From IMG/VR virus record IMGVR_UViG_3300006128_000009: a DNA stretch of 64,000 nt; one strand, 5' to 3'. The notes below the pieces were generated by a model that saw nothing but the letters and a program-made list of their open reading frames with translations, was not told the DNA's origin and did no database searches. Below, piece after piece: positions 1 through 64,000 of this stretch (its first letter is position 1; each line of letters opens with the position of its first letter). Both the position numbers and the translations under genes were made by a program. This DNA comes from an uncultured virus (IMG/VR IMGVR_UViG_3300006128_000009) (lineage: Duplodnaviria > Heunggongvirae > Uroviricota > Caudoviricetes).

Positions 1-278
1 TGAACAAATTCGATGTCCTAGTTGAAAAATTATTAAACGAAGCAAAATCATCACGATGCACAAAAGTAACACAGAAATCTCACTCAACAAGAAAAGGTAA
101 AAAGTGGATGAAATGTGTAAAATCACCAAGCGGTGGTTATAAGAGAATTCATTGGGGACAAGCTGGCGTAAGAGTTGGTAAAAATAATCCAAAAAGAAGA
201 AAATCATTCAGAGCAAGACATAAATGTTCTTCCGCAAAGCCCGGTACTCCTAAATATCAAGCTTGTAAAGATTGGTGA
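1..278 (+). CDS. Conserved basic T4-like phage protein (start codon cut by window edge)
   Basis: Manual translation (M)NKFDVLVEKLLNEAK...RRKSFRARHKC...CKDW*; not in ORF track. Confidence 0.7.
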   Translation, partial: NKFDVLVEKLLNEAKSSRCTKVTQKSHSTRKGKKWMKCVKSPSGGYKRIHWGQAGVRVGKNNPKRRKSFRARHKCSSAKPGTPKYQACKDW

Positions 279-297
279 TAAGTAATAATATCATATT

Positions 298-723
298 ATG
301 ATTAATAAATTCGATTCCGTCATCCAAAACTTTTTGGTTGAAAATGAAATACCCGCTTTAACTAATTATATCAGAAATTTAGGAGCACAAGGAACAAATG
401 CTGTAGCTCAAACCGCAGAAACAACTTTAAAAGCAACAACTAATGCTAATCCACAACAGGCTAAAAAAGATCCTGTTCAAAGTTTTGCCGACTTAATTGA
501 TAATAAAAATACACTCTATAATACATGGGATCAATTTGAAACAGATCATCCCGATGTAGTAAAATCATTAAAAGACAAAGGTGCTCCATTGGTAGATAAA
601 AACCAAACACCAGAAAAAGAAGCACCGAAAGATCAATCGGGAACTAATGTTACACCTTATACGATTCAAAGTCCGGAATCTGTAGCATCCCAACAAAACC
701 CAACAACACCAACGGGAAAATAA
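298..723 (+). CDS. Hypothetical late protein
   Basis: ORF; ATAAGTA late-promoter-like motif upstream; KFD..LVE N-terminus. Confidence 0.65.
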   Translation: MINKFDSVIQNFLVENEIPALTNYIRNLGAQGTNAVAQTAETTLKATTNANPQQAKKDPVQSFADLIDNKNTLYNTWDQFETDHPDVVKSLKDKGAPLVDKNQTPEKEAPKDQSGTNVTPYTIQSPESVASQQNPTTPTGK

Positions 724-745
724 TATCTAAAGATATTAAAATTTT

Positions 746-1633
746 ATGAGCAAAAAACAACGCCCAAAAAAAGGTTCTGAACGTAAACAATCAGGAAGAA
801 TCGTTCATGAACAAACCATACCAGATTCCAATAACAAAGAAGACAAAAGTTTATACGTCTTTCAAAGAGATAAAATTTCATTTGATTTATCTATAAAAGA
901 ACTTCCTTGGACTGATAATCAGAAAAAAATAATAGAAACTTTTTTTGATAAAAATACAAAGGTTTTACTTCTAAAAGGACCAGCTGGTACATCTAAAACA
1001 ACATTAGCAATGTATTGTGGTTTAACTTTATTGAACAGAAGAAGAATATCTGATTTGGTTTTAGTTAGATCGGCAGTAGAATCTTCAGATTCTAAGCTTG
1101 GGTTTTTACCGGGCGATATTGCTGAGAAATTCAATGTTTATCTCACACCTTTCCACGATAAATTTGAAGAACTTTTATGTAAAGCACAATTAGACAGATT
1201 AGAAAAAGATAATCGTCTTACTATCTGCCCAATTAACTTTGCTAGAGGTCTTCATTTCTCGGCTAAATTTGTTTGTGCTGATGAAGTTCAGAATTTCTCA
1301 AGAAGAGAAATTCACACATTAATGAGTCGTATTGGTGAATTTTCAAAGGTATTTCTTTGTGGTGATCCAGAACAAAGTGATCTTCCTGTGGGTAAATCCG
1401 GATTCAATGCGATCTATGAATTATTCAATAACGAAGAATCAAGAAAACATGGTATTCATTGCATGGAATTAGGAGAAGAAGACATTGTTCGTTCTGAACT
1501 TTGCAGATTCATAACTCATAAATTCAAAGAACTTCAACTTTTAAAACAACAAGAAGAAGCAAATAGAGCACAACATCACAAAGAAAATAAACATATTGAA
1601 GAAAAAACTTGGAATCCATCAGAAAGTAGATAA
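746..1633 (+). CDS. phoH: PhoH-like ATPase
   Basis: GPAGTSKT P-loop, LGFLPG, RG, DEVQN, GDPEQSD motifs. Confidence 0.93.
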   Translation: MSKKQRPKKGSERKQSGRIVHEQTIPDSNNKEDKSLYVFQRDKISFDLSIKELPWTDNQKKIIETFFDKNTKVLLLKGPAGTSKTTLAMYCGLTLLNRRRISDLVLVRSAVESSDSKLGFLPGDIAEKFNVYLTPFHDKFEELLCKAQLDRLEKDNRLTICPINFARGLHFSAKFVCADEVQNFSRREIHTLMSRIGEFSKVFLCGDPEQSDLPVGKSGFNAIYELFNNEESRKHGIHCMELGEEDIVRSELCRFITHKFKELQLLKQQEEANRAQHHKENKHIEEKTWNPSESR

Positions 1634-1642
1634 ATATAAAAT

Positions 1643-1825
1643 ATGAATAACAATCCTCAATATGCAGTAGTTGAAAATCGCCCAATCGGATGCACTTTCT
1701 GTGGTGCACAAGTTCAGGGTAGAGTCAACGAAAAGAAAGACCCAAAGACAAACGAAACCATAAAGGAATGTCGTTGGTCATGTGGTAGATGTGGTAATCT
1801 TGTTAAGATAGGAAACGTAAAGTAA
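1643..1825 (+). CDS. Small Zn-ribbon protein
   Basis: CTFC...CGRC pairs; ATAAATA upstream. Confidence 0.6.
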   Translation: MNNNPQYAVVENRPIGCTFCGAQVQGRVNEKKDPKTNETIKECRWSCGRCGNLVKIGNVK

Positions 1826-2320
1826 ATGGATTTGGAACAAATCATAAATGAAGTTTATGATACGGCTAATAAGTCGTATCCTGCTTATTCTACACCAGCT
1901 AGAAAGGATTTTGTTCCTCAATCAACAAGAAATACTGCATCTTATCCATATCAAAATGGATTACCACAAGATGATATAACAAATCCTCCACCGGAATCGG
2001 TTCCAAGTATTCCTTGGCCTTTACAAACTGCGGTAGATGATTTTGCTGATAGTTTTGCATTCTTAACAACAGGTGCATCAAAAATAGCATCATGCGTTAA
2101 AAATAATCCATCAATTTCATCAAAACAAAGAGATGATTTGATTGTTCTTTTTAAGAAATGCAAAAAAGCATTAGAATTAATCAGAGATGTTGGTTATGTA
2201 TTTGTAAATGCTTCTAATTTAGCTGGACCACAACCATCTCAGAATCCAGTACAATCACCAGAAACCAAGTTACCAGAATCCGACCCAGTAAGAGCTACAA
2301 TAAAAATAAAGGTAAAATAA
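1826..2320 (+). CDS. Hypothetical protein
   Basis: ORF abutting previous gene. Confidence 0.6.
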   Translation: MDLEQIINEVYDTANKSYPAYSTPARKDFVPQSTRNTASYPYQNGLPQDDITNPPPESVPSIPWPLQTAVDDFADSFAFLTTGASKIASCVKNNPSISSKQRDDLIVLFKKCKKALELIRDVGYVFVNASNLAGPQPSQNPVQSPETKLPESDPVRATIKIKVK

Positions 2321-2325
2321 TTATT

Positions 2326-2354
2326 GACATATTTGTGTTATCATTATAACATAT
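2326..2354 (+). promoter_or_regulatory. Sigma70-type promoter just upstream of ATG 2359
   Basis: TTGACA followed by a TATAAC/CATATT-type -10 region a few nt before the ATG. Confidence 0.5.
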
Positions 2355-2358
2355 TGTT

Positions 2359-2796
2359 ATGTTAAAAATAAAAATTCCTTGGGAAATATTAAAATCAACT
2401 TTAACCGTTTTAGCTGTTTCATCAATTGCTGGTCTTGGAGTATACCTTATTAATGGTAAATTTTGGTCAGCATTTCTATTGATATTTGCACTACAATATA
2501 TTGTTTTTACGTTTATCGGAACAATAATTAAAAATTATTTTACTCAAAAAACATACCAAAAGCAACTAGATACCCTTGAAAATCTTTCTACTATATTAGA
2601 ATGTGCTTATTGCGATAAGTCAAATGTAATGACTTTCTTACCCGATCAGAATGAGAGAGCAGAATTTGAATGTGTATCTTGCAAAAAGAAAAACCTAGTG
2701 AATATACAATTCGTAGTAGCTAGAGTAACAGAACCAGTTATAGTTAATAACCTAACAAGTCCCTCTCTACTTCCTTTACAAGATGAAAACAAATAA
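2359..2796 (+). CDS. Membrane protein with C-terminal Zn ribbon
   Basis: Two hydrophobic helices; CAYC...CVSC. Confidence 0.65.
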   Translation: MLKIKIPWEILKSTLTVLAVSSIAGLGVYLINGKFWSAFLLIFALQYIVFTFIGTIIKNYFTQKTYQKQLDTLENLSTILECAYCDKSNVMTFLPDQNERAEFECVSCKKKNLVNIQFVVARVTEPVIVNNLTSPSLLPLQDENK

Positions 2797-3052
2797 AAAC
2801 TGGAAAGTGATTCACGAAGAAACATCAATGTGGGCTAGATGGATAGCATTATATGAAGCTATAAATCTAATCGCAGATAAATGCGAAGAAAAGGGTATGG
2901 ATTTCGATGATATTGTTTTTAAACCCTTAGAGATAAGAGATTACATCTCTTCTACGGAAGATATTATAGCAAGAAAAATTCTCAATCAAGAATATAATAT
3001 TGATATTCCTTTCTCCGAAACTAATGAGAAAACTGAACATCAGTATGTTTAA
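2783..3052 (+). CDS. Hypothetical protein
   Basis: ORF overlapping upstream gene end. Confidence 0.6.
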   Translation: MKTNKNWKVIHEETSMWARWIALYEAINLIADKCEEKGMDFDDIVFKPLEIRDYISSTEDIIARKILNQEYNIDIPFSETNEKTEHQYV

Positions 3053-3678
3053 TAATCTCCGTAAACATTAGTGTTACTACAAGGATTATCTTCAGGATAA
3101 TTGAAATTACTTTGAGCTAAAGCTTCTAGTGCATCATTATCATTAATAGGTTTATTGCCAACACCAGAACCGGGTGATCCATCTTCGTAACTGTAATCGT
3201 AACGTTTCGCTTTGAAAAACCAAACATAATGTCCACCCAAAGGATTGATTACAAATTCATCTATTACTTCTGTTAATTCATAAACAGAAGCACCTCTTTT
3301 AGGCCAATTAATACGATCACTACCAAATTCAGATAACTGCAAAAGATCACTTGGTTTAGGTTCACTAGATAAACCAAATACCGAAGTAAAATCTTCCGGA
3401 TGTATAACACCATTCAAATCACTGTCAGCGATTATACCAAATTTAGAAAGCAAATAAGAGTCATTAGTAAGATTTAATAAAACTATCATCGATTGACTAT
3501 TTAAAAATCCAGCATCAGGTTCTTCTCCATATAGAACGTTCATTCCTGATAGAGCAGATTTATTAACAAAATAATTTATTTGCTGACCATATATATGAAT
3601 TTGTTCTTTCCACCATATACTGAAAAGATTTCTTTCATTTTGATTTCGTGATTTATCTAAGTAACGAAGTGTTTCCAT
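3049..3678 (-). CDS. Neck/head-completion protein, T4 gp14-like
   Basis: EQIHIYGQ.INY, LYGE, SKFGI, PKPSDL, YE...V, YDYSYE pattern typical of gp14. Confidence 0.7.
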   Translation of the reverse strand: METLRYLDKSRNQNERNLFSIWWKEQIHIYGQQINYFVNKSALSGMNVLYGEEPDAGFLNSQSMIVLLNLTNDSYLLSKFGIIADSDLNGVIHPEDFTSVFGLSSEPKPSDLLQLSEFGSDRINWPKRGASVYELTEVIDEFVINPLGGHYVWFFKAKRYDYSYEDGSPGSGVGNKPINDNDALEALAQSNFNYPEDNPCSNTNVYGDY

Positions 3679-3679
3679 T

Positions 3680-4021
3680 TCAATTTAAATAATATTGTTT
3701 TCTAATAGGACAAAATCCTATTACTACTAAAAAGTTTTCATTACTATTAAGACGTAATGGGCCTTTTGTTTTTACGTTTTCTGGTGTTATATGAGGATGA
3801 TCTTTAAATATTTTCATTGCCTCAAATTCAGGTATCCATCTTCTGATTCCTTTTTTTGCTGCTTCTATCTTTGGATTCTTTTTCTTTTTATGAACTGCTG
3901 CAACCATAGGTCCAATTTTATCCCCTGTGATTCTACTTCCCATCATTCTATTCAACGAATGATGATGAGGTGTTTCCAAACCAAGTTCATCTTTTTCCAA
4001 AAAGAATTGTTTAAAGTTCAT
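3680..4021 (-). CDS. Hypothetical late protein
   Basis: MNFKQFFLE N-terminus; GTAAGTA upstream. Confidence 0.65.
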   Translation of the reverse strand: MNFKQFFLEKDELGLETPHHHSLNRMMGSRITGDKIGPMVAAVHKKKKNPKIEAAKKGIRRWIPEFEAMKIFKDHPHITPENVKTKGPLRLNSNENFLVVIGFCPIRKQYYLN

Positions 4022-4037
4022 TATTAATACTTACAAT

Positions 4038-4063
4038 AAAAAACCCCTCCGAAGAGGGGTTTT
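4038..4063. terminator. Intrinsic terminator (bidirectional-looking)
   Basis: AAAAAACCCCTC-CGAA-GAGGGGTTTT hairpin. Confidence 0.75.
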
Positions 4064-4084
4064 CTAATTTATTTTTAATTTATC

Positions 4085-5014
4085 TTAGTTTTGATCGAAA
4101 AGATATTTGCCTGTCTGAACTGCACCTACATTATTGTCCTTTGCTTGGAGTTTGCTGATACCTGAATCATTTTTGAAATCTTCAGGCTTACCTGTTACTT
4201 TCTTACCCTTTACAACTTCTGCTTTTTTGCCGTTTGACTTTACTGGTGTTGCTGTCTTGATGTAAGAACTTGCTTTCTTGGTGAGACCAGCTTCTAATTT
4301 TTCCTGATCTACGAGAGCATGACCGAGAACATCAGCTTCTACTGCTTCTTCACTGACTTCCTCTTCTTCGTCTTCATGGTCTTCGTGATCTTCATCGGAC
4401 TCTTCTTCATCCTCATGACCTTCATGTTCTTCATCCTCATGACCTTCATGTTCATGGAGTTTGTCTTCTAACTTTGTTACGAGTTCTTTGATTTTTGAAA
4501 TAAGTTCTTCGAGAGATTCGTGTTCTTCCTCTTCTTCTGATTCATCATCACTGAAATAGTCGTCATCTTCTTCCTCATCTTCGTCTTCGGAAGAACGACC
4601 GATTCCTTCAGGACCACCAAAATCACTATCAGGGGTTAATGTGTTATCTGTTTCTGTTGAAAAATCAAATGTATCTTCGGAAATGATTTTCTTGAAAAGT
4701 ACATCAAATGGATTGTTGGATTCCTTATTGAGCTTATCACCCTTGATTGTTAAATCCTTTGTCGAATCGTCAGCTTTCTTAGGTGTTGATTCGGAACCAG
4801 CTGTAGTCAATTCAGAAGGAGCCTCTTCGGGATCTTTGATTTCACCATCAGCTGCTTCTGGACCAGAATCAGCATAGAAATTGTGGGTGTTTTTATCATT
4901 TTCGGAATGACCAAATGGTTTTCCTACTTGCTTTTTGGTTGCGTCTACTGCACCACTGGATGCGTTTTCATTAATTACCTTGAGGTAAGCTGTTTGAAGG
5001 GGATCGAATTTCAT
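4085..5014 (-). CDS. Highly acidic protein, possible prohead core/scaffold
   Basis: Long D/E tract, HEGHEDEE repeat, many L/I-x-E sites, late promoter. Confidence 0.55.
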   Translation of the reverse strand: MKFDPLQTAYLKVINENASSGAVDATKKQVGKPFGHSENDKNTHNFYADSGPEAADGEIKDPEEAPSELTTAGSESTPKKADDSTKDLTIKGDKLNKESNNPFDVLFKKIISEDTFDFSTETDNTLTPDSDFGGPEGIGRSSEDEDEEEDDDYFSDDESEEEEEHESLEELISKIKELVTKLEDKLHEHEGHEDEEHEGHEDEEESDEDHEDHEDEEEEVSEEAVEADVLGHALVDQEKLEAGLTKKASSYIKTATPVKSNGKKAEVVKGKKVTGKPEDFKNDSGISKLQAKDNNVGAVQTGKYLFDQN

Positions 5015-5053
5015 AGTGTTGTTTACAATATTTACTCTTCGCTAATCCCATTT

Positions 5054-5800
5054 CTACAAATTTTTTATTTTTTTACTAATCCAATTTTTAAATTCTTCTT
5101 TGAGGTTTAATGTTATATTAAAAACTCTTTCAAATAGCTTCGGATCTTCTTTATAACTTTCCTGAGATTCTTCCATATAATCCGTAGTATACTGCCAATT
5201 CCAAGATAGTTCATTTGGAACTTCAAACCCGTAAAACTTTAAAACTTGTTTTTGTGTTTTTATAACATTTGCTCCGTTCCAATTATGACCAGTTAATATT
5301 ATACCAGCTTCTATTTTTTCTATAACATTATCTTCTTCTAATGTTGTCCATCTATTTTCAAGCCAATTTAATCTTTCAATTAATTTTTGATAAAAAGCAT
5401 TAGTTTGTCCCCAACGAACAGAACCAAAAAATAAAACCACATCAGATTCAAATAATTCTTTTGTTATTTTCCAAAGCTCATCTTCTTTATGTGCCCAAGA
5501 TACCCAACAACGATGATAACCGGAAGGATTTTTTTGTTTATTTTTTAATAGTGTGTCTTTAACACCACATACATTTCCTTCAGATTCACTTACATTACCA
5601 GAACAAGGTAAAATATTCAAGTCAGGAATATTCAAAATAACAACTTCAATATCATACTTTTCCAATTTATCTTTTATGTATTGTGCGAGTTTAGTGCTTT
5701 TCGGTGTGTCTTTAGATTTAGGTGAACGATTACTCGTTGTTAAAAGAAGAACTTTATTTTTATTTTTTAAATATTCTACTGTTATGTTTAAATTTCTCAT
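5054..5800 (-). CDS. Flavodoxin-like / NADPH-dependent FMN reductase
   Basis: TTSNR..S.KLA, LNILPC, SDVVLFFGSVRWG motifs. Confidence 0.75.
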   Translation of the reverse strand: MRNLNITVEYLKNKNKVLLLTTSNRSPKSKDTPKSTKLAQYIKDKLEKYDIEVVILNIPDLNILPCSGNVSESEGNVCGVKDTLLKNKQKNPSGYHRCWVSWAHKEDELWKITKELFESDVVLFFGSVRWGQTNAFYQKLIERLNWLENRWTTLEEDNVIEKIEAGIILTGHNWNGANVIKTQKQVLKFYGFEVPNELSWNWQYTTDYMEESQESYKEDPKLFERVFNITLNLKEEFKNWISKKIKNL

Positions 5801-5815
5801 ATAAAATAAAGATAC

Positions 5816-6673
5816 TTATGCGTTATTCAACATAATGAGTGCTTCTTTAGAATAATCTAGAGGTTCATATAAAACATAATCATCCTTACCAGCGACCCAA
5901 ACAATACCAAGATCATCAATTTTAAAATTAGTATTTTTTTCAAATATTATTTTATATAGATGCAATTGAAGTGAATATTTTGATAATTCACATTTAGGAA
6001 TATGCTCAAAAGGAGATAGTAAAGATTCTCCATATGAATTTGTCTGTTTGATTTCTTTATTTGTTTTATAGTCAAAAAGAGCAAATGTCCCTTTTTCTTT
6101 ATTAAAGGAAAGATTATCTATAGTTCCACAGATACCAAAATCCTTATCACCAATAACAAATTCCGACTTGATCAAAATGAATTTTTCTTTCCACCATTCA
6201 TAAAAATTATTAAAATTTCTTATGAGTAGAGCCATTTCATTATAATAATTAACTAATTGATCTTCATGCCAATATCCATCACATTTATCTAAATTTGTTG
6301 GATTGGATAAGTGTTGTATCAATGCCTTCTTATCAATTGGAATTTGTCTTCTTTCAAAGAAGTTTTCAACATAAAGATGAAATTCAGAACCCTTATGACA
6401 TGAATAATTTTTATTAGCTTCCCATTTATATAGAACATCCTCTATCAAAACTCCATCTTTTTTCGCAGTTCTTGCTGCATTTGTTTCAGAATCAAATTTC
6501 TTTTCATATTGAGAAATCAGACCAGAAACAGATTTCTTAGCAGGTAATCCGTCAATTTCATATTTGTGATTTTTCTCGAAGAATTTTATTCCAGAGAAAC
6601 AATTATACAAATGAATTAGACTTTTGAAATCAGGCTCTTCCAAATCCAACGACTCTGTCTTTGTTTTCTTCAT
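5816..6673 (-). CDS. PD-(D/E)XK exonuclease (Cas4-like fold)
   Basis: GSEFH, SE, GTID, DYKT, YSLQL..Y motifs. Confidence 0.8.
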   Translation of the reverse strand: MKKTKTESLDLEEPDFKSLIHLYNCFSGIKFFEKNHKYEIDGLPAKKSVSGLISQYEKKFDSETNAARTAKKDGVLIEDVLYKWEANKNYSCHKGSEFHLYVENFFERRQIPIDKKALIQHLSNPTNLDKCDGYWHEDQLVNYYNEMALLIRNFNNFYEWWKEKFILIKSEFVIGDKDFGICGTIDNLSFNKEKGTFALFDYKTNKEIKQTNSYGESLLSPFEHIPKCELSKYSLQLHLYKIIFEKNTNFKIDDLGIVWVAGKDDYVLYEPLDYSKEALIMLNNA

Positions 6674-7856
6674 CAGGTTTTTCCTCGTTAAGATCTACTT
6701 CCTTTTCAAGATTATAAATGTCAGCAACAGCCATAGGCTTTGTGATGCCTTCTATCGTGTCCTTCTTATATGAAAGATGTTTTGCAAGTTTCTTTGAATC
6801 TGAAACCGAAAGTTTACCAAACTCATAATCAACTTGAAGTCTTCCTTTTCTTCTAAGAGCAATGTCAATATCTTGTTTCGGACAGTTATAAGTCAAGATA
6901 ACGGAAGTCTTTAGAATATCACTAAGAATACCATCGGAAAGATTAAGAAGAGCGGACACAGCAGATGAATCAAGTCCATCACCCTGTCTTTTCATAATCG
7001 CCTTTTCAGCATCTTCCAAAATAATAATTGAATTTGATTTTTGAATCAAAACATTTAAACAGTTTGGGTCTGATGTGAAATTCTCAATCATAGTAGTTGG
7101 AATATAGATGAAATCTCTATTGATTTGTCCAGCTAGATATTTGATGTAGGTGGTTTTCCCTGTGCCGGGTGGACCGTGAAACATGAACAAACCACTTTTA
7201 TTATTAGTCAAACGTTCCTTAATTGTAGAATCTACTTCTTCAAATTTGCTACCATAATTAAGTTTAAGATCAATTCCCTCTGGAACATTTACATTAATTG
7301 GTTGGAATGAATATTCGCCATATTGATCCTTGATGAAAAGATGAACTCTTGATCCGGTTTCTGTTACAGTGAACTTTTCAAAATCCTCAAAATGAAAATC
7401 CTGAACAGAAGATGGAGCAAAAATCGCAACGTCGAACTTTCTTTCCACAGAAGGTTTATGATTTCTAATCTCATCTTCTTCCCTAGAAGAAGCAAATCTA
7501 ATTGGAACTCCTCCAATATTAACTTGATCTATTTCGGAATCACCACCCCTATCGGATAGTTTTACAAAAATATCTTTATAAGAAAACCAAAATGCACCAC
7601 CCCTAAATGCAATTTTATTTTTCGTAATATAACTGATTTTACCAGTTGCACTAAACTGAATTAGCTTGCCTTTCTCAAAAAGATAATGGAAAATCTTTTC
7701 ACTATAAGTATCATCCAAATAAAAAACAGAAGGAAATGTGTCATTATTGTTTGTAATATAACGCATTATCGGAAAATCATTTCCACTTGAAACATTATAG
7801 TAATCTTTATCCTTGTTTAGGTTCTTATAGATTTTTGTTTGCTTTATATCGAACAT
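6630..7856 (-). CDS. AAA+ ATPase
   Basis: GPPGTGKT Walker A, IILEDAE Walker B, LLNLSDG, ALRRKGR. Confidence 0.88.
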   Translation of the reverse strand: MFDIKQTKIYKNLNKDKDYYNVSSGNDFPIMRYITNNNDTFPSVFYLDDTYSEKIFHYLFEKGKLIQFSATGKISYITKNKIAFRGGAFWFSYKDIFVKLSDRGGDSEIDQVNIGGVPIRFASSREEDEIRNHKPSVERKFDVAIFAPSSVQDFHFEDFEKFTVTETGSRVHLFIKDQYGEYSFQPINVNVPEGIDLKLNYGSKFEEVDSTIKERLTNNKSGLFMFHGPPGTGKTTYIKYLAGQINRDFIYIPTTMIENFTSDPNCLNVLIQKSNSIIILEDAEKAIMKRQGDGLDSSAVSALLNLSDGILSDILKTSVILTYNCPKQDIDIALRRKGRLQVDYEFGKLSVSDSKKLAKHLSYKKDTIEGITKPMAVADIYNLEKEVDLNEEKPDEENKDRVVGFGRA

Positions 7857-7940
7857 ATGAGAATATTAACAGCTGTCCTCTTCATGTTCAAGTATTTTTT
7901 TGAGATTGACTTATTTTTTTAAAATGATATCATTCTGTGA

Positions 7941-8138
7941 ATGAAAAAACTTATACCGATATTCATATTTTTAGATATAGTTTATGTAGTTTCATCTCCA
8001 TTTCTTTTAATTTGGAGTTTTAATAATCTGTTTAAATTGAACATAGAATATAATTTTAATACTTTTTGTTCAATGTTCATCATTATCAATATATTACATG
8101 AACTCATATCTACAAATAGATATAAGAAAAATGAATAA
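7941..8138 (+). CDS. Small membrane protein
   Basis: Two hydrophobic segments; TTGACT promoter upstream. Confidence 0.5.
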   Translation: MKKLIPIFIFLDIVYVVSSPFLLIWSFNNLFKLNIEYNFNTFCSMFIIINILHELISTNRYKKNE

Positions 8139-8147
8139 ATATATTGG

Positions 8148-8525
8148 ATGAAAAAGCTAACCAAAACACAAATTAATAAACTTTATGATCAATGTTTGAA
8201 TTTAGCTAGAAGAAAACCACCTGAATTTTTCTTATTTAAGAAATTAAGAGGTGCTGATGGTCTTTGTAACTGGGATGATATTACTATAGATCCACGTGGA
8301 GAAGTCATAGCAACTGCATATCATGAGTTAATCCATTATCTAGAACCAGATTGGAGTGAAACTCAAGTTATGTATGCTGAATCCAGATTACGTAATAATT
8401 TAACTTATTTGGATCATGCTAGATTTTTAAAATATATTAGTATGAAATTATACAAATCCGAACTACAAAGATCAATTACCAAAAAAACAAAGAAAAATAA
8501 AAAACCAACAAAAATTAAAAAATAA
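8148..8525 (+). CDS. Hypothetical protein with HExxH motif
   Basis: HELIH. Confidence 0.55.
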   Translation: MKKLTKTQINKLYDQCLNLARRKPPEFFLFKKLRGADGLCNWDDITIDPRGEVIATAYHELIHYLEPDWSETQVMYAESRLRNNLTYLDHARFLKYISMKLYKSELQRSITKKTKKNKKPTKIKK

Positions 8526-8580
8526 GAGTTGTTTTGATAGGGAAGTTCAGCTAGAATACTAATAAGTATTAGTATAAATT

Positions 8581-9570
8581 ATGAAAAGCGAACTAACTAA
8601 GATATTTGACGAACAAATCAGCCGTAAACCTAACCTCTATCCTTGGACAGAAGAATTCATCGAAGCAATGCACAATGGCTTCTGGACTGACAAAGAATTC
8701 TCATTTAAATCAGATGTTCAACAATTCAAAGTAAATCTCACAGAACAAGAAAGAGAAATTATTATTCGTACTCTCTCAGCAATCGGTCAAATTGAAATTG
8801 CAGTCAAAACTTTTTGGGCAAAGCTTGGAGAAAATCTTCCACATCCTGCCATGCAAGATCTTGGGTATGTGATGGCAAACACAGAAGTTATTCACAATAA
8901 TGCTTACGAAAGACTCCTTTCTGTACTCGGACTTGAAGATGTATTTGAAGAAAACTTGAAACTTGAATGGATTCAAGGTCGTGTAAAATATCTTCGTAAG
9001 TATACCCACAAGTATTACAAAGATTCAAAGAAGCAATATCTTTATGCAATCATTCTCTTTACTTTATTTGTCGAGAATGTTAGTTTGTTTTCTCAGTTCT
9101 ATGTAATCAATTGGTTTGCTCGTTTTAAGAATGTTCTTAAAGATACAGATCAGCAGGTGAAATATACTCGCAACGAAGAGAACATTCATGCTCTTGTTGG
9201 TATCAAAATCGTCAACACCATTCGTCAGGAATATCCAGAACTTTTTGACGAAGATCTTGAAAACAAAATAATACAAGAAGCAGGTGAAGCATTTAAGTCT
9301 GAAGCAAAGATTGTTGATTGGATGATTAATGGAATCCAAGAAGATGGACTCACTGCTCCTATTGTTAAAGAATTCATCAAGAATCGCATTAATGAATCAC
9401 TTGTTCAAATTGGTTTCAGAAAAGCTTTTGAAGTTGATAAGGAAATTCTTAAAGAAACAAAATGGTTTACAGAAGAATTATTTGGAAATAATATGACGGA
9501 TTTTTTCCACCAAAAGCCAACTGAGTACTCAAAAAAGGATCAATGTTTTGATGAATCTGAATTATTTTAA
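8581..9570 (+). CDS. nrdB: Ribonucleotide reductase class I beta subunit
   Basis: EVIHNNAY, VENVSLFSQF, EENIH iron ligands and Tyr; DFF..K.TEY tail. Confidence 0.95.
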   Translation: MKSELTKIFDEQISRKPNLYPWTEEFIEAMHNGFWTDKEFSFKSDVQQFKVNLTEQEREIIIRTLSAIGQIEIAVKTFWAKLGENLPHPAMQDLGYVMANTEVIHNNAYERLLSVLGLEDVFEENLKLEWIQGRVKYLRKYTHKYYKDSKKQYLYAIILFTLFVENVSLFSQFYVINWFARFKNVLKDTDQQVKYTRNEENIHALVGIKIVNTIRQEYPELFDEDLENKIIQEAGEAFKSEAKIVDWMINGIQEDGLTAPIVKEFIKNRINESLVQIGFRKAFEVDKEILKETKWFTEELFGNNMTDFFHQKPTEYSKKDQCFDESELF

Positions 9571-9602
9571 TATTCTACAGGTCGAGTAGAGTAAGTATAA
9601 AT

Positions 9603-10328
9603 ATGGCAATACCATATTTTTATATTATAAGACATAAACCAACTAAAAAATATTATGCTGGTTGTAAAATAAATTCATCAGCAGATTCATCAAATTTTAT
9701 GACTGAATCTGGATATAAGACTACTTCAAAAATCATAAAAGATTTGATAAAGAAAGATGGTATAAATTCATTTGAAGTTTTAAAAATAAAACATTTTAAA
9801 ACACCAGAAGAAACTTTATCATATGAATCAAGATTCTTAATAAAAGTAAATGCTGCTGAAAATCCAAGATTTTTTAATAAACATAATGGTGGTAAAAACT
9901 TTGTAAACAAAGGAGGTTATAGATTATCGGAAGCTACAAAGAATAAAATGAGAAAACCTAAATCAAAAGAAACTATACAAAAACAAAAAGAAGCCTTAAA
10001 GAAAAGAAGTAAAGAATCTTGGAAGAAAATGGTAGAAACTCGTAGAAAAAAAGGTTTACCTTGGATTTCTGACAAACAAAGAGAAAAAGTAAAAGAATTC
10101 AACAAAAGATATTGGAATGAAAAAACAAAAGAAGAACAAAGACTTAGAATGATAGAATTCTATAAAAAAAATCCTATTTCCGAAGAAACAAGAGAAAAAC
10201 TTAAAAAAGTTAATGCTGGTAAAAATAATAATATGTTTGGTAAAACTCACAACGAATCAACTAGAGAAAAAATGAAACTAGCTTGGGCTAAAAGAAAAGA
10301 GAAAAACAAACTAAGTATTAATTTATGA
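9603..10328 (+). CDS. GIY-YIG (Seg-like) homing endonuclease with NUMOD3-type repeats
   Basis: YFYIIRH...YYAG, YKTSS, E..FFNK; SEETREK and NNMFGKTH repeats. Confidence 0.8.
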   Translation: MAIPYFYIIRHKPTKKYYAGCKINSSADSSNFMTESGYKTTSKIIKDLIKKDGINSFEVLKIKHFKTPEETLSYESRFLIKVNAAENPRFFNKHNGGKNFVNKGGYRLSEATKNKMRKPKSKETIQKQKEALKKRSKESWKKMVETRRKKGLPWISDKQREKVKEFNKRYWNEKTKEEQRLRMIEFYKKNPISEETREKLKKVNAGKNNNMFGKTHNESTREKMKLAWAKRKEKNKLSINL

Positions 10329-10915
10329 GAGATAACGATTCTGTTCTATTAGAGGATGCTTATATATCATTATATAAATCTATTTTAGAAAATAAAGAAA
10401 TTTATAATGATATTTCTCCTATATCACCCGATGATGTATACCATAATGCAGTCGAAACTGGTGATATGGAAAAAGTGCAATTTTTGGTAGATGAAGCCGC
10501 AAAGAAGGCTGGATATAATGTAGGTCCAGTGTTTCACGGAACAAATTCTGATTATTTTACAACATTTGACTCATCAAAGGCTAAAGTTCTACTTGCGGGA
10601 AAGGGATTCTATTTTACCAACTCAAAAAGAATATCGTCTAGATATGGGAAGAACGTAATCTCTGTGTACTTACGAATAAATGATCCAATTATAAACGACG
10701 AAAATGGAAATCTAGTTGGTGTTAGGGGAACCGATGAAGGAGACTCTAGATGGATAAAGGGTGGTTTTCCCGGCACAAACAAAGGAGAAGAAATCTTTTT
10801 AGTTCGCAGTCCAAATCAAATCAAATCCGCAGACCCAACAACTTATGACAATAAAGGTATTCTGATCCCGCTTTCACAACGCTTTAATTCACAAAGCAAA
10901 GACATCAGATATTAA
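10325..10915 (+). CDS. ADP-ribosyltransferase-like domain protein (polyvalent-protein type)
   Basis: VFHGT..F..FD, GKGFYFT, YG..V..VYL, PNQIKSADP.TYD...IPLSQRF..DIRY. Confidence 0.6.
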   Translation: MRDNDSVLLEDAYISLYKSILENKEIYNDISPISPDDVYHNAVETGDMEKVQFLVDEAAKKAGYNVGPVFHGTNSDYFTTFDSSKAKVLLAGKGFYFTNSKRISSRYGKNVISVYLRINDPIINDENGNLVGVRGTDEGDSRWIKGGFPGTNKGEEIFLVRSPNQIKSADPTTYDNKGILIPLSQRFNSQSKDIRY

Positions 10916-11099
10916 AATTTGATTGATATTCATCAGGATTTTGATAAGATATACATATCAAATTATGAGTACCGAAACGCATCAGTCAGAGATTTACTGG
11001 CTCTTGCGTAATAAGAAAAATTTTAAAAGAAAATAAGGTTTCAACCAAAAAACCCTTGTTTAAATCTGAATCATCAGTATAATATTACTATAACATTTT

Positions 11100-12758
11100 A
11101 TGACAACAACACAAGAACCATACTATTGGCTTAATAAAGATTCTATTAAATTTTTACATAGAGGATATCTACTTGAAGGAGAAGAACCAAAGAAAAGATA
11201 TAGAGACATTGCAGAAACATCAGAAAGAATTTTAAAGATAAAAGGATTTGCTGATAAATTTGAAGATTATGTATCTAAGGGATTTTACTCTTTGAGTTCT
11301 CCTATAGTTTCAAACTTTGGTCGCAAGCGTGGACTTCCTATTTCATGCTTTGGGTCTTTTGTTCCTGATACAATGGAAGGAATTTTGGAAAAAATTTCTG
11401 AAGTTGGAATGATGACAAAGGTTGGTGGTGGAACATCTGCTACATTTGGTGCTCTTCGTCCTAGAGGTACTCCTATTTCTTCTGGTGGAGAATCTACTGG
11501 TTCTGTTCATTTCATGGAAATGTTTGAATCGTTGATGAATGTTGTTTCTCAAGGCAATGTTCGTCGTGGATCGTTTGCAGCTTATCTTCCGATTGATCAT
11601 GGTGACATTGAGGAGTTCCTTCAAATTCGTGGTGAAGGAAATTCCATTCAAAATCTTTCTATTGGCGTTTCTGTTACAGATGATTGGATGAAATCCATGA
11701 TTGATGGAGACAAGGAAAAACGCAGAATTTGGGGTCTGGTCTTAAAGAAAAGATTTGAATCAGGTTATCCTTATATCTTTTTTAAAGATAATGCCAATAA
11801 TCAAGCACCACAAGTTTATAAAGACAAAGGATTAACAATTACTCATAGTAATCTTTGTAGCGAAATTATGCTTCCTAATTCTGAAGATGAATCATTTGTT
11901 TGCGATTTATCTTCTATGAATCTTGAACGTTGGGAAGAATGGAAAGACACCGATGCAGTAGAAACCATGATCTGGTTTTTGGATGCAGTTATGGAAGAGT
12001 TTATTGAAAAAACTGAGGGGATGAAATTTATGGATGCTCCTAGAAAGTTTGCAATTCGTCATCGTGCGTTAGGTCTCGGTGTACTTGGTTGGCACTCTCT
12101 TTTACAATCCAAAATGATTGCATTTGAATCTATGGAAGCAAAGTTCCTTAATGGAACTATTTGGAAAACCATTCGTGAAAGAGCAGACAAAGCAACTACT
12201 GAACTTGCTCAAAAATATGGAGAACCAGAAATTCTAAAGGGTTATGGTCGTAGAAATACAACAACTCTTGCTGTTGCTCCCACAACTTCATCATCATTTA
12301 TTCTTGGACAAGTATCTCCAAGTATTGAACCAAATAATAGTAACTACTATGTTAAGGATCTTGCTAAAGGAAAATTCTCATACAAGAATCCTTATCTTAA
12401 AAAACTACTAAAAGAAAAGGGTAAGAATGACGAAGAAACTTGGATGGACATTCTCAAACATGGTGGATCTGTTCAACATTTGGATTTCTTATCAGATCAT
12501 GAAAAGGAAGTATTCAAAACATACGAAGAGACATCCCAGAAAGAAATCATCATTCAAGCTGCTGGTCGTCAGAAGTATATCGATCAAGGTCAGAGTTTGA
12601 ATGTTTTAATCCCTGCTGGTACGCCACCAAAGCTTGTTAATGAACTTAATATATTTGCTTGGGAGCAGGGTATTAAGTCTCTTTATTACCAGAGATCAAC
12701 TAATCCTGCAAAAGAGCTTGCGAGAAGCATAATGAGTTGTCAATCATGTCAAGCATAG
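11100..12758 (+). CDS. nrdA: Ribonucleotide reductase class I alpha subunit (no ATP cone)
   Basis: PISCF, SNLCSE, VCDLSS, APTTSSS, KSLYY, C-terminal CxxC. Confidence 0.96.
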   Translation: MTTTQEPYYWLNKDSIKFLHRGYLLEGEEPKKRYRDIAETSERILKIKGFADKFEDYVSKGFYSLSSPIVSNFGRKRGLPISCFGSFVPDTMEGILEKISEVGMMTKVGGGTSATFGALRPRGTPISSGGESTGSVHFMEMFESLMNVVSQGNVRRGSFAAYLPIDHGDIEEFLQIRGEGNSIQNLSIGVSVTDDWMKSMIDGDKEKRRIWGLVLKKRFESGYPYIFFKDNANNQAPQVYKDKGLTITHSNLCSEIMLPNSEDESFVCDLSSMNLERWEEWKDTDAVETMIWFLDAVMEEFIEKTEGMKFMDAPRKFAIRHRALGLGVLGWHSLLQSKMIAFESMEAKFLNGTIWKTIRERADKATTELAQKYGEPEILKGYGRRNTTTLAVAPTTSSSFILGQVSPSIEPNNSNYYVKDLAKGKFSYKNPYLKKLLKEKGKNDEETWMDILKHGGSVQHLDFLSDHEKEVFKTYEETSQKEIIIQAAGRQKYIDQGQSLNVLIPAGTPPKLVNELNIFAWEQGIKSLYYQRSTNPAKELARSIMSCQSCQA

Positions 12759-13315
12759 ATTTAAACCTTTATATAAATAAAATATACGGTTCTTATACAG
12801 TTAAGAAATTTATTAAATTTCGTAATTATAAAACTAGTAGATGTCCTATATATGAATGTTTATGTGAATGTGGTAAAGTAAAAAATGTGATGTTATGGGA
12901 TTTAAGAAGAGGTACATCTAATTCTTGTGGATGTTCAAGAATCAAATCTGCGATAAAAAGATTTAATAAATCTGGACCAGAAAAGGTTATAAAAAATTAC
13001 AAATATCATGCAGAAAAAAGAAATTATAATTTTGATTTAACAAATGAAGAATGTATTAAAATTATGGAAAGTAAATGTTATTATTGTGGAACTTTACCTA
13101 AAAATACTATAAAATCTTTTAATAATCATGCAAAATATAAATATAATGGAATAGATAGAATTGATAACAAAAAAGGTTATATATTAGAAAATTGCGTATC
13201 TTGTTGTTATCAATGTAATCGTTGCAAATCGGATTTATCTTATGATGAATTTATTAATTGGATAAAAGACATTAATAAAAATTTAAATCTTGTAAATCCT
13301 GTGAAGCTTGATTAG
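12746..13315 (+). CDS. HNH homing endonuclease overlapping nrdA 3' end
   Basis: CLCECG, SCGC, CYYCG, NGIDRIDN.KGY..ENCVSCC..CN. Confidence 0.85.
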   Translation: MSSIDLNLYINKIYGSYTVKKFIKFRNYKTSRCPIYECLCECGKVKNVMLWDLRRGTSNSCGCSRIKSAIKRFNKSGPEKVIKNYKYHAEKRNYNFDLTNEECIKIMESKCYYCGTLPKNTIKSFNNHAKYKYNGIDRIDNKKGYILENCVSCCYQCNRCKSDLSYDEFINWIKDINKNLNLVNPVKLD

Positions 13316-13368
13316 AATAAGTAGAATTATTCCCCTATAAGGGGAATTAAAATACATAATCTAAACAT

Positions 13369-13953
13369 ATGAGCAATCTCAATAGGACAACCGTATTGGT
13401 TCTTAATAGAAACTGGCAAGCTATTCATGTTAAGTCACCAGCTGATGCTTTATCCATGATGTATACGGATTCTGCAACAGGGTTAGATATTTTGGGTGAA
13501 GATCAAATGATCCCATATAAATGGAAAGATTGGGTTAAACTACCTTATGATTCAGAATCCGAATACGTAAAAACTATTAATGGCGACATTAAAATCCCTA
13601 AAGTTATTGTTTTATGTAAATTCAATAAAGTTCCAATGAAGAGACCAAAATTCTCTCTTAGTGGTGTTTGGGTTCGTGATGGCGGTGTATGCCAATATAC
13701 TGGAAAAAAGCTTTCAAAGAACGAAGGTAATGTAGATCACGTTATGCCAAGAAGTAGAGGTGGTAAAACTGATTGGAGTAATTGCGTTCTTGCTCATAAA
13801 GAAGTTAACGCACAAAAAGCTAATAGAACGCCCGAAGAAGCTGGGCTTAAGTTGATTAAACCACCAGCTATTCCTAGACATATGCCAACGACTTTTTATA
13901 TTAAAAATAAGCATAATATTAAAGAATGGAACATGTTCCTTAATATTGAATAA
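13369..13953 (+). CDS. HNH endonuclease (McrA-like family)
   Basis: VLVLN, RDGGVCQYTG, DHVMPRSRGGKTDWSN, N..KANRTPEEAG. Confidence 0.85.
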   Translation: MSNLNRTTVLVLNRNWQAIHVKSPADALSMMYTDSATGLDILGEDQMIPYKWKDWVKLPYDSESEYVKTINGDIKIPKVIVLCKFNKVPMKRPKFSLSGVWVRDGGVCQYTGKKLSKNEGNVDHVMPRSRGGKTDWSNCVLAHKEVNAQKANRTPEEAGLKLIKPPAIPRHMPTTFYIKNKHNIKEWNMFLNIE

Positions 13954-13954
13954 T

Positions 13955-14350
13955 ATGAATTGGGAACAATATGCTCTTAAACTAGCAGAAGTAGCTGCTC
14001 TTAAATCTAAAGATCCTTATCAAACAGTTGGTTGTTGTCTACTTCGACATGATAATAGCATTGCATCTTTAGGTTATAATGGATTTCCTGCTGGTATGGA
14101 AGAAGATTGGTCTAATCGTGATGAACGTAGAAAATATGTTGTTCATTCTGAAATCAATGCCCTTCGTTATATAAAGCCTGACGAATGTTATTTAGCAGCA
14201 ACTACATTACTACCATGTAATGATTGTTTAAAGTCTCTTGCTGCTTATGGCATCAAGAAAATCATTTATAAAGATGTTTATAAATTCGATCCCTCTACTT
14301 TAGAACTTGCTGAGAAGTTCGGTATATCTTTATACCAAATTAAGCCTTGA
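13955..14350 (+). CDS. dCMP deaminase
   Basis: SKDP, GYNG.P, HSEINAL, PCNDC. Confidence 0.92.
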   Translation: MNWEQYALKLAEVAALKSKDPYQTVGCCLLRHDNSIASLGYNGFPAGMEEDWSNRDERRKYVVHSEINALRYIKPDECYLAATTLLPCNDCLKSLAAYGIKKIIYKDVYKFDPSTLELAEKFGISLYQIKP

Positions 14351-14669
14351 TTTCAGGCTTATAGATTAAAGCATTGGTTGTCTTAACTAGATTGCTTTCT
14401 GAAATAGCAATCATTTCTTCCATCCAAGGTTCAATAACACTACCCTTTTCAATTGCATCCAAAGCTTGATGTGCATGTGCAATCATAGAACGAAGACGAG
14501 TCTGAACCATTTCGATTTTTTCATGCTCTAAATGTTCTAAATCATGATGTTCACTACCTTCATGACCAACATTATGATTTACAAAATCCTTTACTTCTTC
14601 TGGTGAAATTTCCACGGAAGCAATTTCATCATATGCTTCCATTAAATTTTGGATGTCTTTTTTATTCAT
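14340..14669 (-). CDS. Hypothetical late protein
   Basis: MNKKDIQNLMEAY; GTAAGTA upstream. Confidence 0.6.
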   Translation of the reverse strand: MNKKDIQNLMEAYDEIASVEISPEEVKDFVNHNVGHEGSEHHDLEHLEHEKIEMVQTRLRSMIAHAHQALDAIEKGSVIEPWMEEMIAISESNLVKTTNALIYKPEIKA

Positions 14670-14701
14670 TAATAATACTTACACTCAACAGTGTAAGATT
14701 A

Positions 14702-15424
14702 TTAAAAATTTCCATTAAATTCATATGTTCCCATATGGGAAAGCTTTACCCAAGGAGCCATCCAAATTTTAATATCATTTTCCCTAGCAACTTTACAAAA
14801 AGCATAGTCTTCTGACAAAAGTCTCTTAGATTTTTGATCTATAAATACAGGAAAAAAATTATAAATTACTTGTCCTATTGTTTCCTCGCTGTTGTCATTT
14901 AAATAATTCTCAACAACAGTTGAAAGTTTCTCCAGAACGTTTCTTTGAATTAACATAAATCCAGTTCCACCATTCCATATTTCTATGGGTTCCTCTGGAT
15001 TTTTAATTGATTTTGCTCCATATTCGTAATCTTTAAAGTTTACAACAAACCCACCAGTATGGAATTGCAATTGATTTGGTTCAATGTTATTTTTTACTGC
15101 ATTTGATATTCTACTCCAATTTATAAATTTAGCAGGATAAACACCACATATAATTTCTTTATCAGACTGCATCATTCTTAAAATGTCACTCGGATTGAAT
15201 TTAATATCACCGTCAATAAACATTAAGTGTGTAAAATCTGTTTGTTGTAGAAAATTAGTAGCTAAAGTATTTCTAGCTCTTTGAATAAGAGATTCATTGG
15301 ATATAGTACCCAAAGAGCATTCGATGTTTATATTTTTAAAAAACAAAAAAGTACTGAGAATGGATTTCATGTATTCACCATGACACATTCCACCATACAT
15401 AGGAGTTGCTATAAATAATTTCAT
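14702..15424 (-). CDS. Glycosyltransferase family 2-like protein
   Basis: IATPMYGG, ESLIQRARN, FIDGD, GTGFML, SEDYAFC. Confidence 0.75.
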   Translation of the reverse strand: MKLFIATPMYGGMCHGEYMKSILSTFLFFKNINIECSLGTISNESLIQRARNTLATNFLQQTDFTHLMFIDGDIKFNPSDILRMMQSDKEIICGVYPAKFINWSRISNAVKNNIEPNQLQFHTGGFVVNFKDYEYGAKSIKNPEEPIEIWNGGTGFMLIQRNVLEKLSTVVENYLNDNSEETIGQVIYNFFPVFIDQKSKRLLSEDYAFCKVARENDIKIWMAPWVKLSHMGTYEFNGNF

Positions 15425-15425
15425 A

Positions 15426-15650
15426 TTAATCTAATACTAATCTTTTGTTTTCAATGATGCTATGAAGCTCATCACGAATTTTTAAAAATGCAGAATCTTT
15501 ATTATCTTCGCATTGATCAGTTCCATACTTAATATAACTGCGAAGCAACTGATCTAGATCCCATACGACTAATTTCCAATCAGTTCCGTGTATTGCATCA
15601 AGATGTTCCTCCTCTTCTTCTGGTAAATTAAATTCGAGTGTTGCTTTCAT
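15426..15650 (-). CDS. Hypothetical phage protein
   Basis: MKATLEFNLPE family-like start. Confidence 0.6.
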   Translation of the reverse strand: MKATLEFNLPEEEEEHLDAIHGTDWKLVVWDLDQLLRSYIKYGTDQCEDNKDSAFLKIRDELHSIIENKRLVLD

Positions 15651-16483
15651 TTTAGATTCTTATAAAGATTATCATATGCACCAATAGATTCCAATGCCTT
15701 TTTTCTTCTTTTTTCTTGTGCTGCTAAATAAAAATTAGGTAGATCTGTATCGATAGGTTCAGCATCACCATTTTCATCGATTTCAAGAACTTGATTAAGT
15801 CCGCAATCAATGTTTGCATTACACCCACCAAGATCATACCACATGGTAATCTTTTGCATAGTAGGAGTATGTCCAAAAACTTGTTTAAATCTTCTAGAAA
15901 CATGACCTTCTTGGTAATCATCACACCAAAGAATACCTCCAACCTTTTGTGTACCACCACGACAACGACCTACAGCACCGATGATTTCATTCCAATTACG
16001 ATTAAGATAATCATCCTTAGCTTTTGCAATTTTATCAATAATGACATCATTACTCATACCTTTTAATGGATGTTCAAACCAATGAGGATGAATACCAGCA
16101 TGAGTGAACCACCAACCATTTCCATAATGAGCAAATTTGATTTTATCCCAATCAGATTCATTCATAATACGATTAATAGCATCATCTTTTTTCATATCAT
16201 ATCCCGAACAATTATAAATGTTCTGCATATGACCATTTTCATCTTTTTTACAATTCAGATAAGAATAATTAATATCATGATTACCCATTAAATGAATACG
16301 ATTGGGTTTATCAAGCGATTCTTTGAGCCATCGAGCAGTTTGTGTTGCGTCTTCGGCGGTATCATAAAAATCATCGAAGTAATCACCTGTAAAAATTACA
16401 GTATGAGTTTTATCGTACAACGATGCAATTTGTTCAGCTTCAACCCAATGATTATGGATATCGCCTATAGCTATAATATTCAT
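15647..16483 (-). CDS. Metallophosphoesterase
   Basis: GDIH, GDYFD, GNHD, THAG, GHT. Confidence 0.88.
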   Translation of the reverse strand: MNIIAIGDIHNHWVEAEQIASLYDKTHTVIFTGDYFDDFYDTAEDATQTARWLKESLDKPNRIHLMGNHDINYSYLNCKKDENGHMQNIYNCSGYDMKKDDAINRIMNESDWDKIKFAHYGNGWWFTHAGIHPHWFEHPLKGMSNDVIIDKIAKAKDDYLNRNWNEIIGAVGRCRGGTQKVGGILWCDDYQEGHVSRRFKQVFGHTPTMQKITMWYDLGGCNANIDCGLNQVLEIDENGDAEPIDTDLPNFYLAAQEKRRKKALESIGAYDNLYKNLK

Positions 16484-17097
16484 TAGAGATTCCTATAAAT
16501 AAAAGATTGTATTTTTTTGCAGGATTCACTCAAATTATGAAAAAATCTTGCTATGAATCTTATGAAATGATTATATCCATCAAACGTGATCATGTTCAAG
16601 AATTTTCTAGAACGAGTACGAAAACTTTTTGCATCTCTTTCAAATATATCTTGAATGTGTTTAGCGTCCTCGTCTAATTGTTTCTTTGTCTTATAAAGAC
16701 TCTTTTCAAATAAAGTGATTTTATCTAGCTTACCTTTTACAAAGATAGCTTTAAATTCAATCCAGTATTCATCTCCGTTATTATTAGGAATATGATCATA
16801 AAAATATATATCACCTGTATGTTTTACTTTTTTATTAACTCTGCTTTCTTCTACGAATTTGTGAGGCCACCACCAACGACCTTTGTGACCCTTTGGTTTA
16901 GGATTTTCAACCCAATGACCTTTAATGATCTCGTTATATAGATAGCCTTTATCACTAATCAAATAATTGGACAATGTACACTCCAAATCCTTTGTTTGAT
17001 ATCTGATTTCATTAAAATCAATATTACTGAATTGTTTTGCCATAGTTTTGGTAATAGGCAAAATTGCTTTACATTTAATAGAATCGAACATTCCCAT
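16483..17097 (-). CDS. Hypothetical phage protein
   Basis: MGMFD...YQTKDL conserved-looking start. Confidence 0.65.
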   Translation of the reverse strand: MGMFDSIKCKAILPITKTMAKQFSNIDFNEIRYQTKDLECTLSNYLISDKGYLYNEIIKGHWVENPKPKGHKGRWWWPHKFVEESRVNKKVKHTGDIYFYDHIPNNNGDEYWIEFKAIFVKGKLDKITLFEKSLYKTKKQLDEDAKHIQDIFERDAKSFRTRSRKFLNMITFDGYNHFIRFIARFFHNLSESCKKIQSFIYRNL

Positions 17098-17149
17098 AGA
17101 ACAACTATTTTATATGATAATTGTATAATGTCAACGATAAATATTCTAT

Positions 17150-17512
17150 ATGGCAACACTTTCAACTATTTTATCACCAGCTAGTGCATCTTATCCACTT
17201 AACCCAAATGTAGCTTATTCTAACTCATGGGTTCAGGTTAGCAACGATCAAAATAGGGCTTTATTTGCAATGGCTACATATGAAGTAAATGGTATGAATG
17301 GTGGAACCTATTTTAGTGGAGCTAGTGCTTATGTTGGTAATTGGTATGCTATCCAAATGCTTGCTGATACTACATTTACAACTTTATCTTCTACAAATTG
17401 GAATGGAGCGGTTATCAGTAATTCTGATACCTTCTCAAACGGTACTGTTATATATGGTAACTTCACAAAAGTTACTATCAATTCAGGAAGAGCAATAGGA
17501 TATAATTTTTAA
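17150..17512 (+). CDS. Putative virion protein
   Basis: G/S/T/N-rich; ATAAATA upstream; shares motif with 32763..33410. Confidence 0.55.
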   Translation: MATLSTILSPASASYPLNPNVAYSNSWVQVSNDQNRALFAMATYEVNGMNGGTYFSGASAYVGNWYAIQMLADTTFTTLSSTNWNGAVISNSDTFSNGTVIYGNFTKVTINSGRAIGYNF

Positions 17513-17606
17513 TATGTCAAAATTAGGATTAAGATTGGGGATTAAAAAATCAGCAGCCACTTCTACGACTGCTAGAGTTATTGCCAAAAAAGTAACTGGC
17601 AAATAA

Positions 17607-18035
17607 TTAATTTTCATTAAAAAAGCCTGATTTTATTATTTTAAAATCATCTTTACTATCTTCAAATACTTTTTTAGCTAATTCATCAGAATTATCTTTC
17701 AAATCGTAATTTATTCTCCAAGATCCAGTGTTATCGTATAACCAAAGATTGGTACTGTTTATTGGATATACATATTCAACAAAGGAGTGTCCATGAATAT
17801 TTTTATCGCCTTCGCTTTTTAAAGTAAACAATACATGAACAATTCTCAACCATATTCCATATTTCTGAAATTTCTCTTTTAATAATATAGCAGATAAGAA
17901 GCAAGAATTAGGTAAAGCTTCTACTTCGGGTTCTGGTTGTTCTAAAGGTGCTAGATCTCTGGATATAGAAGTACTAGATGGTATTACAAATAATAATACT
18001 ATAATTGTTAGTATACTATAAAAACATTTATTCAC
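17607..18035 (-). CDS. Putative secreted protein
   Basis: N-terminal signal-like helix; C..H..D residues. Confidence 0.55.
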   Translation of the reverse strand: MNKCFYSILTIIVLLFVIPSSTSISRDLAPLEQPEPEVEALPNSCFLSAILLKEKFQKYGIWLRIVHVLFTLKSEGDKNIHGHSFVEYVYPINSTNLWLYDNTGSWRINYDLKDNSDELAKKVFEDSKDDFKIIKSGFFNEN

Positions 18036-18067
18036 CTATTAATATTTACACATTAATAGAATCAAAA

Positions 18068-18143
<76 letters not shown>

Positions 18144-18188
18144 GTAAATTATACTTATTAACTTAATCTAAGATATATTAAAATTCAA

Positions 18189-18419
18189 TTAAAAATCTAA
18201 AGTTTCAGCATCATTCTCATGAAGAATAATACCATCTTTAGTTACATACATTCCATCTGTCATATAAATAATTTTTCTAGAATCATTCAAATCTGAAATT
18301 TCTAAACCACCGTATTCTTTCCACATTTGCTTACTCCATTCCAAATCATCTTTTGATTCTTTGATTCTTTTTTCCCAAAGTTTTTGGGCTTTTTTTGTTT
18401 TTGGTTTCCAGTTTTTCAT
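18189..18419 (-). CDS. Hypothetical protein
   Basis: ORF with TTGACA promoter upstream. Confidence 0.55.
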   Translation of the reverse strand: MKNWKPKTKKAQKLWEKRIKESKDDLEWSKQMWKEYGGLEISDLNDSRKIIYMTDGMYVTKDGIILHENDAETLDF

Positions 18420-18462
18420 AAAAAAATATTATTATATTAATATATAGTTGTCAATTAAAATT

Positions 18463-18539
18463 TGGCGGAACTGACGAGGAACGATCTCGCAACCTTATGC
18501 GTGACAGGCAGACGCTCTAACCAATTGAGCTACAGTTCC
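18463..18539 (-). tRNA. tRNA-Asp(GTC)
   Basis: Cloverleaf, GTC, CCA; T-loop ATCGTTC. Confidence 0.92.
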
Positions 18540-18545
18540 GTTTTA

Positions 18546-18618
18546 TAGGACTAGTAGGGATCGAACCTACGACAAACACGTTATCAACATGCCACTCTAC
18601 CAACTGAGTTATAGTCCT
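18546..18618 (-). tRNA. tRNA-Ile(GAT)
   Basis: Cloverleaf, GAT, no encoded CCA. Confidence 0.92.
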
Positions 18619-18625
18619 GAGAAAA

Positions 18626-18700
18626 TGGTGGGAGATATAGGATTCAAACCTATGACTTTTTCGGTGTAAACGAAACACTCTATCGCTGAGTTAATCTCCC
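18626..18700 (-). tRNA. tRNA-Val(TAC)
   Basis: TTTCG-TTTACAC-CGAAA anticodon arm, CCA. Confidence 0.92.
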
Positions 18701-18794
18701 AAATACTATAATATATTAATACAATACATACTTATTGTCAAATTTTAATTTACCGAGCTTTTAATTTTGTAGAACTGGTCGGATAAATATTTAT

Positions 18795-19220
18795 ATGAAA
18801 AAATCATTTTGTTTAAATTGTAAAAAAGAAATAAATTACGATCCAAGTAAAAGTTTTGGAAAATATTGTAATAATAAGTGTCAAGCTGAATATAGATTTA
18901 TTAACATAACGTCACCAAAAATAGAATCGGGAAATTGTTCAGAAGCAAAAACTTTAAATAAATTTTTATCAAAAACTAGAGGATATAAATGTGAAATTTG
19001 TAATTTATCTAATTGGTTAGATAAAAATATTTCATTACACGTTGATCACATTGATGGAAATTCTGATAATAATTTTCCATCAAATTTAAGATTACTTTGC
19101 CCAAATTGTCATTCTCAAACCGAGACATATTGTAGTAGAAATCGAAAAAACTCTAATAGATCATCTTATAAGAAAAGATATAGAATTAAAAATATAAAAA
19201 AGCAGCCGCTCTACCACTGA
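18795..19220 (+). CDS. HNH endonuclease with Zn finger
   Basis: CLNC..YCNNKC; CEIC, LHVDHIDGN..NN...NLRLLCPNCH. Confidence 0.9.
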   Translation: MKKSFCLNCKKEINYDPSKSFGKYCNNKCQAEYRFINITSPKIESGNCSEAKTLNKFLSKTRGYKCEICNLSNWLDKNISLHVDHIDGNSDNNFPSNLRLLCPNCHSQTETYCSRNRKNSNRSSYKKRYRIKNIKKQPLYH

Positions 19221-19231
19221 GCTAATCTTCC
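19199..19231 (-). pseudogene. 5' half of a tRNA (Val-like) broken at the anticodon loop
   Basis: GGAAGATTAGCTCAGTGGTAGAGCGGCTGCTTT then no 3' half; resembles the intact tRNA-Val 5' half. Confidence 0.75.
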
Positions 19232-19232
19232 T

Positions 19233-19805
19233 TTATGTCCAAAGATAACTTCTATACTTAATCAAATAAGTAAAGTATTCCGTATCTTTTTCATGAATTC
19301 TCTTTTCTGCTTTATCGATTTCGTCACAATAATCTAAAAAATTAGACTTACTATAAATTGAATCAATATAATTCTGCATATGTTTTCTTTTTGAAGAAAC
19401 CCACAAATAAATTTCTTCTAGCTTTTTATATACAGGATAATGTGTTTCGTAATAATCCCAAAAATTAGTTACACTACCCCAATCTTTTTTAAGTTTTTCA
19501 TCCGTGTCTTTTAATGAACTTTCTATCATAGTAATTTGTTCAAGACCATTTTCTTCTTCGACGAATGAAATTACAACAGCAGAAAGAAAATCTTCAATAC
19601 GACCATCAAGATCTTTCCATTCTTTAGTGATAGATTTTCTCAAAGAATCATGCCTTGGATTTACAAAGACATCAATCTTATGTTTAATATTCCAAATAAA
19701 ATTTTCAATTCTGTCTTTGATTGTATTCATTAAAAAGTATATTAATCTGTTTGGCTGCTTTTTGCAAGTCTTTTGTTTCTTTTTTATTAAGATTTGCGTT
19801 CTCAA
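19233..19805 (-). CDS. Hypothetical protein (true start probably MNTIKD)
   Basis: ORF ending YLWT. Confidence 0.6.
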   Translation of the reverse strand: MRTQILIKKKQKTCKKQPNRLIYFLMNTIKDRIENFIWNIKHKIDVFVNPRHDSLRKSITKEWKDLDGRIEDFLSAVVISFVEEENGLEQITMIESSLKDTDEKLKKDWGSVTNFWDYYETHYPVYKKLEEIYLWVSSKRKHMQNYIDSIYSKSNFLDYCDEIDKAEKRIHEKDTEYFTYLIKYRSYLWT

Positions 19806-20379
19806 TCAAATGTTCCGGTGTATTTGAAATGTATGCTTGGACTTCATCTTTAAACACTTTTGAATTGTAACCAATATCCAAGAGATATTTTTTTATTTTA
19901 TCCAAAGAAGATTTTAAAATAGAATTCACAATCTTGTCTGCTCTTTGTTTATATTTTTTATGAAGAAAATAAAAAGCATGTGCTACTTCATGATCTATTG
20001 TGGTTTTTTCCTTCGGATGAGATCCTATTAGATAATATTTGTTTGATTCAAGCTGAATTTTATCATCAACTTCCGATATGATTTTATCATATTCATTAAA
20101 ATCCTGTATTTCAAAATCATAATAACAATTCCATAGTGCTGTACATGGAACATTAAATCCAACCCAATCAACTGGATATGTAAACATACCATCTCCAAAT
20201 TTCATGGAATACAAACGCATCAATTGTGATATTGTAAAATTATTTCCACGTATTTCTTTAAAAGGTGATTCATAGAATTCCTGAACTCTACAAAAAGTCA
20301 TTGCTAAATCATAAGAGTTTTCCATCTCCAAAAGATAAACACCTTTATGAAGTTTTATTAGGTTATGTTTTATTTTCAT
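19705..20379 (-). CDS. Hypothetical phage protein with HExxH
   Basis: F.RVQEFYESP, GFNVP, HEVAH. Confidence 0.65.
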   Translation of the reverse strand: MKIKHNLIKLHKGVYLLEMENSYDLAMTFCRVQEFYESPFKEIRGNNFTISQLMRLYSMKFGDGMFTYPVDWVGFNVPCTALWNCYYDFEIQDFNEYDKIISEVDDKIQLESNKYYLIGSHPKEKTTIDHEVAHAFYFLHKKYKQRADKIVNSILKSSLDKIKKYLLDIGYNSKVFKDEVQAYISNTPEHLIENANLNKKETKDLQKAAKQINILFNEYNQRQN

Positions 20380-20388
20380 TTTAAAATG

Positions 20389-20459
20389 CTGCCTCGCTAG
20401 GATTCGAACCTAAACAAAAAGCTCCAAAGGCTCTCGTGCTACCGTTACACCACAAGGCA
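20389..20459 (-). tRNA. tRNA-Gln(TTG)
   Basis: Cloverleaf with T1-A72, loop CTTTGGA. Confidence 0.9.
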
Positions 20460-20468
20460 ATAAACTCC

Positions 20469-21467
20469 TTATATTTTACACCTATCTCCAGAAAAGACAA
20501 TATCTTTTTCCGTTAATTCGGTATTCTCTATTAAATCTTTTACGAGATTTTTCTTAAATGGATTTAATCCAATTGAAACAAATCCACTATTATCAAAAGT
20601 ATATCTGAATTCACCGACTTCTTCTAAAACATCACACTTGTTAATAATAATTTTATTTGCACCAGATAGATTAATAGCATCAATCAACTTTCTGACATTA
20701 AGCCAATTCACAAGTCTTTTTCTACCTGTTGTTGTGCCTTTTTCATTTCCGATTTCAATTATTTTATTTAGAATAGGATCATCCCATAATGATTCGGGAA
20801 ATAAAGGATCAACACCACTCTTGGTATCGTATATTTTAGCAATACCTATGATATCACGAATCTTTTTTGGTGAGAATCCTAGGGAGCAAGCATTATGTGG
20901 AAATGTTTCAGAACTTGTTACATATGGATAATCACCATAGTTGATATCAAGCCAAATACTTTGAGCACCTTCACATAAAATTTTTCCTTTAAGTTTTCCA
21001 TTCCAATGATATATTGGATCAATAGAAGAATCTTTGATTTGTAATCCGACTCTATTTGCCTTTGCAGCATAACACGGAGCAATACCTTGACCAGTAGTTC
21101 CTAGCTTTGGTTTTAGATAATCTACATCGAACTTAATATGATCTTTTGTGATTACATGAGCATGTGGATGTATCTTAACTAATGATGTATCAAAACCATT
21201 TTCTTTGAGATATTCTATCTCTTCATGGAATTTGTTAATATTGACTACACAATTAGGACCAATAATAGAAGGTTTATTGTGAAATACACCAGAAGGAATA
21301 AGATGAGTTTTATACTTTTTATCATTCAGATAAACAGTATGACCTGCATTTGGTCCACCGTTCCAACGACAAATCATATCGTAATCTTTTGCTAATGCAC
21401 TAGAAATTTTACCCTTGCCTTCATCACCCCAAGCAAGACCTACAATGATATCAACATAATCAATCAT
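20469..21467 (-). CDS. purA: Adenylosuccinate synthetase (short form)
   Basis: WGDEGKGK, GGPNAGHT, GTTGQGI, EGAQ, YPYVTSS, GTTTGRKR. Confidence 0.95.
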   Translation of the reverse strand: MIDYVDIIVGLAWGDEGKGKISSALAKDYDMICRWNGGPNAGHTVYLNDKKYKTHLIPSGVFHNKPSIIGPNCVVNINKFHEEIEYLKENGFDTSLVKIHPHAHVITKDHIKFDVDYLKPKLGTTGQGIAPCYAAKANRVGLQIKDSSIDPIYHWNGKLKGKILCEGAQSIWLDINYGDYPYVTSSETFPHNACSLGFSPKKIRDIIGIAKIYDTKSGVDPLFPESLWDDPILNKIIEIGNEKGTTTGRKRLVNWLNVRKLIDAINLSGANKIIINKCDVLEEVGEFRYTFDNSGFVSIGLNPFKKNLVKDLIENTELTEKDIVFSGDRCKI

Positions 21468-21708
21468 TTTTTGGAAAAAGGAAAATTGGTGTTTTGTCTC
21501 CTACATATGCACCCATCATATTGAATTCCATATATTCATATGCTTCTTCATAAGACATATTATCTTTCATTAATTTTTTAATGATTAGTTCAGTATCATA
21601 AATCAAAATTTGACCTGTCCCAAATCTAAAACCTATGCCTACAATGCAATCATCATAACCATCAATTTTGATTACTTCTTCTTCTAAATCTAGTTTTTCT
21701 AAATTCAT
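21460..21708 (-). CDS. Conserved hypothetical phage protein
   Basis: DGYDDCIVG...EEAYEY.EFN..GAYVG..TP. Confidence 0.7.
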   Translation of the reverse strand: MNLEKLDLEEEVIKIDGYDDCIVGIGFRFGTGQILIYDTELIIKKLMKDNMSYEEAYEYMEFNMMGAYVGDKTPIFLFPKND

Positions 21709-21709
21709 A

Positions 21710-21919
21710 TTATTCAGGACAATCGAGCCAAGCTGGTTCTTTTCTAATGTGTTTTGATTGAGATTTGATCTCTTGACTCTTAATTGATCTAATCTCTTTT
21801 AGAATTTCTTTTGCTCTAGTATTAGAGATTTCAATCGTATCATTGCCGACTCTATCAGCAATTTTAGTCAAAACACTAAACATACCTTCGATGTCGCTTA
21901 CAATATTTGCGTATTTCAT
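21710..21919 (-). CDS. Hypothetical protein
   Basis: ORF from MKYANIV (longer start would overlap the RNA). Confidence 0.5.
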   Translation of the reverse strand: MKYANIVSDIEGMFSVLTKIADRVGNDTIEISNTRAKEILKEIRSIKSQEIKSQSKHIRKEPAWLDCPE

Positions 21920-21962
21920 TTTTATATTATGCTTTATTTGTTTATGGGATGCAAGAAAAAAA

Positions 21963-22240
21963 TGGTTGCGTGTTGAGTTTTGTCCTAGGGATTGTCTCAA
22001 GATTCAACGAAGGATCGGAGATTCCCGATCAGCTTCCGTCTAAGCCTGTGTTTACCGTACATATCAAGAGTACAAACACACCAACAAGCAAACTCCTCCG
22101 ATACGCCAAGGAATGACCTTGGAATTTGTTATGACAGGGATGGTTAATCCACCCTCAAACAGCGGTTGATATTGGCCTATAGAGCAACCTAGTCACCCGT
22201 TTGAACGGACGATCCTTTAGCTATCGGATCTGCGGACTGT
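21963..22240 (-). ncRNA. Unassigned structured non-coding RNA
   Basis: GC-rich island with at least 7 hairpins, own TTGACA promoter and boxA-like GTTCTTTTACA, ends in CCA. Confidence 0.65.
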
Positions 22241-22304
22241 CAAATTATGTAAAAGAACTATTATGATATTCTCATACTTTTCTGATTTTGTCAAATAAAA
22301 AAAT

Positions 22305-22379
22305 TGGCTCCTGATACTGGACTCGAACCAATAACTTGCAAGTTAACAGCTTGCCGCTCTACCATTGAGCTAATCAGGA
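22305..22379 (-). tRNA. tRNA-Asn(GTT)
   Basis: Cloverleaf, GTT, CCA. Confidence 0.95.
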
Positions 22380-22393
22380 GTGAAATTCAATCT

Positions 22394-22885
22394 CTATATT
22401 TTATCATTATGTTCTAATTTATCAATAAAATTCTTAACATATTTTTCAACAATCGGTAAAATTTCGTTTGCATATCTACTATGAAGATATTTGTGATGAG
22501 TTGGGCATATAGGAATCAAATTTTCAACTCTATTATCTTTATGATTTCCGTTATAATGATGAACTTCTACTATTTTTGTTTCATCACAAGCAATACATTT
22601 TTTTTCATGCTTATTAAAACAAGTTGTTCTATATGTATGTTCTTTCCAATTTCCATTATTTTCACCAGTTCTGAAAAATTTATTTGAACAAGAATAAGAA
22701 CAAGTTTTTTTATTTTCTTTTATTAAAGTTTCAAACTCTTTATTACATATTGGACACACTCTAACTTCTCTTGCTTTTTTGTGTTTGCAATCTTTACAAA
22801 CATAAGAATTTATATCTTTAATTCTTTTTATTTCATAGTTCCATCTTTTTATATTTTCTTTACAAGAAATACATTGTATATACAT
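22394..22885 (-). CDS. HNH endonuclease with Zn fingers, between tRNA-Pro and tRNA-Asn
   Basis: CPIC..TCSYSC; CIAC, EVHHYNGNH.DN..ENLIPICPTHH. Confidence 0.88.
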   Translation of the reverse strand: MYIQCISCKENIKRWNYEIKRIKDINSYVCKDCKHKKAREVRVCPICNKEFETLIKENKKTCSYSCSNKFFRTGENNGNWKEHTYRTTCFNKHEKKCIACDETKIVEVHHYNGNHKDNRVENLIPICPTHHKYLHSRYANEILPIVEKYVKNFIDKLEHNDKI

Positions 22886-22924
22886 ACATATATTTACTCG
22901 TTAATGTATAATTTGAGATAAAAC

Positions 22925-22998
22925 TCGGAACGACTGGAATCGAACCAGCAACCACATGTACCCAAAACATGCACTCTACCAAATTGAGCTACGTTCCG
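22925..22998 (-). tRNA. tRNA-Pro(TGG)
   Basis: CGG start, anticodon TGG, GTTCGA. Confidence 0.92.
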
Positions 22999-23041
22999 TT
23001 ATGTATACCAATATATACGACTTTTTAAAGAAAGTCAAATA

Positions 23042-23824
23042 TTATTTTGTAAATTCAAATCCTTCTGGATTTTTTTTGGTATAATAATCAGTAACATTTT
23101 TTTGAGTTGTTTTATCAACAGGATGACCTTTGTAAGCCCAACCATTAATACCATCCCAAACATATTTTCTACTCTTAAAAGTAACAGGTTGATTTAATCC
23201 TATTGAAATATTATTAGGTTTACCTGTTTTACCATATGTTACAACTTTAGGTTTCTCTGGTTCAGGTTCAGGTTTTTCTTCTGGTTCATCGTCGTAATCT
23301 GGTTCATCCACTCTATCTACAGGTTTCGTTGAACCTTCAGTATCAGAAGGCGGATAATCTATATCACTTGAAGTTAAAGGTTTTTCTGGTGCTGGTTTTA
23401 CATATGTGCTCAACTGCTTATCTAAATCATCTTTAATAATAGAAACCATGTGGGCCTCAACTTTTTCGGGAGTTAATCCACTACGATTTAAATTTAATTT
23501 ATTAAGATCATTTACGATTTCTGATGCAAGACTTTTAATCTGATCTGAATGTATTCTTAAAATCGTATTAATTTTTGCATCTTTTGATGCATTTCTTGCT
23601 TGTCTACGAGCATTGATTTGATCTTTTCGTAAAGCCATTCCGGTATTTTTAAGACCACTTGCTTTAGCAACATCAGCAGCCTTTCCCGCAGCATATGATC
23701 TTACTTTATTTTTTAAAGAACTCCAATTAGTCATTCCTGCTAACTTGGATCTAATCACACCAGCTTCATTTATTTGTTGCATTTTTTGGTAACTTTCAAA
23801 GATTGCGATATCGTCTTGTCTCAT
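23042..23824 (-). CDS. Hypothetical late protein
   Basis: MRQDDIAIFESY..INE; GTAAGTA upstream. Confidence 0.65.
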   Translation of the reverse strand: MRQDDIAIFESYQKMQQINEAGVIRSKLAGMTNWSSLKNKVRSYAAGKAADVAKASGLKNTGMALRKDQINARRQARNASKDAKINTILRIHSDQIKSLASEIVNDLNKLNLNRSGLTPEKVEAHMVSIIKDDLDKQLSTYVKPAPEKPLTSSDIDYPPSDTEGSTKPVDRVDEPDYDDEPEEKPEPEPEKPKVVTYGKTGKPNNISIGLNQPVTFKSRKYVWDGINGWAYKGHPVDKTTQKNVTDYYTKKNPEGFEFTK

Positions 23825-23922
23825 ATTTTAATACTTACTCTTATGTGGTGTAAAAATGGAGCGTCAAGCAATAGAGCAACAAAAAAGAGTAGAAAATTAA
23901 AATTTAAAAGATAAGTATTTAT

Positions 23923-24588
23923 ATGGAATTTTTAATACCAATTGAAAAATTTAAAGATTTTAAAGATATACCTTGCAAATGTGCTTTTTGCAAAAAAACA
24001 TTTAACATCACGAAATCTGAAGCTAGGAGACACATAAAAGGAACTAGAATAGTTAATTGTTGTTCAATGGAATGTAGAGTTAAATTAGCCACTAAAAAAC
24101 AAAACGTTTTATGTGCTAATTGCAATAAAGGGTTTTTAAAAAAATTAAATGAATGTAAAAAAACTAAAAATAATTTTTGCACTAGATCATGTGCAGCTAT
24201 TTTTAATAATAAAAACAAAACTCACGGTAATAGAAGATCAAAGCTAGAATGTTGGTTAGAGAAAAAATTAAATCAATTATATCCAAATTTAGAAATTCAC
24301 TACAATAGAAAAGACGCTATTAAAAGCGAATTGGATATTTATATACCGTCATTAAAGTTAGGATTTGAACTTAATGGTGTATTTCATTATGAACCCATAT
24401 TTGGAAAAGAAAAATTAAAATCTATTAAAAATAATGACAATAGAAAATTTCAAGCTTGTATTGAAGAAGGTATAGAACTTTGTATTATAGATGTAAGCAA
24501 ATTAGGGTATTTTAAAGAAAAATATGCTAATGAATTTTTAAATATAATTTTAAAAATTATAGAGAGTGCCGTGTCAGAGTCGAACTGA
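23923..24588 (+). CDS. Zn-finger Vsr/EDxHD-like endonuclease
   Basis: CxxC/FCxxxC repeats; SKLE, ELDIYIP, FELNG.FHY, ND..K. Confidence 0.8.
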   Translation: MEFLIPIEKFKDFKDIPCKCAFCKKTFNITKSEARRHIKGTRIVNCCSMECRVKLATKKQNVLCANCNKGFLKKLNECKKTKNNFCTRSCAAIFNNKNKTHGNRRSKLECWLEKKLNQLYPNLEIHYNRKDAIKSELDIYIPSLKLGFELNGVFHYEPIFGKEKLKSIKNNDNRKFQACIEEGIELCIIDVSKLGYFKEKYANEFLNIILKIIESAVSESN

Positions 24589-24636
24589 CCATAAAGGGTT
24601 TTGCAGGCCCTTGCCTAACCGATTAGCTTACGGCAC
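24565..24636 (-). tRNA. tRNA-Cys(GCA)
   Basis: Cloverleaf, GCA, U discriminator, no CCA. Confidence 0.88.
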
Positions 24637-24645
24637 AATTAAAAA

Positions 24646-24734
24646 TGGCGGGTAGCCGAGGTGTCGATCCCCAAACCTTTCACAGTTCCAACTGTTTTCA
24701 AGACAGTGACCAAGGCCGCTTGGTTTGACTACCC
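24646..24734 (-). tRNA. tRNA-Ser(TGA)
   Basis: Long variable arm, TGA, GCCA. Confidence 0.88.
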
Positions 24735-24745
24735 AATTAAAATTT

Positions 24746-24836
24746 TGGAGGAACGAGTGGGATTTGAACCCACGGAAGTTTATTAGACTTCGGAATTTTA
24801 GTAGAATTCTGCTTTAAACCACTCAGCCACCGTTCC
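24746..24836 (-). tRNA. tRNA-Ser(ACT)
   Basis: GAATT-CTACTAA-AATTC anticodon arm, long variable arm, CCA. Confidence 0.8.
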
Positions 24837-24838
24837 AA

Positions 24839-25105
24839 CTATTTTCTATATTTATGATAAGCATACCACATTACAATACAGCATGCAAGTCCAAAAAAAT
24901 AATTTATCAATAAATAAATTCCACTATCAGAGAGGACAACGTATAAAAATCCAAATATGTAACCAAATATACATAAAAGTATCATTGGTAAAGATACATC
25001 TTTAGTTGATTTTGATTTCAACATTTTATAAATCTGAGGAATATACGAAAAATTAAAACAAATTGTACACAATAATCCCGTGATTTGTTTTAGTGCCTCC
25101 TTCAC
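24839..25105 (-). CDS. PQ-loop / SemiSWEET-like membrane protein
   Basis: IPQIYK..KSKSTKDVS; three TM helices. Confidence 0.8.
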   Translation of the reverse strand: MKEALKQITGLLCTICFNFSYIPQIYKMLKSKSTKDVSLPMILLCIFGYIFGFLYVVLSDSGIYLLINYFFGLACCIVMWYAYHKYRK

Positions 25106-25320
25106 ATATATATTTAGTGCCTCTGGTGCTCAATTTCGAGGCTAAAGAAACTTAGTCAACCTTAATATTTATAATTTTAAACAAAAAATTAAAAAAAGCA
25201 AATAATAAACAAACCACCCACAAAAAAAATGTTAACGAAAAAAATGAAAAAACCAAAAAAAATAAAATTACACTTTCATCCGGAGTTAACACATTAATAC
25301 TTACAACTATAAATATTAGT

Positions 25321-25515
25321 ATGAGTTACTGTGATTTTTCATGTAAAAAAATTGCGGATGACTATTATTTGGTCTTTTTAGAAAGAGAAGACACCAAAGA
25401 AGAAATAGGTGGTTTTACTGATGGTAATATTTTTATCTACCCAAAGTATAAAGGATGGGGATTGGGTTTTGTTATAAGAAAATTTATGGAAGAGAATGGA
25501 GGGCCATGTCGGTAA
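25321..25515 (+). CDS. Small protein, GNAT-like fragment
   Basis: IYPKYKGWGLG; ATAAATA 5 nt upstream; stop inside antisense tRNA-Gly. Confidence 0.45.
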   Translation: MSYCDFSCKKIADDYYLVFLEREDTKEEIGGFTDGNIFIYPKYKGWGLGFVIRKFMEENGGPCR

Positions 25516-25570
25516 TGCTCCGACTTATCTAGTTTGGAAGACTAGCACATTACTTTTATGTTAATAGCCC
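25497..25570 (-). tRNA. tRNA-Gly(TCC), non-canonical T-loop
   Basis: CTAGT-CTTCCAA-ACTAG; T-loop AGCATTA; TCCA. Confidence 0.85.
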
Positions 25571-25576
25571 GTAGAT

Positions 25577-25661
25577 TGGGTGGTCTGAGTAACGCTCTCA
25601 GCGAGTCAATTAAGACATTAGATTTACAGTCTAAGCCGCCTCTTTAACGGTATACCCACCC
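25577..25661 (-). tRNA. tRNA-Tyr(GTA), non-canonical T-loop
   Basis: TTAGA-CTGTAAA-TCTAA; variable arm; T-loop AGCGTTA. Confidence 0.8.
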
Positions 25662-25924
25662 TTAATAAAATTATTTAAAGAATCATTTATAACCTCTGAA
25701 ACAGTAATATCTTTTTGGATTGATTCGTTTATAAGAAACTCAAGAATATCTCTAGGATAATCAGAAAGATCAATTTCAACTGGAACAAACTTCTTCAATT
25801 CTATACTTCCATCTTCATGTGAAATTACTGAAAACTTATCACCAACTTTAATTCCAAGTTGTGCAATATCATCTTCATCAAATTGAATCAATAAGTCTTT
25901 ACTCTGTTGTAGTTTTTTAAACAT
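25631..25924 (-). CDS. AbrB/MazE-like DNA-binding protein
   Basis: LLIQF.....QLGIKVGD.......DGSIELKK pattern. Confidence 0.55.
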   Translation of the reverse strand: MFKKLQQSKDLLIQFDEDDIAQLGIKVGDKFSVISHEDGSIELKKFVPVEIDLSDYPRDILEFLINESIQKDITVSEVINDSLNNFIKGGYTVKEAA

Positions 25925-25925
25925 A

Positions 25926-26243
25926 TTATTTGTGTTTGTTCAATTCTTCTATAAGGAAATTTTTAGTTTTTGGTCCAATATATTTTCCTACTTGTTTACC
26001 TTCTTTGAAAATAAGAATAGTCGGAATTGAATTTATAGAATATTTTATTGCCGAATTTGGTGATTCATCAACATCACACTTTGTGATTTTAGCATCAGTA
26101 TATTCATGTGAAATCTGATCAATTATAGGTGTGAACATTTTACATGGGCCACACCACTTTGCCCAAAAATCAACTAAAACAAGTTTATTCTGATTTAGAA
26201 TCTCATCAAAATTATCATCATTAATTGTGGATGTAATAGGCAT
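25926..26243 (-). CDS. trxA: Thioredoxin
   Basis: WAKWCGPCK, SIPT. Confidence 0.95.
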   Translation of the reverse strand: MPITSTINDDNFDEILNQNKLVLVDFWAKWCGPCKMFTPIIDQISHEYTDAKITKCDVDESPNSAIKYSINSIPTILIFKEGKQVGKYIGPKTKNFLIEELNKHK

Positions 26244-26252
26244 ATTGTTATA

Positions 26253-26651
26253 TTAATCGTCTGACCTCAAAATGTCAACAAACCTTTTTGGTAAAACTAC
26301 ATTTAAAGGATAAAATCTAAACATTGGTGCTATGTCTTTTGGATTATATCCAGCAAGACCACAACCAATTTCGGTTACAAGAAAAGTAAAATTAGGATTT
26401 TCTTCTGCATATTTGAGAAATGATTTTACATAACTATAAATCACATCCAAATACATTGTTTTAATATTACGATCTTTTGTTGGTATGGCGTAAGTTTTAC
26501 CTTCATGTCCTACGCCAACGCCCCAAACTGCTCCAAATTTATCAAAAGCCAATTTAGCAGCACCTGCTCCATGAATACCAGCTTCATTAGAACCAAATAC
26601 GAATATCTCCCCATTTTCAAGATGAGTTATTTTTTCGGGTGTAAATCTCAT
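26253..26651 (-). CDS. Conserved phage protein (macro-domain-like FVFGSN family)
   Basis: IFVFGSN.AGIHGAGAA, TYAIPT, VTEIGCGLAG. Confidence 0.7.
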   Translation of the reverse strand: MRFTPEKITHLENGEIFVFGSNEAGIHGAGAAKLAFDKFGAVWGVGVGHEGKTYAIPTKDRNIKTMYLDVIYSYVKSFLKYAEENPNFTFLVTEIGCGLAGYNPKDIAPMFRFYPLNVVLPKRFVDILRSDD

Positions 26652-27652
26652 GTGGTAATAATAGCAGGTTTGAAAATATCATCAAGACTTTTTTGACAAT
26701 TTTTACCAAAAATTAAAACAGGTTCTGAAAATCCCGCCGTTTGACTTTTATCGCTATTTTTATTTAGTCTTTTACCCATTTCATATCCAATAGCTCCTTT
26801 ATAGTTTGCACCTAAAGAAATCATATAACTTATAAGAGGTTCGCAAATTACATTTACTCTATGGTCACAATATATATCAGAAATATTGAAAATCACATGA
26901 CCATTATCATTAATTGAATCAAATGAATGTCTAGCCATTTCAAGCATAAATCCATTCAACCATTGATCAAATTTTTTATATAAAGCATGAGATTGCATTT
27001 CTCCAGCATACTTTTCTGCTTTGAAATATGGAGGTGAAGTAAAAACTAAATCAAAAAAATCTTTTTCTGGACAATCTATTTCAGATCCTTTCATTTCAAA
27101 ATGAACTTTTGTTGTTGAATGTAATTTTTTTATTTGTTCTGAATATCCAGCAAAGAGAAATGGGTTAACATCTCTGCCATAATAGAAATCTACATTCGAT
27201 GCTAATGCACCAGACAATCTATCACCCCAACCCATACAAGGGTCATATATTTTCTTTGCACCGAAAACAGAATATAAAGTTTTCGCACTAGCAGGTCTAA
27301 ACTGAGAAGGAATATATTTTCTCAATGCCAAAGCAGTCTTTGGACTTTTATCATAATATACAGAAGACTCCAATCCCTTTCTGAATTTTTTAATATACCA
27401 ACTACGAATAACCGATGGAGAATTAACTGAATCACAAGCCATTCTAGAACCATAATGAAAACGATTTGAAGACTGCATACCAATCCTATCAATAGGCAGA
27501 GTATAATTGTGAATCTTGGTTATATTATCACTTCTACTTTGCCAAGACATATTTCTAACTCTTGGCACATATACATTCAACTCTTCAAAGTCTTTTAATG
27601 CTTCCTCATCAGACGGACAATCTATGGGTAAAATACAAGGGAATGAATTCAT
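26648..27652 (-). CDS. DNA amino-methyltransferase (N4-C/N6-A)
   Basis: YDPCMGWGDR SAM motif; FTSPPYF catalytic motif. Confidence 0.85.
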   Translation of the reverse strand: MNSFPCILPIDCPSDEEALKDFEELNVYVPRVRNMSWQSRSDNITKIHNYTLPIDRIGMQSSNRFHYGSRMACDSVNSPSVIRSWYIKKFRKGLESSVYYDKSPKTALALRKYIPSQFRPASAKTLYSVFGAKKIYDPCMGWGDRLSGALASNVDFYYGRDVNPFLFAGYSEQIKKLHSTTKVHFEMKGSEIDCPEKDFFDLVFTSPPYFKAEKYAGEMQSHALYKKFDQWLNGFMLEMARHSFDSINDNGHVIFNISDIYCDHRVNVICEPLISYMISLGANYKGAIGYEMGKRLNKNSDKSQTAGFSEPVLIFGKNCQKSLDDIFKPAIITT

Positions 27653-27884
27653 TTTTTATTAAATGATATTATACCTGAACCTAATTTTCTTCCAATACTT
27701 TTGTGAACCGTTTTAACAAATGATTCCCAAGATTTATATCTGGAAGTCACGGGCTTTGGAATCTTCTTTAATTCTATTTTTTCTTTTTTCAAGTTTTCTG
27801 TTCCTTTTTAACATCTTTCTCATACCGGGACTTATCATGAACAAAAATCCAATGAAACCACAAACCATAAGAAATAAGGAAAAA

Positions 27885-28244
27885 TCAACAATTAGTCTCA
27901 TAAACACTCCAAGTTTTTCCAGAATACCCTACGCCAGTTTGACCCCAAAAACCAGATTTCTGGACATTTTCATTTTCCGAATTGTTTTTAAAATCAAACA
28001 AATCCTTTTCCATCTCAATATAAAAATTATGGATTGGAATAACGATAACTGAAATTTTATCATCAAAGTTTGCATTTAAAACCTCAACCGCTGTCCATGA
28101 TGTTTTAGTTTTAATATAGTCATTAAAATCACCTGCTGCTTTGCGATCAATGAAAATAGCATATGTAGATTCAGGACCGAATATTTCGGATGGTATTTCT
28201 TTACTCATATTAATAATAGTATCATCTAAAAATTGAAATGTCAA
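27885..28244 (-). CDS. Hypothetical protein
   Basis: ORF. Confidence 0.45.
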   Translation of the reverse strand: MTFQFLDDTIINMSKEIPSEIFGPESTYAIFIDRKAAGDFNDYIKTKTSWTAVEVLNANFDDKISVIVIPIHNFYIEMEKDLFDFKNNSENENVQKSGFWGQTGVGYSGKTWSVYETNC

Positions 28245-28447
28245 TCATTAAAAATCCCAATGTAAAACCGTATAAGTTTTCAAAAGAAAACTATCACACA
28301 ATATCGAAGCGGTTATAAAAATATTATATTTTTTAGAAATAACAAGTTTATAATGACTTTGATGATATGAATTTATAATATCTTCAGGAAAGTCCGAAGC
28401 CATCGATGTTGTTAGCAGTAAAAAAAATATAATATATTTCATAAAAT

Positions 28448-28522
28448 TGGCATCGCTACGGGGATTTGAACCCCGACTCCATCCGTGAAAGGGATGTATG
28501 CTAACCATTACATTATAGCGAC
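28448..28522 (-). tRNA. tRNA-Glu(TTC)
   Basis: Cloverleaf, TTC, GCCA. Confidence 0.93.
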
Positions 28523-28535
28523 ATTAATTTAAAAT

Positions 28536-28611
28536 TGGAGCCAGCAGTCGGGTTCAAACCGACGACCTGCTGATTACAAATCAGCTGCTCTATCAACTGA
28601 GCTATGCTGGC
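28536..28611 (-). tRNA. tRNA-Thr(TGT)
   Basis: Cloverleaf, TGT, CCA. Confidence 0.95.
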
Positions 28612-28613
28612 AT

Positions 28614-28689
28614 TGGTTGCAGGGGTGGGATTTGAACCCACGATCTTCAGCTTATGAGACTGACGACTTAACCACTTGTCCACCCTACT
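28614..28689 (-). tRNA. tRNA-Met(CAT), initiator-like
   Basis: CAT, 1:72 mismatch, ACCA. Confidence 0.88.
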
Positions 28690-28920
28690 GTTATTATTTA
28701 TATATGGTATTTTAAAAATCAAACAATGTCAACAATCAATTTGTCAAAACTTCTTCTTTTTTTATCTGGAGTTTTCCTCCGGTCATATAAACTCTTACGT
28801 CATAGTGGGTTTCGTGTGATTCTAATATTTCTACAACTTGTCCTTTTTTTAAAATTGGATGATTTTCCACTACCACTACTCCGGTTTTATATGGAAATTT
28901 TCTTCTATTCACAAAAATAC

Positions 28921-29181
28921 TTATTTCCTTTTATTCCAAGAAATACGTTTTGAACTTTTCTTTTTTCTTTTACTTGCTGAACACATTGATTTAGTTGGGC
29001 GACAGGCGGGATAACCTTTTCTTTTTTCTCCCTTTTGTCTACCACAAGGTCCACCAGTTTTACAGTCTATCCATCCTTTATGACCACCAGCACCTCTCCT
29101 TGAAAACCAACCATGAAGACCTTCGCTTTTTTCTTTCTCGAATCCTTCTAATACAGTTGATACTAAAACATCAAATTTCAT
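28921..29181 (-). CDS. Small basic Cys-containing phage protein
   Basis: MKFDVLVSTVLE; WF...GW...PCGR...YPACRP. Confidence 0.7.
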   Translation of the reverse strand: MKFDVLVSTVLEGFEKEKSEGLHGWFSRRGAGGHKGWIDCKTGGPCGRQKGEKRKGYPACRPTKSMCSASKRKKKSSKRISWNKRK

Positions 29182-29348
29182 TTCTTTTTCTTTCTGCCGC
29201 TACCCCATTTACCTTTGGATTTGCGACATTTTACCAAAGCACCCGATGCATAAGCAGAAGGCCAAACTTTATAACGTGCCTTTACTTTGTAGTAACATGC
29301 ATCTTTCTTTTCTTCTAAAATAGAAGATACTAAAACATCAAATTTCAT
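29178..29348 (-). CDS. Small basic phage protein (56 aa, below ORF-track cutoff)
   Basis: MKFDVLVSSILEEKKDACYYKVKARYKVWPSAYASGALVKCRK; ATGA overlap with next gene. Confidence 0.7.
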   Translation of the reverse strand: MKFDVLVSSILEEKKDACYYKVKARYKVWPSAYASGALVKCRKSKGKWGSGRKKKK

Positions 29349-29349
29349 A

Positions 29350-29766
29350 TTATCTTGCTGGTTGTATAGGGGTGTGATCGCCGTGTTCTGCGTGGAATCT
29401 TTCTAAGTAAATAACTCTATTATCAATGTTATCTACTTGTTTTTGTATACTGACCATTATTGTATTATATGCTTTTAACTGTTCACTATATGCAACCTGT
29501 TGATTTATAATGGTTTCTAATTTTGCTTGTGTTATTTCAAATCTCTTTTTATCATCATCATCCTGTCTATTATCATTTGCTATTTGTTTTTCTACATATT
29601 CACCAAATTTTTCATTTGTTACATAATGCTGTCCCATCCAGAGAGTTGCATAACTGAACATCATGAATGCTATTATCATGACGGCTGGTTTTATTAAAAA
29701 ACCATACCATTTATCAGTAGCAACATCTGGTATATGATTAATTGGGTCTAATGGATTACCTGACAT
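29350..29766 (-). CDS. Single-TM coiled-coil protein
   Basis: One TM helix then heptads; GTAAGTA upstream. Confidence 0.55.
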   Translation of the reverse strand: MSGNPLDPINHIPDVATDKWYGFLIKPAVMIIAFMMFSYATLWMGQHYVTNEKFGEYVEKQIANDNRQDDDDKKRFEITQAKLETIINQQVAYSEQLKAYNTIMVSIQKQVDNIDNRVIYLERFHAEHGDHTPIQPAR

Positions 29767-29789
29767 ATATCAATACTTACAAAACTACA

Positions 29790-30902
29790 TTACACTTTTA
29801 TTGTCTTTTGTAAAGTATTAACGCATGCAATATTTTCGTTAACCGCCACAAAATCAACACCTAATACTTCATCAGTATAATTGGCGATAGAAAAACCATT
29901 TTGCCAGTTGGGATCTTTTACGTAAGATGGATTTAGATCACAAGCACAAGCATTTTCATAATTGTAGTAAGTCTCTGCCTTTCTGTTACCTACAGCAGGA
30001 TGACGTTGAGACGTAGCACCAAACCTGTGAACGTGATTTGTAATAGTAGAAGCAAATACCTTTTCATACTCACCTCTAGCAGACTGACCACCATTCTTCC
30101 TTACAACAGTACCATGCTTTACAATCATATTGGTAGGAAGAATAACCTCATCAACCAATTTAACTCTACACCAAGACTCATGTGGGAAGAAAACATTTTC
30201 ATAAGAAAGAATCTCTTGAACTCTAGGTAAAGAAGCAGCTTCACCGATCTGTCTGCTAAGATATCTCCACCAACGACCTTCTTGGCTATTACCTGAATGA
30301 TTCGCATTAGTCTCAAGAATTTCCGCATTAAATGGCTCGGTAATATCATGAAGGATTTTCAAGAACTTATGATATCTCTGAATTTCATCCTGCAAAGATT
30401 GCTTATGCCTAACATCCTTTGAATATGTGCTTACTGCAAACATATCTAGAGTATCACCGTTAAGAATTACCTTTTCAGGTTTAAGCTCTTGAACAACTTG
30501 ATAAAAGATATCAATAGTAGGCTGATGTTCAACACCAAAATGCAAATCACCGATAATAACAGCCATTTTATTTGATTCCTGTCTTACTTCTGATCTAATA
30601 GGAGCAGGATATAGAACAGGTGTAAGCTGTTCGAGGAAACTAAGAACCTCATCCGCATCAGCATCATATTGCTTACAGAGTTTTAGAGCATTACCAACGA
30701 CATCACCATCTTCGTTCAAGATAGGCTCCTCTTCCAAAAACGTACTGGTAGTTACTTCGAGACTGTTACCAATCCAATTATAAATTGTCTTTCTAGGTAC
30801 GTTAAGAATCTGAGAGATTTCTGTGTTGGTTTTACCTTGAGATTTAAGATCTCTGGCTTGATTTTTCAGTTGTTCCTTGAACGCATCGATTTGATTAGTC
30901 AT
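29790..30902 (-). CDS. HTH + calcineurin-like phosphoesterase
   Basis: N-terminal HTH; GDLH, NGD.LD, NH, KHG, HVHR. Confidence 0.8.
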   Translation of the reverse strand: MTNQIDAFKEQLKNQARDLKSQGKTNTEISQILNVPRKTIYNWIGNSLEVTTSTFLEEEPILNEDGDVVGNALKLCKQYDADADEVLSFLEQLTPVLYPAPIRSEVRQESNKMAVIIGDLHFGVEHQPTIDIFYQVVQELKPEKVILNGDTLDMFAVSTYSKDVRHKQSLQDEIQRYHKFLKILHDITEPFNAEILETNANHSGNSQEGRWWRYLSRQIGEAASLPRVQEILSYENVFFPHESWCRVKLVDEVILPTNMIVKHGTVVRKNGGQSARGEYEKVFASTITNHVHRFGATSQRHPAVGNRKAETYYNYENACACDLNPSYVKDPNWQNGFSIANYTDEVLGVDFVAVNENIACVNTLQKTIKV

Positions 30903-31075
30903 GATTTATATATCATAACCGAATTCGGATGAATGTCAATCTTTTTTGAAGAAGTCTTTTATTTTCTGGAAAATATTTTTTTGTTTTTTAAGAAGAATAG
31001 CTCTTTTTGGTGCTGGTTCTTCTTCAACATAAACATCTTTATATGTTCTATTTGTGGTATATTTTAATTTATTTG

Positions 31076-31933
31076 TCATGCTTTATAATTTATATTTGAG
31101 TTTCTATGCACTAAAGATGAATTTTTAGAATTTTCATCTTTAGTGTATTCATTTGAATTAACTATTGCGGAATTTTCAGAAAAATCCGTTTTAATATATT
31201 CTTTTTTTTCGATCAAAGAATTATAAGCTAAGACCAAAGCGATTGCAAGAGGATCAAATACTAAAACAATAGCAAGCGTAAACCATTTAACAATTGTGTC
31301 CATGTCAACACCAAAAGCTTTAGCAACATATTTAAGCGTTCCAATGTCAACTTCCTTCGATCCTTCAATCTTCTCTTGGATTGAATCCTGACTAACTCGA
31401 AATAATTCATTTGTAAGTTCATCAATTCTAGTTCTTGTTGCGTTGATTTCTTCGCCTGATCTTCTAATATCTTCATATACTGGTCTAGCCGATTTCGATG
31501 ACATTTGTTGTAACCTCTTTTCTTGCGATTTCCTAGCTTCATTTAAAGTATTTATTCTTTCGTTAAGTTGTTTTATTTCAGTATTTAAAAATTCTTTCTT
31601 TGAAACTAATGCTTCTTGTTTAACATCAGTAAGTTCAACTTTGACATGGCTTTGTTGATAGGCACCTGTTAAGAAACCAAAAATACCAAGAGATGTTATA
31701 CCCATTAGGGTTAAAACTGCTAATGTAAGATATGTTTTAAGAATCCAACTTGTCGATTTCCAATATCTATGTAAAAAAGAAGCAGCAACTAATTTTCCCA
31801 CTTCAAGTCCACCAGCCATTACACAAACTGCAATATAACGAGCGGCGTACAAGGTTGCTAAACCTTGAACGGAAAAGAATGCAGCACATCCTGCTACTAT
31901 TAAAGCTACGATTCCAACTAAAGCAGTAAACAT
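31076..31933 (-). CDS. Membrane coiled-coil protein
   Basis: LEVGKLV, ITSLGIFGFL, VFDPLA; four TM segments. Confidence 0.7.
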   Translation of the reverse strand: MFTALVGIVALIVAGCAAFFSVQGLATLYAARYIAVCVMAGGLEVGKLVAASFLHRYWKSTSWILKTYLTLAVLTLMGITSLGIFGFLTGAYQQSHVKVELTDVKQEALVSKKEFLNTEIKQLNERINTLNEARKSQEKRLQQMSSKSARPVYEDIRRSGEEINATRTRIDELTNELFRVSQDSIQEKIEGSKEVDIGTLKYVAKAFGVDMDTIVKWFTLAIVLVFDPLAIALVLAYNSLIEKKEYIKTDFSENSAIVNSNEYTKDENSKNSSLVHRNSNINYKA

Positions 31934-31945
31934 ATAGAATATTTA

Positions 31946-32761
31946 CTACTTATAAACAGCTGATATGAAAGTATTATCCAACGTACCATCAATACACATA
32001 TAAGTTAAATGTGCTATTTGAGATGGACTTGAATCTAAAATAAATGATGCTCCATATGTAGTATTGCGGGATGCAACAGAATTGGTTACTATTTGTAATG
32101 TTCCGCCAATTGGATTAAAAACTAAAACATCAATTCTTCTACCAGCACCATATTGAACATTGATAGGAGTTATAGTTAAAGATCCACCTTGACCATTAGA
32201 ATGGCAGTGAACAAAACTATCATTTAGAAAATCAACACTCAATGCTGTTACATTTGTTGTTGTCGGTACAACCCTAATACCAGTTGAAAATGTTTGTATA
32301 AATCCTTTTCCTACAACATTTAAATTTGTTGCAGATGTATTACTTAAATATGTATTTGATTGAGCAGATAAAGGTGCAAGAAAATTAACAGCAGGTAATC
32401 CACCTGTTCCAATTGTCATTGGTAAAGCACCAATTGCTGGATCTGCTCCAATATTATTACCACTTATTAAAAGACCACCAGTATAAATCACTGTCGATTT
32501 TAGTCCAGCATTAACAACATTAAAGTTATTATTTTCATTTGTTAAAGCTAATGGAGGATTACCAGCAGAAAGTGGCGAAAGGAAGAGAGAATTAGCGGAA
32601 ACGAAAACATCAGCAATTGGACTACCCGATGAACCAATAGAAAAAGTATTAGCGGTAGGTATTAGGTTATTACCGATAAAAAGATCATTTCCATTAGTGG
32701 AATAAATTTCATTTCCACTAAAAGCAATATTACCAGTTCCAAGTAATGATATTCTTCCCAT
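31946..32761 (-). CDS. Putative tail fiber/structural protein
   Basis: G/S/N/T-rich, NLIP...FSIGS motif. Confidence 0.55.
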   Translation of the reverse strand: MGRISLLGTGNIAFSGNEIYSTNGNDLFIGNNLIPTANTFSIGSSGSPIADVFVSANSLFLSPLSAGNPPLALTNENNNFNVVNAGLKSTVIYTGGLLISGNNIGADPAIGALPMTIGTGGLPAVNFLAPLSAQSNTYLSNTSATNLNVVGKGFIQTFSTGIRVVPTTTNVTALSVDFLNDSFVHCHSNGQGGSLTITPINVQYGAGRRIDVLVFNPIGGTLQIVTNSVASRNTTYGASFILDSSPSQIAHLTYMCIDGTLDNTFISAVYK

Positions 32762-32762
32762 A

Positions 32763-33410
32763 TTAGTTATAAGATATAAATGTAGCAAAAACCGTTTTAT
32801 TTGCACTACTAGCTTTAATTGCTACTTCGCTAGTATCACCAACCAGTTTAAGATCTACAGATGTATTATTATCAATTGGTAATCCTATTGATTTGGAAGC
32901 ATTTTTAATATACATAGTACCACCTGTATTATTTAAAATTGTTATTTCGTTGGCTGGATTTGAAGGAAGAGATGTATATGTTGATGCATTAATAGCAGCA
33001 CTTAATACATCCCAATTTGTAACAGTTGTAGCTGGAAGATTATTTACAAATACGTTTAATCCACTATTTGTAATAACTGCATAATGTCCAAATTGATCTC
33101 CAATAGAAACAGAATCTGATGATGCTGTTAAATCTTGAGATAAAACTCTTAATGCACCTAACCCAACACCAATTTGAGCAACATCAGCATGTAAGCCTGT
33201 ATATGGGTCTGCAATATGAACATCACCGATATTAACATTCCCAGCAGTTAATGCTACTGTTAGACCATCTAAATTTGTTATATATGATGCTTGGGCATAA
33301 AGGGGTCTTCCTGCGTTATTATCTACCTGAATCCAAGAATAGTTTGGAGGTATATTTGCATTACTATAACCAGCAGAAACTTGATTTGTAAAAATATAGT
33401 TAGAATTCAT
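32763..33410 (-). CDS. Putative structural protein
   Basis: Beta-rich composition; GTAAATA upstream. Confidence 0.55.
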   Translation of the reverse strand: MNSNYIFTNQVSAGYSNANIPPNYSWIQVDNNAGRPLYAQASYITNLDGLTVALTAGNVNIGDVHIADPYTGLHADVAQIGVGLGALRVLSQDLTASSDSVSIGDQFGHYAVITNSGLNVFVNNLPATTVTNWDVLSAAINASTYTSLPSNPANEITILNNTGGTMYIKNASKSIGLPIDNNTSVDLKLVGDTSEVAIKASSANKTVFATFISYN

Positions 33411-33613
33411 CCAACTATATTTACCTTTATTCGTTGATTCCTACGATTAATTCTTTCCAAGATTCAAATTTATCTGTGGGTTCAGGAACTTCCCAACCAA
33501 AAAACCAAAATTTACCTTTTCTATATTGAGCAATTTCAGCCAACGGAACACCCTTTTCATCCCTGTCTTTACTAAAGACAAGATACATGAATTCTTCTTT
33601 TAGTTCTGGATTA

Positions 33614-34558
33614 TTAATTGATTCTGACATATTTTACGCTATTAAATGCACTCAAATCATTTCCACCAGCATAGCTAATTGAACTCTGCAATGCTTGTTT
33701 AATTTCATCAAGTCTTTCACTTAAACTTACACCTGCATCTTCCAAATGCAAGTCGAAACCTTCGACATGAATACTCTTACCTTTGGCTGTAGCAGAAGCA
33801 TTACCAAAGTAATGTTTTTTACCATCAGTAGTAGTAGGAGCAGGAGAGTCATTACAAGAAGCAAATAATCCTCCACTCATAACCATCGTTGCACCAGCGA
33901 CAAGAGCTTTTGCAATATCACCATAATGCTTTGCACCACCATCAGCAATAATTGGCTTTTTGGCGACATATGAACAAGACTGAATACAAGAAAACGATGG
34001 TACATGGAATCCGGTTTGATACTTCGTAGAGCAAGCACTTCCCGTGCCAATTAAACATTTAGTTGCGTCAGCACCCCATTCTTCCAAATCAACCGTTGCT
34101 TGTGGTGTTGAAGTATTACCAGCAATCAAAAATACATTGGGGAAAATCTTTTTGATTTCTTCAATACGCTTTTTGACTTTGATATGATGTCCATGAGCAA
34201 CATCGATTGTAATATAATCAACACGAAGTCCTTTGACTTTAATTAAACAAAGTTCTTCGAGACTATCATCATTTACACCAGTAGAAATACTAATTGTTTT
34301 CCAATTCTGTTCATTAGCCTTTTCAACAAAAGGAACAGTAATGCCATGAAATCTATGCATTACATAAAAGTAATCGTTTTCAGAAAGCCATTTAGCCCAT
34401 TTCTCATCAATTACAGACTTCATATTTGATGGGACAATAGGAAGACTAAATGTATTCTTACCAAAAACAATAGAAGTATCTGCTTCTTTTCTAGAATCTA
34501 GTTCCGAATATTTAGGAACCAGATATACATCATCATAGTATAGTTCTTTACTGTTCAT
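33614..34558 (-). CDS. guaC: GMP reductase
   Basis: YDDV.LVP, SNM, IDVAHGH, GTGSACST, IIADGG, SSISYAG. Confidence 0.92.
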   Translation of the reverse strand: MNSKELYYDDVYLVPKYSELDSRKEADTSIVFGKNTFSLPIVPSNMKSVIDEKWAKWLSENDYFYVMHRFHGITVPFVEKANEQNWKTISISTGVNDDSLEELCLIKVKGLRVDYITIDVAHGHHIKVKKRIEEIKKIFPNVFLIAGNTSTPQATVDLEEWGADATKCLIGTGSACSTKYQTGFHVPSFSCIQSCSYVAKKPIIADGGAKHYGDIAKALVAGATMVMSGGLFASCNDSPAPTTTDGKKHYFGNASATAKGKSIHVEGFDLHLEDAGVSLSERLDEIKQALQSSISYAGGNDLSAFNSVKYVRIN

Positions 34559-34595
34559 AGAATTATTATAACTATTAAAATTAATAAATCAAGAA

Positions 34596-35075
34596 TTATA
34601 ATTCACCCTTTAAAACTTTTCCCTTTAATGTAATTCGATTAAACATTTTAACTATTGGATGTTGATTATAATCAACAAGCAAAGAATCAATCCCCATCTG
34701 ATTTGCTAAAAGTACTACACCTACTTCATCATCAATATGAAATTCAATTTTCAAATCTTCAAACCATTTGTCTTTACTTTTATAATCAGTACAGAATATT
34801 TTTTCTTTTGGAAAATCTATACCATTTTGTTTTAGAATTCGTAGGTTATTTTCTACGCCTTCTTCATCACTACCATGAATTGTTTCAAATGAAATGATAT
34901 AGGTATTGATTCCCAAACTTAGACATTTTTTGAAAATCTCAAAAACAGGTTTTAATATTTTAGTAGCATCTTCTGCTCTATAATGTCTGTGGTGATAGTG
35001 TCTTTCAACTAATGTCCCATGAAAATCAAATGATACTACTTTTTTTGTGAAGATTCCTGTATCATCAATTCTCAT
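34596..35075 (-). CDS. HAD-superfamily protein
   Basis: SFDFHGTL, K, HIDD. Confidence 0.7.
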   Translation of the reverse strand: MRIDDTGIFTKKVVSFDFHGTLVERHYHHRHYRAEDATKILKPVFEIFKKCLSLGINTYIISFETIHGSDEEGVENNLRILKQNGIDFPKEKIFCTDYKSKDKWFEDLKIEFHIDDEVGVVLLANQMGIDSLLVDYNQHPIVKMFNRITLKGKVLKGEL

Positions 35076-35572
35076 AAATCCATTTCTTTTTGGATACTTA
35101 TTTCAGCTACACCATTTTTTCCATCCCCTATTTTACCAAAATATTTCTTTTTTTCAAAAATAAATTTGATTACATCACCGGATTCGAATGGAATTTGTTT
35201 ATCTTGTATGCATTGTTCCAAATCTATATAAAATTTGGAACCTTCCTTGAAAATATATCTATCAAAACCAGACATTTTTATTTAATCAAAAGATAAAGAA
35301 CCGTTAAAAAAATAACAGAACAAATTATTAAAACAGCATGTTTGGGTTTTAAATTCACCGTAAAATACTTACCATTAGACGGTTTCAATTTCCTGTTTAA
35401 TTTCGTAATCTTCTCTGAGTCTATATGTATCATCTTGCTCATTATAAACTACAAATCCTTCCTTAATAAGATATTGGAGTTCATTGAGGATAGCTTCCTC
35501 TTTGGATTGGTTTTGGTTATTCATAGACAACAAAATTAACAGACTTTTGCATCAAAGTCAATAAGTATATCA

Positions 35573-36271
35573 ATGGATGGTTTAAATGACAAAATATGGC
35601 AAAGAGACGGAACTCTCATTCCCATAGTAAGACATAAATTATTGGAGATATCAAAAAGATTTTTAAGTGATTTCATAACACCAATCACGGTAAAAAACGC
35701 ATATCTTGTTGGATCACTAGCATCATATCAATGGACACCTACAAGCGATATAGATGTACATCTTACTGTTGATATTAATGAACCTCATGCTGATAAAAGC
35801 GTAGATGATTATTTTGATTTGAAAAAAGATTTTTTCAATAAAAATCATAATATCTTTATAAAAGGATACAAGGTCGAAATAAACATAAACGAAGAAGGAG
35901 CAGAACAAAAACAGTTTTGGAAAGATAAACCCGTTTACGATATATTCAATGATAAATGGATTATAAAACCAAATCCGAATGTCAGAAAATTAAATGATCC
36001 AATTGTAGTTCAATTGGCTAAATTTTTTGAATTCAAAGTTGATCAATTAATAAAAACCGAAGCACCATCTCACGATTATTCTAAATTAAAAAACACAATC
36101 AAAGCATTACGAAAACAAGGATTAAAACATGATGGTGAATATTCCATAGGTAATTTGGTTTTCAAACATTTAAGAAATACAAAAACAAACGAAAAATTAT
36201 TTGATTTCAAAAATGATATGGACGATAAAGAATTGTCCTTAGAAAAATTTAAAAATTATTTTAAAAAATAA
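35573..36271 (+). CDS. Nucleotidyltransferase
   Basis: GSLASYQW...SDIDVH, VE, GEYS..NLVFK.LR. Confidence 0.85.
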   Translation: MDGLNDKIWQRDGTLIPIVRHKLLEISKRFLSDFITPITVKNAYLVGSLASYQWTPTSDIDVHLTVDINEPHADKSVDDYFDLKKDFFNKNHNIFIKGYKVEININEEGAEQKQFWKDKPVYDIFNDKWIIKPNPNVRKLNDPIVVQLAKFFEFKVDQLIKTEAPSHDYSKLKNTIKALRKQGLKHDGEYSIGNLVFKHLRNTKTNEKLFDFKNDMDDKELSLEKFKNYFKK

Positions 36272-36286
36272 AAAAAGCGGATATAT

Positions 36287-36379
36287 TGGTACTCTCGGCA
36301 GGACTTGAACCTGCACTACGCCAGTGTCGCCCAGCTTCTAGTGTATAAAACTAGGGTTCTACCATTAAACTACGAGAGC
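36287..36379 (-). tRNA. tRNA with TAT anticodon (Ile-UAU) and long variable arm
   Basis: CTAGT-TTTATAC-ACTAG; ~23-nt variable region; GTTCAAGTC; ACCA. Confidence 0.8.
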
Positions 36380-36480
36380 ATTTATTATTAATAAAATATA
36401 ACACATTTAAGGTTGAATGTCAATGTATTTTTTAGATTCAATAAGATTCGAAAATGCATTTTCAAAAGATAAGTATCTAT

Positions 36481-37107
36481 ATGAATAAAGGTTCATATAT
36501 TGTAAATTTAAAATGTTCTTTTTGTGATAAGCAATATAATAGAAACAATTCTTGGTATAAATCAAAATTAAAAAATAAACCTAATAAAAAATGGTATTGT
36601 TCAAAAATTTGTGAAAGTCAAAGTAGATTCAATAAAATTATTGTAAACTGTAAAAATTGTAATAAATCTTTTTTTAAATATCCAAATGAGATTAAAAAGT
36701 CACCAAATCATTTTTGTTCTAAATCATGTTCTGCAACATACAATAACAAAAATAAAACACATGGAAATAGAAGATCCAAATTAGAAAGTTGGTTGGAAGA
36801 ACAATTAACTTCTATGTATCCAACTTTAGAAATACACTATAATCGAAAGGATACTATTAATAGTGAATTGGATATCTATATACCATCATTAAAAGTTGCA
36901 TTTGAACTTAATGGTATTTTTCACTATGAACCAATTTACGGTGAAGAAAAATTAAAACAAATAGAAAATAACGATAATAGAAAATTTCAAGCTTGTTTAG
37001 AACAAGGAATATCACTTTGTATTATAGATACATCTAAATTAAATTATTTTAAACCAATTAATGCTAAAAAATATTTAGATATTATTTTAGAAGTTTTAAA
37101 TTTTTAA
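36481..37107 (+). CDS. Zn-finger Vsr/EDxHD-like endonuclease (paralog of 23923..24588)
   Basis: Same C-terminal domain; ATAAGTA 5 nt upstream of ATG 36481. Confidence 0.8.
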   Translation: MNKGSYIVNLKCSFCDKQYNRNNSWYKSKLKNKPNKKWYCSKICESQSRFNKIIVNCKNCNKSFFKYPNEIKKSPNHFCSKSCSATYNNKNKTHGNRRSKLESWLEEQLTSMYPTLEIHYNRKDTINSELDIYIPSLKVAFELNGIFHYEPIYGEEKLKQIENNDNRKFQACLEQGISLCIIDTSKLNYFKPINAKKYLDIILEVLNF

Positions 37108-37109
37108 AA

Positions 37110-37383
37110 TGGTAGCTGCGGTGGAATTCGAATCCACACTTGATCGATTTTACTTACCACTATAGTTTTCACTACCCTTTCGGTTTGTGGTCTGGACTAT
37201 GCCTTTACCTTTGTATTTCTACTTTAGGTAGATGATTATAGTCTCTACACGTTCCTATTTCTAGGCTTCGCTCGGCGTTGGGATTTTAAACCGTTCACCG
37301 AATTTACATCTTACTACTATACTGTTTCCAATATAGCGACCCTATTACTAAGTCGATTGCCTCTGCCGTTGGGCTACGCAGCC
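37110..37383 (-). tRNA. tRNA-Leu(TAA) interrupted by group I intron
   Basis: Exons 37383-37351 and 37152-37110 join to give ATCGA-CTTAAAA-TCGAT arm, ACCA. Confidence 0.88.
37153..37350 (-). mobile_element. Group I intron, 198 nt, ORF-less
   Basis: P AAATTCGGTGAA, Q AACGCCGAGCGAAG, R GTAGAGACTA, S AAGGCATAGTCC; IGS GGGTCG pairs with exon CGACT giving U.G; terminal G. Confidence 0.9.
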
Positions 37384-37446
37384 ATATTTTAAAAAATTGT
37401 TTCCTCCTTCATTCTTTATATATAATAATATATTTTTCTCAAAGCG

Positions 37447-37572
37447 TCAATACTTTTTCGTAAGTTTTCCCTTAACTTTCACAAATCCTTCAGTCTTACC
37501 AGAAGACTTGGGAAAGTTGGCAACATACTTCTTCATATCAGTAGGACGAGGCTTAGAACCTTTACCAGCCAT
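37447..37572 (-). CDS. Small basic phage protein (41 aa)
   Basis: MAGKGSKPRPTD..KY; manual translation. Confidence 0.55.
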   Translation of the reverse strand: MAGKGSKPRPTDMKKYVANFPKSSGKTEGFVKVKGKLTKKY

Positions 37573-37859
37573 TAGTTTGTACCTCCGTTTACTTGATTGT
37601 TGACTACTTCATTCTGCGAAGGAATACCATAAAAATAATCATGTCCAATATGCAGAATGTCATCACCCTGATCGTTTTGTTTGATAATTGCATAATAAAT
37701 GCTATTACCAGTACCGTGTACGAGTTCATTTCTCATGACAAGTAGATCATCTACGAGTTCCTGTGAGATTTTAATCTTTGGAATACTGACTCGAATATCA
37801 AGATTAAAGAAATTTTCTTCTTCGGATACGTCTAGGATTTTTCTTTTCTTTTCGTTCAT
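37572..37859 (-). CDS. Hypothetical protein
   Basis: ORF in run. Confidence 0.55.
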   Translation of the reverse strand: MNEKKRKILDVSEEENFFNLDIRVSIPKIKISQELVDDLLVMRNELVHGTGNSIYYAIIKQNDQGDDILHIGHDYFYGIPSQNEVVNNQVNGGTN

Positions 37860-37864
37860 ATTAA

Positions 37865-38335
37865 TTAGTTATTTTTTACAAAACGACCATTCATGTCTCT
37901 ACGAACCTTCTTCTTTGGTTTCTTTGTAGGAGACTTCTTAGTGGGTTTCTTACCCTTCTTAGAAAGATTCTTTACGACTTCATCAGCCTCACGGGGAGAT
38001 ACCTTGAAATTCTTAGTCTTGATCTTATTGAGATCAATTACATGAAGACCCTCATTTGCAAGAAACTCAATTCTCTTTAGAGTATAGTTACCATTGTAGC
38101 AATGATCTCCATGCGAGAGATTCAAAAACTCAACAAAAATATTAACAAGGTCATTCTCCGAACCATTGTAATAATCAGACTCGACAAATGTTACAGGATT
38201 CTCGTTCATCTGAACATGAGAATGCAACCAACGATTAAAACAATAAACTGAAGGAATTCGTGTGATAGGAATTACCTTATCAGTAGTATCGATGATTTTA
38301 TTTAATGCTTTGGATAATACGGTTGTTGTATTCAT
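37865..38335 (-). CDS. Hypothetical protein with basic tail RD.NGRF
   Basis: ORF; sigma70-like promoter upstream. Confidence 0.6.
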   Translation of the reverse strand: MNTTTVLSKALNKIIDTTDKVIPITRIPSVYCFNRWLHSHVQMNENPVTFVESDYYNGSENDLVNIFVEFLNLSHGDHCYNGNYTLKRIEFLANEGLHVIDLNKIKTKNFKVSPREADEVVKNLSKKGKKPTKKSPTKKPKKKVRRDMNGRFVKNN

Positions 38336-38377
38336 ATCAACTATCTTAACAGACAGCTGATCGAATGCAAGTCTTTT

Positions 38378-39217
38378 TTAACCTTTTCTTAATTGATCAA
38401 GATAATTTTGTGCGTTTTTAACCAAAGTAGTATCACTAGTTGGAGTTTCTCCCATATGGGTTTTTATTTCATTTTCCACCGATTTGTTTTTTGCTGAATT
38501 TAAAACTTTATTGAGATCATTTACTAATTTATCAGCAGCCATAGAATTTTTTCCATCCTTCTTCAAGGCTTCTACTTCATTTTTGATATTATTATCTACG
38601 GTCATATCACCGATGGATTTATCTTTTTTGAAAAGATTATAGAAATTAGTTAATACTTCTTTAATTCCTATTGCCGCAGCAGTTGTTGCTAAAGGTACAT
38701 AAGCAGCTGCGAGTGAAGTCATTGCATACTTTAACGATGACTCCGGTGCCATTTGTAACCCCAAAGTTTGAGTTAAAAAGTTATAAACATCATGGAAACT
38801 TTCCTTAACTACTTTTCTTTTAACTGGTTCGGAAGTTATCTTCTTTCCGGATTTCTTAGCGGATTTTTTAATTTTTTTGACGATACTTTCTTTTTTCTTT
38901 GCTTCTTCAATAACTGGTTGTAAGCCATGTGGAATTTTATAGGACGAATTATCTAATTCTTCTTCAGTCTTTTCTCCATCTTCGTCCTCTCCATCATAAA
39001 GATAATCTTCTGGATCTTCTTCAATTTCTTCAAAATCATCTGTTATTTTAGACTCAAGACCTTCATCATCATCAATTTGTGCTCCTGTTGATGGTTCGAG
39101 TTCATCATCTTCATTACGAACTTTTTTCTTATGCTTATCTTCAACCTTAACATTATGTTCTTTAATGTAGATTGATTCGTAAAGTGATTCTAAATTGATT
39201 TTGTCTTTATTGTCCAT
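38378..39217 (-). CDS. Hypothetical late protein
   Basis: MDNKDKINLESLY; GTAAATA upstream. Confidence 0.65.
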   Translation of the reverse strand: MDNKDKINLESLYESIYIKEHNVKVEDKHKKKVRNEDDELEPSTGAQIDDDEGLESKITDDFEEIEEDPEDYLYDGEDEDGEKTEEELDNSSYKIPHGLQPVIEEAKKKESIVKKIKKSAKKSGKKITSEPVKRKVVKESFHDVYNFLTQTLGLQMAPESSLKYAMTSLAAAYVPLATTAAAIGIKEVLTNFYNLFKKDKSIGDMTVDNNIKNEVEALKKDGKNSMAADKLVNDLNKVLNSAKNKSVENEIKTHMGETPTSDTTLVKNAQNYLDQLRKG

Positions 39218-39644
39218 TTTTAATATTTACTCTTCAATTCTCCAAAATGTCTTTAAGTTTTCTTAAAAGTTTAAATCCAGCACCGACACTTAAATGTATG
39301 AGAATACCTTCAAAGGAAAGTTTAATGATTGTTAACTCACTCACTTCTCCACTCTCATCTAGTATTTCTTGCACGGAAATATCCTTCACAATGAAGGTTT
39401 GTTTTTTATTTGCCTTTTGAGCAAATTCTTTAACCTTCATTCTCTTATTAAAATCTGTATTTTTATTTTTAGCCATCCTATCAGTTATACTTATTAGTAT
39501 ATGATAGCGATTTAGACCATATATTATCAAGATTTGTTTGGTTTATTTTTAAAGAACTTTTTTATCGGTTTGTATATCTTCTCTGGAAAACGGTCAAGTT
39601 TAAGAACTATTCTTCTGTGTTCCTGATACCATTTAATTTCTTCT

Positions 39645-40661
39645 TTATTTTGCAACATCTTTATTTTTATCTGTTAATTTAGCAGCTTTTTCTTTCTTTG
39701 CTAATTCCATTTGTTCTTCGTCTTCTTTATCCATTGCTTGAATTTGTTCAATCTTTTTTAAATCTTCGGGTGTTAAAGGTTCTGGTGATGCACCATCACC
39801 GAATTTTTTAACAAAGTCATCGACTTTCCATTTTAGTCCATGAGCTTTTACAAAAATATCTTTTTCATTTAAACTCGTCCCACTGCATTTTAAACAATCA
39901 ATACATTGTGTGCGATTGACAGAATATAAACAAAACTCTTCATTGGCAAATTTTATATTCCAATCAGGACTAACTCGGAAAGTTCTTCATCCCATTTTTT
40001 TAGCTTCTTTATATTCATCAAGTGTATCAACACTCGCCATAAAATATTTCTTATATGCTTGAAATTCAGGTCTTTTCCACTGGTGGGTATATCCAGTATG
40101 ACCACTACAATTTTCTACGATCTTCTCTACAATCTGAAAAGGTATTCTTACGGGTTCCCCATATGCACCAAATCTAACGTGTTTACCATTAAAAAATTGC
40201 CACATTCCATAGTTTACATAAGAATCAATATCATTAGGATAATCAACACCTTCTTGGTATTTTCTTATGTCAGAATATTTCCCTTGCTTATATGTATTAT
40301 AAATCCCGTTCACACTTTGTCCAGCATTAACATAACATGAACTACCTCTGTGCTTACAGTTAAAACAAACAGTAGCATCTTTACCAGATTTAATAGCATC
40401 GGTTGGTTTTTCCTCTGTATAAATCATGGTTATCTGAACCATAGGTCCAGTTTTATCATTTTGTGAAGGAGTTGACATTCCAGTAGCAATACAAGCGTAA
40501 TTTTTGCCTTGGAATATTATATAACCATTACAATCAATACGATTAGTGGCTTCTTTTATAAAATCATTTTGATTAAGTTTACTTCCACATAAAGCACAAC
40601 AATTATTTCTGATATATTTTTCGTATATGCCTTCTATTAAAAATTGGTCACGATCTCTCAT
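39645..40661 (-). pseudogene. Cys-rich phage protein with one in-frame TGA (39987-39989)
   Basis: NDKTGPM, C..C...CY, RFGAYGEP, TGYTHQW, MASVD, G*RTFRV then 113 more codons with C..C..C.G...AHG. Confidence 0.7.
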
Positions 40662-40724
40662 TATTAATATACTTACACCTTAAAAAAATTTTTGGGGATT
40701 TCAATAAACGCGAATTGAATTTAA

Positions 40725-41258
40725 TTAAACCTTTTCTACTTTGGTGACCTTTAACTGTTGATTGGGATACCATAATACTATTTCAGATAATTCATTATTG
40801 TGATATGCAAAAATACAATCATATCCCTTACTTTCTCCTAGTTTTCTTAATTCATTACCAATAGGCCATCCGTATCGATCATTATTTCTTTCAAGCATAT
40901 TTTTTGCCTTGGTTTCATCCATACCCAATTTAACAAATGTATCAACATAATTCTTCCAACCCTTTTCCATTTTCAAAGGATTTTTAATATTAAGAAAAGC
41001 CTCTACCAAATATCCTCCACCAGTACCCTCGTAACCACCCTTATTACCTGCATAACTAATTGCTAATTCCCTACTAGGAGTAAAATAAGAACCAACACCC
41101 AATTCTCCTTTTCTAGAAAGAATACTCTTCATACCATCCCAATATCCACCATGATATACAGGACCATAATTAAATTCCGAATCCGATCTAGGATTAGCAT
41201 GAAAATATTTTACATTTTCATAAGCAGTTTCCAGTAAAATTTGATCTTTATCACGCAT
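40725..41258 (-). CDS. ADP-ribosyltransferase-like domain protein
   Basis: GPVYHG, G.GSYFT, A..YA, FLNIKNPL, GYD.I, EIV...PNQ. Confidence 0.6.
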   Translation of the reverse strand: MRDKDQILLETAYENVKYFHANPRSDSEFNYGPVYHGGYWDGMKSILSRKGELGVGSYFTPSRELAISYAGNKGGYEGTGGGYLVEAFLNIKNPLKMEKGWKNYVDTFVKLGMDETKAKNMLERNNDRYGWPIGNELRKLGESKGYDCIFAYHNNELSEIVLWYPNQQLKVTKVEKV

Positions 41259-41318
41259 ATTATAATAATTACCCTTTAAAAAAATTTTTTGGGATTTCAA
41301 AGAGTAAATATTATAACA

Positions 41319-41645
41319 ATGAAAGACAAAGACGCAATCCTTCTCGAAAAAGCATATCAGTTAATTTCTGAAAATCACAATTTATTTCAAAGAGACATCG
41401 AAGTAGATGGAAAAAATTATGATGTTTTTTATAAACTCGAAGGAAAAACTCCTTTCATCTATCAAATCTTTCCTCGTATAGAAGAAACAGAAGAACCTGC
41501 TGTCTTTGATATCAAAGATCCTAATAAAAATAGAGAAGACAAATTAAATGAATTAGGACAAAAAATTTATCTTCAGGTAAAAGAAAAACTTGCCGAAGAA
41601 TATGGTTCGGATGATGAATACGAACCTTACGAAGGGGAAATCTAA
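41319..41645 (+). CDS. Hypothetical late protein
   Basis: MKDKDAILLEKAY; GTAAATA upstream. Confidence 0.65.
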   Translation: MKDKDAILLEKAYQLISENHNLFQRDIEVDGKNYDVFYKLEGKTPFIYQIFPRIEETEEPAVFDIKDPNKNREDKLNELGQKIYLQVKEKLAEEYGSDDEYEPYEGEI

Positions 41646-42307
41646 ATCTCTTTTAAATGGACATTTCCATTTGAAGTAATCAAAAGATAGTGACAAGGTT
41701 CGTCACAAAAAGAACCACTGTTGCAATATTGCACATCCTCATCGTGATATATTTCAGCAAAATGTATGTGACCCCCGCAAATAACATCATATTTGCTATC
41801 CTTAATGTGAGCAATCGCTTTGTTTCTTATATTATACCTGATGTTTAAAAAATTTTTGCTCCTTCTTTTAATCCATCGTGAAAACTTCTTGCTCCTATCT
41901 AACTTCTGAAAGAAATAGTAAAAATGTTCCGCTATAGAAGTAATCAAAGGATATTTAAAAATAAAGGGATCAAACTGTTGAAAATGCATGAATAGGAAAT
42001 TTCTTCCACCTACTTGCGTCTCATACTTCTCAATGAATTCCAATCCCAAAATACGTGCCAAAACCATTGCCTTTGCATCATGATTACCCTTTATCAAGAT
42101 GACCTTTTTCTTCTTTGATAACCTACGAATAATGGAAAGAACCCTCCAATGACTCTTTTTATATCTTCCAATATATTTGTTATCAAGCAAATCCCCGTTG
42201 ATAATCAATGTATCATATTTCTCATTCTTTAAAACACTGGTAATCTGTTTAACCTTACACACAGGACTTCCCAAATGAATGTCCGAAACTACCAATATAT
42301 TATTCAT
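41642..42307 (-). CDS. Metallophosphoesterase, UDP-2,3-diacylglucosamine hydrolase-like
   Basis: SDIHLG, NGD, GNHD, GHIH, NSGS. Confidence 0.8.
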   Translation of the reverse strand: MNNILVVSDIHLGSPVCKVKQITSVLKNEKYDTLIINGDLLDNKYIGRYKKSHWRVLSIIRRLSKKKKVILIKGNHDAKAMVLARILGLEFIEKYETQVGGRNFLFMHFQQFDPFIFKYPLITSIAEHFYYFFQKLDRSKKFSRWIKRRSKNFLNIRYNIRNKAIAHIKDSKYDVICGGHIHFAEIYHDEDVQYCNSGSFCDEPCHYLLITSNGNVHLKEI

Positions 42308-42511
42308 CAAAATACTTAGTATAAGTACTAATATCCTATGAAAGAACAACCAAATATTGACGAAATCGTAACAAAACTCAATATACCAAAGGATAAAATC
42401 ATCCAAGAACTCTGTAATATCATCAAACAACAAATGATGTACGGAGGATCTCTGGAAGATAAGATAAATTATTGGGTTGAAACCTTAAAAAAATCATATA
42501 TACTGTAATCA

Positions 42512-43096
42512 ATGAATCTAGGAAAAGTAAAAGTCATCATGTACTACGATGACAATAGAAAAAAATTCGGTGATATATCCAAACACTCCATAGAAAAATT
42601 TGCCAAAAGACATGGCTTCGATTGCTCCATAACATATAAAACCTCTTTCGGTGAAGATGGAATGATGTTCAAACCAAAGTTCATAAGAGACCATCTAAAT
42701 GCAAATGATGCAGATTGGATAGTATACGTAGACTCCGATATCGTTTTCAGAAGAGATGCTTCCATAGAAGGACTATTTGAAAAACCACTCAATATATCAA
42801 CAGATAGTCACCTTTGCGTAGGATTCATGACTCTAAAAAATATCATAAGAATAAGAAAATTCGTAAACATCTGGACAGACCTAGGAATAAGCAAAAGTCT
42901 TCCCCTACACGACCAAGGTGTATTTAAACTCTTATACGAAAACTTCCAATGGATAGAAGACCTCGTACATCCAATTCCACAAACCCTAGTATCGAACCCA
43001 AGATCAGAAACAATCGGAACTATAGCCCACCATTTCTGGTCACAATGGAATGATGCAACAGGAATCATGCAACAATTTATAAATGAACTAGGTTGA
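42512..43096 (+). CDS. Glycosyltransferase (GT34-like)
   Basis: F..RHG, K, WIVYVDSD, DQG, HF. Confidence 0.7.
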   Translation: MNLGKVKVIMYYDDNRKKFGDISKHSIEKFAKRHGFDCSITYKTSFGEDGMMFKPKFIRDHLNANDADWIVYVDSDIVFRRDASIEGLFEKPLNISTDSHLCVGFMTLKNIIRIRKFVNIWTDLGISKSLPLHDQGVFKLLYENFQWIEDLVHPIPQTLVSNPRSETIGTIAHHFWSQWNDATGIMQQFINELG

Positions 43097-43120
43097 CAAT
43101 AAAAAAATATACCCTATAAT
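43094..43120 (+). promoter_or_regulatory. Consensus sigma70 promoter
   Basis: TTGACA...TATAAT, 9 nt before ATG 43130. Confidence 0.7.
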
Positions 43121-43129
43121 ATTTTAATC

Positions 43130-43717
43130 ATGGAATACACAGAACAAGAACTAAACGAAGAAGTCTGGAAACAATACAAAGAAAGCAAATACGAAGTTTC
43201 CAACTTGGGAAGATTAAGAAACATGTCAGATAAAACTATTTTAGAATGTTATAAATCCCCCCAAGGTTATTATAGAGTCTATGTCAATAATATCAAAAGA
43301 CCAATTAGTCTACATAGAATGATAGCAGAAGCATTCTTTGGTGAATTTAATTCTAAATTGCAAGTCCACCATAAGGACGAAAACAAATTAAATAATAGAT
43401 TAACAAATCTATGCCTAATGACCGCATATGAACACGGAAGTCTCCATAAACAGGGAGAGAAAAATAGTTCTTTCAAAGGCAAAATAGCAAGATTTAAAAA
43501 AGACGGAACACTCATGGGATTCACAAGCAGCAATACAGAACTAAAAAGCCTAGGTTTTGATGTTGCCCACGTAACCCACATCATTAAAAAGCAAAGAAAA
43601 TTCCATAAGAATCATACCTTCAAACGCCTAAAGAATATAGAGAACTATATAATAGGTCAAAGATATGATCTCCAAAAGTTAGAAGAGATATCTTCATCAC
43701 AAATGGAACTGTTCTGA
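43130..43717 (+). CDS. NUMOD4-HNH homing endonuclease
   Basis: EVWK...YEVSNLGR, HRMIAEAF, VHHKDENKLNN..TNL. Confidence 0.9.
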   Translation: MEYTEQELNEEVWKQYKESKYEVSNLGRLRNMSDKTILECYKSPQGYYRVYVNNIKRPISLHRMIAEAFFGEFNSKLQVHHKDENKLNNRLTNLCLMTAYEHGSLHKQGEKNSSFKGKIARFKKDGTLMGFTSSNTELKSLGFDVAHVTHIIKKQRKFHKNHTFKRLKNIENYIIGQRYDLQKLEEISSSQMELF

Positions 43718-43774
43718 ACAGTATTAGGAACAGTTAAGAACAGTTAGGAACAGTTAGGAACAGTTAGGAACAGT
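43716..43774 (+). repeat. Tandem GAACAGT(TAG) repeat, 6 copies, ~10-bp period
   Basis: Units at 43716, 43728, 43738, 43748, 43758, 43768. Confidence 0.9.
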
Positions 43775-44084
43775 CTTTAAAACATATACCCCCCATATAC
43801 TACCCTATACGGGGGGGGGGGCATTGCCCCGTAAGACGTTTTCAGACATCCGGTATATTAGGTAAAATTTTTGCGGACGGGGTCTGTTAATGCAACATGT
43901 TTTCGGAACTGTGGCGAAGTAATACAACGTTAAAAAATAAACGTGGTAAGACAATGATGGTGTGTATATCTTACCGTGTTGGGTGTAGGTGTCTGTGGTA
44001 AGACAATGGTTATGAGATGGTAAGACATTGGTAGTAAAGAAAAACCCCAACCTTTCGGTTGAGGCTTTCTTGTTATGGAATTTT

Positions 44085-44519
44085 TTAGAGTCCGATTCCG
44101 ATCTCTGCTTTGAATGCTTCGATCTCTTTGTTCTTTTTGGCAAGAGCCTCCGACCAGATGCGGTATGCTTCCTGCTCTTCCTTGCTCACGAGCTTGGTGA
44201 ACTCCTCCAGCTGCTGGAGCTTTGAAGCACGGGTGAAAACTTCCTGTACCTGCTTGATTGCACGAATCTTAACGCATGAAGGGACATTTTCGATTGCTCC
44301 CTTGGACGAACGCCCCTCGACAATGTGATTGATGGCATCAGCCATATTGAAGTAGCAAGCACGGGTTCTGAAGGTGAACATGGGATTGTTCGTCTTTTTA
44401 CCTAGGATGAAGTCACGATAGGTTTGACGATGGATAAATCCTCCATCACGCTGGCTGATTACATGGATATCCATATCTGTAGTGTAGTTGTAGATCTGGA
44501 CTCCGATTTGGGTGTTCAT
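44085..44519 (-). CDS. Hypothetical early protein
   Basis: ORF with A/C-rich leader and terminator hairpin downstream. Confidence 0.6.
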   Translation of the reverse strand: MNTQIGVQIYNYTTDMDIHVISQRDGGFIHRQTYRDFILGKKTNNPMFTFRTRACYFNMADAINHIVEGRSSKGAIENVPSCVKIRAIKQVQEVFTRASKLQQLEEFTKLVSKEEQEAYRIWSEALAKKNKEIEAFKAEIGIGL

Positions 44520-44867
44520 GGTGTTTGGTGTTTTTGGTGTTTGGTGTTTTTGTTTTCTGCTCTTCGCATTGATAGGATTGAATCAAAACAGGATAAGAAT
44601 GTAAAGAATGAATTTAAATTATTTTTACACTTGCCGTATTAAAACACGGTGTTCTATTATAACGCAATGTGCTGTGGTAAGACAGTTACATATTGGACAT
44701 CTTATCTATGTATAATAAATGTCATTACTATTTGCTGATGGTAAGACAATGATTCTGCTGTAGGTAATACAATGGTAAGACAACGATCATTGGGTATGTA
44801 GTACGTTATGTGTACAAAAGAAAACCCTCCCCTAGTTTCCTAGGAGAGGGATTCTTTGTGGGGGGAT

Positions 44868-45905
44868 TTACTTGCTGGCGATAGTGACTGCTTCCCTGCC
44901 GAGTTCCTTCATCTGCTGGCGGGTCGTCTCGTCTGCTAGGCGGGAGACAAAGCGTTCCTTATGTTCTGCCGCCGATCCGATGCTGGAGCGGTAGACCCGC
45001 TTTGCGTCAGACGTTTCTCCCTTGCCTGTCCCTGCTCCGCTCGTCCAGTACTCCGTTGCTCCGTTGGCGAGGTCGTACAGATTCTTGCCAGCGTTGCCCA
45101 TGCCACGGGAGAAGAGAACTGCAATCTCTTGAGCGGCATTCCATGAGCGGGTCGAGAGTTTGGTTTCTCCGGTCTCCATTGCAAAGTATCCTGCCGCCAT
45201 TGCAATGGCATCATTGTTGTCGCACTTGTGAGTGGCAAGGTACTCCATGACCTGCTTCAGTTCCGCACGGCCCATCAGGATAGCGTTGATGAGGTCAGGG
45301 AGATTCTTCATGGCGAGGGATGCTCCCTTGGTATGGTAGACCTTGAATCCGACTTCTCCTGCCGCACTCATGGAAGAGCGGAGAGTATTCATGCAGACGA
45401 TCCTTGTTCCAGAATCGTACCCATAAAGGGAGATCGTGCCATCGTGAGACGAGATCATGTTCATGTAGAACTTGAACTTGTCCTTATTGATGATCATCTC
45501 AGAGGAACCGATATCGGCTGAGATGAAGAACTTGCGTCCCTTCTCAAGAGTTCCTGCCGAGGTGATCTTTGCATCACAATCCTTCAGACCTGCTTCCAAC
45601 GTCTCCCAAATGAGTTCGTTGTCGATGACCTCATAAGAGGTCTTCGGAATGTGGAGAGGAACGAGTTCCTCACCTTCGGGAAGGTCAGACCGGATCTTGC
45701 GATAGTCTGCCACAAGAACCTTGTGGTTCTCCAGATTCACCTGTCTGCCGTCGAGATTGACGTAGAGAGGAGACTGTACTACGGGGAACAGGATCTCTTT
45801 GAGAGTATCCTTGCTGATAGCGTCAACGTGACGTGCGATTCGATGCCACTCCGTTCCTTCGATGGAGTACACCTGATCCCAAGGGAGTTCGATGCAATGT
45901 GCCAT
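44868..45905 (-). CDS. DUF932-family phage protein
   Basis: MAH, WH, YEVIDN, SAGTLEKGRKFF, SHDG, RIVCMNT, HT, NGATEY. Confidence 0.8.
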   Translation of the reverse strand: MAHCIELPWDQVYSIEGTEWHRIARHVDAISKDTLKEILFPVVQSPLYVNLDGRQVNLENHKVLVADYRKIRSDLPEGEELVPLHIPKTSYEVIDNELIWETLEAGLKDCDAKITSAGTLEKGRKFFISADIGSSEMIINKDKFKFYMNMISSHDGTISLYGYDSGTRIVCMNTLRSSMSAAGEVGFKVYHTKGASLAMKNLPDLINAILMGRAELKQVMEYLATHKCDNNDAIAMAAGYFAMETGETKLSTRSWNAAQEIAVLFSRGMGNAGKNLYDLANGATEYWTSGAGTGKGETSDAKRVYRSSIGSAAEHKERFVSRLADETTRQQMKELGREAVTIASK

Positions 45906-46278
45906 ATGTTTGTTTGGTTTGGTTTCCTCCTGATGAATTTCAGGATTGAGAATACCTTAATCTATTTGTTTTCAAAGGTCGAGATTTATTTTCAATTCCT
46001 TTGTTTTTTTATTTTCAGAAAACTGTTGACAAAAGTATCTTGTAGTACATATGGAATGATCGTTGTCTTACCATTGTAGGATATGCTTTGGTATCGTTGT
46101 CTTACCATTGTAAGACCGTATTGGACGCAGGTGGGGACTGCGTGGTAAGACACTGATGATTCGGACATCTTATCATAGATAGGTATAAAAATTTTGTAAG
46201 ATGGTGTGTGCTATGGTAAGACACGGACTGCAAAGAAAATCCCCAACCTTTCGGCTGGGGATTTCTTTTTGGTTTGGA

Positions 46279-46530
46279 TTAGATTGTTGGTTCGACCCAG
46301 TAGGCAAGTGGGAATGTGACTCCCCAAATACCCCTTTGCATCTGAATGCCTTTCATGACCAGAGCATCGTTGTGGTCAGGATCAAGGATCTTGAAAGACA
46401 TATCATCCTTCACGACCTTGTAACCGACACGCTTGGCTTCCTTCTGCTGATCCTTCACGAACGGAGTCGTGCAGACCTTGATGAAGGAGTCTCTCGCCTT
46501 CATACCGACGATTGGGGTTGGTGTTTCCAT
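46279..46530 (-). CDS. Hypothetical early protein
   Basis: ORF between promoter region and terminator. Confidence 0.55.
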   Translation of the reverse strand: METPTPIVGMKARDSFIKVCTTPFVKDQQKEAKRVGYKVVKDDMSFKILDPDHNDALVMKGIQMQRGIWGVTFPLAYWVEPTI

Positions 46531-46750
46531 AGGAGACCAACATAGTATCCGGTCATTTAAAAATCAAATCATTTTTTTATTTTTTTCCTGAATAGTCACT
46601 GTCTTACCACTGTAGTACAACCTAATTTTTTTAGGGGTATCCCGTGGTAAGACACTATTGATTCGGACATCTTATCATGGATGGGTATAAAAAAAATCCC
46701 CCGATGTCTCTATGGTAAGACACCGAGGGATTAGTTGGGGGGATTCTGTA

Positions 46751-47092
46751 TTACTGTGCAGGAACCGCTACTGGCACAGTCGGATTGATTCCGAGAATGT
46801 TCAATCCAAAAATAGAGATGCCGATTCCGGTCGGGGGAGCAGTCACTACGGGAACCGTATTCACCCAACTACCAGCATAAGGATAGGTTGCAGGAGTGAC
46901 GACGATAGGAGCAGGGGCCGCATAGGAGCAGTATCCTCCATAATATGCACCGCCCCATCCGCAATAGCCTCCACGCCATCCTCCTCCGTTGTAGCATCCT
47001 CCGCGATAACCGCCCCATCCTCCACAAGGATTAGCAAAGGAATAGGCGACGGTCAGGACAAGGATTGATAATAGTAGGATTGTTTTTTTCAT
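46751..47092 (-). CDS. Secreted Gly/Tyr-rich protein
   Basis: Signal peptide; GGW/GGY repeats. Confidence 0.65.
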   Translation of the reverse strand: MKKTILLLSILVLTVAYSFANPCGGWGGYRGGCYNGGGWRGGYCGWGGAYYGGYCSYAAPAPIVVTPATYPYAGSWVNTVPVVTAPPTGIGISIFGLNILGINPTVPVAVPAQ

Positions 47093-47744
47093 TTGTATTA
47101 CTTAGTGAGTTTCGTTTTTAATCAAGATAAAGATGCCTAGAATCAATCCAGCCATAAATAGGACAGGCAATGGAATCAGCAAAGCAATCACGATTGAAAT
47201 AAAAAGCAGGAGAAGATTATTCATTTGAATCCAAGCGTGGAGATTTTATCCATGAAGAGTTTCCCTTGCACCTTTTCCCAAGTGTCATCTTGGAAGGGAG
47301 CATGAGCATAAGAAACATCATTCCATTTGAATTTCGTTGATCCCCATGAATCGGCTTCAAAGAAAGCAGAGTGATGCTTCACCGCTAGATGTTGCCAGTA
47401 GAGGCTTGTCGCCATGCTGTCCAGCACACAAAAGTAGAGGATGATAAGACAAAGGCAAATCGTTTCGAGGATATTGTTTTTCATTTGTATTACTTGTTAT
47501 TGAAATTGTTGCAATAGTCCTGAAAGGAAATATGTCCTTTGAGATATGATGCGAGGATGAGCGAACGATTGTAGTCGTAGTGCATTTGTCCTGCATCTAC
47601 TAGCGATTGTGTGGACACAAACTGTGACTTCTCTTCAGCGAGTGAGAGATTTCCGTTTATGAAGGTTTCGATGATTTCGGGAGCAGTCATGTTTTTGGTT
47701 TTTTGGTTGTGGGGGAGAGGGACGATTCCCCCTCCCCCGATTGT

Positions 47745-48215
47745 TCAGCCAAGGGAGATCACATTCTCCGCTTTGACGGTGAAGCAGAGAGGCTTTTCCT
47801 CACGCTTCGGAAACTCGCTTGCAAGGCAAAGAGCTTCGATGACGGTTTTCTCCACGGGATTTCCGTTGAGAAGATAGGTGACTTCGGGATAAAAATCCGA
47901 ACCAGTAGCGATATTGATACCGCTTGCGGGATAAAAGCGGACATAATCCGTTCCCTTGTGGGTGATATGATAAGGAAACTCCGCCCATTCTCCCCAAGGG
48001 AGTCCAGCATTTTCCGAGGGAAGAGAACCGTCCTCACGCTTCTCCTGTACGATCCCCATGTTATCGTAGGTGATGCCGCCCCTGATGACCATTTTGGTCA
48101 TCTTCTCCACCTTGTCCTCGACTCCCTTGCGGGTCTTGAGGGTCTTTCCCCACGATGCGGTGAGGTTCGCTCCCTTTTTGGAGGAGAGGGTCTCCTTCAT
48201 CATTTCGATGTTCAT
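47745..48215 (-). CDS. Hypothetical early protein
   Basis: GI.YDN, LPWGEW..FPY.ITHKG.DY.R.Y. Confidence 0.7.
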   Translation of the reverse strand: MNIEMMKETLSSKKGANLTASWGKTLKTRKGVEDKVEKMTKMVIRGGITYDNMGIVQEKREDGSLPSENAGLPWGEWAEFPYHITHKGTDYVRFYPASGINIATGSDFYPEVTYLLNGNPVEKTVIEALCLASEFPKREEKPLCFTVKAENVISLG

Positions 48216-48549
48216 TGTCTTTAAGAGGATTTCCGCCTCATCCGATTTTCCACTTCGGGTTTCGAGTGATGATCCGTTTGAATCATGGAACTATTAGAGC
48301 ATGGATCGGCTCACGGGTCAATGACCAAAATGACTTTTTTTCATTTTATTTTTTTTTCTGAAAAACCTGTTGACAGATGAGAATGTAGGTATGTATAAGA
48401 CATGACCGGATTTCAGTGTCTTACCATTGCAAGACGGTATTGTACGCAGGTATCGGGTGCGTGGTAAGACATCAATATCTCATTTGTCTTATCATGGAGT
48501 ACTTCAAAAAAATCCGCTTGACTTGCAAGCGGATTTCTGATTATCGGGA

Positions 48550-49248
48550 TCAAAGGTGAATCACAAATCCCGTTTGATCTTTCTTGCCTTTTCCTTTCGC
48601 TTTCAATCCGACAATCACACCTTTCTTGTCCAGAAAGCGGAGATCCGTTTCGTCGCCGTTTATCACCTCATAACCCTTGTAAGACGTTGGTATCTTATTG
48701 AATACCATTGCGACATTTCCACCCATTGAAAGCACAAGGTCACACTCGGCTTCATTGTTTTCCTTTCGGGAAAATGTCAAGTGATAATTGCTAGGCAATT
48801 CATTTCGTAGAAAGCGGAGCATCCTTCCAAGGTTGGGCGTGTAATCGTAAAACTGGACATCACTATTGTCTTGCATGATGTTTCCCGTCTTATACCATGC
48901 GACATCGCTTGTCCCGTTCAAACGGCACACAAAAATCATTTCCTTTTTCTTTGCGTAGTCCACACCCTTTCGGATTTCCTTTTTCAAATTAGAGACAAAG
49001 GTTTCCGTATCGTTCAAGAATGAAAGGGTCTTTTTCAGCCTTGCCTCTTGGATCTTTTGGAACCGTCCACGACCTGCCGTATTAAGGCATGATGCGGCAC
49101 ACCCTGCCGATGCTTTCGGGCAAAGGTTTTTTCCGCTTATATTGTAAGGGGAAAGGTAGACAATCCCCGTGATGAATCCTTTCTTTTGACCCTTCACAGT
49201 CTTTGCGTTGGTGTCCCTAGCAAGGATCTTTTGCGTTTTTGGTTTCAT
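48550..49248 (-). CDS. GP88-like phage protein (Cys cluster)
   Basis: CPKASAGCAASCL, RLNGTSD, FYDYT, NYHLTFS, GD..DLRFLD, GLKAKG. Confidence 0.75.
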   Translation of the reverse strand: MKPKTQKILARDTNAKTVKGQKKGFITGIVYLSPYNISGKNLCPKASAGCAASCLNTAGRGRFQKIQEARLKKTLSFLNDTETFVSNLKKEIRKGVDYAKKKEMIFVCRLNGTSDVAWYKTGNIMQDNSDVQFYDYTPNLGRMLRFLRNELPSNYHLTFSRKENNEAECDLVLSMGGNVAMVFNKIPTSYKGYEVINGDETDLRFLDKKGVIVGLKAKGKGKKDQTGFVIHL

Positions 49249-49534
49249 GGACGACCAGAAGATCAAAAAAAACCAACTGAGTCAAATTAATTTTTTGAAT
49301 TTTTTTAACCCCCTCCGTGGTAAGACAACGATATGTTAAATATCTTACCATTGTATACTTTATAAAAATGTTCTGAAATGTCCGTGGTAAGACAACGATG
49401 TTTCAAATATATTACAATTCATTCTAATGTTTTATAAAATGTTCTGAAGTATTTTTTGAATACTGTTCCAAAGAAAAACCCACAGAGGGAAATCCTCTGT
49501 GGGAAAAATCAATTGATTTTTTATTTTGTTCCTC

Positions 49535-49846
49535 TTAGCTAAACTGAATGATGTTCCGTTTATTCTTGCTTCGGATATCACCGATGTTCTTCTTACGGAC
49601 ATACTGCATGAGACCTTGGTAGGTACATTCAAGTCCGTTCTTATTGAAGAACTCATGGATTTGAGTATAGGTCATGTGGCGACAAGAACGGAGATATCGA
49701 ATGGTGTCGAGGTGTTCCTCGAACTTGCTGATCTTTCCCTTCTGTGGTTTGGTGGGCTTCGTCCAATTACGGGCGGCGAGGTTGATCTTCTCCTTAAGAG
49801 AGATCGTGGTTGCTTGGTTATCGTTGGTCAATGTGATGACTTCCAT
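49535..49846 (-). CDS. Putative HTH DNA-binding protein
   Basis: I..LR....TYTQI.EF....G...TYQ.L..YV helix-turn-helix pattern. Confidence 0.5.
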   Translation of the reverse strand: MEVITLTNDNQATTISLKEKINLAARNWTKPTKPQKGKISKFEEHLDTIRYLRSCRHMTYTQIHEFFNKNGLECTYQGLMQYVRKKNIGDIRSKNKRNIIQFS

Positions 49847-51352
49847 TTTATTTTGTTTGTGTTTGGTTTTTTGGTTTTTGTATCTTAAGATACAAAGTGG
49901 TGTTCTTGCGTGATGCGTGTGAGCGGGTGCGTCATTAAAACATGGTGTTGCATTTTAACATGGTGCTGTATTAAATCTCGATCTCTTTTTATCTTTCCAG
50001 ACTTGGAGTTGAATTCCAAAACATACGATGATCATACCAAGGATTGTAATGATTGACGTATCTGGATCTTTAAAGAGAGAATTGAAATGACTCATGGTTT
50101 TGTCTACGTTTTCCTTGGTCATAGTCTACTATTATCTACTACGCCGTCAAATTCATCAAGCAGAAACTGTAGTCTGCTATCATATTTGTACTTGGTTTCG
50201 ATATGATTGAACACAGCATTTGCGTTCTCCACGATCTTCTTGGTATTCTCACACAGGAGAATGTATTCACGAATCATTGCTTTTCTGGTGAGATCTGTGA
50301 ATTTGTCTTTAGTCAACTTCTTCGATTCCCTCTAGGAGAGTGAATGTACGGAGGTTTCTTGTAGCGTGACCAACGGCGGAATCAAGACAGGTAAAGATTC
50401 CTTCCTCTTGAATATTTCCGTTGACATCATCGTATCGATAAGCATACCCGTCGGTATCCTTATAAAATACTATTGTTAGCGTTGGGATATGTTTCATGAT
50501 CTATATAGTATCAGAGTCTATTGGTATTGTCAATAGTTTATTTTACAATATACTGATTGATTTTATTCTGACGATAGATTTGCTGTAGCCATGTCTCATG
50601 CGTGACATCGAACATATGTATCATCAGTAGGGAATTCTTTGGATTGATTTTATATCCAAAGAGACGGAGGATGGAGTTAATCATTTTGCTTAATGGTTTT
50701 ATTTCGTTTGTATTGTTTTTTGCTTCGCATCACCTTTGTTGGTGGTGCAAATGGGTTTCTCTTTTTTATTTTGACAATGATTGTAAACTTCTTCATGACT
50801 CAATCCAACTGGATTTCATCAGTATTGTCAATGGAAAAATCGTCTAGGTGTGATCCGTTTGGTATTGACGGGAGTAGATCATCTTCGTAGTCCCGTTCGG
50901 TTGCATCGTAAAGACCTTCGTGTCTTCGACTAGTGTATGACCTCTGAATCCAATCGTCATACTCGTCGCTGAATGCTGATCTCTGTGGTAACCATACTTT
51001 ATATGTTTGCATATTCTTCTTTCTCCAAGATTCTGTATTTGTTCTCGCATCCCGCCATGCGATCCCATTCCTTAAATACTTCAATCTGTTCTTTTGCTTG
51101 CTCCATAGTTTCACGGGGAAGGAAACATCTCCACTCCTTCTTGACCTTGGAGTATATCTGTGGATAAAAAATCATTTGGATTCTTTTTTGGCTTTCTCGT
51201 AGAGGTCTACAAATTTGATTGATATTCTGGAGATATCAGATTCCGTGATTCCTGTCAAGTCATCTTCACAACTATCATCCCAATTTGCATTGAGAAAACA
51301 GAGTGCGTATTGGATTATTCTCAGTTCTTTTATGTTGGTGGTGTTCATAGTG

Positions 51353-51922
51353 TCAGGCTTTTGTAGCATAAGACTTCCAGATGGTCAAGTCTAAATCTGC
51401 TGGTGTCATCTGGTGATTGATTGCCTCTGTCAAGAACAATTTCTCAATCTCCGCATACTTCTTCTTTGCTGGTGTTGCCTTGGGAACCTTGTATCCCTTC
51501 TCACTCATCCACTTGAGGATGTGCGTATCAAGGACTGCAACCTTTGCATCTGGTCGAGAGTGCAGGATAAAGAATCTCGCAGTCTTGCTACCGATACCAG
51601 AGATGCTCTCCAGTTCTTCGATGGTCACAGTCTTCAAACGACCCTTGAACTTGAGAATCTCGGTGAAGGCATGACCGATCCTCTTGTATTGACCTAGCTT
51701 GAACTCCTTCATGTGGATCTCTAGCCAACCATTCTTATTCAAGAATTCGATATGTGCAAAAGGCTTGTCAATCTGCTCCCACATACAACGCTTGAGGAAC
51801 TCGTCTAGCTTCCTTGCCTGTTGCTCTGCTCCCTTTCCTGCAACGAGGATTGCGAACATGAGGAACTCTTCCAGTTCTTCCTCGGTGCGGTTGTAGTTGG
51901 TGATGGTGGTTGGAGTGATCAT
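51353..51922 (-). CDS. HhH DNA glycosylase-like protein (8-oxoG glycosylase-like)
   Basis: LESISGIGSKTARFF, AVLDTHILKW, Y..IE..F, DL.IW. Confidence 0.75.
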   Translation of the reverse strand: MITPTTITNYNRTEEELEEFLMFAILVAGKGAEQQARKLDEFLKRCMWEQIDKPFAHIEFLNKNGWLEIHMKEFKLGQYKRIGHAFTEILKFKGRLKTVTIEELESISGIGSKTARFFILHSRPDAKVAVLDTHILKWMSEKGYKVPKATPAKKKYAEIEKLFLTEAINHQMTPADLDLTIWKSYATKA

Positions 51923-52049
51923 CAGAATAGGTGGATGATTGCGTTGATGGTGGTAACGACAACCATAACAATACACACCAGCATCATGAATGCAAGGAAT
52001 GCGATCAAGGGTATGAATGCTTCGGGTTCGATTTCAATTTTCATTTGGA

Positions 52050-52376
52050 TTATTGATCTGTAGTGTTCCAAGGAATGTTGTTGAAGTCAAACCAATTTTT
52101 GACCATAACAACAATTTCTTTTTTTAGCTTGTCTTGGTTCTCAAATTCTTGCCAATACTTTGTTCCAGTTGCTTTGAACACATTGTAATTCAATGCTTGA
52201 GATCCGATGCCTTTGCGAACTTCCACTAGAATGATTCTACCCCTGTCATATGGTTTGAGATTCTCATTGACAAACTCATAGAATGTATTGAAGGACTCAT
52301 AATCACTCCCTAAACAACGATGATCGGTCTTGATGTTGATGAGCTTGAGATCGGGTGTGTTGTCGTAGTATCTCAT
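52050..52376 (-). CDS. Hypothetical protein
   Basis: ORF in operon. Confidence 0.5.
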   Translation of the reverse strand: MRYYDNTPDLKLINIKTDHRCLGSDYESFNTFYEFVNENLKPYDRGRIILVEVRKGIGSQALNYNVFKATGTKYWQEFENQDKLKKEIVVMVKNWFDFNNIPWNTTDQ

Positions 52377-52636
52377 TATCCGTGAATGTGTGCAGTGATT
52401 CCCTTGACTCCTTCAACAAAGGTGATCTTTGTCGCCCATCCTCGGATGATGCAATGAGGTTGACGCTTCTGATCGTGACTCTCAATGTCTGCTCCGTGAG
52501 TCTTTACGAAGTTTGCCATGTGGCAGGTATCTTCCCAATGGACTGTCATCACATTGCGTCCCTGCTTCTTGGACTCAGCTTTGTAGTAGTGAAAGAAGAA
52601 TCTCTTCTTCTTGGGTTTGGTGGTGGTGGTTTTCAT
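52376..52636 (-). CDS. Hypothetical phage protein
   Basis: FFFHY.K..S......MTVH. Confidence 0.55.
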   Translation of the reverse strand: MKTTTTKPKKKRFFFHYYKAESKKQGRNVMTVHWEDTCHMANFVKTHGADIESHDQKRQPHCIIRGWATKITFVEGVKGITAHIHG

Positions 52637-52647
52637 GGTGGTGAGTT

Positions 52648-53061
52648 TTAAGCCTTGCACAGAGACTTGAATGTGTCAAGCCTTTTTGATTGAACTTTCC
52701 AAATTGATTTGATGATCTGCATGGGTTTGTTTTCCAGATGGTCATAGATCACACCATCAATAATACAGAAGGCGTGTCTCCTACGATTGACAACAAACCT
52801 ACCAGTTGGATTTTTCTTTAAGAACTTTTGAATGGTAATACCCCCACATTTGATCTTACGAAATTCTATTCCTTTTTTTCTGGCATGGTTCATCAGCTTC
52901 GATGTGTAGAATCCTTTACCATGCTTGCGTCCTGCTTCCTCACCGATCTTGTATGCTTCAGTATAGGGAATCCCTGCCGCTGTTGCCAAGGCACAGATGG
53001 TGCAGTTGTTTGAATCATTGATACCAGACTTCTCGGCTGAAGTAGTGGGTTGGTGTCTCAT
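52648..53061 (-). CDS. Hypothetical phage protein (Cys/His, papain-like residues)
   Basis: NCTICALA...IPY; HA.CIIDG.IYD. Confidence 0.6.
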   Translation of the reverse strand: MRHQPTTSAEKSGINDSNNCTICALATAAGIPYTEAYKIGEEAGRKHGKGFYTSKLMNHARKKGIEFRKIKCGGITIQKFLKKNPTGRFVVNRRRHAFCIIDGVIYDHLENKPMQIIKSIWKVQSKRLDTFKSLCKA

Positions 53062-53285
53062 GGTTCCTAGAAGCTAATACAGACTTCTCAAAATTACAAG
53101 CACTATTTTCAAAAATCTTTTTGTATGTATATGGTAAGACACCAACATACACTATACATTATATTACACTTTCTGTAATGTATTGTGCAGTGCAATAAAA
53201 AACCTCTCACTAAAAGTAAGAGGAATCGAAATTAAAATTTGTTTTTTTTTTACAAAGTTGTATTTCGAATACTATAAGTATTTAT

Positions 53286-53786
53286 ATGAAATGTTTTAAT
53301 TGCCAAAAAAAATTAGAAGGAAGATATCAAAAGAAATTTTGCTCACAAAGTTGTGCGGCAACTTTTAATAATAAAATTTGTAAAAAGGGAAAAGGTGGAA
53401 AAAGAAATTGCCCAAGATGTAAAAAGGAATTTTTGAAACAAGAACTTCCCCCTAGATGTCTTTGCTTTGAATGTAAAGAAGAAAAGAAAAACAATCTTCT
53501 TTATAATAAAGATTTGACAAAGAAAGAATTGGTCTATGAGAAACATACTCATGGTGCGGCATATTCATACATTCGTTGGCACTCTCGTAAAGTAGTTCTA
53601 AAAGATCACCCTAAGATTTGTTCGGTGTGTGGTTACGATAGACACGCTGAAGTTGCTCATAGAATCCCCATATCAGACTTTCCAGATGATGCAAAACTTT
53701 CGGAAATCAATTCTATAAGCAATCTTGTATTACTTTGCCCCAATCATCATTGGGAATTCGATCATGGTAGGAGTGGAGGGACTTGA
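53286..53786 (+). CDS. HNH endonuclease with Zn fingers
   Basis: KFCSQSC; CSVCGY, EVAHRIPI, N..SNLVLLCPNHHWEFD. Confidence 0.9.
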   Translation: MKCFNCQKKLEGRYQKKFCSQSCAATFNNKICKKGKGGKRNCPRCKKEFLKQELPPRCLCFECKEEKKNNLLYNKDLTKKELVYEKHTHGAAYSYIRWHSRKVVLKDHPKICSVCGYDRHAEVAHRIPISDFPDDAKLSEINSISNLVLLCPNHHWEFDHGRSGGT

Positions 53787-53839
53787 ACCCTCTTTGTCTG
53801 ATTAAAAGTCAGATACTTCACCTTAAAAGTTTCACTCCC
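53765..53839 (-). tRNA. tRNA-Lys(TTT)
   Basis: TCTGA-CTTTTAA-TCAGA; atypical D-arm; ACCA. Confidence 0.88.
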
Positions 53840-53843
53840 ATGA

Positions 53844-53918
53844 TGGTGCATCGTGCAGGAGTCGAACCTGCATTGAGGAATTAGAAGTTCCCGATCCTAT
53901 CCATTGAATGAACGATGC
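53844..53918 (-). tRNA. tRNA-Arg(TCT)
   Basis: Cloverleaf, TCT, CCA. Confidence 0.92.
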
Positions 53919-53929
53919 GTAATTTGTAG

Positions 53930-54002
53930 TGCCCCCGGAGGGATTTGAACCCCCAACCAATCAGTTATGAGCCGACTGCTCTGACCATTGAGCTACAAGG
54001 GC
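53930..54002 (-). tRNA. tRNA with CAT anticodon (elongator Met or Ile2)
   Basis: Paired 1:72, loop CTCATAA. Confidence 0.85.
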
Positions 54003-54078
54003 ATTGTTAAAGTTGCTGGTGGTGGTTGGAGGAGGGAGCCACTACACTCCCTCCCCCTCTCTTCACCACACCTAATTC

Positions 54079-55110
54079 TTATGATCCCATTCCCGTCAGG
54101 AGATTCTTGATCCTCTTGAGAAGATCCTCGACTTTCTGGTCGTCCTCGCATCCACAGGAACCCTCACAGCATCCTGCTTCAAGGTGATCCTTCCCCTCGT
54201 TGCCGACCTGTGCCTCGTCCTGCTTGCAGACTTGATCGCCATGCTCGTCCTGCTGGTCACAGAAGCAATGATTCTCGTCGCAATCGGTATCGTCGCAATC
54301 GGTATCGTCCTCATCATCGTCATACTCGTCACCGTTCTCATCGTAGAGATCAGCGTCCCAACCAGACTCTCCACGATCCAGCTTGCTCCTCCAATCGTCG
54401 GTGTATTCACCGATCACCTCGTAGCGGCAAGTGCGTCCCTTGGTATTGTTGTAGTCAGCAGGGATTGCGACCACATCAGCAGGATTGATCTTAACGATCA
54501 TTGTGTGACCTCCGTTGCTATCGGAGAAGTGAGGGAGATACTTGATGGAGCAGAAGTGCAACCCGTAGGAACAGGTGCGATTCTTGTCCTCATCGACCAG
54601 ATTGCGAGGCATCTCACAAACAGATCCAACTGAATTGTTGTATTTGCCCGTGTAGATGTCCGTATAATCGGCCTTGACATTCTTGTAGGCAAGGAAGCAA
54701 CCGTCAGTAGTGACAGGAAGCTCTCCCGCCTCAAGGAAATCATACAGTTCGTTTATCGCCCGATAGGATGGATTCTGAAGAAGGTTCTCAAGGAACTTCA
54801 GCAGAGGGAGGAAGGGAAGATCATTACGCATAAACGAAATGATCTTTTTCGTCAGGGAGTTATGGATGACATGACCCTTGTATTGGATTGACCCGTCAAC
54901 GATCTGGACATCACCAGAGACATACATGGACACATTCTGAACGAGGTCGTAGTTCTTTACGAACTCATCGAACTGGTATGCCCGTGCATTGTTGAGGAGC
55001 TTGTGGTAGTTGGGGTGTTCGGGAAGAGCCGTGTAGTTCTTACCGTTGATGAAGGCAACGATGGTTCCGTTGCCCGTGATGGTGACTGCATTGGTGTTGG
55101 TGTTGCTCAT
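54079..55110 (-). CDS. rIIB: RIIB-like protein
   Basis: FLENL..NPS, ELY.FL, DG.FLAYK, MPR..VD.D...TCS.GLH, KINPADVV.IP.DY...K.R.CRY. Confidence 0.88.
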   Translation of the reverse strand: MSNTNTNAVTITGNGTIVAFINGKNYTALPEHPNYHKLLNNARAYQFDEFVKNYDLVQNVSMYVSGDVQIVDGSIQYKGHVIHNSLTKKIISFMRNDLPFLPLLKFLENLLQNPSYRAINELYDFLEAGELPVTTDGCFLAYKNVKADYTDIYTGKYNNSVGSVCEMPRNLVDEDKNRTCSYGLHFCSIKYLPHFSDSNGGHTMIVKINPADVVAIPADYNNTKGRTCRYEVIGEYTDDWRSKLDRGESGWDADLYDENGDEYDDDEDDTDCDDTDCDENHCFCDQQDEHGDQVCKQDEAQVGNEGKDHLEAGCCEGSCGCEDDQKVEDLLKRIKNLLTGMGS

Positions 55111-55152
55111 AGCATTAAAGAATCTATCAGAGTGCGTGGTTGAAGTCAATGA

Positions 55153-57123
55153 TTATTTTTCAACCCTTGAAATAATTTCCAGAACGGTGTCAGCGTCCCA
55201 ACCGTAGGAGAAAATCTTGTCAATCATTTTCTGGATAAATTTATCCTGTGCAACTTTTACCTTGCCATTCTTGAAATCAATCCAACCAGCGATTTGCTTG
55301 AACCTAGAAGTTTTCTCCTGTGCGTTGAAAATATAGTTGACAACTTGCTTGAACTCGCTAGTGGCAGGGAGGTCGATGAAAGCCTTCTTCTTGAGAACGC
55401 TATCGTAAGACCACCTATAAGTATTGGCAGTAGACATCTCATCCACATCGTATGTAAGATCAATGTTCTCATTGACCCATGCTGTGAACTCCTGTGAGGT
55501 TTCTGGCAGGAACTTGACGCTCTGCTTGGGAATCATCACGACATCGGAATCGGAAAGCCCAAGGAAGGTCATGAGACGCTTGAGGTCACTTTTGTTATTG
55601 ACATTCCGATCCAGACCCTCGACATCGAAGGTGAAATTCCAATCATTATCCTTGACAATATAGAAGGAAGGATACTTGGCATCGGGACTGTTGCCGTCGA
55701 TCTGGACTGCATCCCAACTACGGTTGTCGATATTCCCGATCTGGTAGACATTGAAAACTCCCTTGACTCTTGCCTTGCGACTACCATTGTTAGACCTTGA
55801 CTGCTTGGGAGTGGTAGGGAGGGAGGAAGCAGGAGTGAAGCAATCAGCAGGGAACCCACTAGCGATCATGTCAGCATAAGACTCCTTGCTGAATACGGTG
55901 ATGGACTTATCAGAATTGTCCTGAACATATTTCCTGACTCGGACAATCGTTCCCCTCTCAAGGTCATCGTGAACCCACAGAGAAGAGAGACTAGGATACA
56001 TACTCTCTGTCACCTTCTTTCTGAAATAGGAAGGCTTCCTGTATGTCATGGTGTGACCACTCTTTGCGATCTTGCTAATAAAATCAACTGGATTAGTTAT
56101 GTCCTGTCCGTTCCACAGGATCTTGTCCTTGATCGTCAGACCGTCGATGTAGCTGAAATTCTCATTCAAGGTATGGACACACATCAATGCTCCAAAGACT
56201 GAAGTCTGATTTGCAATGCTCTCATTGACACTACGAATGAAATCACTCTTGATAAATTCAAACTTGTCATTGAGTGCCTTGATCGTGGAGTCACAGTAAG
56301 ACAGGTGTTCACGAGATGGGGCGAAGTCAATCTCTCCCATGTTGAAGTTAATCACCAGACATGCACGATAACAGAGTCGATAGTTCTTATTATCGACCTT
56401 GTGAGAATCAATAGGATACGCCACACCTCCCATGATGGCGTAAGACTTGTCCAGACCTTTGAAGGACTTCCAACCATTACCAGAGAAAACAGGAGTCTCT
56501 TCATTCCAATCAATCTTTCCTCCCGTGATAATCGGCTTGACATCAAAGAATCGGAACGCCTTCTTGACCGACTGCTCAAAGATAGAGAAATCCTTCTCCT
56601 TAATCGGAATCTGGATCTTCACACCGTTGGACTCCGTAGTGTCAGAACGGTTCATCAGAGCAATAGCAGGTGTAGCCTGTTCGTTGAAGTAGGCATTATA
56701 CACGCTACGCACACCGTTGAAGGTGCTGGTCACAACGAAATTGTCCGTATAGCAGAAGGGAGACTTGGAGCCAAGACCCAAGCAACCAATTTGAGTATTG
56801 GTATTGGTTTTAGTGGACTCGAAATAGGTAGCATAGATGGAATAGATATTCTCATGAGAGATACCAGTTCCGAAATCTTCAATAGCAAGCCAAGGCTCAA
56901 GAGCATTAGGAAGATGGATGGCAAACGGTTCACCTCCCTTTCCAGCGGCGACCATAGCATCAGAGGCGTTGCAACCCAACTCACGAACAATAGCAAGAGG
57001 CTTATCGGAGTAGAGGTCAGAGAGGATCTGGAACGCCTTGCGAGAGGACTTCATCTTGAAGGTATTCTCTTCAGAGATAGTTCCGATCTGTTCGATAGTA
57101 GTAGTGGTGTCGATTAGTTTCAT
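55153..57123 (-). CDS. rIIA: RIIA-like protein (HATPase domain)
   Basis: LYSD...IVREL..NA.DA, IEDFGTG, STK, GLGSKSPF, PSRE.L. Confidence 0.88.
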   Translation of the reverse strand: MKLIDTTTTIEQIGTISEENTFKMKSSRKAFQILSDLYSDKPLAIVRELGCNASDAMVAAGKGGEPFAIHLPNALEPWLAIEDFGTGISHENIYSIYATYFESTKTNTNTQIGCLGLGSKSPFCYTDNFVVTSTFNGVRSVYNAYFNEQATPAIALMNRSDTTESNGVKIQIPIKEKDFSIFEQSVKKAFRFFDVKPIITGGKIDWNEETPVFSGNGWKSFKGLDKSYAIMGGVAYPIDSHKVDNKNYRLCYRACLVINFNMGEIDFAPSREHLSYCDSTIKALNDKFEFIKSDFIRSVNESIANQTSVFGALMCVHTLNENFSYIDGLTIKDKILWNGQDITNPVDFISKIAKSGHTMTYRKPSYFRKKVTESMYPSLSSLWVHDDLERGTIVRVRKYVQDNSDKSITVFSKESYADMIASGFPADCFTPASSLPTTPKQSRSNNGSRKARVKGVFNVYQIGNIDNRSWDAVQIDGNSPDAKYPSFYIVKDNDWNFTFDVEGLDRNVNNKSDLKRLMTFLGLSDSDVVMIPKQSVKFLPETSQEFTAWVNENIDLTYDVDEMSTANTYRWSYDSVLKKKAFIDLPATSEFKQVVNYIFNAQEKTSRFKQIAGWIDFKNGKVKVAQDKFIQKMIDKIFSYGWDADTVLEIISRVEK

Positions 57124-57893
57124 GGGTAGTGGTTTGATTCGACCTCCACAATACACATTCCAATTTCTCGTTCAAGACCTTTTTTTGAAAATTTTTCGAT
57201 TATCATTTTATGCTTGACAACGACATCATAGGACAATTAAAAAATCATTGTCTTACCATCGCCCATAAAAGTCATAGAATGTATTTGTCAACTCAAAAAT
57301 AAAAATGAATTGATTTTTATTTCAGAACAACATGATAAGACATTTACACAACCATTGTCTTACCATTAACGAAAATAACGAAAAACCCACCAGCGGGAAT
57401 ATCGCTGATGGGTTTCGTGTTTAAAACAAACTGGATTTACTTACGCCATGCAGTCCAGCGTCCGATATTGTCTCGGACATTATGATAGCGACACTTGAGT
57501 CGAATCTTTCCAAACTGATTTACAGGCCCAAGAACCTCATACTTGCTTGTGTTGATTGTCTCCTTGACAAGTGCAACCTTGGAATCCCGATTCATCTGGT
57601 TGAAGTTCTTCGTCAACCCGCTGAAGTCACGGATAATCATTGTTGTGTTGGTCATTTATTATTCACCTCCTTTTGTTTCATTTGATTTTCTGTTTTTCGC
57701 CTTTCGTTCAAGTCTCTTCTGACGAGAAAGTGCAATAGCTTCCTTCTCCTTATCTGTAAGTTCAAGGAGATCATACTTGGTTTCCTTATCCAACTTGTGC
57801 CAGATAGATTCACTCTTCATTAGATTCTTCGACTTTCTGATATGATTCATGCTCATAATAAAAGTATATATGGTTTTCCTATATTGTCAATCC

Positions 57894-58112
57894 TTAATCT
57901 TCTGGATGTGTTGCATTACAATATTCTGCAACTCCTGCATCATACCCCACCCTGTAATAGTAGTGTCGGGTCTGTTCGGCATGACTAAAACTTCCCCCAT
58001 CATAGGGATTAGTGTCAACTCCTTCTTCAAACCCATCCACAAATCCCTTGCAATAGGCAACGCTTCTACAGAGAATAGCAGGATCAAATGTCATTTCAGT
58101 TTTCATGCTTCC
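57894..58112 (-). CDS. Hypothetical early protein
   Basis: AY..GF.DG...NPY...YRVGYDAG. Confidence 0.5.
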   Translation of the reverse strand, partial: GSMKTEMTFDPAILCRSVAYCKGFVDGFEEGVDTNPYDGGSFSHAEQTRHYYYRVGYDAGVAEYCNATHPED

Positions 58113-58508
58113 TCCTTTAGCGTTTTTACGATCTCTTGGCAAGCATTTAATACGGATTCTACTTCTTGATTTGTTTCTAAAATCTCCTCTGTCAAATCCT
58201 CATATTCTGGATTGGTAGCACCATTGCAAGACCACAGAGTTCCCTCTGCATTTCGCAAGGCATTATACATCTTCCAGAACAGATCGGTTTCTATTTCGAT
58301 TGTGTTTTTCATTTGTAGTGTGTTGTATGGGTGATTTTGTGGGTATAAGAATCTCTGGTAGTCTCGACAATCGTATGAGGGACAGTATAGACCTTTGTAA
58401 GATATGCGTCATCAGAAGTAACCCAACCATAGTTTGCACTATCGGCTAGTTCCTGACCAAACTTCTCAACGATGAATTTGTATTGACTAGGAAAAAATAG
58501 ATTCATTT

Positions 58509-58805
58509 TTAAGCCTCAAGGTTCAGATAGATTCCATCCTTTGTCAAGCCCCAAAGTGAATCGATAAAAGATTTCCATTCCTCTTCAGAACAAGTCTCAA
58601 CATCCTCGTCATCAGAGAACCATTCGTAGGCATCATCAATGAAACGAGCAAACCTCTCACCATTGATAAGAGTCAGATTATTGTCCCCAAAGGAAAAATC
58701 TGGATTAGAACTAGCAAGCATATCCCAAAACCAATCCCATTCAGCAGGAATAAGACTAGTCAGATCTACGACTTTGACTGTGCGTGGTGATATAGTGGTG
58801 TTCAT
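58509..58805 (-). CDS. Acidic hypothetical early protein
   Basis: FSFGDNN.TL motif; in run of small ORFs. Confidence 0.55.
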   Translation of the reverse strand: MNTTISPRTVKVVDLTSLIPAEWDWFWDMLASSNPDFSFGDNNLTLINGERFARFIDDAYEWFSDDEDVETCSEEEWKSFIDSLWGLTKDGIYLNLEA

Positions 58806-58814
58806 AGAATTGAA

Positions 58815-59030
58815 TTAGAACTGGATTTCGCTATCCTGTAAAGCAGAAAGTGCAGAAAGATTAAAAATCAATTCATTTGAATCTTTCCACTTCGACTCCT
58901 CGCAAACCATAACACTACTATCAAAATAGTGCTGATTGAGAAATCCCTTAATACCAAGAATGACATCTTCTGGAATCTCCTGACTGTGAACGTGGAGAAT
59001 AAGAGGAATGACTGTGTAGTGGTTTTTCAT
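58815..59030 (-). CDS. Hypothetical early protein
   Basis: First ORF of the minus-strand block. Confidence 0.5.
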   Translation of the reverse strand: MKNHYTVIPLILHVHSQEIPEDVILGIKGFLNQHYFDSSVMVCEESKWKDSNELIFNLSALSALQDSEIQF

Positions 59031-59349
59031 AACCCCACCAATGGATCATATTCCCAAAAACTTTACAAGAACTATTTTAAACTTTTTTATGTATACCAAT
59101 GGTAAGACATCAATGTTTGAAAAGTCTTACCAATTATTCTGAAGTTTTCTGAAAACTGTTTGGTAAGACACCGTTGTTCAGAACAGTCTTACAATATATT
59201 GTATGGTAAGACAATATGTTGCAAACACATTCAGAATAATACACGCTCATGCGAATATGTTCTGAAAATGTCAAGAAAACATTGCAAAATTTTGAAAATT
59301 TTCTGGTTGACAAAACAGTTAAAAACATTTAGAGTAGACTGATTGTAAT

Positions 59350-59523
59350 AAATGTGTTTAGAAATGTTTAGAAATGTGTTTAGAAATGTTTTTAATGTTT
59401 TCAGAGTGTTTAGAACTGTTCGGAAAGTATTCGGAATGTTTAGAACTGTTTGGAAAGTGTTTGGAACTGTTCGGAATGTTTTCAGGTTATTTGAAACTAT
59501 TTAGGAAGTTTTCGGAAGTTTCG
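59350..59523 (+). repeat. Degenerate ~10-11 bp tandem repeat GAA(A/C)TGTT(T/C)(A/G)
   Basis: Reverse complement resembles the 43716 repeat. Confidence 0.8.
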
Positions 59524-59849
59524 ATAACTTGTATGAAGAATGTCTTATCATGTGGGAGGAATGTATTTTGAATACTGTTCTGGAGTTATTTCGATTAGAT
59601 CGAAAGGTTCTTCAGGGGAGAAGTTTCAAATCATTTGTTATTGTAGTCTTTGGGAATTGTAAGTATTATTGTTATTGAATGGATGATAGTTGTATAGCTG
59701 TCAGTTGGATTGTTATCTTGATTCTTATTGGGACATTCCTTAAATATAGAAATTGATTTGTCGTATTGCTACACCATGTTGTATTTTTACACGGTGTTCT
59801 ATTAAAACAGCATTGACATGGATATGGGTTTCTGTTATTGTACTTGTCT

Positions 59850-60140
59850 ATGAATGAAAACCTAAATGCTGTATTGGAGAAGGGAGCAAAGGAACTTGTT
59901 ACCTTTATTGTTAAGGATGAAGCTCACGGTGTATTTTTCCATGAGGCATGTGATGAGACGGAATTTACTCCTGTTACTATTGGTATGCTTTGTACTATTC
60001 TGATTAGGAATTATATTGGTGCTCTTCCTGATTCGGTTCAGAATGATGCTATGGATGCTTGTTATAAGACTATCGAGGCTCTTCGGTCATTTCCTGAAGA
60101 GTTGGAGATGGACGATGATGAGGTATTTGGTTCTGATTAG
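59850..60140 (+). CDS. Hypothetical acidic protein
   Basis: ORF behind TTGACA promoter. Confidence 0.55.
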   Translation: MNENLNAVLEKGAKELVTFIVKDEAHGVFFHEACDETEFTPVTIGMLCTILIRNYIGALPDSVQNDAMDACYKTIEALRSFPEELEMDDDEVFGSD

Positions 60141-60206
60141 ACGACGAACCATCACACTCTGTTGCATTAAAACAGAGTGCTGTATTAAATCAGAGTTTAC
60201 TTTAAA

Positions 60207-60614
60207 TTACTTGAGGTAATTTGCTGTGGAGTTTTTGTTCTCCTTTAATACTGACTTACCTTTTGCTGAAAGGTAATTTCCTGTGTTGAAAGATTCTGGA
60301 TATGTTGTGGGAGTTGAAGGAGTTTGTTCTTCTTCTCCTGCATCGGAAGCTGCTTGTTGTTCTGCTTCTGGATCTTCGTGATCATCGGAATTATCTTCGT
60401 GTCCGAATTCTGCTAATGCATTGATGAGATCCATATGTTCATCTGGTGCGAGATCATGTTGAGCAAAGAGATTTTTGATACCTTCCAAGTGTTCTTGGTC
60501 TGCATAGATCGGATGACCTATTGCTTCTATGGATTGATCTTCGTTTTCTTCTACGATATGAATTGATTCGTAGAGGCTTTCGATTGCTTTTTGATCGTTG
60601 GAATTTGAATACAT
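60207..60614 (-). CDS. Acidic hypothetical late protein
   Basis: DQKAIESLY N-terminus; ATAAGTA upstream. Confidence 0.6.
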   Translation of the reverse strand: MYSNSNDQKAIESLYESIHIVEENEDQSIEAIGHPIYADQEHLEGIKNLFAQHDLAPDEHMDLINALAEFGHEDNSDDHEDPEAEQQAASDAGEEEQTPSTPTTYPESFNTGNYLSAKGKSVLKENKNSTANYLK

Positions 60615-60631
60615 GATGTAATTACTTATAC

Positions 60632-61075
60632 TTAATTGATATCAATTAGGGGGAAAATTATTATTTTTTCTGGTGTTTCGTGGGAATCGTGTTTACTAAA
60701 GTGATGGGTATTTTGTTCTTCGTCGTATGCGATATTATAAACTAATTCGATTCCTTCTCTTCCTGCCACTCTTATGTCTCTTACTGCTAGATTCCCGTGT
60801 GCTGTGTTAATGTGATGTGGTGTGTCATTTTCTTCCCACTTTATATTCAAATAGTCTTTTTTTACTAAGGGATGTTTGGATACAATTCTTTGTTTTAGTC
60901 TGACTTCGGCATTGTATAATTTATCATCATCGCCTATGACCTGTGCTTTTTTATTTCTTATTTCGTTTCTTGCTATGGTTTCTGGTGATGCAAGATAGCT
61001 ATGTCCGATTACCTGTAACTTACCTGTGACTTGTTCTTCGTAGATTAGTTCTAGGTTTTTTGAATCATTTGACAT
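60632..61075 (-). CDS. Hypothetical late protein
   Basis: MSNDSKNLELIY; ATAAATA upstream. Confidence 0.55.
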   Translation of the reverse strand: MSNDSKNLELIYEEQVTGKLQVIGHSYLASPETIARNEIRNKKAQVIGDDDKLYNAEVRLKQRIVSKHPLVKKDYLNIKWEENDTPHHINTAHGNLAVRDIRVAGREGIELVYNIAYDEEQNTHHFSKHDSHETPEKIIIFPLIDIN

Positions 61076-61196
61076 ATAACCTATATATTTATTTGTCATA
61101 CATCCTTATTTTAATATATTTTTTTATTTTCTCTGTAGAAATATTTATTTTTTATAAAATTTGGCACAAAAGTTGATATTTTTATGGATTTTTTCT

Positions 61197-61220
61197 CCAC
61201 TTTCCCCCACTTTGTGCCAC
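61197..61220 (-). promoter_or_regulatory. MraZ-box-like triple GTGG repeat
   Basis: GTGG-N6-GTGG-N6-GTGG in an intergenic region. Confidence 0.55.
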
Positions 61221-61266
61221 ATTTTTTTACAATTTGGACATGTTTTGTAAGTATTTTCTGTACAAA

Positions 61267-61605
61267 ATGGACACAAAACTCAAAAGAATAACACCCGAAA
61301 TTGAAAAACATGCTGCCATCCGAATAGCAATGGAATGGATAAGATCCGGTGAAAGTTTGCTAAAACGTGATCCTAATGTAAAATATATAAAACTATCTGA
61401 TGAAGTAAATGATAAGATTACTTCTCTCTATGAAGATGGTTATGAACTCTCTGGATTTAAATATAATCTTGCCGCCAATATGAGAATCAAACAACAAGCA
61501 CTAGACACTGCTCTTTCTGTCTTGAAGGTCGATGCAGGAAGAAAAGAAGATGCAAAATATCCCAATATGGTAAAGCATTTCAACATCCGACCATATAGTT
61601 TTTAA
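61267..61605 (+). CDS. Hypothetical protein
   Basis: ORF MDTKLK; GTAAGTA upstream. Confidence 0.55.
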   Translation: MDTKLKRITPEIEKHAAIRIAMEWIRSGESLLKRDPNVKYIKLSDEVNDKITSLYEDGYELSGFKYNLAANMRIKQQALDTALSVLKVDAGRKEDAKYPNMVKHFNIRPYSF

Positions 61606-61748
61606 TATGCTTGCAGAATATATATTTGAAGTAATCGTAGATAATATTCCCCAATTAATTAAAGTCATTGCCCCTGACAAAGAAAAGGCACTGGAAAAAA
61701 TCAATTCATTTTATTCCTCAGAACCAAAACTAATTGATATAAGAAGTA

Positions 61749-62072
61749 TTACTTTTTGATATCTTCGTAATCGAACTTGATATCATTGATCGTACTATCT
61801 TCGTATTTCTTAAACTTCTTCTTAAATGATTCATAATCAGTAAGATCTGACTGATTAAACTTCGGGAGCTTTTCCCATTTCATTTTATGTTCGTGCTTCT
61901 TATAAGCATCACTATCACGACTTAGATAATAATAGCTACCAATTATAGTTGCTAGAATAAAAATAAGGAATAACATTTTGATTGTTCCGGTAATCAAATT
62001 CTTAATCAACCAAATTGATCCAAGAACAAGAATAACAGCTAAAAGTATTTCAAGGGGATTATTATAATTCAT
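61749..62072 (-). CDS. Membrane protein
   Basis: Two TM helices. Confidence 0.55.
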   Translation of the reverse strand: MNYNNPLEILLAVILVLGSIWLIKNLITGTIKMLFLIFILATIIGSYYYLSRDSDAYKKHEHKMKWEKLPKFNQSDLTDYESFKKKFKKYEDSTINDIKFDYEDIKK

Positions 62073-62214
62073 TTTCTTATGACGTTACTGGAATAGTATT
62101 TACCATTATATTTGAATTCATATACATCTCTACCAAAGAGATCCTCGCTAATTCCCACAAAGACCGTATCATTTACAGGAATCCATTCTCCCTCCACCAT
62201 GACATATGCTTCCT

Positions 62215-62841
62215 TTAGTCCGTATCTGTCTTCATCGTTATCCATGATGGTTCTACTTTATCAGATTTGATTCCGAAATGCAACAATAAATTCTTAACTA
62301 TTTCAATCTGAAGATTGACTCTAGTTTCAATGTCATGAGGTCTGATGGGTGTTTCGATAGTACAGGAGGGTATTCCTCTCTTTCTTAATGCTCTCTCAAG
62401 TGTTCCTTTAGTTGGCAAATGTCCATGTGTAATGACTCCTCTTTCGGTTTTATCTCCTATTGCACTCTTTGCGAGTTTTACATTTAGATCAGCAAGAATC
62501 TTCTGTAGGGTCTTTTTCATGTCCGGTGAAGAATAAGCATAGACTTCATCGGTCGTATCATCTTCGTGCATAGCTATGACCAAGCTTGGATTTATTTGTT
62601 CTATCTTTGTAAGTATCTTATCTTCAACTGGTAATGAATCTTTCTCATCGAAATGTCTATTGGGATCTACTCCCTCAAGTCTTCTATGACCAGTTGTGTT
62701 TACATTACAAATGATATCAACTCCCTCTATTCCCTCAAATTTCTTTGCCGCTATATTTCCTGCTGGTTCATCTCCATGAATACCACCAACTAAAACAATA
62801 CGGGGATTTGTATATTTCTTGTAAAGATTATCGAATTTCAT
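62215..62841 (-). CDS. M14-type metallopeptidase / succinylglutamate desuccinylase-like
   Basis: GGIHGDEPAG, D.NR.F, MHED, TIETP. Confidence 0.8.
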   Translation of the reverse strand: MKFDNLYKKYTNPRIVLVGGIHGDEPAGNIAAKKFEGIEGVDIICNVNTTGHRRLEGVDPNRHFDEKDSLPVEDKILTKIEQINPSLVIAMHEDDTTDEVYAYSSPDMKKTLQKILADLNVKLAKSAIGDKTERGVITHGHLPTKGTLERALRKRGIPSCTIETPIRPHDIETRVNLQIEIVKNLLLHFGIKSDKVEPSWITMKTDTD

Positions 62842-62850
62842 TCTTAATAT

Positions 62851-63345
62851 TTACACCCACCAATCGGGTGTATTATTAAGTTTATCCCATTTGGCAAATG
62901 CTCTCTTGGCTCCCATATAATAATTCCTATATGCTGTGACTGCATCGGGATGTTTATATTCATCTGGCATTGCTTGTGCAAAACTTGTCAGCGGACCATC
63001 CGGTATCATCTCTGCCATATTTTTAAGGAAGATAATACCTCTCTCACATGAATGAGTTTTTCTGTATCTATTTGAATATTCGATACATAGATACATACCA
63101 TGATCTGCCGCCCAGTTGAAATTAGCTCTCGTTTGTCCTACCCAACGTGTACAGGGATGATTATGATAACCACCTTTAAGAGGTGTTCCACTTGCAGTCA
63201 AAGGCATTTCCCAACTCTGTGCTCCATGACGAATCACAGCAGAACCCAACTGCTGAAATATCTCAAGGATCATTTTTACAACATGCTTGTCACAATGATA
63301 TTGTGCAGCAATATAAGGATCGTTATCTAGAATGAATATGTTCAT
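62851..63345 (-). CDS. Pyrimidine dimer DNA glycosylase-like protein
   Basis: MNIF.LD..P..AA..HCDKHVVKMILE, NHPC..W, QAMPD, AYR.YY. Confidence 0.8.
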   Translation of the reverse strand: MNIFILDNDPYIAAQYHCDKHVVKMILEIFQQLGSAVIRHGAQSWEMPLTASGTPLKGGYHNHPCTRWVGQTRANFNWAADHGMYLCIEYSNRYRKTHSCERGIIFLKNMAEMIPDGPLTSFAQAMPDEYKHPDAVTAYRNYYMGAKRAFAKWDKLNNTPDWWV

Positions 63346-63501
63346 TGGTAGTTATTTTGTATACTTTATAAAAAGCATACCCTACACTATACCATACTGT
63401 CAATGAGATAAGAAAAGAAAGTAATATGATAACCAAACGAATGTAACCCCATTTGCGTTCCTCTCTTTGTCTATCATATTCTAAATCATCGGGTTCCATA
63501 A

Positions 63502-63735
63502 TTATGAATTCCTTGGTAGATAAACTACTTGCTTTATGTCACTTAGCCAACTTAGAGGTCTTGTGTCGGAATCCTGATATTCACCATCATACCAACCTTT
63601 ACCTTCTCCTGCTTTGACGACATTGATTTCATGAATGTTGTTGACAAGATCATATCCTGTTTCATATCCATCGACAACCACTTCGGTTTCAGGATCGAAC
63701 TTCTGAAGTTCTTTTATTAGGTCTTTGATTTTCAT
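63502..63735 (-). CDS. Hypothetical phage protein
   Basis: MKIKDLIKELQKFDP...VVVDGYE. Confidence 0.6.
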   Translation of the reverse strand: MKIKDLIKELQKFDPETEVVVDGYETGYDLVNNIHEINVVKAGEGKGWYDGEYQDSDTRPLSWLSDIKQVVYLPRNS

Positions 63736-64000
63736 GATTTGTTTTCGTATTCGTTTATTGTTTCCCAAAGAGAATCAATATCATAACAGATTTCGACTTT
63801 CTTTCTACCTACTTTCTTATATGCCTTATTGATCTTACCATCCATACCTTCTCTCTCATAAAGAAACCAATCAATCCATGTCAGTTGATCAGCATTAAAT
63901 GCTGCCTTCATGAGTTCATCAATGACATGTTCGTAATTTTCTTCAAAATGCATAAGATCAATTCCAAGCTTATAAGCATCATGAGATCTCTTACGAGCAG

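Follow-up and report, generated by a model that had tools for sequence, protein, structure and literature searches.

The window analysed here, a 64,000-nt stretch of DNA, belongs to an AT-rich uncultured T4-like myovirus, and its 667-aa open reading frame (ORF) is about 30% identical to rIIA of many phages. Sixteen tRNA genes were called in the window, all on the minus strand, and a megablast comparison of 24 kb of the window with cultured phages gave tRNA genes as the sole matches. In minus-strand order, the locus described below begins with a purA-like gene (20469-21467) and a tRNA-Gln, followed by ORF224 (19705-20379) and ORF165 (19233-19730), a backbone gene without a family match. A single nucleotide separates the ORF165 stop codon from a remnant of a tRNA-Val(TAC) gene (19199-19231), consisting of its 5' nt 1-33. 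A free-standing HNH endonuclease gene of 141 aa, with Pfam and PHROG matches, occupies 18795-19220 on the plus strand and ends on the opposite strand of the remnant. Between the start of the HNH gene and a complete minus-strand tRNA-Val(TAC) gene (18626-18700), hereafter Val', there is a spacer of 94 nt. Val' is followed on the same strand, with 7- and 6-nt spacers, by tRNA-Ile(GAT) and tRNA-Asp(GTC) (18463-18618), and downstream of this tRNA trio lie a further minus-strand backbone gene, ORF76 (18189-18419), and then a tRNA-Ala. The window also holds a second HNH-like ORF, located beside a tRNA-Asn.

Contigs of sequencing runs X1 and X2, which possibly stem from the source sample, are continuous through the junction of the tRNA remnant, the HNH gene and ORF165. 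Run X3 yielded a piece of the HNH gene with 1 difference and a piece of 18260-18532 and is uninformative for the junction, having no cover over 19137-19900. No HNH-less contig of the locus was seen in runs X1-X3. One joint in the runs, from 18147 to 19208, was rejected; it had only 20 letters on one side and 7/46 differences, and probably derives from the tRNA of another organism.

The remnant, or stub, runs from 19231 to 19199 on the minus strand and reads GGAAGATTAGCTCAGTGGTAGAGCGGCTGCTTT. It contains the acceptor strand, the full D-arm, the 5' strand of the anticodon stem and three T's of the anticodon loop, after which antisense HNH sequence takes over, confirming the description in an earlier note, made from the letters of the window, of a minus-strand tRNA 5' half that stops in the anticodon loop. 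Taken by itself, the remnant is matched weakly by the Rfam tRNA model (19.8 bits, E 0.89). It is, however, far beyond chance, being 33/33 identical to the 5' end of an intact tRNA-Val(TAC) gene (L149-L158; blastn-short E 6e-14 versus the window). The first 30 nt of the remnant were found in 10 metagenome contigs, where they start a tRNA-Val(TAC) each time; the gene is complete in 9/10, and the copy in L150 runs off the fetched stretch. In viral contigs, the exact 33-mer had no match, and the first 24 nt were found in 2 contigs, where they begin a complete tRNA-Val(TAC) with 26 nt in common with the remnant. The intact allele reads ...GCTGC TTTACAC GCAGT..., and the window diverges from it after the first anticodon base. 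The half is thus the remnant of a real, circulating tRNA-Val(TAC) allele that was broken in the anticodon, since the intact allele exists elsewhere with 33/33 identity, and the identification of the half as a tRNA-Val cut in its anticodon loop holds. A reading of the half as tRNA-Lys, from its loop TTT, was dropped once the intact Val allele had come to light.

By blastn-short, the 64-kb window does not contain the 3' half of the intact allele, the only match being a generic 14-nt one in the T-arm of tRNA-Ala. A split or permuted tRNA gene was rejected, as the 64-kb window has no matching 3' half. Also rejected was a group I intron in the tRNA; no Rfam intron family was detected in 17900-20600 (E up to 10), and this candidate is further disfavoured by the lack of a 3' exon in the window and by the antisense orientation of the ORF relative to the tRNA.

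The HNH gene is intact and under purifying selection. Its product matched the Pfam HNH family (PF01844; 23.5 bits versus a cut-off of 21.4, E 6e-5) and the HNH family PHROG 10822 (E 2.6e-27); the Pfam scan returned HNH-type and zinc-ribbon matches only and no GIY-YIG domain. The residues DHIDGNSDNN...LLCPNCH and the CxxC pairs are invariant in 6/6 of the closest aligned relatives. The protein is 77% identical in amino acids to the homologs in L068/L069, and comparison with the L069 homolog over 134 codons gave a dN/dS of 0.15, at a dS near 1 and so close to saturation. At the DNA level, HNH genes of T4-like coliphages share 72% identity with the gene across about 175 nt, and a related HNH gene in Yersinia phage phiD1 ends 7 nt before a tRNA cluster. 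No match in the phage collection covered 80% of the HNH query, and no solved structure gave a sequence match to the HNH profile. The conserved core of the protein ends near residue 134 (about 19196). The last 7 codons of the ORF (KKQPLYH) and its stop codon (19197-19220, plus strand) are an antisense-derived tail, read from the opposite strand of the remnant. The stop codon TGA (19218-19220) lies opposite tRNA positions 12-14, of which it is the complement, at the border of the D-stem and D-loop, which agrees with its placement in the D-arm by the earlier note.

A complete tRNA-Val(TAC) beyond the HNH gene had likewise been proposed and is borne out by the ARAGORN call at 18626-18700 and an Rfam tRNA score of 66.8 bits. 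The two tRNA-Val sequences had been said to have the same layout; they do share 24/33 positions, but this is ordinary for any two tRNAs, and Val' differs from the stub at the other 9/33. G19/C56 is a near-universal D-loop/T-loop tertiary pair in tRNAs. In Val', the D-loop AGCGATA and the T-loop TTTGAAT give A19/U56 instead. The U56 form occurred in 17/686 distinct tRNAs from the loci fetched for the analysis (35 were unscorable), and all 17 also have, as judged by eye, GA instead of GG in the D-loop. Among scorable tRNAs directly flanking HNH genes, 6/96 carry U56, Val' of L073 being one of them, compared with 8/445 other tRNAs of the HNH loci; this enrichment (odds ratio 3.6, Fisher p 0.024) comes from a post hoc test, uncorrected and with kinship ignored. 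We take A19/U56 as a lead, and no more, to an immunity mark of Val'. A change of the U56 type could plausibly block a nuclease that reads the T-loop, because the T4 nuclease SegB needs the T-loop motif GGTTCRANTCC. A 30-mer and a 24-mer of Val' had 0 matches in viral contigs, and the 24-mer had 0 in genome contigs. These searches gave no example of Val' apart from an HNH gene, and the case for joint movement of the two comes from L069 and L070 only.

Ahead of Val' on the minus strand is a sigma-70-like site, TTGACA-17-TAATAT (18741-18713), which the earlier note regarded as a new promoter. The site exists, but its newness is doubtful, because a similar TTGACA site heads the Val-Ile-Asp trio of L057, where there is no HNH gene. 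The promoter region of Val' in the window and the corresponding region of L057 agree at 64/95 positions, versus 59.5 +/- 2.5 expected, and this is not significant (23/300 shuffles as high). Promoter-like sites number 11 in the region, versus a shuffle mean of 11.2, so that the TTGACA site alone constitutes no evidence. An inverted repeat, CCGAGC...GGTCGG (18753-18789, plus strand), lies just 5' of the HNH start in a region conserved in L069 and L070. It overlaps GATAAATA, which resembles the T4 late promoter, TATAAATA. Only in L069 does this hairpin fold strongly (z -5.5); the fold is weak in the window (z -0.9) and missing from L070 (z +0.26), so no argument is built on it. The inverted repeat is possibly an element of translational or late-promoter control.

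Relatives of the locus were reached via the purA-like protein (61 loci) and ORF224 (3 loci). ORF165 as a single-protein query had no match in viral contigs, and a two-sequence alignment of ORF165 gave 432 pattern matches in metagenome contigs, 0 of which were confirmed. The closest relative at the locus is L004, with amino acid identities of 78% for ORF224, 61% for ORF165 and 79% for ORF76. Its gene order is ORF224, ORF165, 1 base, a complete tRNA-Val(TAC) and, 12 nt on, ORF76, and its locus has no HNH, tRNA-Ile or tRNA-Asp gene. The stub of the window, which starts 1 nt past the ORF165 stop codon, thus occupies the same place as the complete tRNA-Val of L004. That tRNA-Val is of another allele type (GCACGAG...); indeed, L004, L007 and L057 all carry a GCACGA-type Val, unlike both the stub and Val', so that the state of this exact lineage before an insertion was not seen among them, which counts against the explanation that we favour below. 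An intact GGAAGAT allele is present in L158, where a homolog of ORF76 (39% amino acid identity) follows 26 nt later. HNH-less relatives with the same half-tRNA, which the earlier note had named as refuting its interpretation, were looked for and not found. The HNH gene is sporadic, being missing from the L004 locus, and the HNH unit stands in other contexts in L069 and L070.

The Val-Ile-Asp trio of L057 has the same 7- and 6-nt spacers as that of the window. Between the two trios, tRNA-Ile is identical at 73/73 positions, tRNA-Asp at 62/77 and tRNA-Val at 46/76; Val is the fast-changing member of the trio.

A block comprising Val', the spacer, the HNH gene and the D-arm part of the stub (18623-19225) is common to the window and L069. 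The two align in one blastn alignment of 613 nt at 75% identity, which extends from 3 nt beyond the 3' end of Val' through the spacer and the HNH gene into the D-arm of the stub. The spacer is identical at 74/95 positions, versus 61 +/- 2.6 in shuffled sequences (0/300 as high); its Val'-proximal half is weaker (34/45, with 7/300 shuffles as high). The flanks of the block are unrelated, namely ORF165 and tRNA-Ile-Asp in the window, and tRNA-Ile(TAT) and tRNA-Ala in L069. In L070, a relative of L069, the unit is located on the other side of the same Ala-geneX backbone. The tRNA stubs beside the shared block also differ between the window and L069. Replacement of a resident tRNA-Val by a unit of HNH and tRNA-Val is well supported by these comparisons, because L069 has the same block with other neighbours and another broken stub, and the mobile unit likely spans about 18623-19198. 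Two observations count against a strict unit. First, the HNH proteins of the window and L068 are sisters, yet their Val' genes are only 71% identical, and L068 and L070 have Val' genes that are 88% identical and HNH proteins with about 61% amino acid identity. Second, L071 and L074 have no Val'. In these two close HNH relatives, the HNH gene abuts a complete tRNA-Val, and neither a stub nor a second Val is present; the unit thus does not always consist of HNH plus Val', and a deletion could turn their layout into one with a stub. The proposal of an intron-less mobile cassette survives insofar as the block of HNH and Val' recurs in L069 with other neighbours, its strongest support, but the HNH and Val' trees partly disagree.

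The tie to tRNA genes extends across the HNH family. Relatives of the protein are encoded by at least 603 viral loci, and among the best 80 of these a tRNA gene lies within 600 nt in 74 and a tRNA-Val in 22; when the window is added to these best 80, a complete tRNA touches the HNH stop codon in 49/81. At least 539 loci in bacterial genomes encode relatives as well, and among the best 80 of these, 71 have a tRNA gene within 1.5 kb, mostly right after the HNH gene. In a tree of 73 distinct HNH proteins (8 identical rows were dropped), the isotype of the tRNA at the HNH 3' end is clustered, requiring 24 changes versus 40.0 in shuffles (0/200 as low). The window falls in a clade of 16 rows, 13 of which touch a tRNA-Val, and other HNH clades accompany tRNAs for Thr, Gly(GCC) or Met. 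The core of the Val-clade proteins ends with ...RYR[IL]K[KN][IL], and the tail is the neighbouring tRNA read to the first stop codon.

Three layouts were distinguished in this clade. In layout A, the HNH gene is sense to the tRNA, and its stop codon falls within, or adjoins, the 5' end of a complete tRNA-Val (7 rows). In layout B (L071 and L074), the HNH ORF is antisense, crosses the 3' half of a complete tRNA-Val and stops at the anticodon loop; neither locus (2/2) has a second tRNA-Val in the approximately 6.4 kb fetched. Layout C, that of the window, is also antisense, with a 5' stub as the only part of the abutted tRNA and a complete Val' beyond the HNH start, the latter being present in 4/4 of the antisense-stub loci. 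The stubs measure 33 nt in the window, about 21 nt in L068/L069, about 26 nt in L073 and about 26 nt in L070. The L069 stub matches the 5' end of the L007 tRNA-Val at 19/20 positions, and those of L073 and L070 are tRNA 5' fragments that are not confidently Val. Stub and Val' are different alleles in 4/4 layout-C loci, so these loci are not simple duplications. Broken tRNAs accompany further members of the family. L120 represents a mirror-image case in which a complete tRNA-Glu and the HNH gene are followed by 27 nt from the 3' part of another Glu allele, a tRNA 3' fragment lies at the HNH gene of L122, and L102 and L134 have tRNA 5' halves ending just after the anticodon loop.

Intron-less homing copies a homing gene along with the variant allele that flanks it. 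The explanation that we favour, with a confidence of about one half, is that an HNH homing gene and its linked Val' entered a resident tRNA-Val(TAC) gene and that an imprecise join left the stub. In a mixed infection, a double-strand break would be made in or next to the resident tRNA-Val of a phage without the unit, and repair would copy the HNH gene and Val' from a donor carrying the HNH-Val' unit. On the Val' side, the join would be clean and located at or near the tRNA 3' end, beside tRNA-Ile. On the other side, an imprecise join would fuse the end of the HNH core to the resident anticodon loop, with loss of the resident 3' half. This far-flank join may proceed by microhomology where the donor lacks homology, and the A/T run at 19197-19202 would serve here. 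The HNH ORF would thereafter read 7 codons into the antisense stub and stop in its D-arm, and tRNA-Val function would be provided by Val', presumably transcribed with tRNA-Ile and tRNA-Asp from the TTGACA site. One cut near the 3' part of the tRNA and variable resection would account both for the lengths of the stubs (33, about 26, about 26 and about 21 nt) and for the zero loss in layout B. The sequences themselves establish what the stub is and where it lies, the block in common with L069, the association of the family with tRNA genes and the purifying selection on the HNH gene. We infer that the HNH nuclease cuts tRNA-Val genes and spares Val', and that the break dates from the insertion itself.

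Alternatively, the scar may have formed in two steps, the main rival account, which we consider possible but rather unlikely. The HNH gene, with or without Val', would have inserted antisense exactly at the 3' end of an intact tRNA-Val, as seen in L071 and L074, and a 42-bp deletion between short A-runs would have come later. Two tRNA-Val(TAC) genes would have been present first, the redundant copy would have lost its 3' half, and the nuclease would not have cut the tRNA in two at the anticodon. This account is equally compatible with the alignment of HNH 3' ends: relative to L071 and L074, the tRNA 3' half is cleanly missing from the window, and the missing stretches in L069 and L073 are somewhat longer. 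L071 and L074 also fall inside the same antisense HNH subclade (95/69 support). Same-isotype tRNAs stand on both sides of the HNH gene in 6/38 cases, versus 24/502 adjacent pairs elsewhere, and the HNH-flanking pairs always differ in anticodon, which suggests that both are kept where they are non-redundant. The expected intermediate, however, with a complete Val, the HNH gene and a complete Val', was found in 0/7 antisense loci (the window, L068/L069, L070, L071, L073, L074 and L012, the last with another HNH). An antisense HNH gene after the intact allele was likewise found in 0/10 contigs, and three or four independent deletions would be demanded, each beginning exactly at the end of the HNH core.

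We regard as improbable an origin by ordinary mosaic recombination in a plastic tRNA region, with the HNH gene as a passenger or in decay and the stub unrelated to nuclease activity. The tRNA order is different in every relative examined and the backbone genes are rearranged between L069 and L070, in keeping with such plasticity, and the second HNH-like ORF beside tRNA-Asn would fit a gathering of these genes wherever insertions are tolerated. Mosaic recombination accounts poorly, however, for HNH clades that are isotype-specific, for stubs and tRNA ends placed exactly at the boundary of the HNH core in many independent loci, for an HNH gene under purifying selection, and for a tRNA adjacency that is also seen in bacterial genomes (71 of the best 80 of at least 539 loci), in which tRNA genes are a small share of the DNA. 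Very unlikely, finally, is a half-tRNA that works as a split or trans-joined half, as a processing signal of the ORF165 transcript or as a needed C-terminal tail of the HNH protein: the stub has kept its identity to the intact allele at 33/33 positions and supplies the last 7 HNH codons and the stop, but the 64-kb window has no 3' half, the tails of the homologs are mutually unrelated and simply follow the adjoining tRNA sequence, stub length and allele vary among loci, and Rfam finds no intron or other RNA family at the locus.

Phage tRNA clusters are very variable between close relatives, and the usual explanations are codon usage and escape from host anticodon nucleases. Under the favoured explanation of homing into a resident tRNA-Val, the locus would be a sequence-level example of another cause, in which a homing gene swapped the resident tRNA for a different allele and left a datable scar. 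The target allele in its intact form, the scar and the replacement are all known, which makes the presumed cut site and the basis of immunity directly testable. More tentatively, the HNH family could consist of widespread, tRNA-isotype-specific gene drives, each of which breaks one kind of tRNA and brings along a divergent, presumably uncuttable allele; breaks in this reading are often near the anticodon loop or before the T-arm. If true, such turnover would explain why Val diverges most in a Val-Ile-Asp trio that is otherwise conserved, why phage tRNA clusters are littered with tRNA stubs, and why same-isotype pairs with new anticodons flank HNH genes; the greater frequency of A19/U56 beside HNH genes would then reflect an escape change that keeps the tRNA folded. 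Should the pattern of isotype clades, stubs and A19/U56 hold across the family, these elements would drive the turnover of tRNA genes generally, both in phages and in the tRNA arrays of bacteria.

In the T4-like phage Aeh1, mobE is reportedly a free-standing homing gene inserted in nrdA, both halves of which survive and function together. In the window, unlike Aeh1, the tRNA 3' half is gone and a second complete gene would do the work. Full-text searches of the literature outside subscription journals found no account in which tRNA stubs at homing genes are combined with a linked replacement allele.

In phage T5, the core of hegA is 51% identical over 65 aa to the HNH protein of the window (E 2e-18). 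Residues 52-116 of the 141 in the window protein align to 79-140 of the 227 in HegA only, the latter having other flanking domains, and hegA is placed right after tRNA-Ile2/Ser3. The genes hegC and hegD have no detectable relation to the HNH gene of the window. In the T5 record, hegC overlaps tRNA-Ser2, and hegD extends with its 3' end into tRNA-Gln2(CUG), an annotated pseudogene beside a working tRNA-Gln1; the layout, with an HNH stop codon inside a tRNA, is the same as in the window. The T5 heg genes are sense to the tRNAs, whereas the HNH gene of the window is antisense. The F-Tfl ORFs of T5 sit in its tRNA cluster, as the accessible part of a report on SegB mentions (PMC2330249).

According to the same part of that report, SegB of phage T4 is a GIY-YIG homing endonuclease encoded in the tRNA cluster, and its gene is missing from related phages; the enzyme reads the conserved T-loop/T-arm motif GGTTCRANTCC, cuts within many tRNA genes, and, when infections are mixed, drives its own inheritance and that of neighbouring tRNA genes (PMC2330249). 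The HNH gene of the window resembles segB, as described there, in being a free-standing nuclease gene within a phage tRNA cluster. Unlike SegB, its product is an HNH protein, which may work similarly without being a member of the same family, and the accessible part of the SegB report describes no tRNA stub or linked replacement allele (PMC2330249).

HNH genes adjoin the tRNA arrays of cyanobacteria, for example all8564 in Anabaena (PMC8421152), and are present in the tRNA clusters of mycobacteriophages (PMC6409571), in the accessible parts of both reports. A Calothrix tRNA array is among the bacterial homologs of the HNH gene of the window (L213). As in the window, HNH homing-type genes are kept beside tRNA arrays, and they have been proposed as spreaders of these arrays (PMC8421152, PMC6409571). 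These reports, in their accessible parts, deal with adjacency and co-regulation and not with a broken tRNA or a linked allele (PMC8421152, PMC6409571). T4-like phages are known to carry tRNA pseudogenes, and no link to homing genes is drawn in the accessible part of the report on them (PMC1524935). The contrast with known systems that the earlier note had drawn was overstated, in view of the copying of flanking alleles by intron-less homing, of SegB, which targets tRNA genes, and of hegD, which overlaps the pseudogene tRNA-Gln of T5. HNH and GIY-YIG homing genes in phage tRNA clusters were already known from T4 SegB and the T5 heg genes, and the locus bears the clear scar of such a known type of mobile element, not of a system of a new type.

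Among the best 80 of at least 603 viral loci carrying relatives of the window HNH gene, six (L083, L084, L116, L126, L137, and L144, with the HNH gene at about positions 3001–3400 of each locus) have tRNAs for the same amino acid on either side of it, differing in anticodon. The isoacceptor pairs flanking HNH were Thr AGT/TGT, Gly TCC/GCC, Gln TTG/CTG, and Leu TAA/TAG. Such an arrangement across HNH was found in 6 of 38 loci, versus 24 of 502 adjacent tRNA pairs elsewhere; likeness within the HNH-flanking pairs was only 55–65%.

The window contains a second HNH-like ORF (22394–22885, minus strand, 163 aa), which matched Pfam HNH_3 with an E value of 4.8e-4, under the cut-off of that profile. 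This ORF is placed between tRNA-Pro and tRNA-Asn on the same strand as the tRNAs, and tRNA-Asn (22305–22379) begins 15 nt past its end. It may represent a further homing gene in the sense layout, with its stop adjoining the 5' end of a complete tRNA. A different and longer HNH protein of 208 aa is encoded in L012 (8654–9280, minus strand), a sister phage of L009, where it takes the same spot after tRNA-Val; as with the window HNH gene at 18795–19220, its final codons and stop fall in antisense tRNA sequence, in this case the 3' end of that complete tRNA-Val. In L004, the closest relative at the tRNA-Val locus, which lacks the HNH, two cysteine-rich ORFs border the tRNA locus (1–612, minus strand; 3348–4235, plus strand), and both their N-terminal C2H2-like motifs and their C-terminal regions resemble those of other homing-type nucleases. 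An odd tRNA-??? was called by ARAGORN at L004 3160–3249.

A tRNA-Ser with the unusual anticodon ACT, having A at position 34 (ARAGORN; window 24746–24836, minus strand), recurs throughout this phage group in many relatives, for example at 4954–5042 of L007. The tRNA-Ile(TAT) calls in the window (36287–36379, minus strand) and in the relatives L008–L012 and L063 measure 87–93 nt, a length that far exceeds that of a normal class I tRNA and points either to an inserted segment or to a long-arm tRNA that was called wrongly. The window tRNA-Thr(TGT) (28536–28611, minus strand) shares with the complete tRNA-Val(TAC) (18626–18700, minus strand) the rare T-loop TTTGA (U56) and a D-loop GA in place of GG; a Pfam scan found no endonuclease-like ORF adjoining this tRNA-Thr. 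In three phage contigs related via a purA-like gene, a tmRNA adjoins that gene (L014 8150–8537; L015 1388–1774; L018 7192–7577), with the tag peptide AKTAKYKGHISARVSLVE.TASVA.

Homologs of the window HNH in bacterial genomes (the best 80 of at least 539 loci) are located directly ahead of particular tRNA genes, namely Gln(CTG)-Glu(CTC) in Eremiobacterota/Vulcanimicrobiota MAGs, Leu(TAG) in Micromonospora and Rhodococcus, and Thr(TGT) in Aggregatilineales; in Calothrix (L213), a 22-tRNA array contains one homolog.

What the first reader, a model, noticed from the sequence alone, without database searches (positions are those of the whole stretch)
21963..22295. Unassigned ~280-nt highly structured RNA ending in CCA within the tRNA region
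Seen on the minus strand: TTGACA promoter, boxA-like GTTCTTTTACA, then consecutive hairpins (GATCC/GGATC, CCGTT/AACGG, GGGTGG/CCATCC, CCAAGG/CCTTGG, TGTGTTT-GTAC/GTAC-AAACACA, GAAG-GATCGG/CCGATC-CTTC, TTGAG/CTCAA). There is a possible long-range GGTTGC/GCAACC helix and a 3' ...GCAACCA followed by a T run. It is GC-rich with no credible ORF. It does not match tRNA or tmRNA ends. A CAGGCTTA segment only weakly recalls RNase P. Candidate new phage ncRNA class.
Basis: partly seen in the sequence, partly recalled or inferred. Interest (0 to 1): 0.75.

Follow-up and report, generated by a model that had tools for sequence, protein, structure and literature searches.

The report
New folded RNA in phage tRNA island
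This 282-base stretch of an uncultured freshwater phage encodes a conserved, elaborately folded non-coding RNA of a family that is not in the RNA catalogue; its job is unknown, and it joins the poorly understood RNAs that phages keep beside their tRNA genes.

Summary
The feature is real. On the minus strand, 22244 to 21963 (282 nt) is a 46% G+C island in a roughly 30% G+C phage. It has no Rfam match at E<=10 and no tRNA or tmRNA call.

I found 7 further distinct relatives in viral and metagenome contigs. Close variants also turned up in three other metagenome runs.

Comparison gives a two-part fold. The 113-nt 5' domain has helix P1 closing four hairpins. It is 92% paired, against 24-48% for slid controls, and 7 pairs change on both sides. 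The roughly 165-nt 3' domain has H5, P7/P6/P6.1, P8 and P9. In four longer relatives it is 91% paired, with 11 pairs changed on both sides. It ends in ACCA followed by 7 T, like this phage's own tRNA genes.

The long-range GGTTGC/GCAACC helix, the TTGACA promoter and the RNase P hint are not supported.

In three relatives the 5' domain sits directly in front of a tRNA or a tRNA look-alike. In every lineage the P9 loop carries a different palindrome, which hints at self-pairing.

My best reading is a stable RNA processed out of the tRNA operon, comparable in setting to GOLLD/ROOL and the T4 species I/II RNAs. Expression and function are untested.

The parts
21963..22244 (-). Whole RNA as inferred (282 nt): 5' domain, linker and 3' domain
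   Evidence: Extent of homology with relatives. G+C island. No Rfam family.
22132..22244 (-). 5' domain (113 nt): helix P1 closing hairpins H1-H4
   Evidence: Scores 110.7 bits, E 1.5e-28, against covariance model R1. Pair counts.
22237..22242 (-). P1 5' strand, UGACAG
   Evidence: Pairs with 22137-22132. One P1 position reads C-G in 5 sequences, A-U in 2 and U-A in 1; another reads A-U in 7 and G-C in 1.
22132..22137 (-). P1 3' strand, CUGUCA
22211..22230 (-). H1 hairpin (GAUCC / GGAUC, 10-nt loop)
   Evidence: 3 of its pairs change on both sides across 8 sequences.
22197..22208 (-). H2 hairpin (CCGU / ACGG)
   Evidence: 3 pairs never vary; one varies U-A to U-G.
22190..22196 (-). Junction GUGACUA, identical in all 8 sequences
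   Evidence: Note that this stretch was part of the search patterns, so its invariance is partly by construction.
22164..22189 (-). H3: outer GGUUG/CAACC plus inner stem UAU/AUA
   Evidence: The inner stem has 2 pairs changed on both sides (A-U/G-C and A-U/U-A). The outer stem is invariant.
22138..22154 (-). H4 hairpin (GGGUGG / CCAUCC)
   Evidence: In the X5/X8 contigs the substitutions and indels read as GAGUGG/CCACUC, one G-C to A-U change (my reading of its tables 3 and 4).
22106..22122 (-). H5 hairpin (CCAAGG / CCUUGG)
   Evidence: The X5 contig changes 22120/22108, 22119/22109 and 22118/22110 on both sides and keeps all three pairs. The X8 contig reads CGCAG/CUGCG. Longer H5 helices in relatives also covary.
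22085..22089 (-). P7 5' strand, GCUUG
   Evidence: Pairs with CAGGC at 22048-22044. Relatives read GCUUG/CAAGC, GCUCG/CGGGC and UCCG/CGGA.
22080..22084 (-). Conserved UUGGU, present in all 5 long-type sequences; possible partner of the 3' ACCA
   Evidence: The pairing is an inference. Flanking pairs covary between L090 and L091 but fail in L095.
22049..22078 (-). P6 (UGUUU/AAACA) with inner P6.1 (GUAC/GUAC) and a 9-nt loop
   Evidence: P6.1 reads GUAG/CUAC, AUAG/CUAU and GUAG/CUGC in relatives. P6 reads UGCUU/AAGCA in L090.
22044..22048 (-).
   Evidence: The X5/X8 changes at 22087 and 22047 keep the pairs.
22007..22039 (-). P8 (ACGGA / UUCGU) enclosing hairpin P8.1 (GAUCGG / CCGAUC)
   Evidence: P8 reads UCGAUAG/CUAUCGA in L090 and ACGGA/UCCGU in L095. 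The change at 22036 turns G-U into A-U in X4, X5 and X8. P8.1 replaces a pseudoknot partner (GGCUCC) found in the longer relatives.
21973..22000 (-). P9 (UUGAG / CUCAA) with an 18-nt A-rich loop
   Evidence: 4 of 6 P9 pairs change on both sides among the four longer relatives.
21984..21989 (-). Palindrome CCUAGG in the P9 loop
   Evidence: Every lineage has a palindrome here with a different sequence, 6 to 10 nt long. A palindrome as long arises in 12-197 of 2000 shuffles of each loop. The X5/X8 loose end reads an 8-nt palindrome.
21963..21972 (-). 3' tail CACGCAACCA
   Evidence: Relatives end ...ACC(A/U/G). 11 of 16 tRNA genes in the window encode CCA.
21956..21962 (-). Run of 7 T after ACCA
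   Evidence: The same CCA plus (A)T-run layout follows tRNA-Asn and several other tRNAs. The terminator scan reports no site on this strand, so it is not a canonical terminator.
22245..22304 (-). 60-nt A+T-rich spacer between tRNA-Asn and the RNA, holding TTGACA (22294-22289) and the boxA-like motif (22258-22248)
   Evidence: AUUUGACA occurs twice, at 22296-22289 and 22245-22238. In L094 and L096 the RNA starts 3 nt after the CCA of the upstream tRNA. No -10 was found by the scan.
22305..22379 (-). tRNA-Asn (GTT), immediately upstream on the same strand
22398..22425 (-). Promoter-like site (TTGATA, 16 nt, TAAAAT, with TG) upstream of tRNA-Asn; candidate start of a tRNA-Asn plus RNA transcript
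   Evidence: Consensus match, 10 of 12. It is not evidence of function.

Best explanation
The minus strand from 22244 to 21963 encodes a member of an uncatalogued family of phage structured RNAs that live inside tRNA gene islands.

Shown by comparison:
- A 113-nt 5' domain in which a 6-bp helix (P1) closes a junction of four hairpins with near-invariant joining strands.
- A roughly 165-nt 3' domain made of hairpin H5, nested helices P7/P6/P6.1, P8 (here with its own hairpin P8.1) and P9.
- An A-rich P9 loop that displays a palindrome.
- A tail ending in ACCA followed by a T-run, as in this phage's tRNA genes.

The window copy is a trimmed version of longer relatives (344-486 nt). Those carry an extra domain and a pseudoknot.

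Inferred:
- The RNA is made as part of the tRNA operon transcript, from the promoter-like site upstream of tRNA-Asn or from a weak site in the spacer.
- It is cut out like a tRNA cassette. In relatives its 5' end abuts the CCA of the preceding tRNA and its 3' end is followed by a twister-like element. Here the 3' end is followed by a T-run.
- It then acts in trans as a stable RNA.
- The 5' domain is a portable module. In three other phages it sits directly in front of a tRNA-Met or a tRNA look-alike.

Most speculative: two copies pair through the palindromic P9 loop (a kissing-loop dimer or larger assembly), and the conserved UUGGU holds the ACCA tail. That would make it a small analogue of GOLLD and ROOL, the self-assembling phage RNAs of tRNA islands.

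My odds: real conserved structured RNA family 0.9; processed stable RNA of the tRNA operon 0.6; self-association through the palindrome 0.3.
For: No known family matches:
- Rfam at gathering score over the window gives 16 matches, all tRNA.
- Rfam at E<=10 over 21700-22600 finds nothing on the RNA strand inside 21963-22250.
- Nothing covers the RNA in relatives.

Relatives:
- L070, found with a 17-mer scan of viral contigs.
- L090-L096, found with one metagenome scan: 7 loci, 6 distinct.
- In all, 8 distinct sequences with the window.
- Contigs in runs X4, X5 and X8, from three other studies, are 87-93% identical.

5' domain:
- On the unfitted MAFFT alignment A2, 87.0% of cells are paired against 23-48% for slid partners. 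6 pairs change on both sides. The covariation score is 0.172 against 0.114+-0.014, reached by 0 of 500 shuffles.
- On the model-fitted alignment A3, 92.2% of cells are paired, 7 pairs change on both sides, and the score is 0.222 against 0.126+-0.016, reached by 0 of 500 shuffles.

3' domain:
- In the four longer relatives, on an unfitted alignment, 90.8% of cells are paired against 32-48% for slid partners. 11 pairs change on both sides against 4.4+-1.6 in shuffles, reached by 0 of 500.
- The window forms every shared helix.

Close variants: of the 26 X5 differences listed, 13 fall in helices and all keep pairing. They include three two-sided changes in H5 and one in H4. The other 13 fall in loops and linkers.

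Conservation: the RNA is far better conserved than the neighbouring proteins. The 5' domain has 84% mean column identity, while shared proteins are 28-76% identical. L070 is a complete 47.8-kb phage that shares no detected protein in the stretch compared.

Cassette layout:
- The RNA starts 3 nt after the CCA of an upstream tRNA in L094 and L096, and 10 nt after it in L090.
- Twister-like elements (27-34 bits) follow it in L090, L091, L092 and L095.
- 11 of 16 tRNA genes in the window encode CCA, and several are followed by a T-run.

Palindromes in the P9 loop: CCUAGG, UCCGGA, UCGGCCGA and AUACUAGUAU, each rare in shuffled loops at 12-197 of 2000.

Context parallel: GOLLD and ROOL are phage RNAs near tRNA islands, tRNAs sometimes lie in the GOLLD linker, and kissing loops build their assemblies. 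This comes from passages read in bioRxiv 10.1101/2024.12.08.627333 and from the ROOL section of PMC5737381.
Against: - No transcript has been seen. Strand, ends and stability are inferred.
- The single-sequence fold is not better than shuffles (z -0.45). Only 29 of the 65 comparative pairs appear in the minimum-energy fold, and the comparative structure scores -59.1 against -77.8 kcal/mol.
- The family is small: 8 distinct sequences, several of them closely related. The tool's own notes say related sequences can beat shuffles without any structure.
- The metagenome members were fished with a pattern that fixed GGTGACTAGGTTG and ATCAACCGC. The invariance of H3 and of the GUGACUA junction is therefore partly by construction, and more divergent members are missing.
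- A3 is fitted to the model.
- The 3' domain count leaves the window row out, because MAFFT misaligned it.
- The UUGGU/ACCA pairing has invariant cores, and its flanks fail in L095.
- The palindromes could act on DNA, as protein or nuclease sites. Where they are long they could also be short local hairpins.
- The 5' domain occurs without the 3' domain in L070, L094 and L096. The two halves may therefore be separate RNAs.
- No protein gene is consistently linked.
Confidence: 0.6

Rival explanations
1. Two independent small RNAs lie side by side. The 113-nt P1-closed 5' domain is one cassette and the roughly 165-nt 3' domain is another. Each is cut out of the tRNA operon transcript separately and has its own role.
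For: - The 5' domain occurs without the 3' domain, directly before a tRNA, in L070, L094 and L096.
- It is closed by its own helix.
- In L090-L092 another helix-closed domain of about 100-140 nt lies between the two halves, flanked by similar A/U-rich linkers.
- Earlier scan notes describe arrays of separate small RNAs in such islands (unchecked leads).
Against: In 5 of 8 sequences the two halves are adjacent in the same order. No 3' domain was seen without a 5' domain, though no search for a lone 3' domain was run. The linker is only 9-11 nt in the window and in L095.
Confidence: 0.25
2. The element is a cis-acting leader. The 5' domain is a ligand- or protein-sensing element, or an antitermination element, that controls read-through into what follows. 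That would be a tRNA in some phages, and here the 3' domain, the T-run and the orf69-orf82-adenylosuccinate synthetase operon.
For: - The junction strands are near-invariant, as in aptamers.
- In the complete phage G007 the domain stands at the head of a rightward unit, after divergent ORFs.
- A T-run follows the window RNA, and genes on the same strand follow within 37 nt.
Against: - What lies downstream differs in each phage: a tRNA, a structured RNA or twister-like elements.
- No alternative terminator/antiterminator pairing is apparent, and no canonical terminator is present.
- In L094, L096 and L090 the domain follows a tRNA inside an operon rather than a promoter.
Confidence: 0.12
3. The 5' domain is a self-cleaving or processing ribozyme of a new class. 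It trims the operon transcript at its own border and so frees the neighbouring tRNA ends, in the way HDV-like ribozymes are reported next to phage tRNAs.
For: - It directly abuts tRNA ends on one or both sides: 3 nt after CCA in L094 and L096, and 9-10 nt before tRNA-Met in L070 and L094.
- It has a compact junction fold with invariant joining strands.
- Twister-like elements in the same islands show that ribozyme processing is used there.
Against: It matches no known ribozyme family. The distance to the flanking tRNA is not fixed: 60 nt in the window and 10 nt in L090. Nothing marks a cleavage site.
Confidence: 0.08
4. There is no RNA function. The island is a remnant of mobile DNA, or a target or recognition region for the nearby HNH endonucleases. 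It is conserved at the DNA level, and its palindromes are protein sites.
For: HNH genes lie near the element in the window (22394-22885) and in L154. The block 21468-24573 is absent from the closest relative L001. The palindromes are restriction-site-like.
Against: Two-sided changes that keep base pairs in at least 10 helices are not expected of DNA-level conservation. G-U pairs fit only one strand. HNH is absent near the element in G007 and G008.
Confidence: 0.03
5. The element is a divergent RNase P RNA, tmRNA or tRNA-like adaptor that the standard models miss.
For: The 3' end reads ACCA, and CAGGCUUA faintly resembles the RNase P P4 strand. It lies in a tRNA island, and relatives carry a true tmRNA nearby.
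Against: - No hit to any RNase P, tmRNA or tRNA model at E<=10.
- ARAGORN finds nothing.
- CAGGC pairs with GCUUG 37 nt upstream, with covariation.
- The 5' end pairs with an internal strand (P1), not with the 3' end.
- There is no T-arm.
Confidence: 0.01

Closest known systems
GOLLD and ROOL RNAs (large ornate RNAs of phages and prophages)
   Same: - Encoded by phages, often next to tRNA islands.
- Function unknown.
- Modular, with a variable linker that in GOLLD sometimes holds a tRNA.
- Kissing loops build their multimers.
These points come from passages of bioRxiv 10.1101/2024.12.08.627333 and the ROOL section of PMC5737381.

Here the RNA lies in a phage tRNA island, a tRNA sits behind the 5' domain in three relatives, and a palindromic loop is kept in every lineage.
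   Different: There is no sequence or structure match to either Rfam model. This RNA is much smaller, at 282-486 nt against about 580 and about 800 nt. Its helices and junctions are different. Self-assembly here is only inferred from a palindrome.
Phage T4 RNA species I and II (rnaC, rnaD) in the T4 tRNA gene region
   Same: These are small stable RNAs of unknown function encoded among phage tRNA genes and matured with them. The map legend of PMC2330249 shows 'RNA species I and II' in the tRNA region (passage). Their sizes and processing are recalled, and were also named in earlier scan notes, not checked here.
   Different: No sequence likeness was found: blastn of the window RNA against 50,697 phage records gave no match. 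This RNA is about twice as long and has two domains. Its host phages here are uncultured freshwater phages.
Other unassigned RNAs in freshwater phage tRNA arrays noted earlier in this scan
   Same: They share the setting (G+C-rich gaps between tRNA genes of uncultured freshwater phages), covarying helices and the absence of any Rfam family (AI notes, unchecked).
   Different: A look-up by sequence found no look-alike of this RNA in other windows, so it is a separate family.

Membership tests
The new family itself (5' domain model R1) | P1-closed four-hairpin domain with the GUGACUA and GCUG junctions, scored by a covariance model | tested here: met
   The window at 22132-22244 (minus) scores 110.7 bits, E 1.5e-28. 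It is one of the 8 seed sequences, so it matches by construction. There were no other hits in 773,111 bases from 69 sources.
The new family itself (3' domain) | H5, P7/P6/P6.1, P8, and P9 with a palindromic loop, followed by an ACC(N) tail | tested here: met
   The window forms every one of these helices. It lacks the pseudoknot and the extra domain of the longer relatives.
Bacterial RNase P RNA | Match to the Rfam RNase P models; conserved regions forming helix P4 | tested here: not met
   No hit at E<=10. The CAGGC strand pairs with GCUUG (P7), with covariation.
tmRNA | tRNA-like domain formed by the 5' and 3' ends, with a T-arm and a tag reading frame | tested here: not met
   ARAGORN finds no tmRNA and there is no Rfam tmRNA hit on the RNA. 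The 5' end pairs internally, in P1.
tRNA or tRNA-like | Cloverleaf with an acceptor stem formed by both ends; 3' NCCA | tested here: not met
   No tRNA call inside 21963-22250. Only the NCCA plus T-run ending resembles the phage's tRNA genes.
GOLLD RNA | Match to the Rfam GOLLD model (conserved 3' half) | tested here: not met
   No hit in the window or in the relatives.
GOLLD RNA | Phage-borne, next to tRNA islands, with a tRNA sometimes inside a linker | tested here: met
   The window has 16 tRNAs. tRNA-Met lies behind the 5' domain in L070 and L094.
ROOL RNA | Match to the Rfam ROOL model | tested here: not met
   No hit.
GOLLD/ROOL-like self-assembly | RNA-only multimer held by intermolecular kissing loops | not testable with these tools
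   The only evidence is a palindrome kept in the P9 loop of every lineage. Native gels or cryo-EM are needed.
Known self-cleaving ribozymes (twister, hammerhead, HDV-like, hatchet, pistol) | Match to the Rfam ribozyme models | tested here: not met
   None lies on the RNA. Twister-like hits lie downstream of the RNA in relatives only.
Group I intron | Match to the Rfam group I intron model | tested here: not met
   No hit on the RNA. True introns score 85 bits elsewhere in L092 and L095.
T4 species I/II RNAs | Sequence likeness to the T4 genes | tested here: not met
   blastn against the phage collection gave no match. No structural model of these RNAs was on hand.

The most novel reading that the evidence does not exclude
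This would be a third, much smaller class of self-assembling phage RNA, after GOLLD and ROOL. In this reading it is a modular RNA of tRNA islands that pairs with copies of itself through a palindromic kissing loop. Its portable 5' domain can carry a tRNA as cargo in the linker. Its conserved UUGGU grips ACCA ends, either its own or those of tRNAs. That would give a tractable 280-nt model for what such phage RNA assemblies do to host or phage tRNA metabolism.
Probability: 0.2. Interest if true: 0.85.

Novelty: new variant of a known kind. Interest (0 to 1): 0.62.

Why it matters
Phages have been known for fifty years to keep unexplained stable RNAs among their tRNA genes. GOLLD and ROOL were recently shown to build RNA-only cages, yet no function is known for any of these RNAs.

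This family adds a compact member with well-supported covariation. It has three useful properties:
- a domain that moves between unrelated phages;
- versions with a tRNA inserted behind that domain;
- a loop palindrome that changes in sequence but stays a palindrome.

At 282 nt the window copy is small enough for direct tests of folding, dimer formation, cleavage and binding. It could therefore make the question of what tRNA-island RNAs do experimentally approachable.

If it turns out to be only one more orphan RNA, it still belongs in Rfam.

Tried and rejected
- Expression: the look-up of sequencing runs listed 12 runs and no RNA holder, so nothing can be said about expression.
- GenBank phage collection: blastn in distant mode gave no match.
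- Relatives of the neighbouring adenylosuccinate synthetase gene: 61 loci were fetched. blastn and nhmmer found no homologue of the RNA, only two chance hits at E 0.017 and 0.058. A search of 5 whole viral records gave a best E of 0.1. Model R1 found nothing in them. The block 21468-24573 is simply missing from the nearest relative.
- Viral pattern scans:
  - a 21-mer of the 3' domain gave 0 hits;
  - a 17-mer of H3 gave 19 loci, 18 of them chance and one a second fetch of L070's contig;
  - a 17-mer of the core gave only the three contigs already known;
  - a two-block pattern that I wrote with the wrong gap (24-30) hit 37 copies of a small lipoprotein ORF (L120 496-750), which is chance and unrelated;
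  - the corrected gap (19-25) gave 8 loci: three are the contigs already known, and the other five have no R1 hit.
- Genome-contig scan: 2 hits, both in coding DNA of high-G+C MAGs, so chance.
- RNase P-like P4 pairing between the 5' end and CAGGCUUA: I worked this out by eye and dropped it once P1 and P7 were supported by covariation.
- Long-range GGUUGC/GCAACC helix: rejected.
- Pairing of GCGU (22105-22102) with ACGC in the tail: the tail reads ACAC in the X5/X8 loose end, and no change is listed at the GCGU positions.
- Likeness of the L095/L091 tail to the 3' end of 16S rRNA, and of H4 to the T-box sequence: both were seen by eye, are absent from other members, and are treated as coincidence (recalled motifs, no test).
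- MAFFT alignment A4, which includes the window's 3' domain, was misaligned and was not used for counts.
- Folding energy as evidence is not significant.
- Linked protein genes: Pfam on 16 window ORFs and 20 ORFs of relatives found no shared partner.
- Prior description: the search of PMC10690425 (10,006 candidate viral RNAs) covered 6 supplementary files with no occurrence of the core motif. The two large alignment files and one further file were not searched, so prior listing there cannot be excluded.
- Literature: searches turned up no description of this family.
- The search of earlier findings by place and by sequence returned nothing.
Full report
**1. What is at the coordinates**

Read on the minus strand, the interval lies between tRNA-Asn (22379-22305) and a 69-aa ORF that starts at 21919.

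It is a G+C island: 0.465 at 22000-22199, against 0.25-0.34 on either side. Only short, unconserved ORFs cross it.

The window carries 16 tRNA genes, all on the minus strand, and no tmRNA.

Neighbouring genes are:
- an HNH endonuclease at 22394-22885;
- a 332-aa adenylosuccinate synthetase homologue at 20469-21467.

The closest relatives are uncultured viral contigs. The sequencing runs that hold this DNA are freshwater, pond or aquatic metagenomes.

**2. Known families**

- Rfam 15 at gathering score gives 16 matches in the window, all tRNA.
- A permissive scan of 21700-22600 at E<=10 gives six matches. Only tRNA-Asn is significant, and none lies on the RNA strand inside 21963-22250.
- The same holds for relatives and for a 506-nt long form at E<=10, which gives zero matches.
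- ARAGORN finds nothing there.

So the RNA is not RNase P, tmRNA, GOLLD, ROOL, a group I intron or a known ribozyme as those families are modelled.

**3. Folding energy is not evidence here**

The minus strand folds to -77.8 kcal/mol, against -75.4+-5.3 for shuffles (z -0.45; 63 of 200 shuffles as good). The plus strand gives z -1.67.

**4. Finding relatives**

Several routes found nothing:
- The 61 viral loci that encode the neighbouring synthetase do not hold the RNA. The block 21468-24573 is replaced by about 0.9 kb in the nearest relative, whose synthetase is 93% identical.
- GenBank phages give no match.

The way in was read laying. Contigs of pond metagenomes X5 and X8 (2455 and 6350 nt) cover 21992-22222 with 28 differences and 3 gaps. 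Their loose ends run on in homology at both sides. Contigs of X4 cover 21878-22096 and 22136-22300.

The blocks that did not differ gave search words:
- A 17-mer found L070 in viral contigs.
- A two-block pattern found 7 metagenome loci, L090-L096, of which L091 and L093 are identical.
- L092 and L095 are also held as viral records.

With the window this makes 8 distinct sequences. Hits in bacterial MAGs and most other pattern hits were chance.

One caveat matters. The metagenome pattern fixed GGTGACTAGGTTG and ATCAACCGC, so those letters are invariant partly by construction. More divergent members were not sampled.

**5. The 5' domain (22244-22132, 113 nt)**

Alignment of the 8 sequences (84% mean column identity) shows a 6-bp helix P1 (22242-22237 with 22137-22132) that closes four hairpins:
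- H1, 22230-22211;
- H2, 22208-22197;
- H3 with an inner stem, 22189-22164;
- H4, 22154-22138.

| Measure | Unfitted MAFFT alignment | Refitted to model R1 |
|---|---|---|
| Cells paired | 87.0% | 92.2% |
| Cells paired, partners slid by 1-3 columns | 23-48% | 24-48% |
| Pairs changed on both sides | 6 | 7 |
| Covariation score | 0.172 | 0.222 |
| Score in shuffles | 0.114+-0.014 (0 of 500 reach it) | 0.126+-0.016 (0 of 500 reach it) |

In the refitted alignment the two-sided changes fall as two in P1, three in H1 and two in the inner stem of H3. One P1 position reads C-G in five sequences, A-U in two and U-A in one. Another reads A-U in seven and G-C in one. H2, the outer helix of H3 and most of H4 do not vary, so they say nothing either way.

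GGUUG pairs with the nearby CAACC. The second 'TTGACA' is the 5' strand of P1, not a -35 box.

**6. The 3' domain (about 22122-21963)**

Five sequences carry it: the window, L095, L091, L092 and L090. The relatives are longer, at 344-486 nt in all.

The four longer ones align well. On that unfitted alignment my structure gives 90.8% paired cells, against 32-48% when slid. 11 pairs change on both sides, against 4.4+-1.6 in shuffles (0 of 500 reach it). The covariation score is 0.400 against 0.223+-0.041. The window row was left out because MAFFT misplaced it.

Scripts show that the window forms each shared helix:

| Helix | Window strands | Window coordinates |
|---|---|---|
| P7 | GCUUG / CAGGC | 22089-22085 with 22048-22044 |
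| P6 | UGUUU / AAACA | within 22078-22049 |
| P6.1 | GUAC / GUAC | within 22078-22049 |
| P8 | ACGGA / UUCGU | 22039-22035 with 22011-22007 |
| P9 | UUGAG / CUCAA | 22000-21996 with 21977-21973 |

The counterparts in relatives differ on both sides:

| Helix | Strands in relatives |
|---|---|
| P7 | GCUCG/CGGGC; UCCG/CGGA |
| P6.1 | GUAG/CUAC; AUAG/CUAU |
| P8 | UCGAUAG/CUAUCGA |
| P9 | GAAGG/CCUUU; GGAGGG/CCUUUC |

The longer relatives also have:
- a pseudoknot, GGAGCC with GGCUCC in the P8 loop (invariant, so untested);
- in L090-L092, an extra helix-closed domain after the 5' domain.

The window lacks both. Its P8 loop instead forms its own hairpin, P8.1 (22030-22013). The window copy is thus a trimmed form.

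**7. Independent support from the close variants (read by hand from its tables)**

Of the 26 differences listed for the X5 contig, 13 lie in helices and all keep pairing.

- H5 (22122-22117 with 22111-22106) changes on both sides at three pairs in X5. In X8 it reads as a different perfect 5-bp helix.
- H4 reads GAGUGG/CCACUC instead of GGGUGG/CCAUCC.
- The change at 22036 turns the G-U of P8 into A-U, which also fixes the P8 register.
- The changes at 22057, 22087 and 22047 swap Watson-Crick and wobble pairs in P6.1 and P7.

The other 13 differences lie in loops and linkers. The tool hid 32 further rows, so this tally covers only what was shown.

**8. Ends and setting**

The RNA ends in ACCA (21966-21963) followed by 7 T. 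Of the 16 tRNA genes in the window, 11 encode CCA, and several of these are followed by an (A)T-run. Relatives end in ACC followed by A, U or G.

In L094 and L096 the 5' domain begins 3 nt after the CCA of the preceding tRNA. In L090 it begins 10 nt after.

In the window a 60-nt A+T-rich spacer intervenes. AUUUGACA stands both at its start (22296-22289) and at the RNA's start (22245-22238), which suggests an insertion or duplication.

By eye there is a TG-preceded GAATAT at the right distance. The scan does find a 10-of-12 site at 22425-22398, upstream of tRNA-Asn. It finds no canonical terminator on this strand.

In L090, L091, L092 and L095 the RNA is followed within about 10 nt by a twister-like element. 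These score 27-34 bits against a gathering score of 67.2, and the alignment keeps much of the twister core.

Together these features suggest a cassette cut out of a tRNA operon transcript. That is inference; no RNA data exist for it.

**9. Modularity and spread**

In L070 and L094 the 5' domain is followed 9-10 nt later by a tRNA-Met (CAT). In L096 it is followed by a tRNA look-alike with a 7-bp acceptor stem and CCA.

L094 and L096 then carry a small conserved pseudoknot-like module. That module also bears a palindrome, AUCCGGAU in L094 and UCCGGA in L096.

Each viral record holds one copy.

L092, L094, L095 and L096 share several proteins with the window at 28-76% identity. They are therefore distant kin of this phage, yet the RNA domain is about 84% identical. 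L070 is a complete 47.8-kb phage that shares no detected protein in the 13 kb compared, so the domain has probably moved between unrelated phages.

No protein gene is consistently linked. HNH genes are near the element in two of four settings.

**10. The palindrome**

The A-rich loop of P9 holds a perfect palindrome in every lineage, and its sequence differs between lineages:

| Lineage | Palindrome |
|---|---|
| Window | CCUAGG (21989-21984) |
| L095 and L091 | UCCGGA |
| L090 | UCGGCCGA |
| L092 | AUACUAGUAU |
| X5/X8 loose end | 8-nt palindrome around CUAG |

A palindrome at least as long arises in 96, 70, 197, 13 and 12 of 2000 shuffles of the respective loops.

As local hairpins these would have only 1-3 pairs around a 4-nt loop. 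As a pairing between two copies they give 6-10 pairs. That is the logic of a kissing-loop dimer. It matches what was found for GOLLD, ROOL and OLE, where covarying kissing loops hold RNA-only assemblies together (passages).

It is a hypothesis. A role at the DNA level is not excluded.

**11. UUGGU and the tail**

All five long-type sequences keep UUGGU just after P7 (22084-22080) and end in ACC(N). UGGU could pair with ACCA. The flanking pairs change together in L090 (GGUAU/AUACC) and L091 (GGUGA/UCACC) but fail in L095.

If real, this pairing would tuck the CCA-like end into the fold. Alternatively the same motif could grip tRNA ends. I rate this as weak.

**12. Comparison and novelty**

The setting and style match two known groups:
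- GOLLD/ROOL: phage-borne, near tRNA islands, with a tRNA in the linker, using kissing loops, of unknown function.
- The T4 'RNA species I and II' of the tRNA region (map legend; details recalled).

Membership in either is not met, since there is no model or sequence match.

Earlier notes of this scan report other unassigned RNAs in freshwater phage tRNA arrays. None resembles this one by sequence.

A catalogue of 10,006 candidate viral RNAs exists (PMC10690425; abstract and passages read). Its motifs are 29-151 nt long, and its alignment files could not be searched, so a partial earlier listing cannot be ruled out.

I therefore call this a new family of a known kind, phage tRNA-island RNAs, with unusual features:
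- a portable closed 5' domain;
- tRNA-bearing variants;
- a loop that stays a palindrome while its sequence changes.

**13. Verdict**

The proposed promoter, boxA, closing helix and RNase P hint are not.

Function remains unknown. My committed reading is a stable, tRNA-operon-processed, trans-acting RNA that may self-associate. The alternatives are two separate small RNAs, a cis-acting leader, or a processing ribozyme.

Noticed in passing
window 20469-21467 (-): A short (332 aa) adenylosuccinate synthetase homologue (PF00709) with 61 viral relatives. It is 28% identical to the gene annotated as 2-aminoadenine-pathway PurZ in Vibrio phage phiVC8 and 37% identical to enterobacterial purA. The phage might therefore use a modified adenine.
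   Followed up: no
L095 1174-1243 (-), L092 1058-1127 (-), L091 1936-2034 (+), L090 39-136 (-): Twister-P1-like elements lie about 10 nt downstream of the RNA in four relatives. They score 27-34 bits against a gathering score of 67.2, and the alignment keeps much of the twister core. They are possibly a variant self-cleaving ribozyme that sets RNA ends. The window has a T-run instead.
   Followed up: partly
L095 1979-2599 (-); L092 2582-2814 (-); L096 1-162 (+): The related phages carry a tmRNA gene (53 bits in L095; a 3' part in L096) and a group I intron (85 bits). In L095 the intron hit overlaps the tmRNA hit.
   Followed up: no
L094 about 1652-1715 (+); L096 about 1652-1710 (+): Behind the tRNA that follows the 5' domain lies a second conserved element with pseudoknot-like pairing that covaries: CCCUAGU/ACUAGGG against UCCUAAU/AUUAGGA, and GGAU/AUCC against GGAG/CUCC. 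It also carries a palindrome, AUCCGGAU or UCCGGA. It has no Rfam hit.
   Followed up: partly
L096 about 1575-1653 (+): A tRNA look-alike with a 7-bp acceptor stem, a discriminator base and CCA, but without standard D, anticodon or T arms. It stands where L094 and L070 have tRNA-Met.
   Followed up: no
window 23923-24588 (+) and 36454-37107 (+): Two paralogous ORFs of 221 and 217 aa lie on the strand opposite to nearly all other genes and have no Pfam match. Homologues (44-76% identical) sit beside the tRNA islands of L094 and L096.
   Followed up: no
window 22394-22885 (-); L154 5254-5622 (-): HNH endonuclease genes lie between tRNA genes close to the RNA in two phages. The window block 21468-24573 is absent from the nearest relative L001. 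Both fit mobile cassettes in the tRNA region.
   Followed up: partly
L090 145-247 (-): A 103-nt tRNA match (47.8 bits) that ARAGORN does not call lies directly after the RNA. It is possibly a tRNA with an insertion.
   Followed up: no
L120 496-750 (+) and 36 similar viral loci: A conserved small lipoprotein ORF followed by a terminator hairpin happened to match a mis-specified search pattern. It is unrelated to the RNA.
   Followed up: yes
window 22296-22289 and 22245-22238: The 8-mer AUUUGACA occurs right after the T-run that follows tRNA-Asn, and again at the start of the RNA. The sequence between the two copies looks like an insertion or duplication specific to this lineage. It is kept in the X4 variant.
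   Followed up: partly
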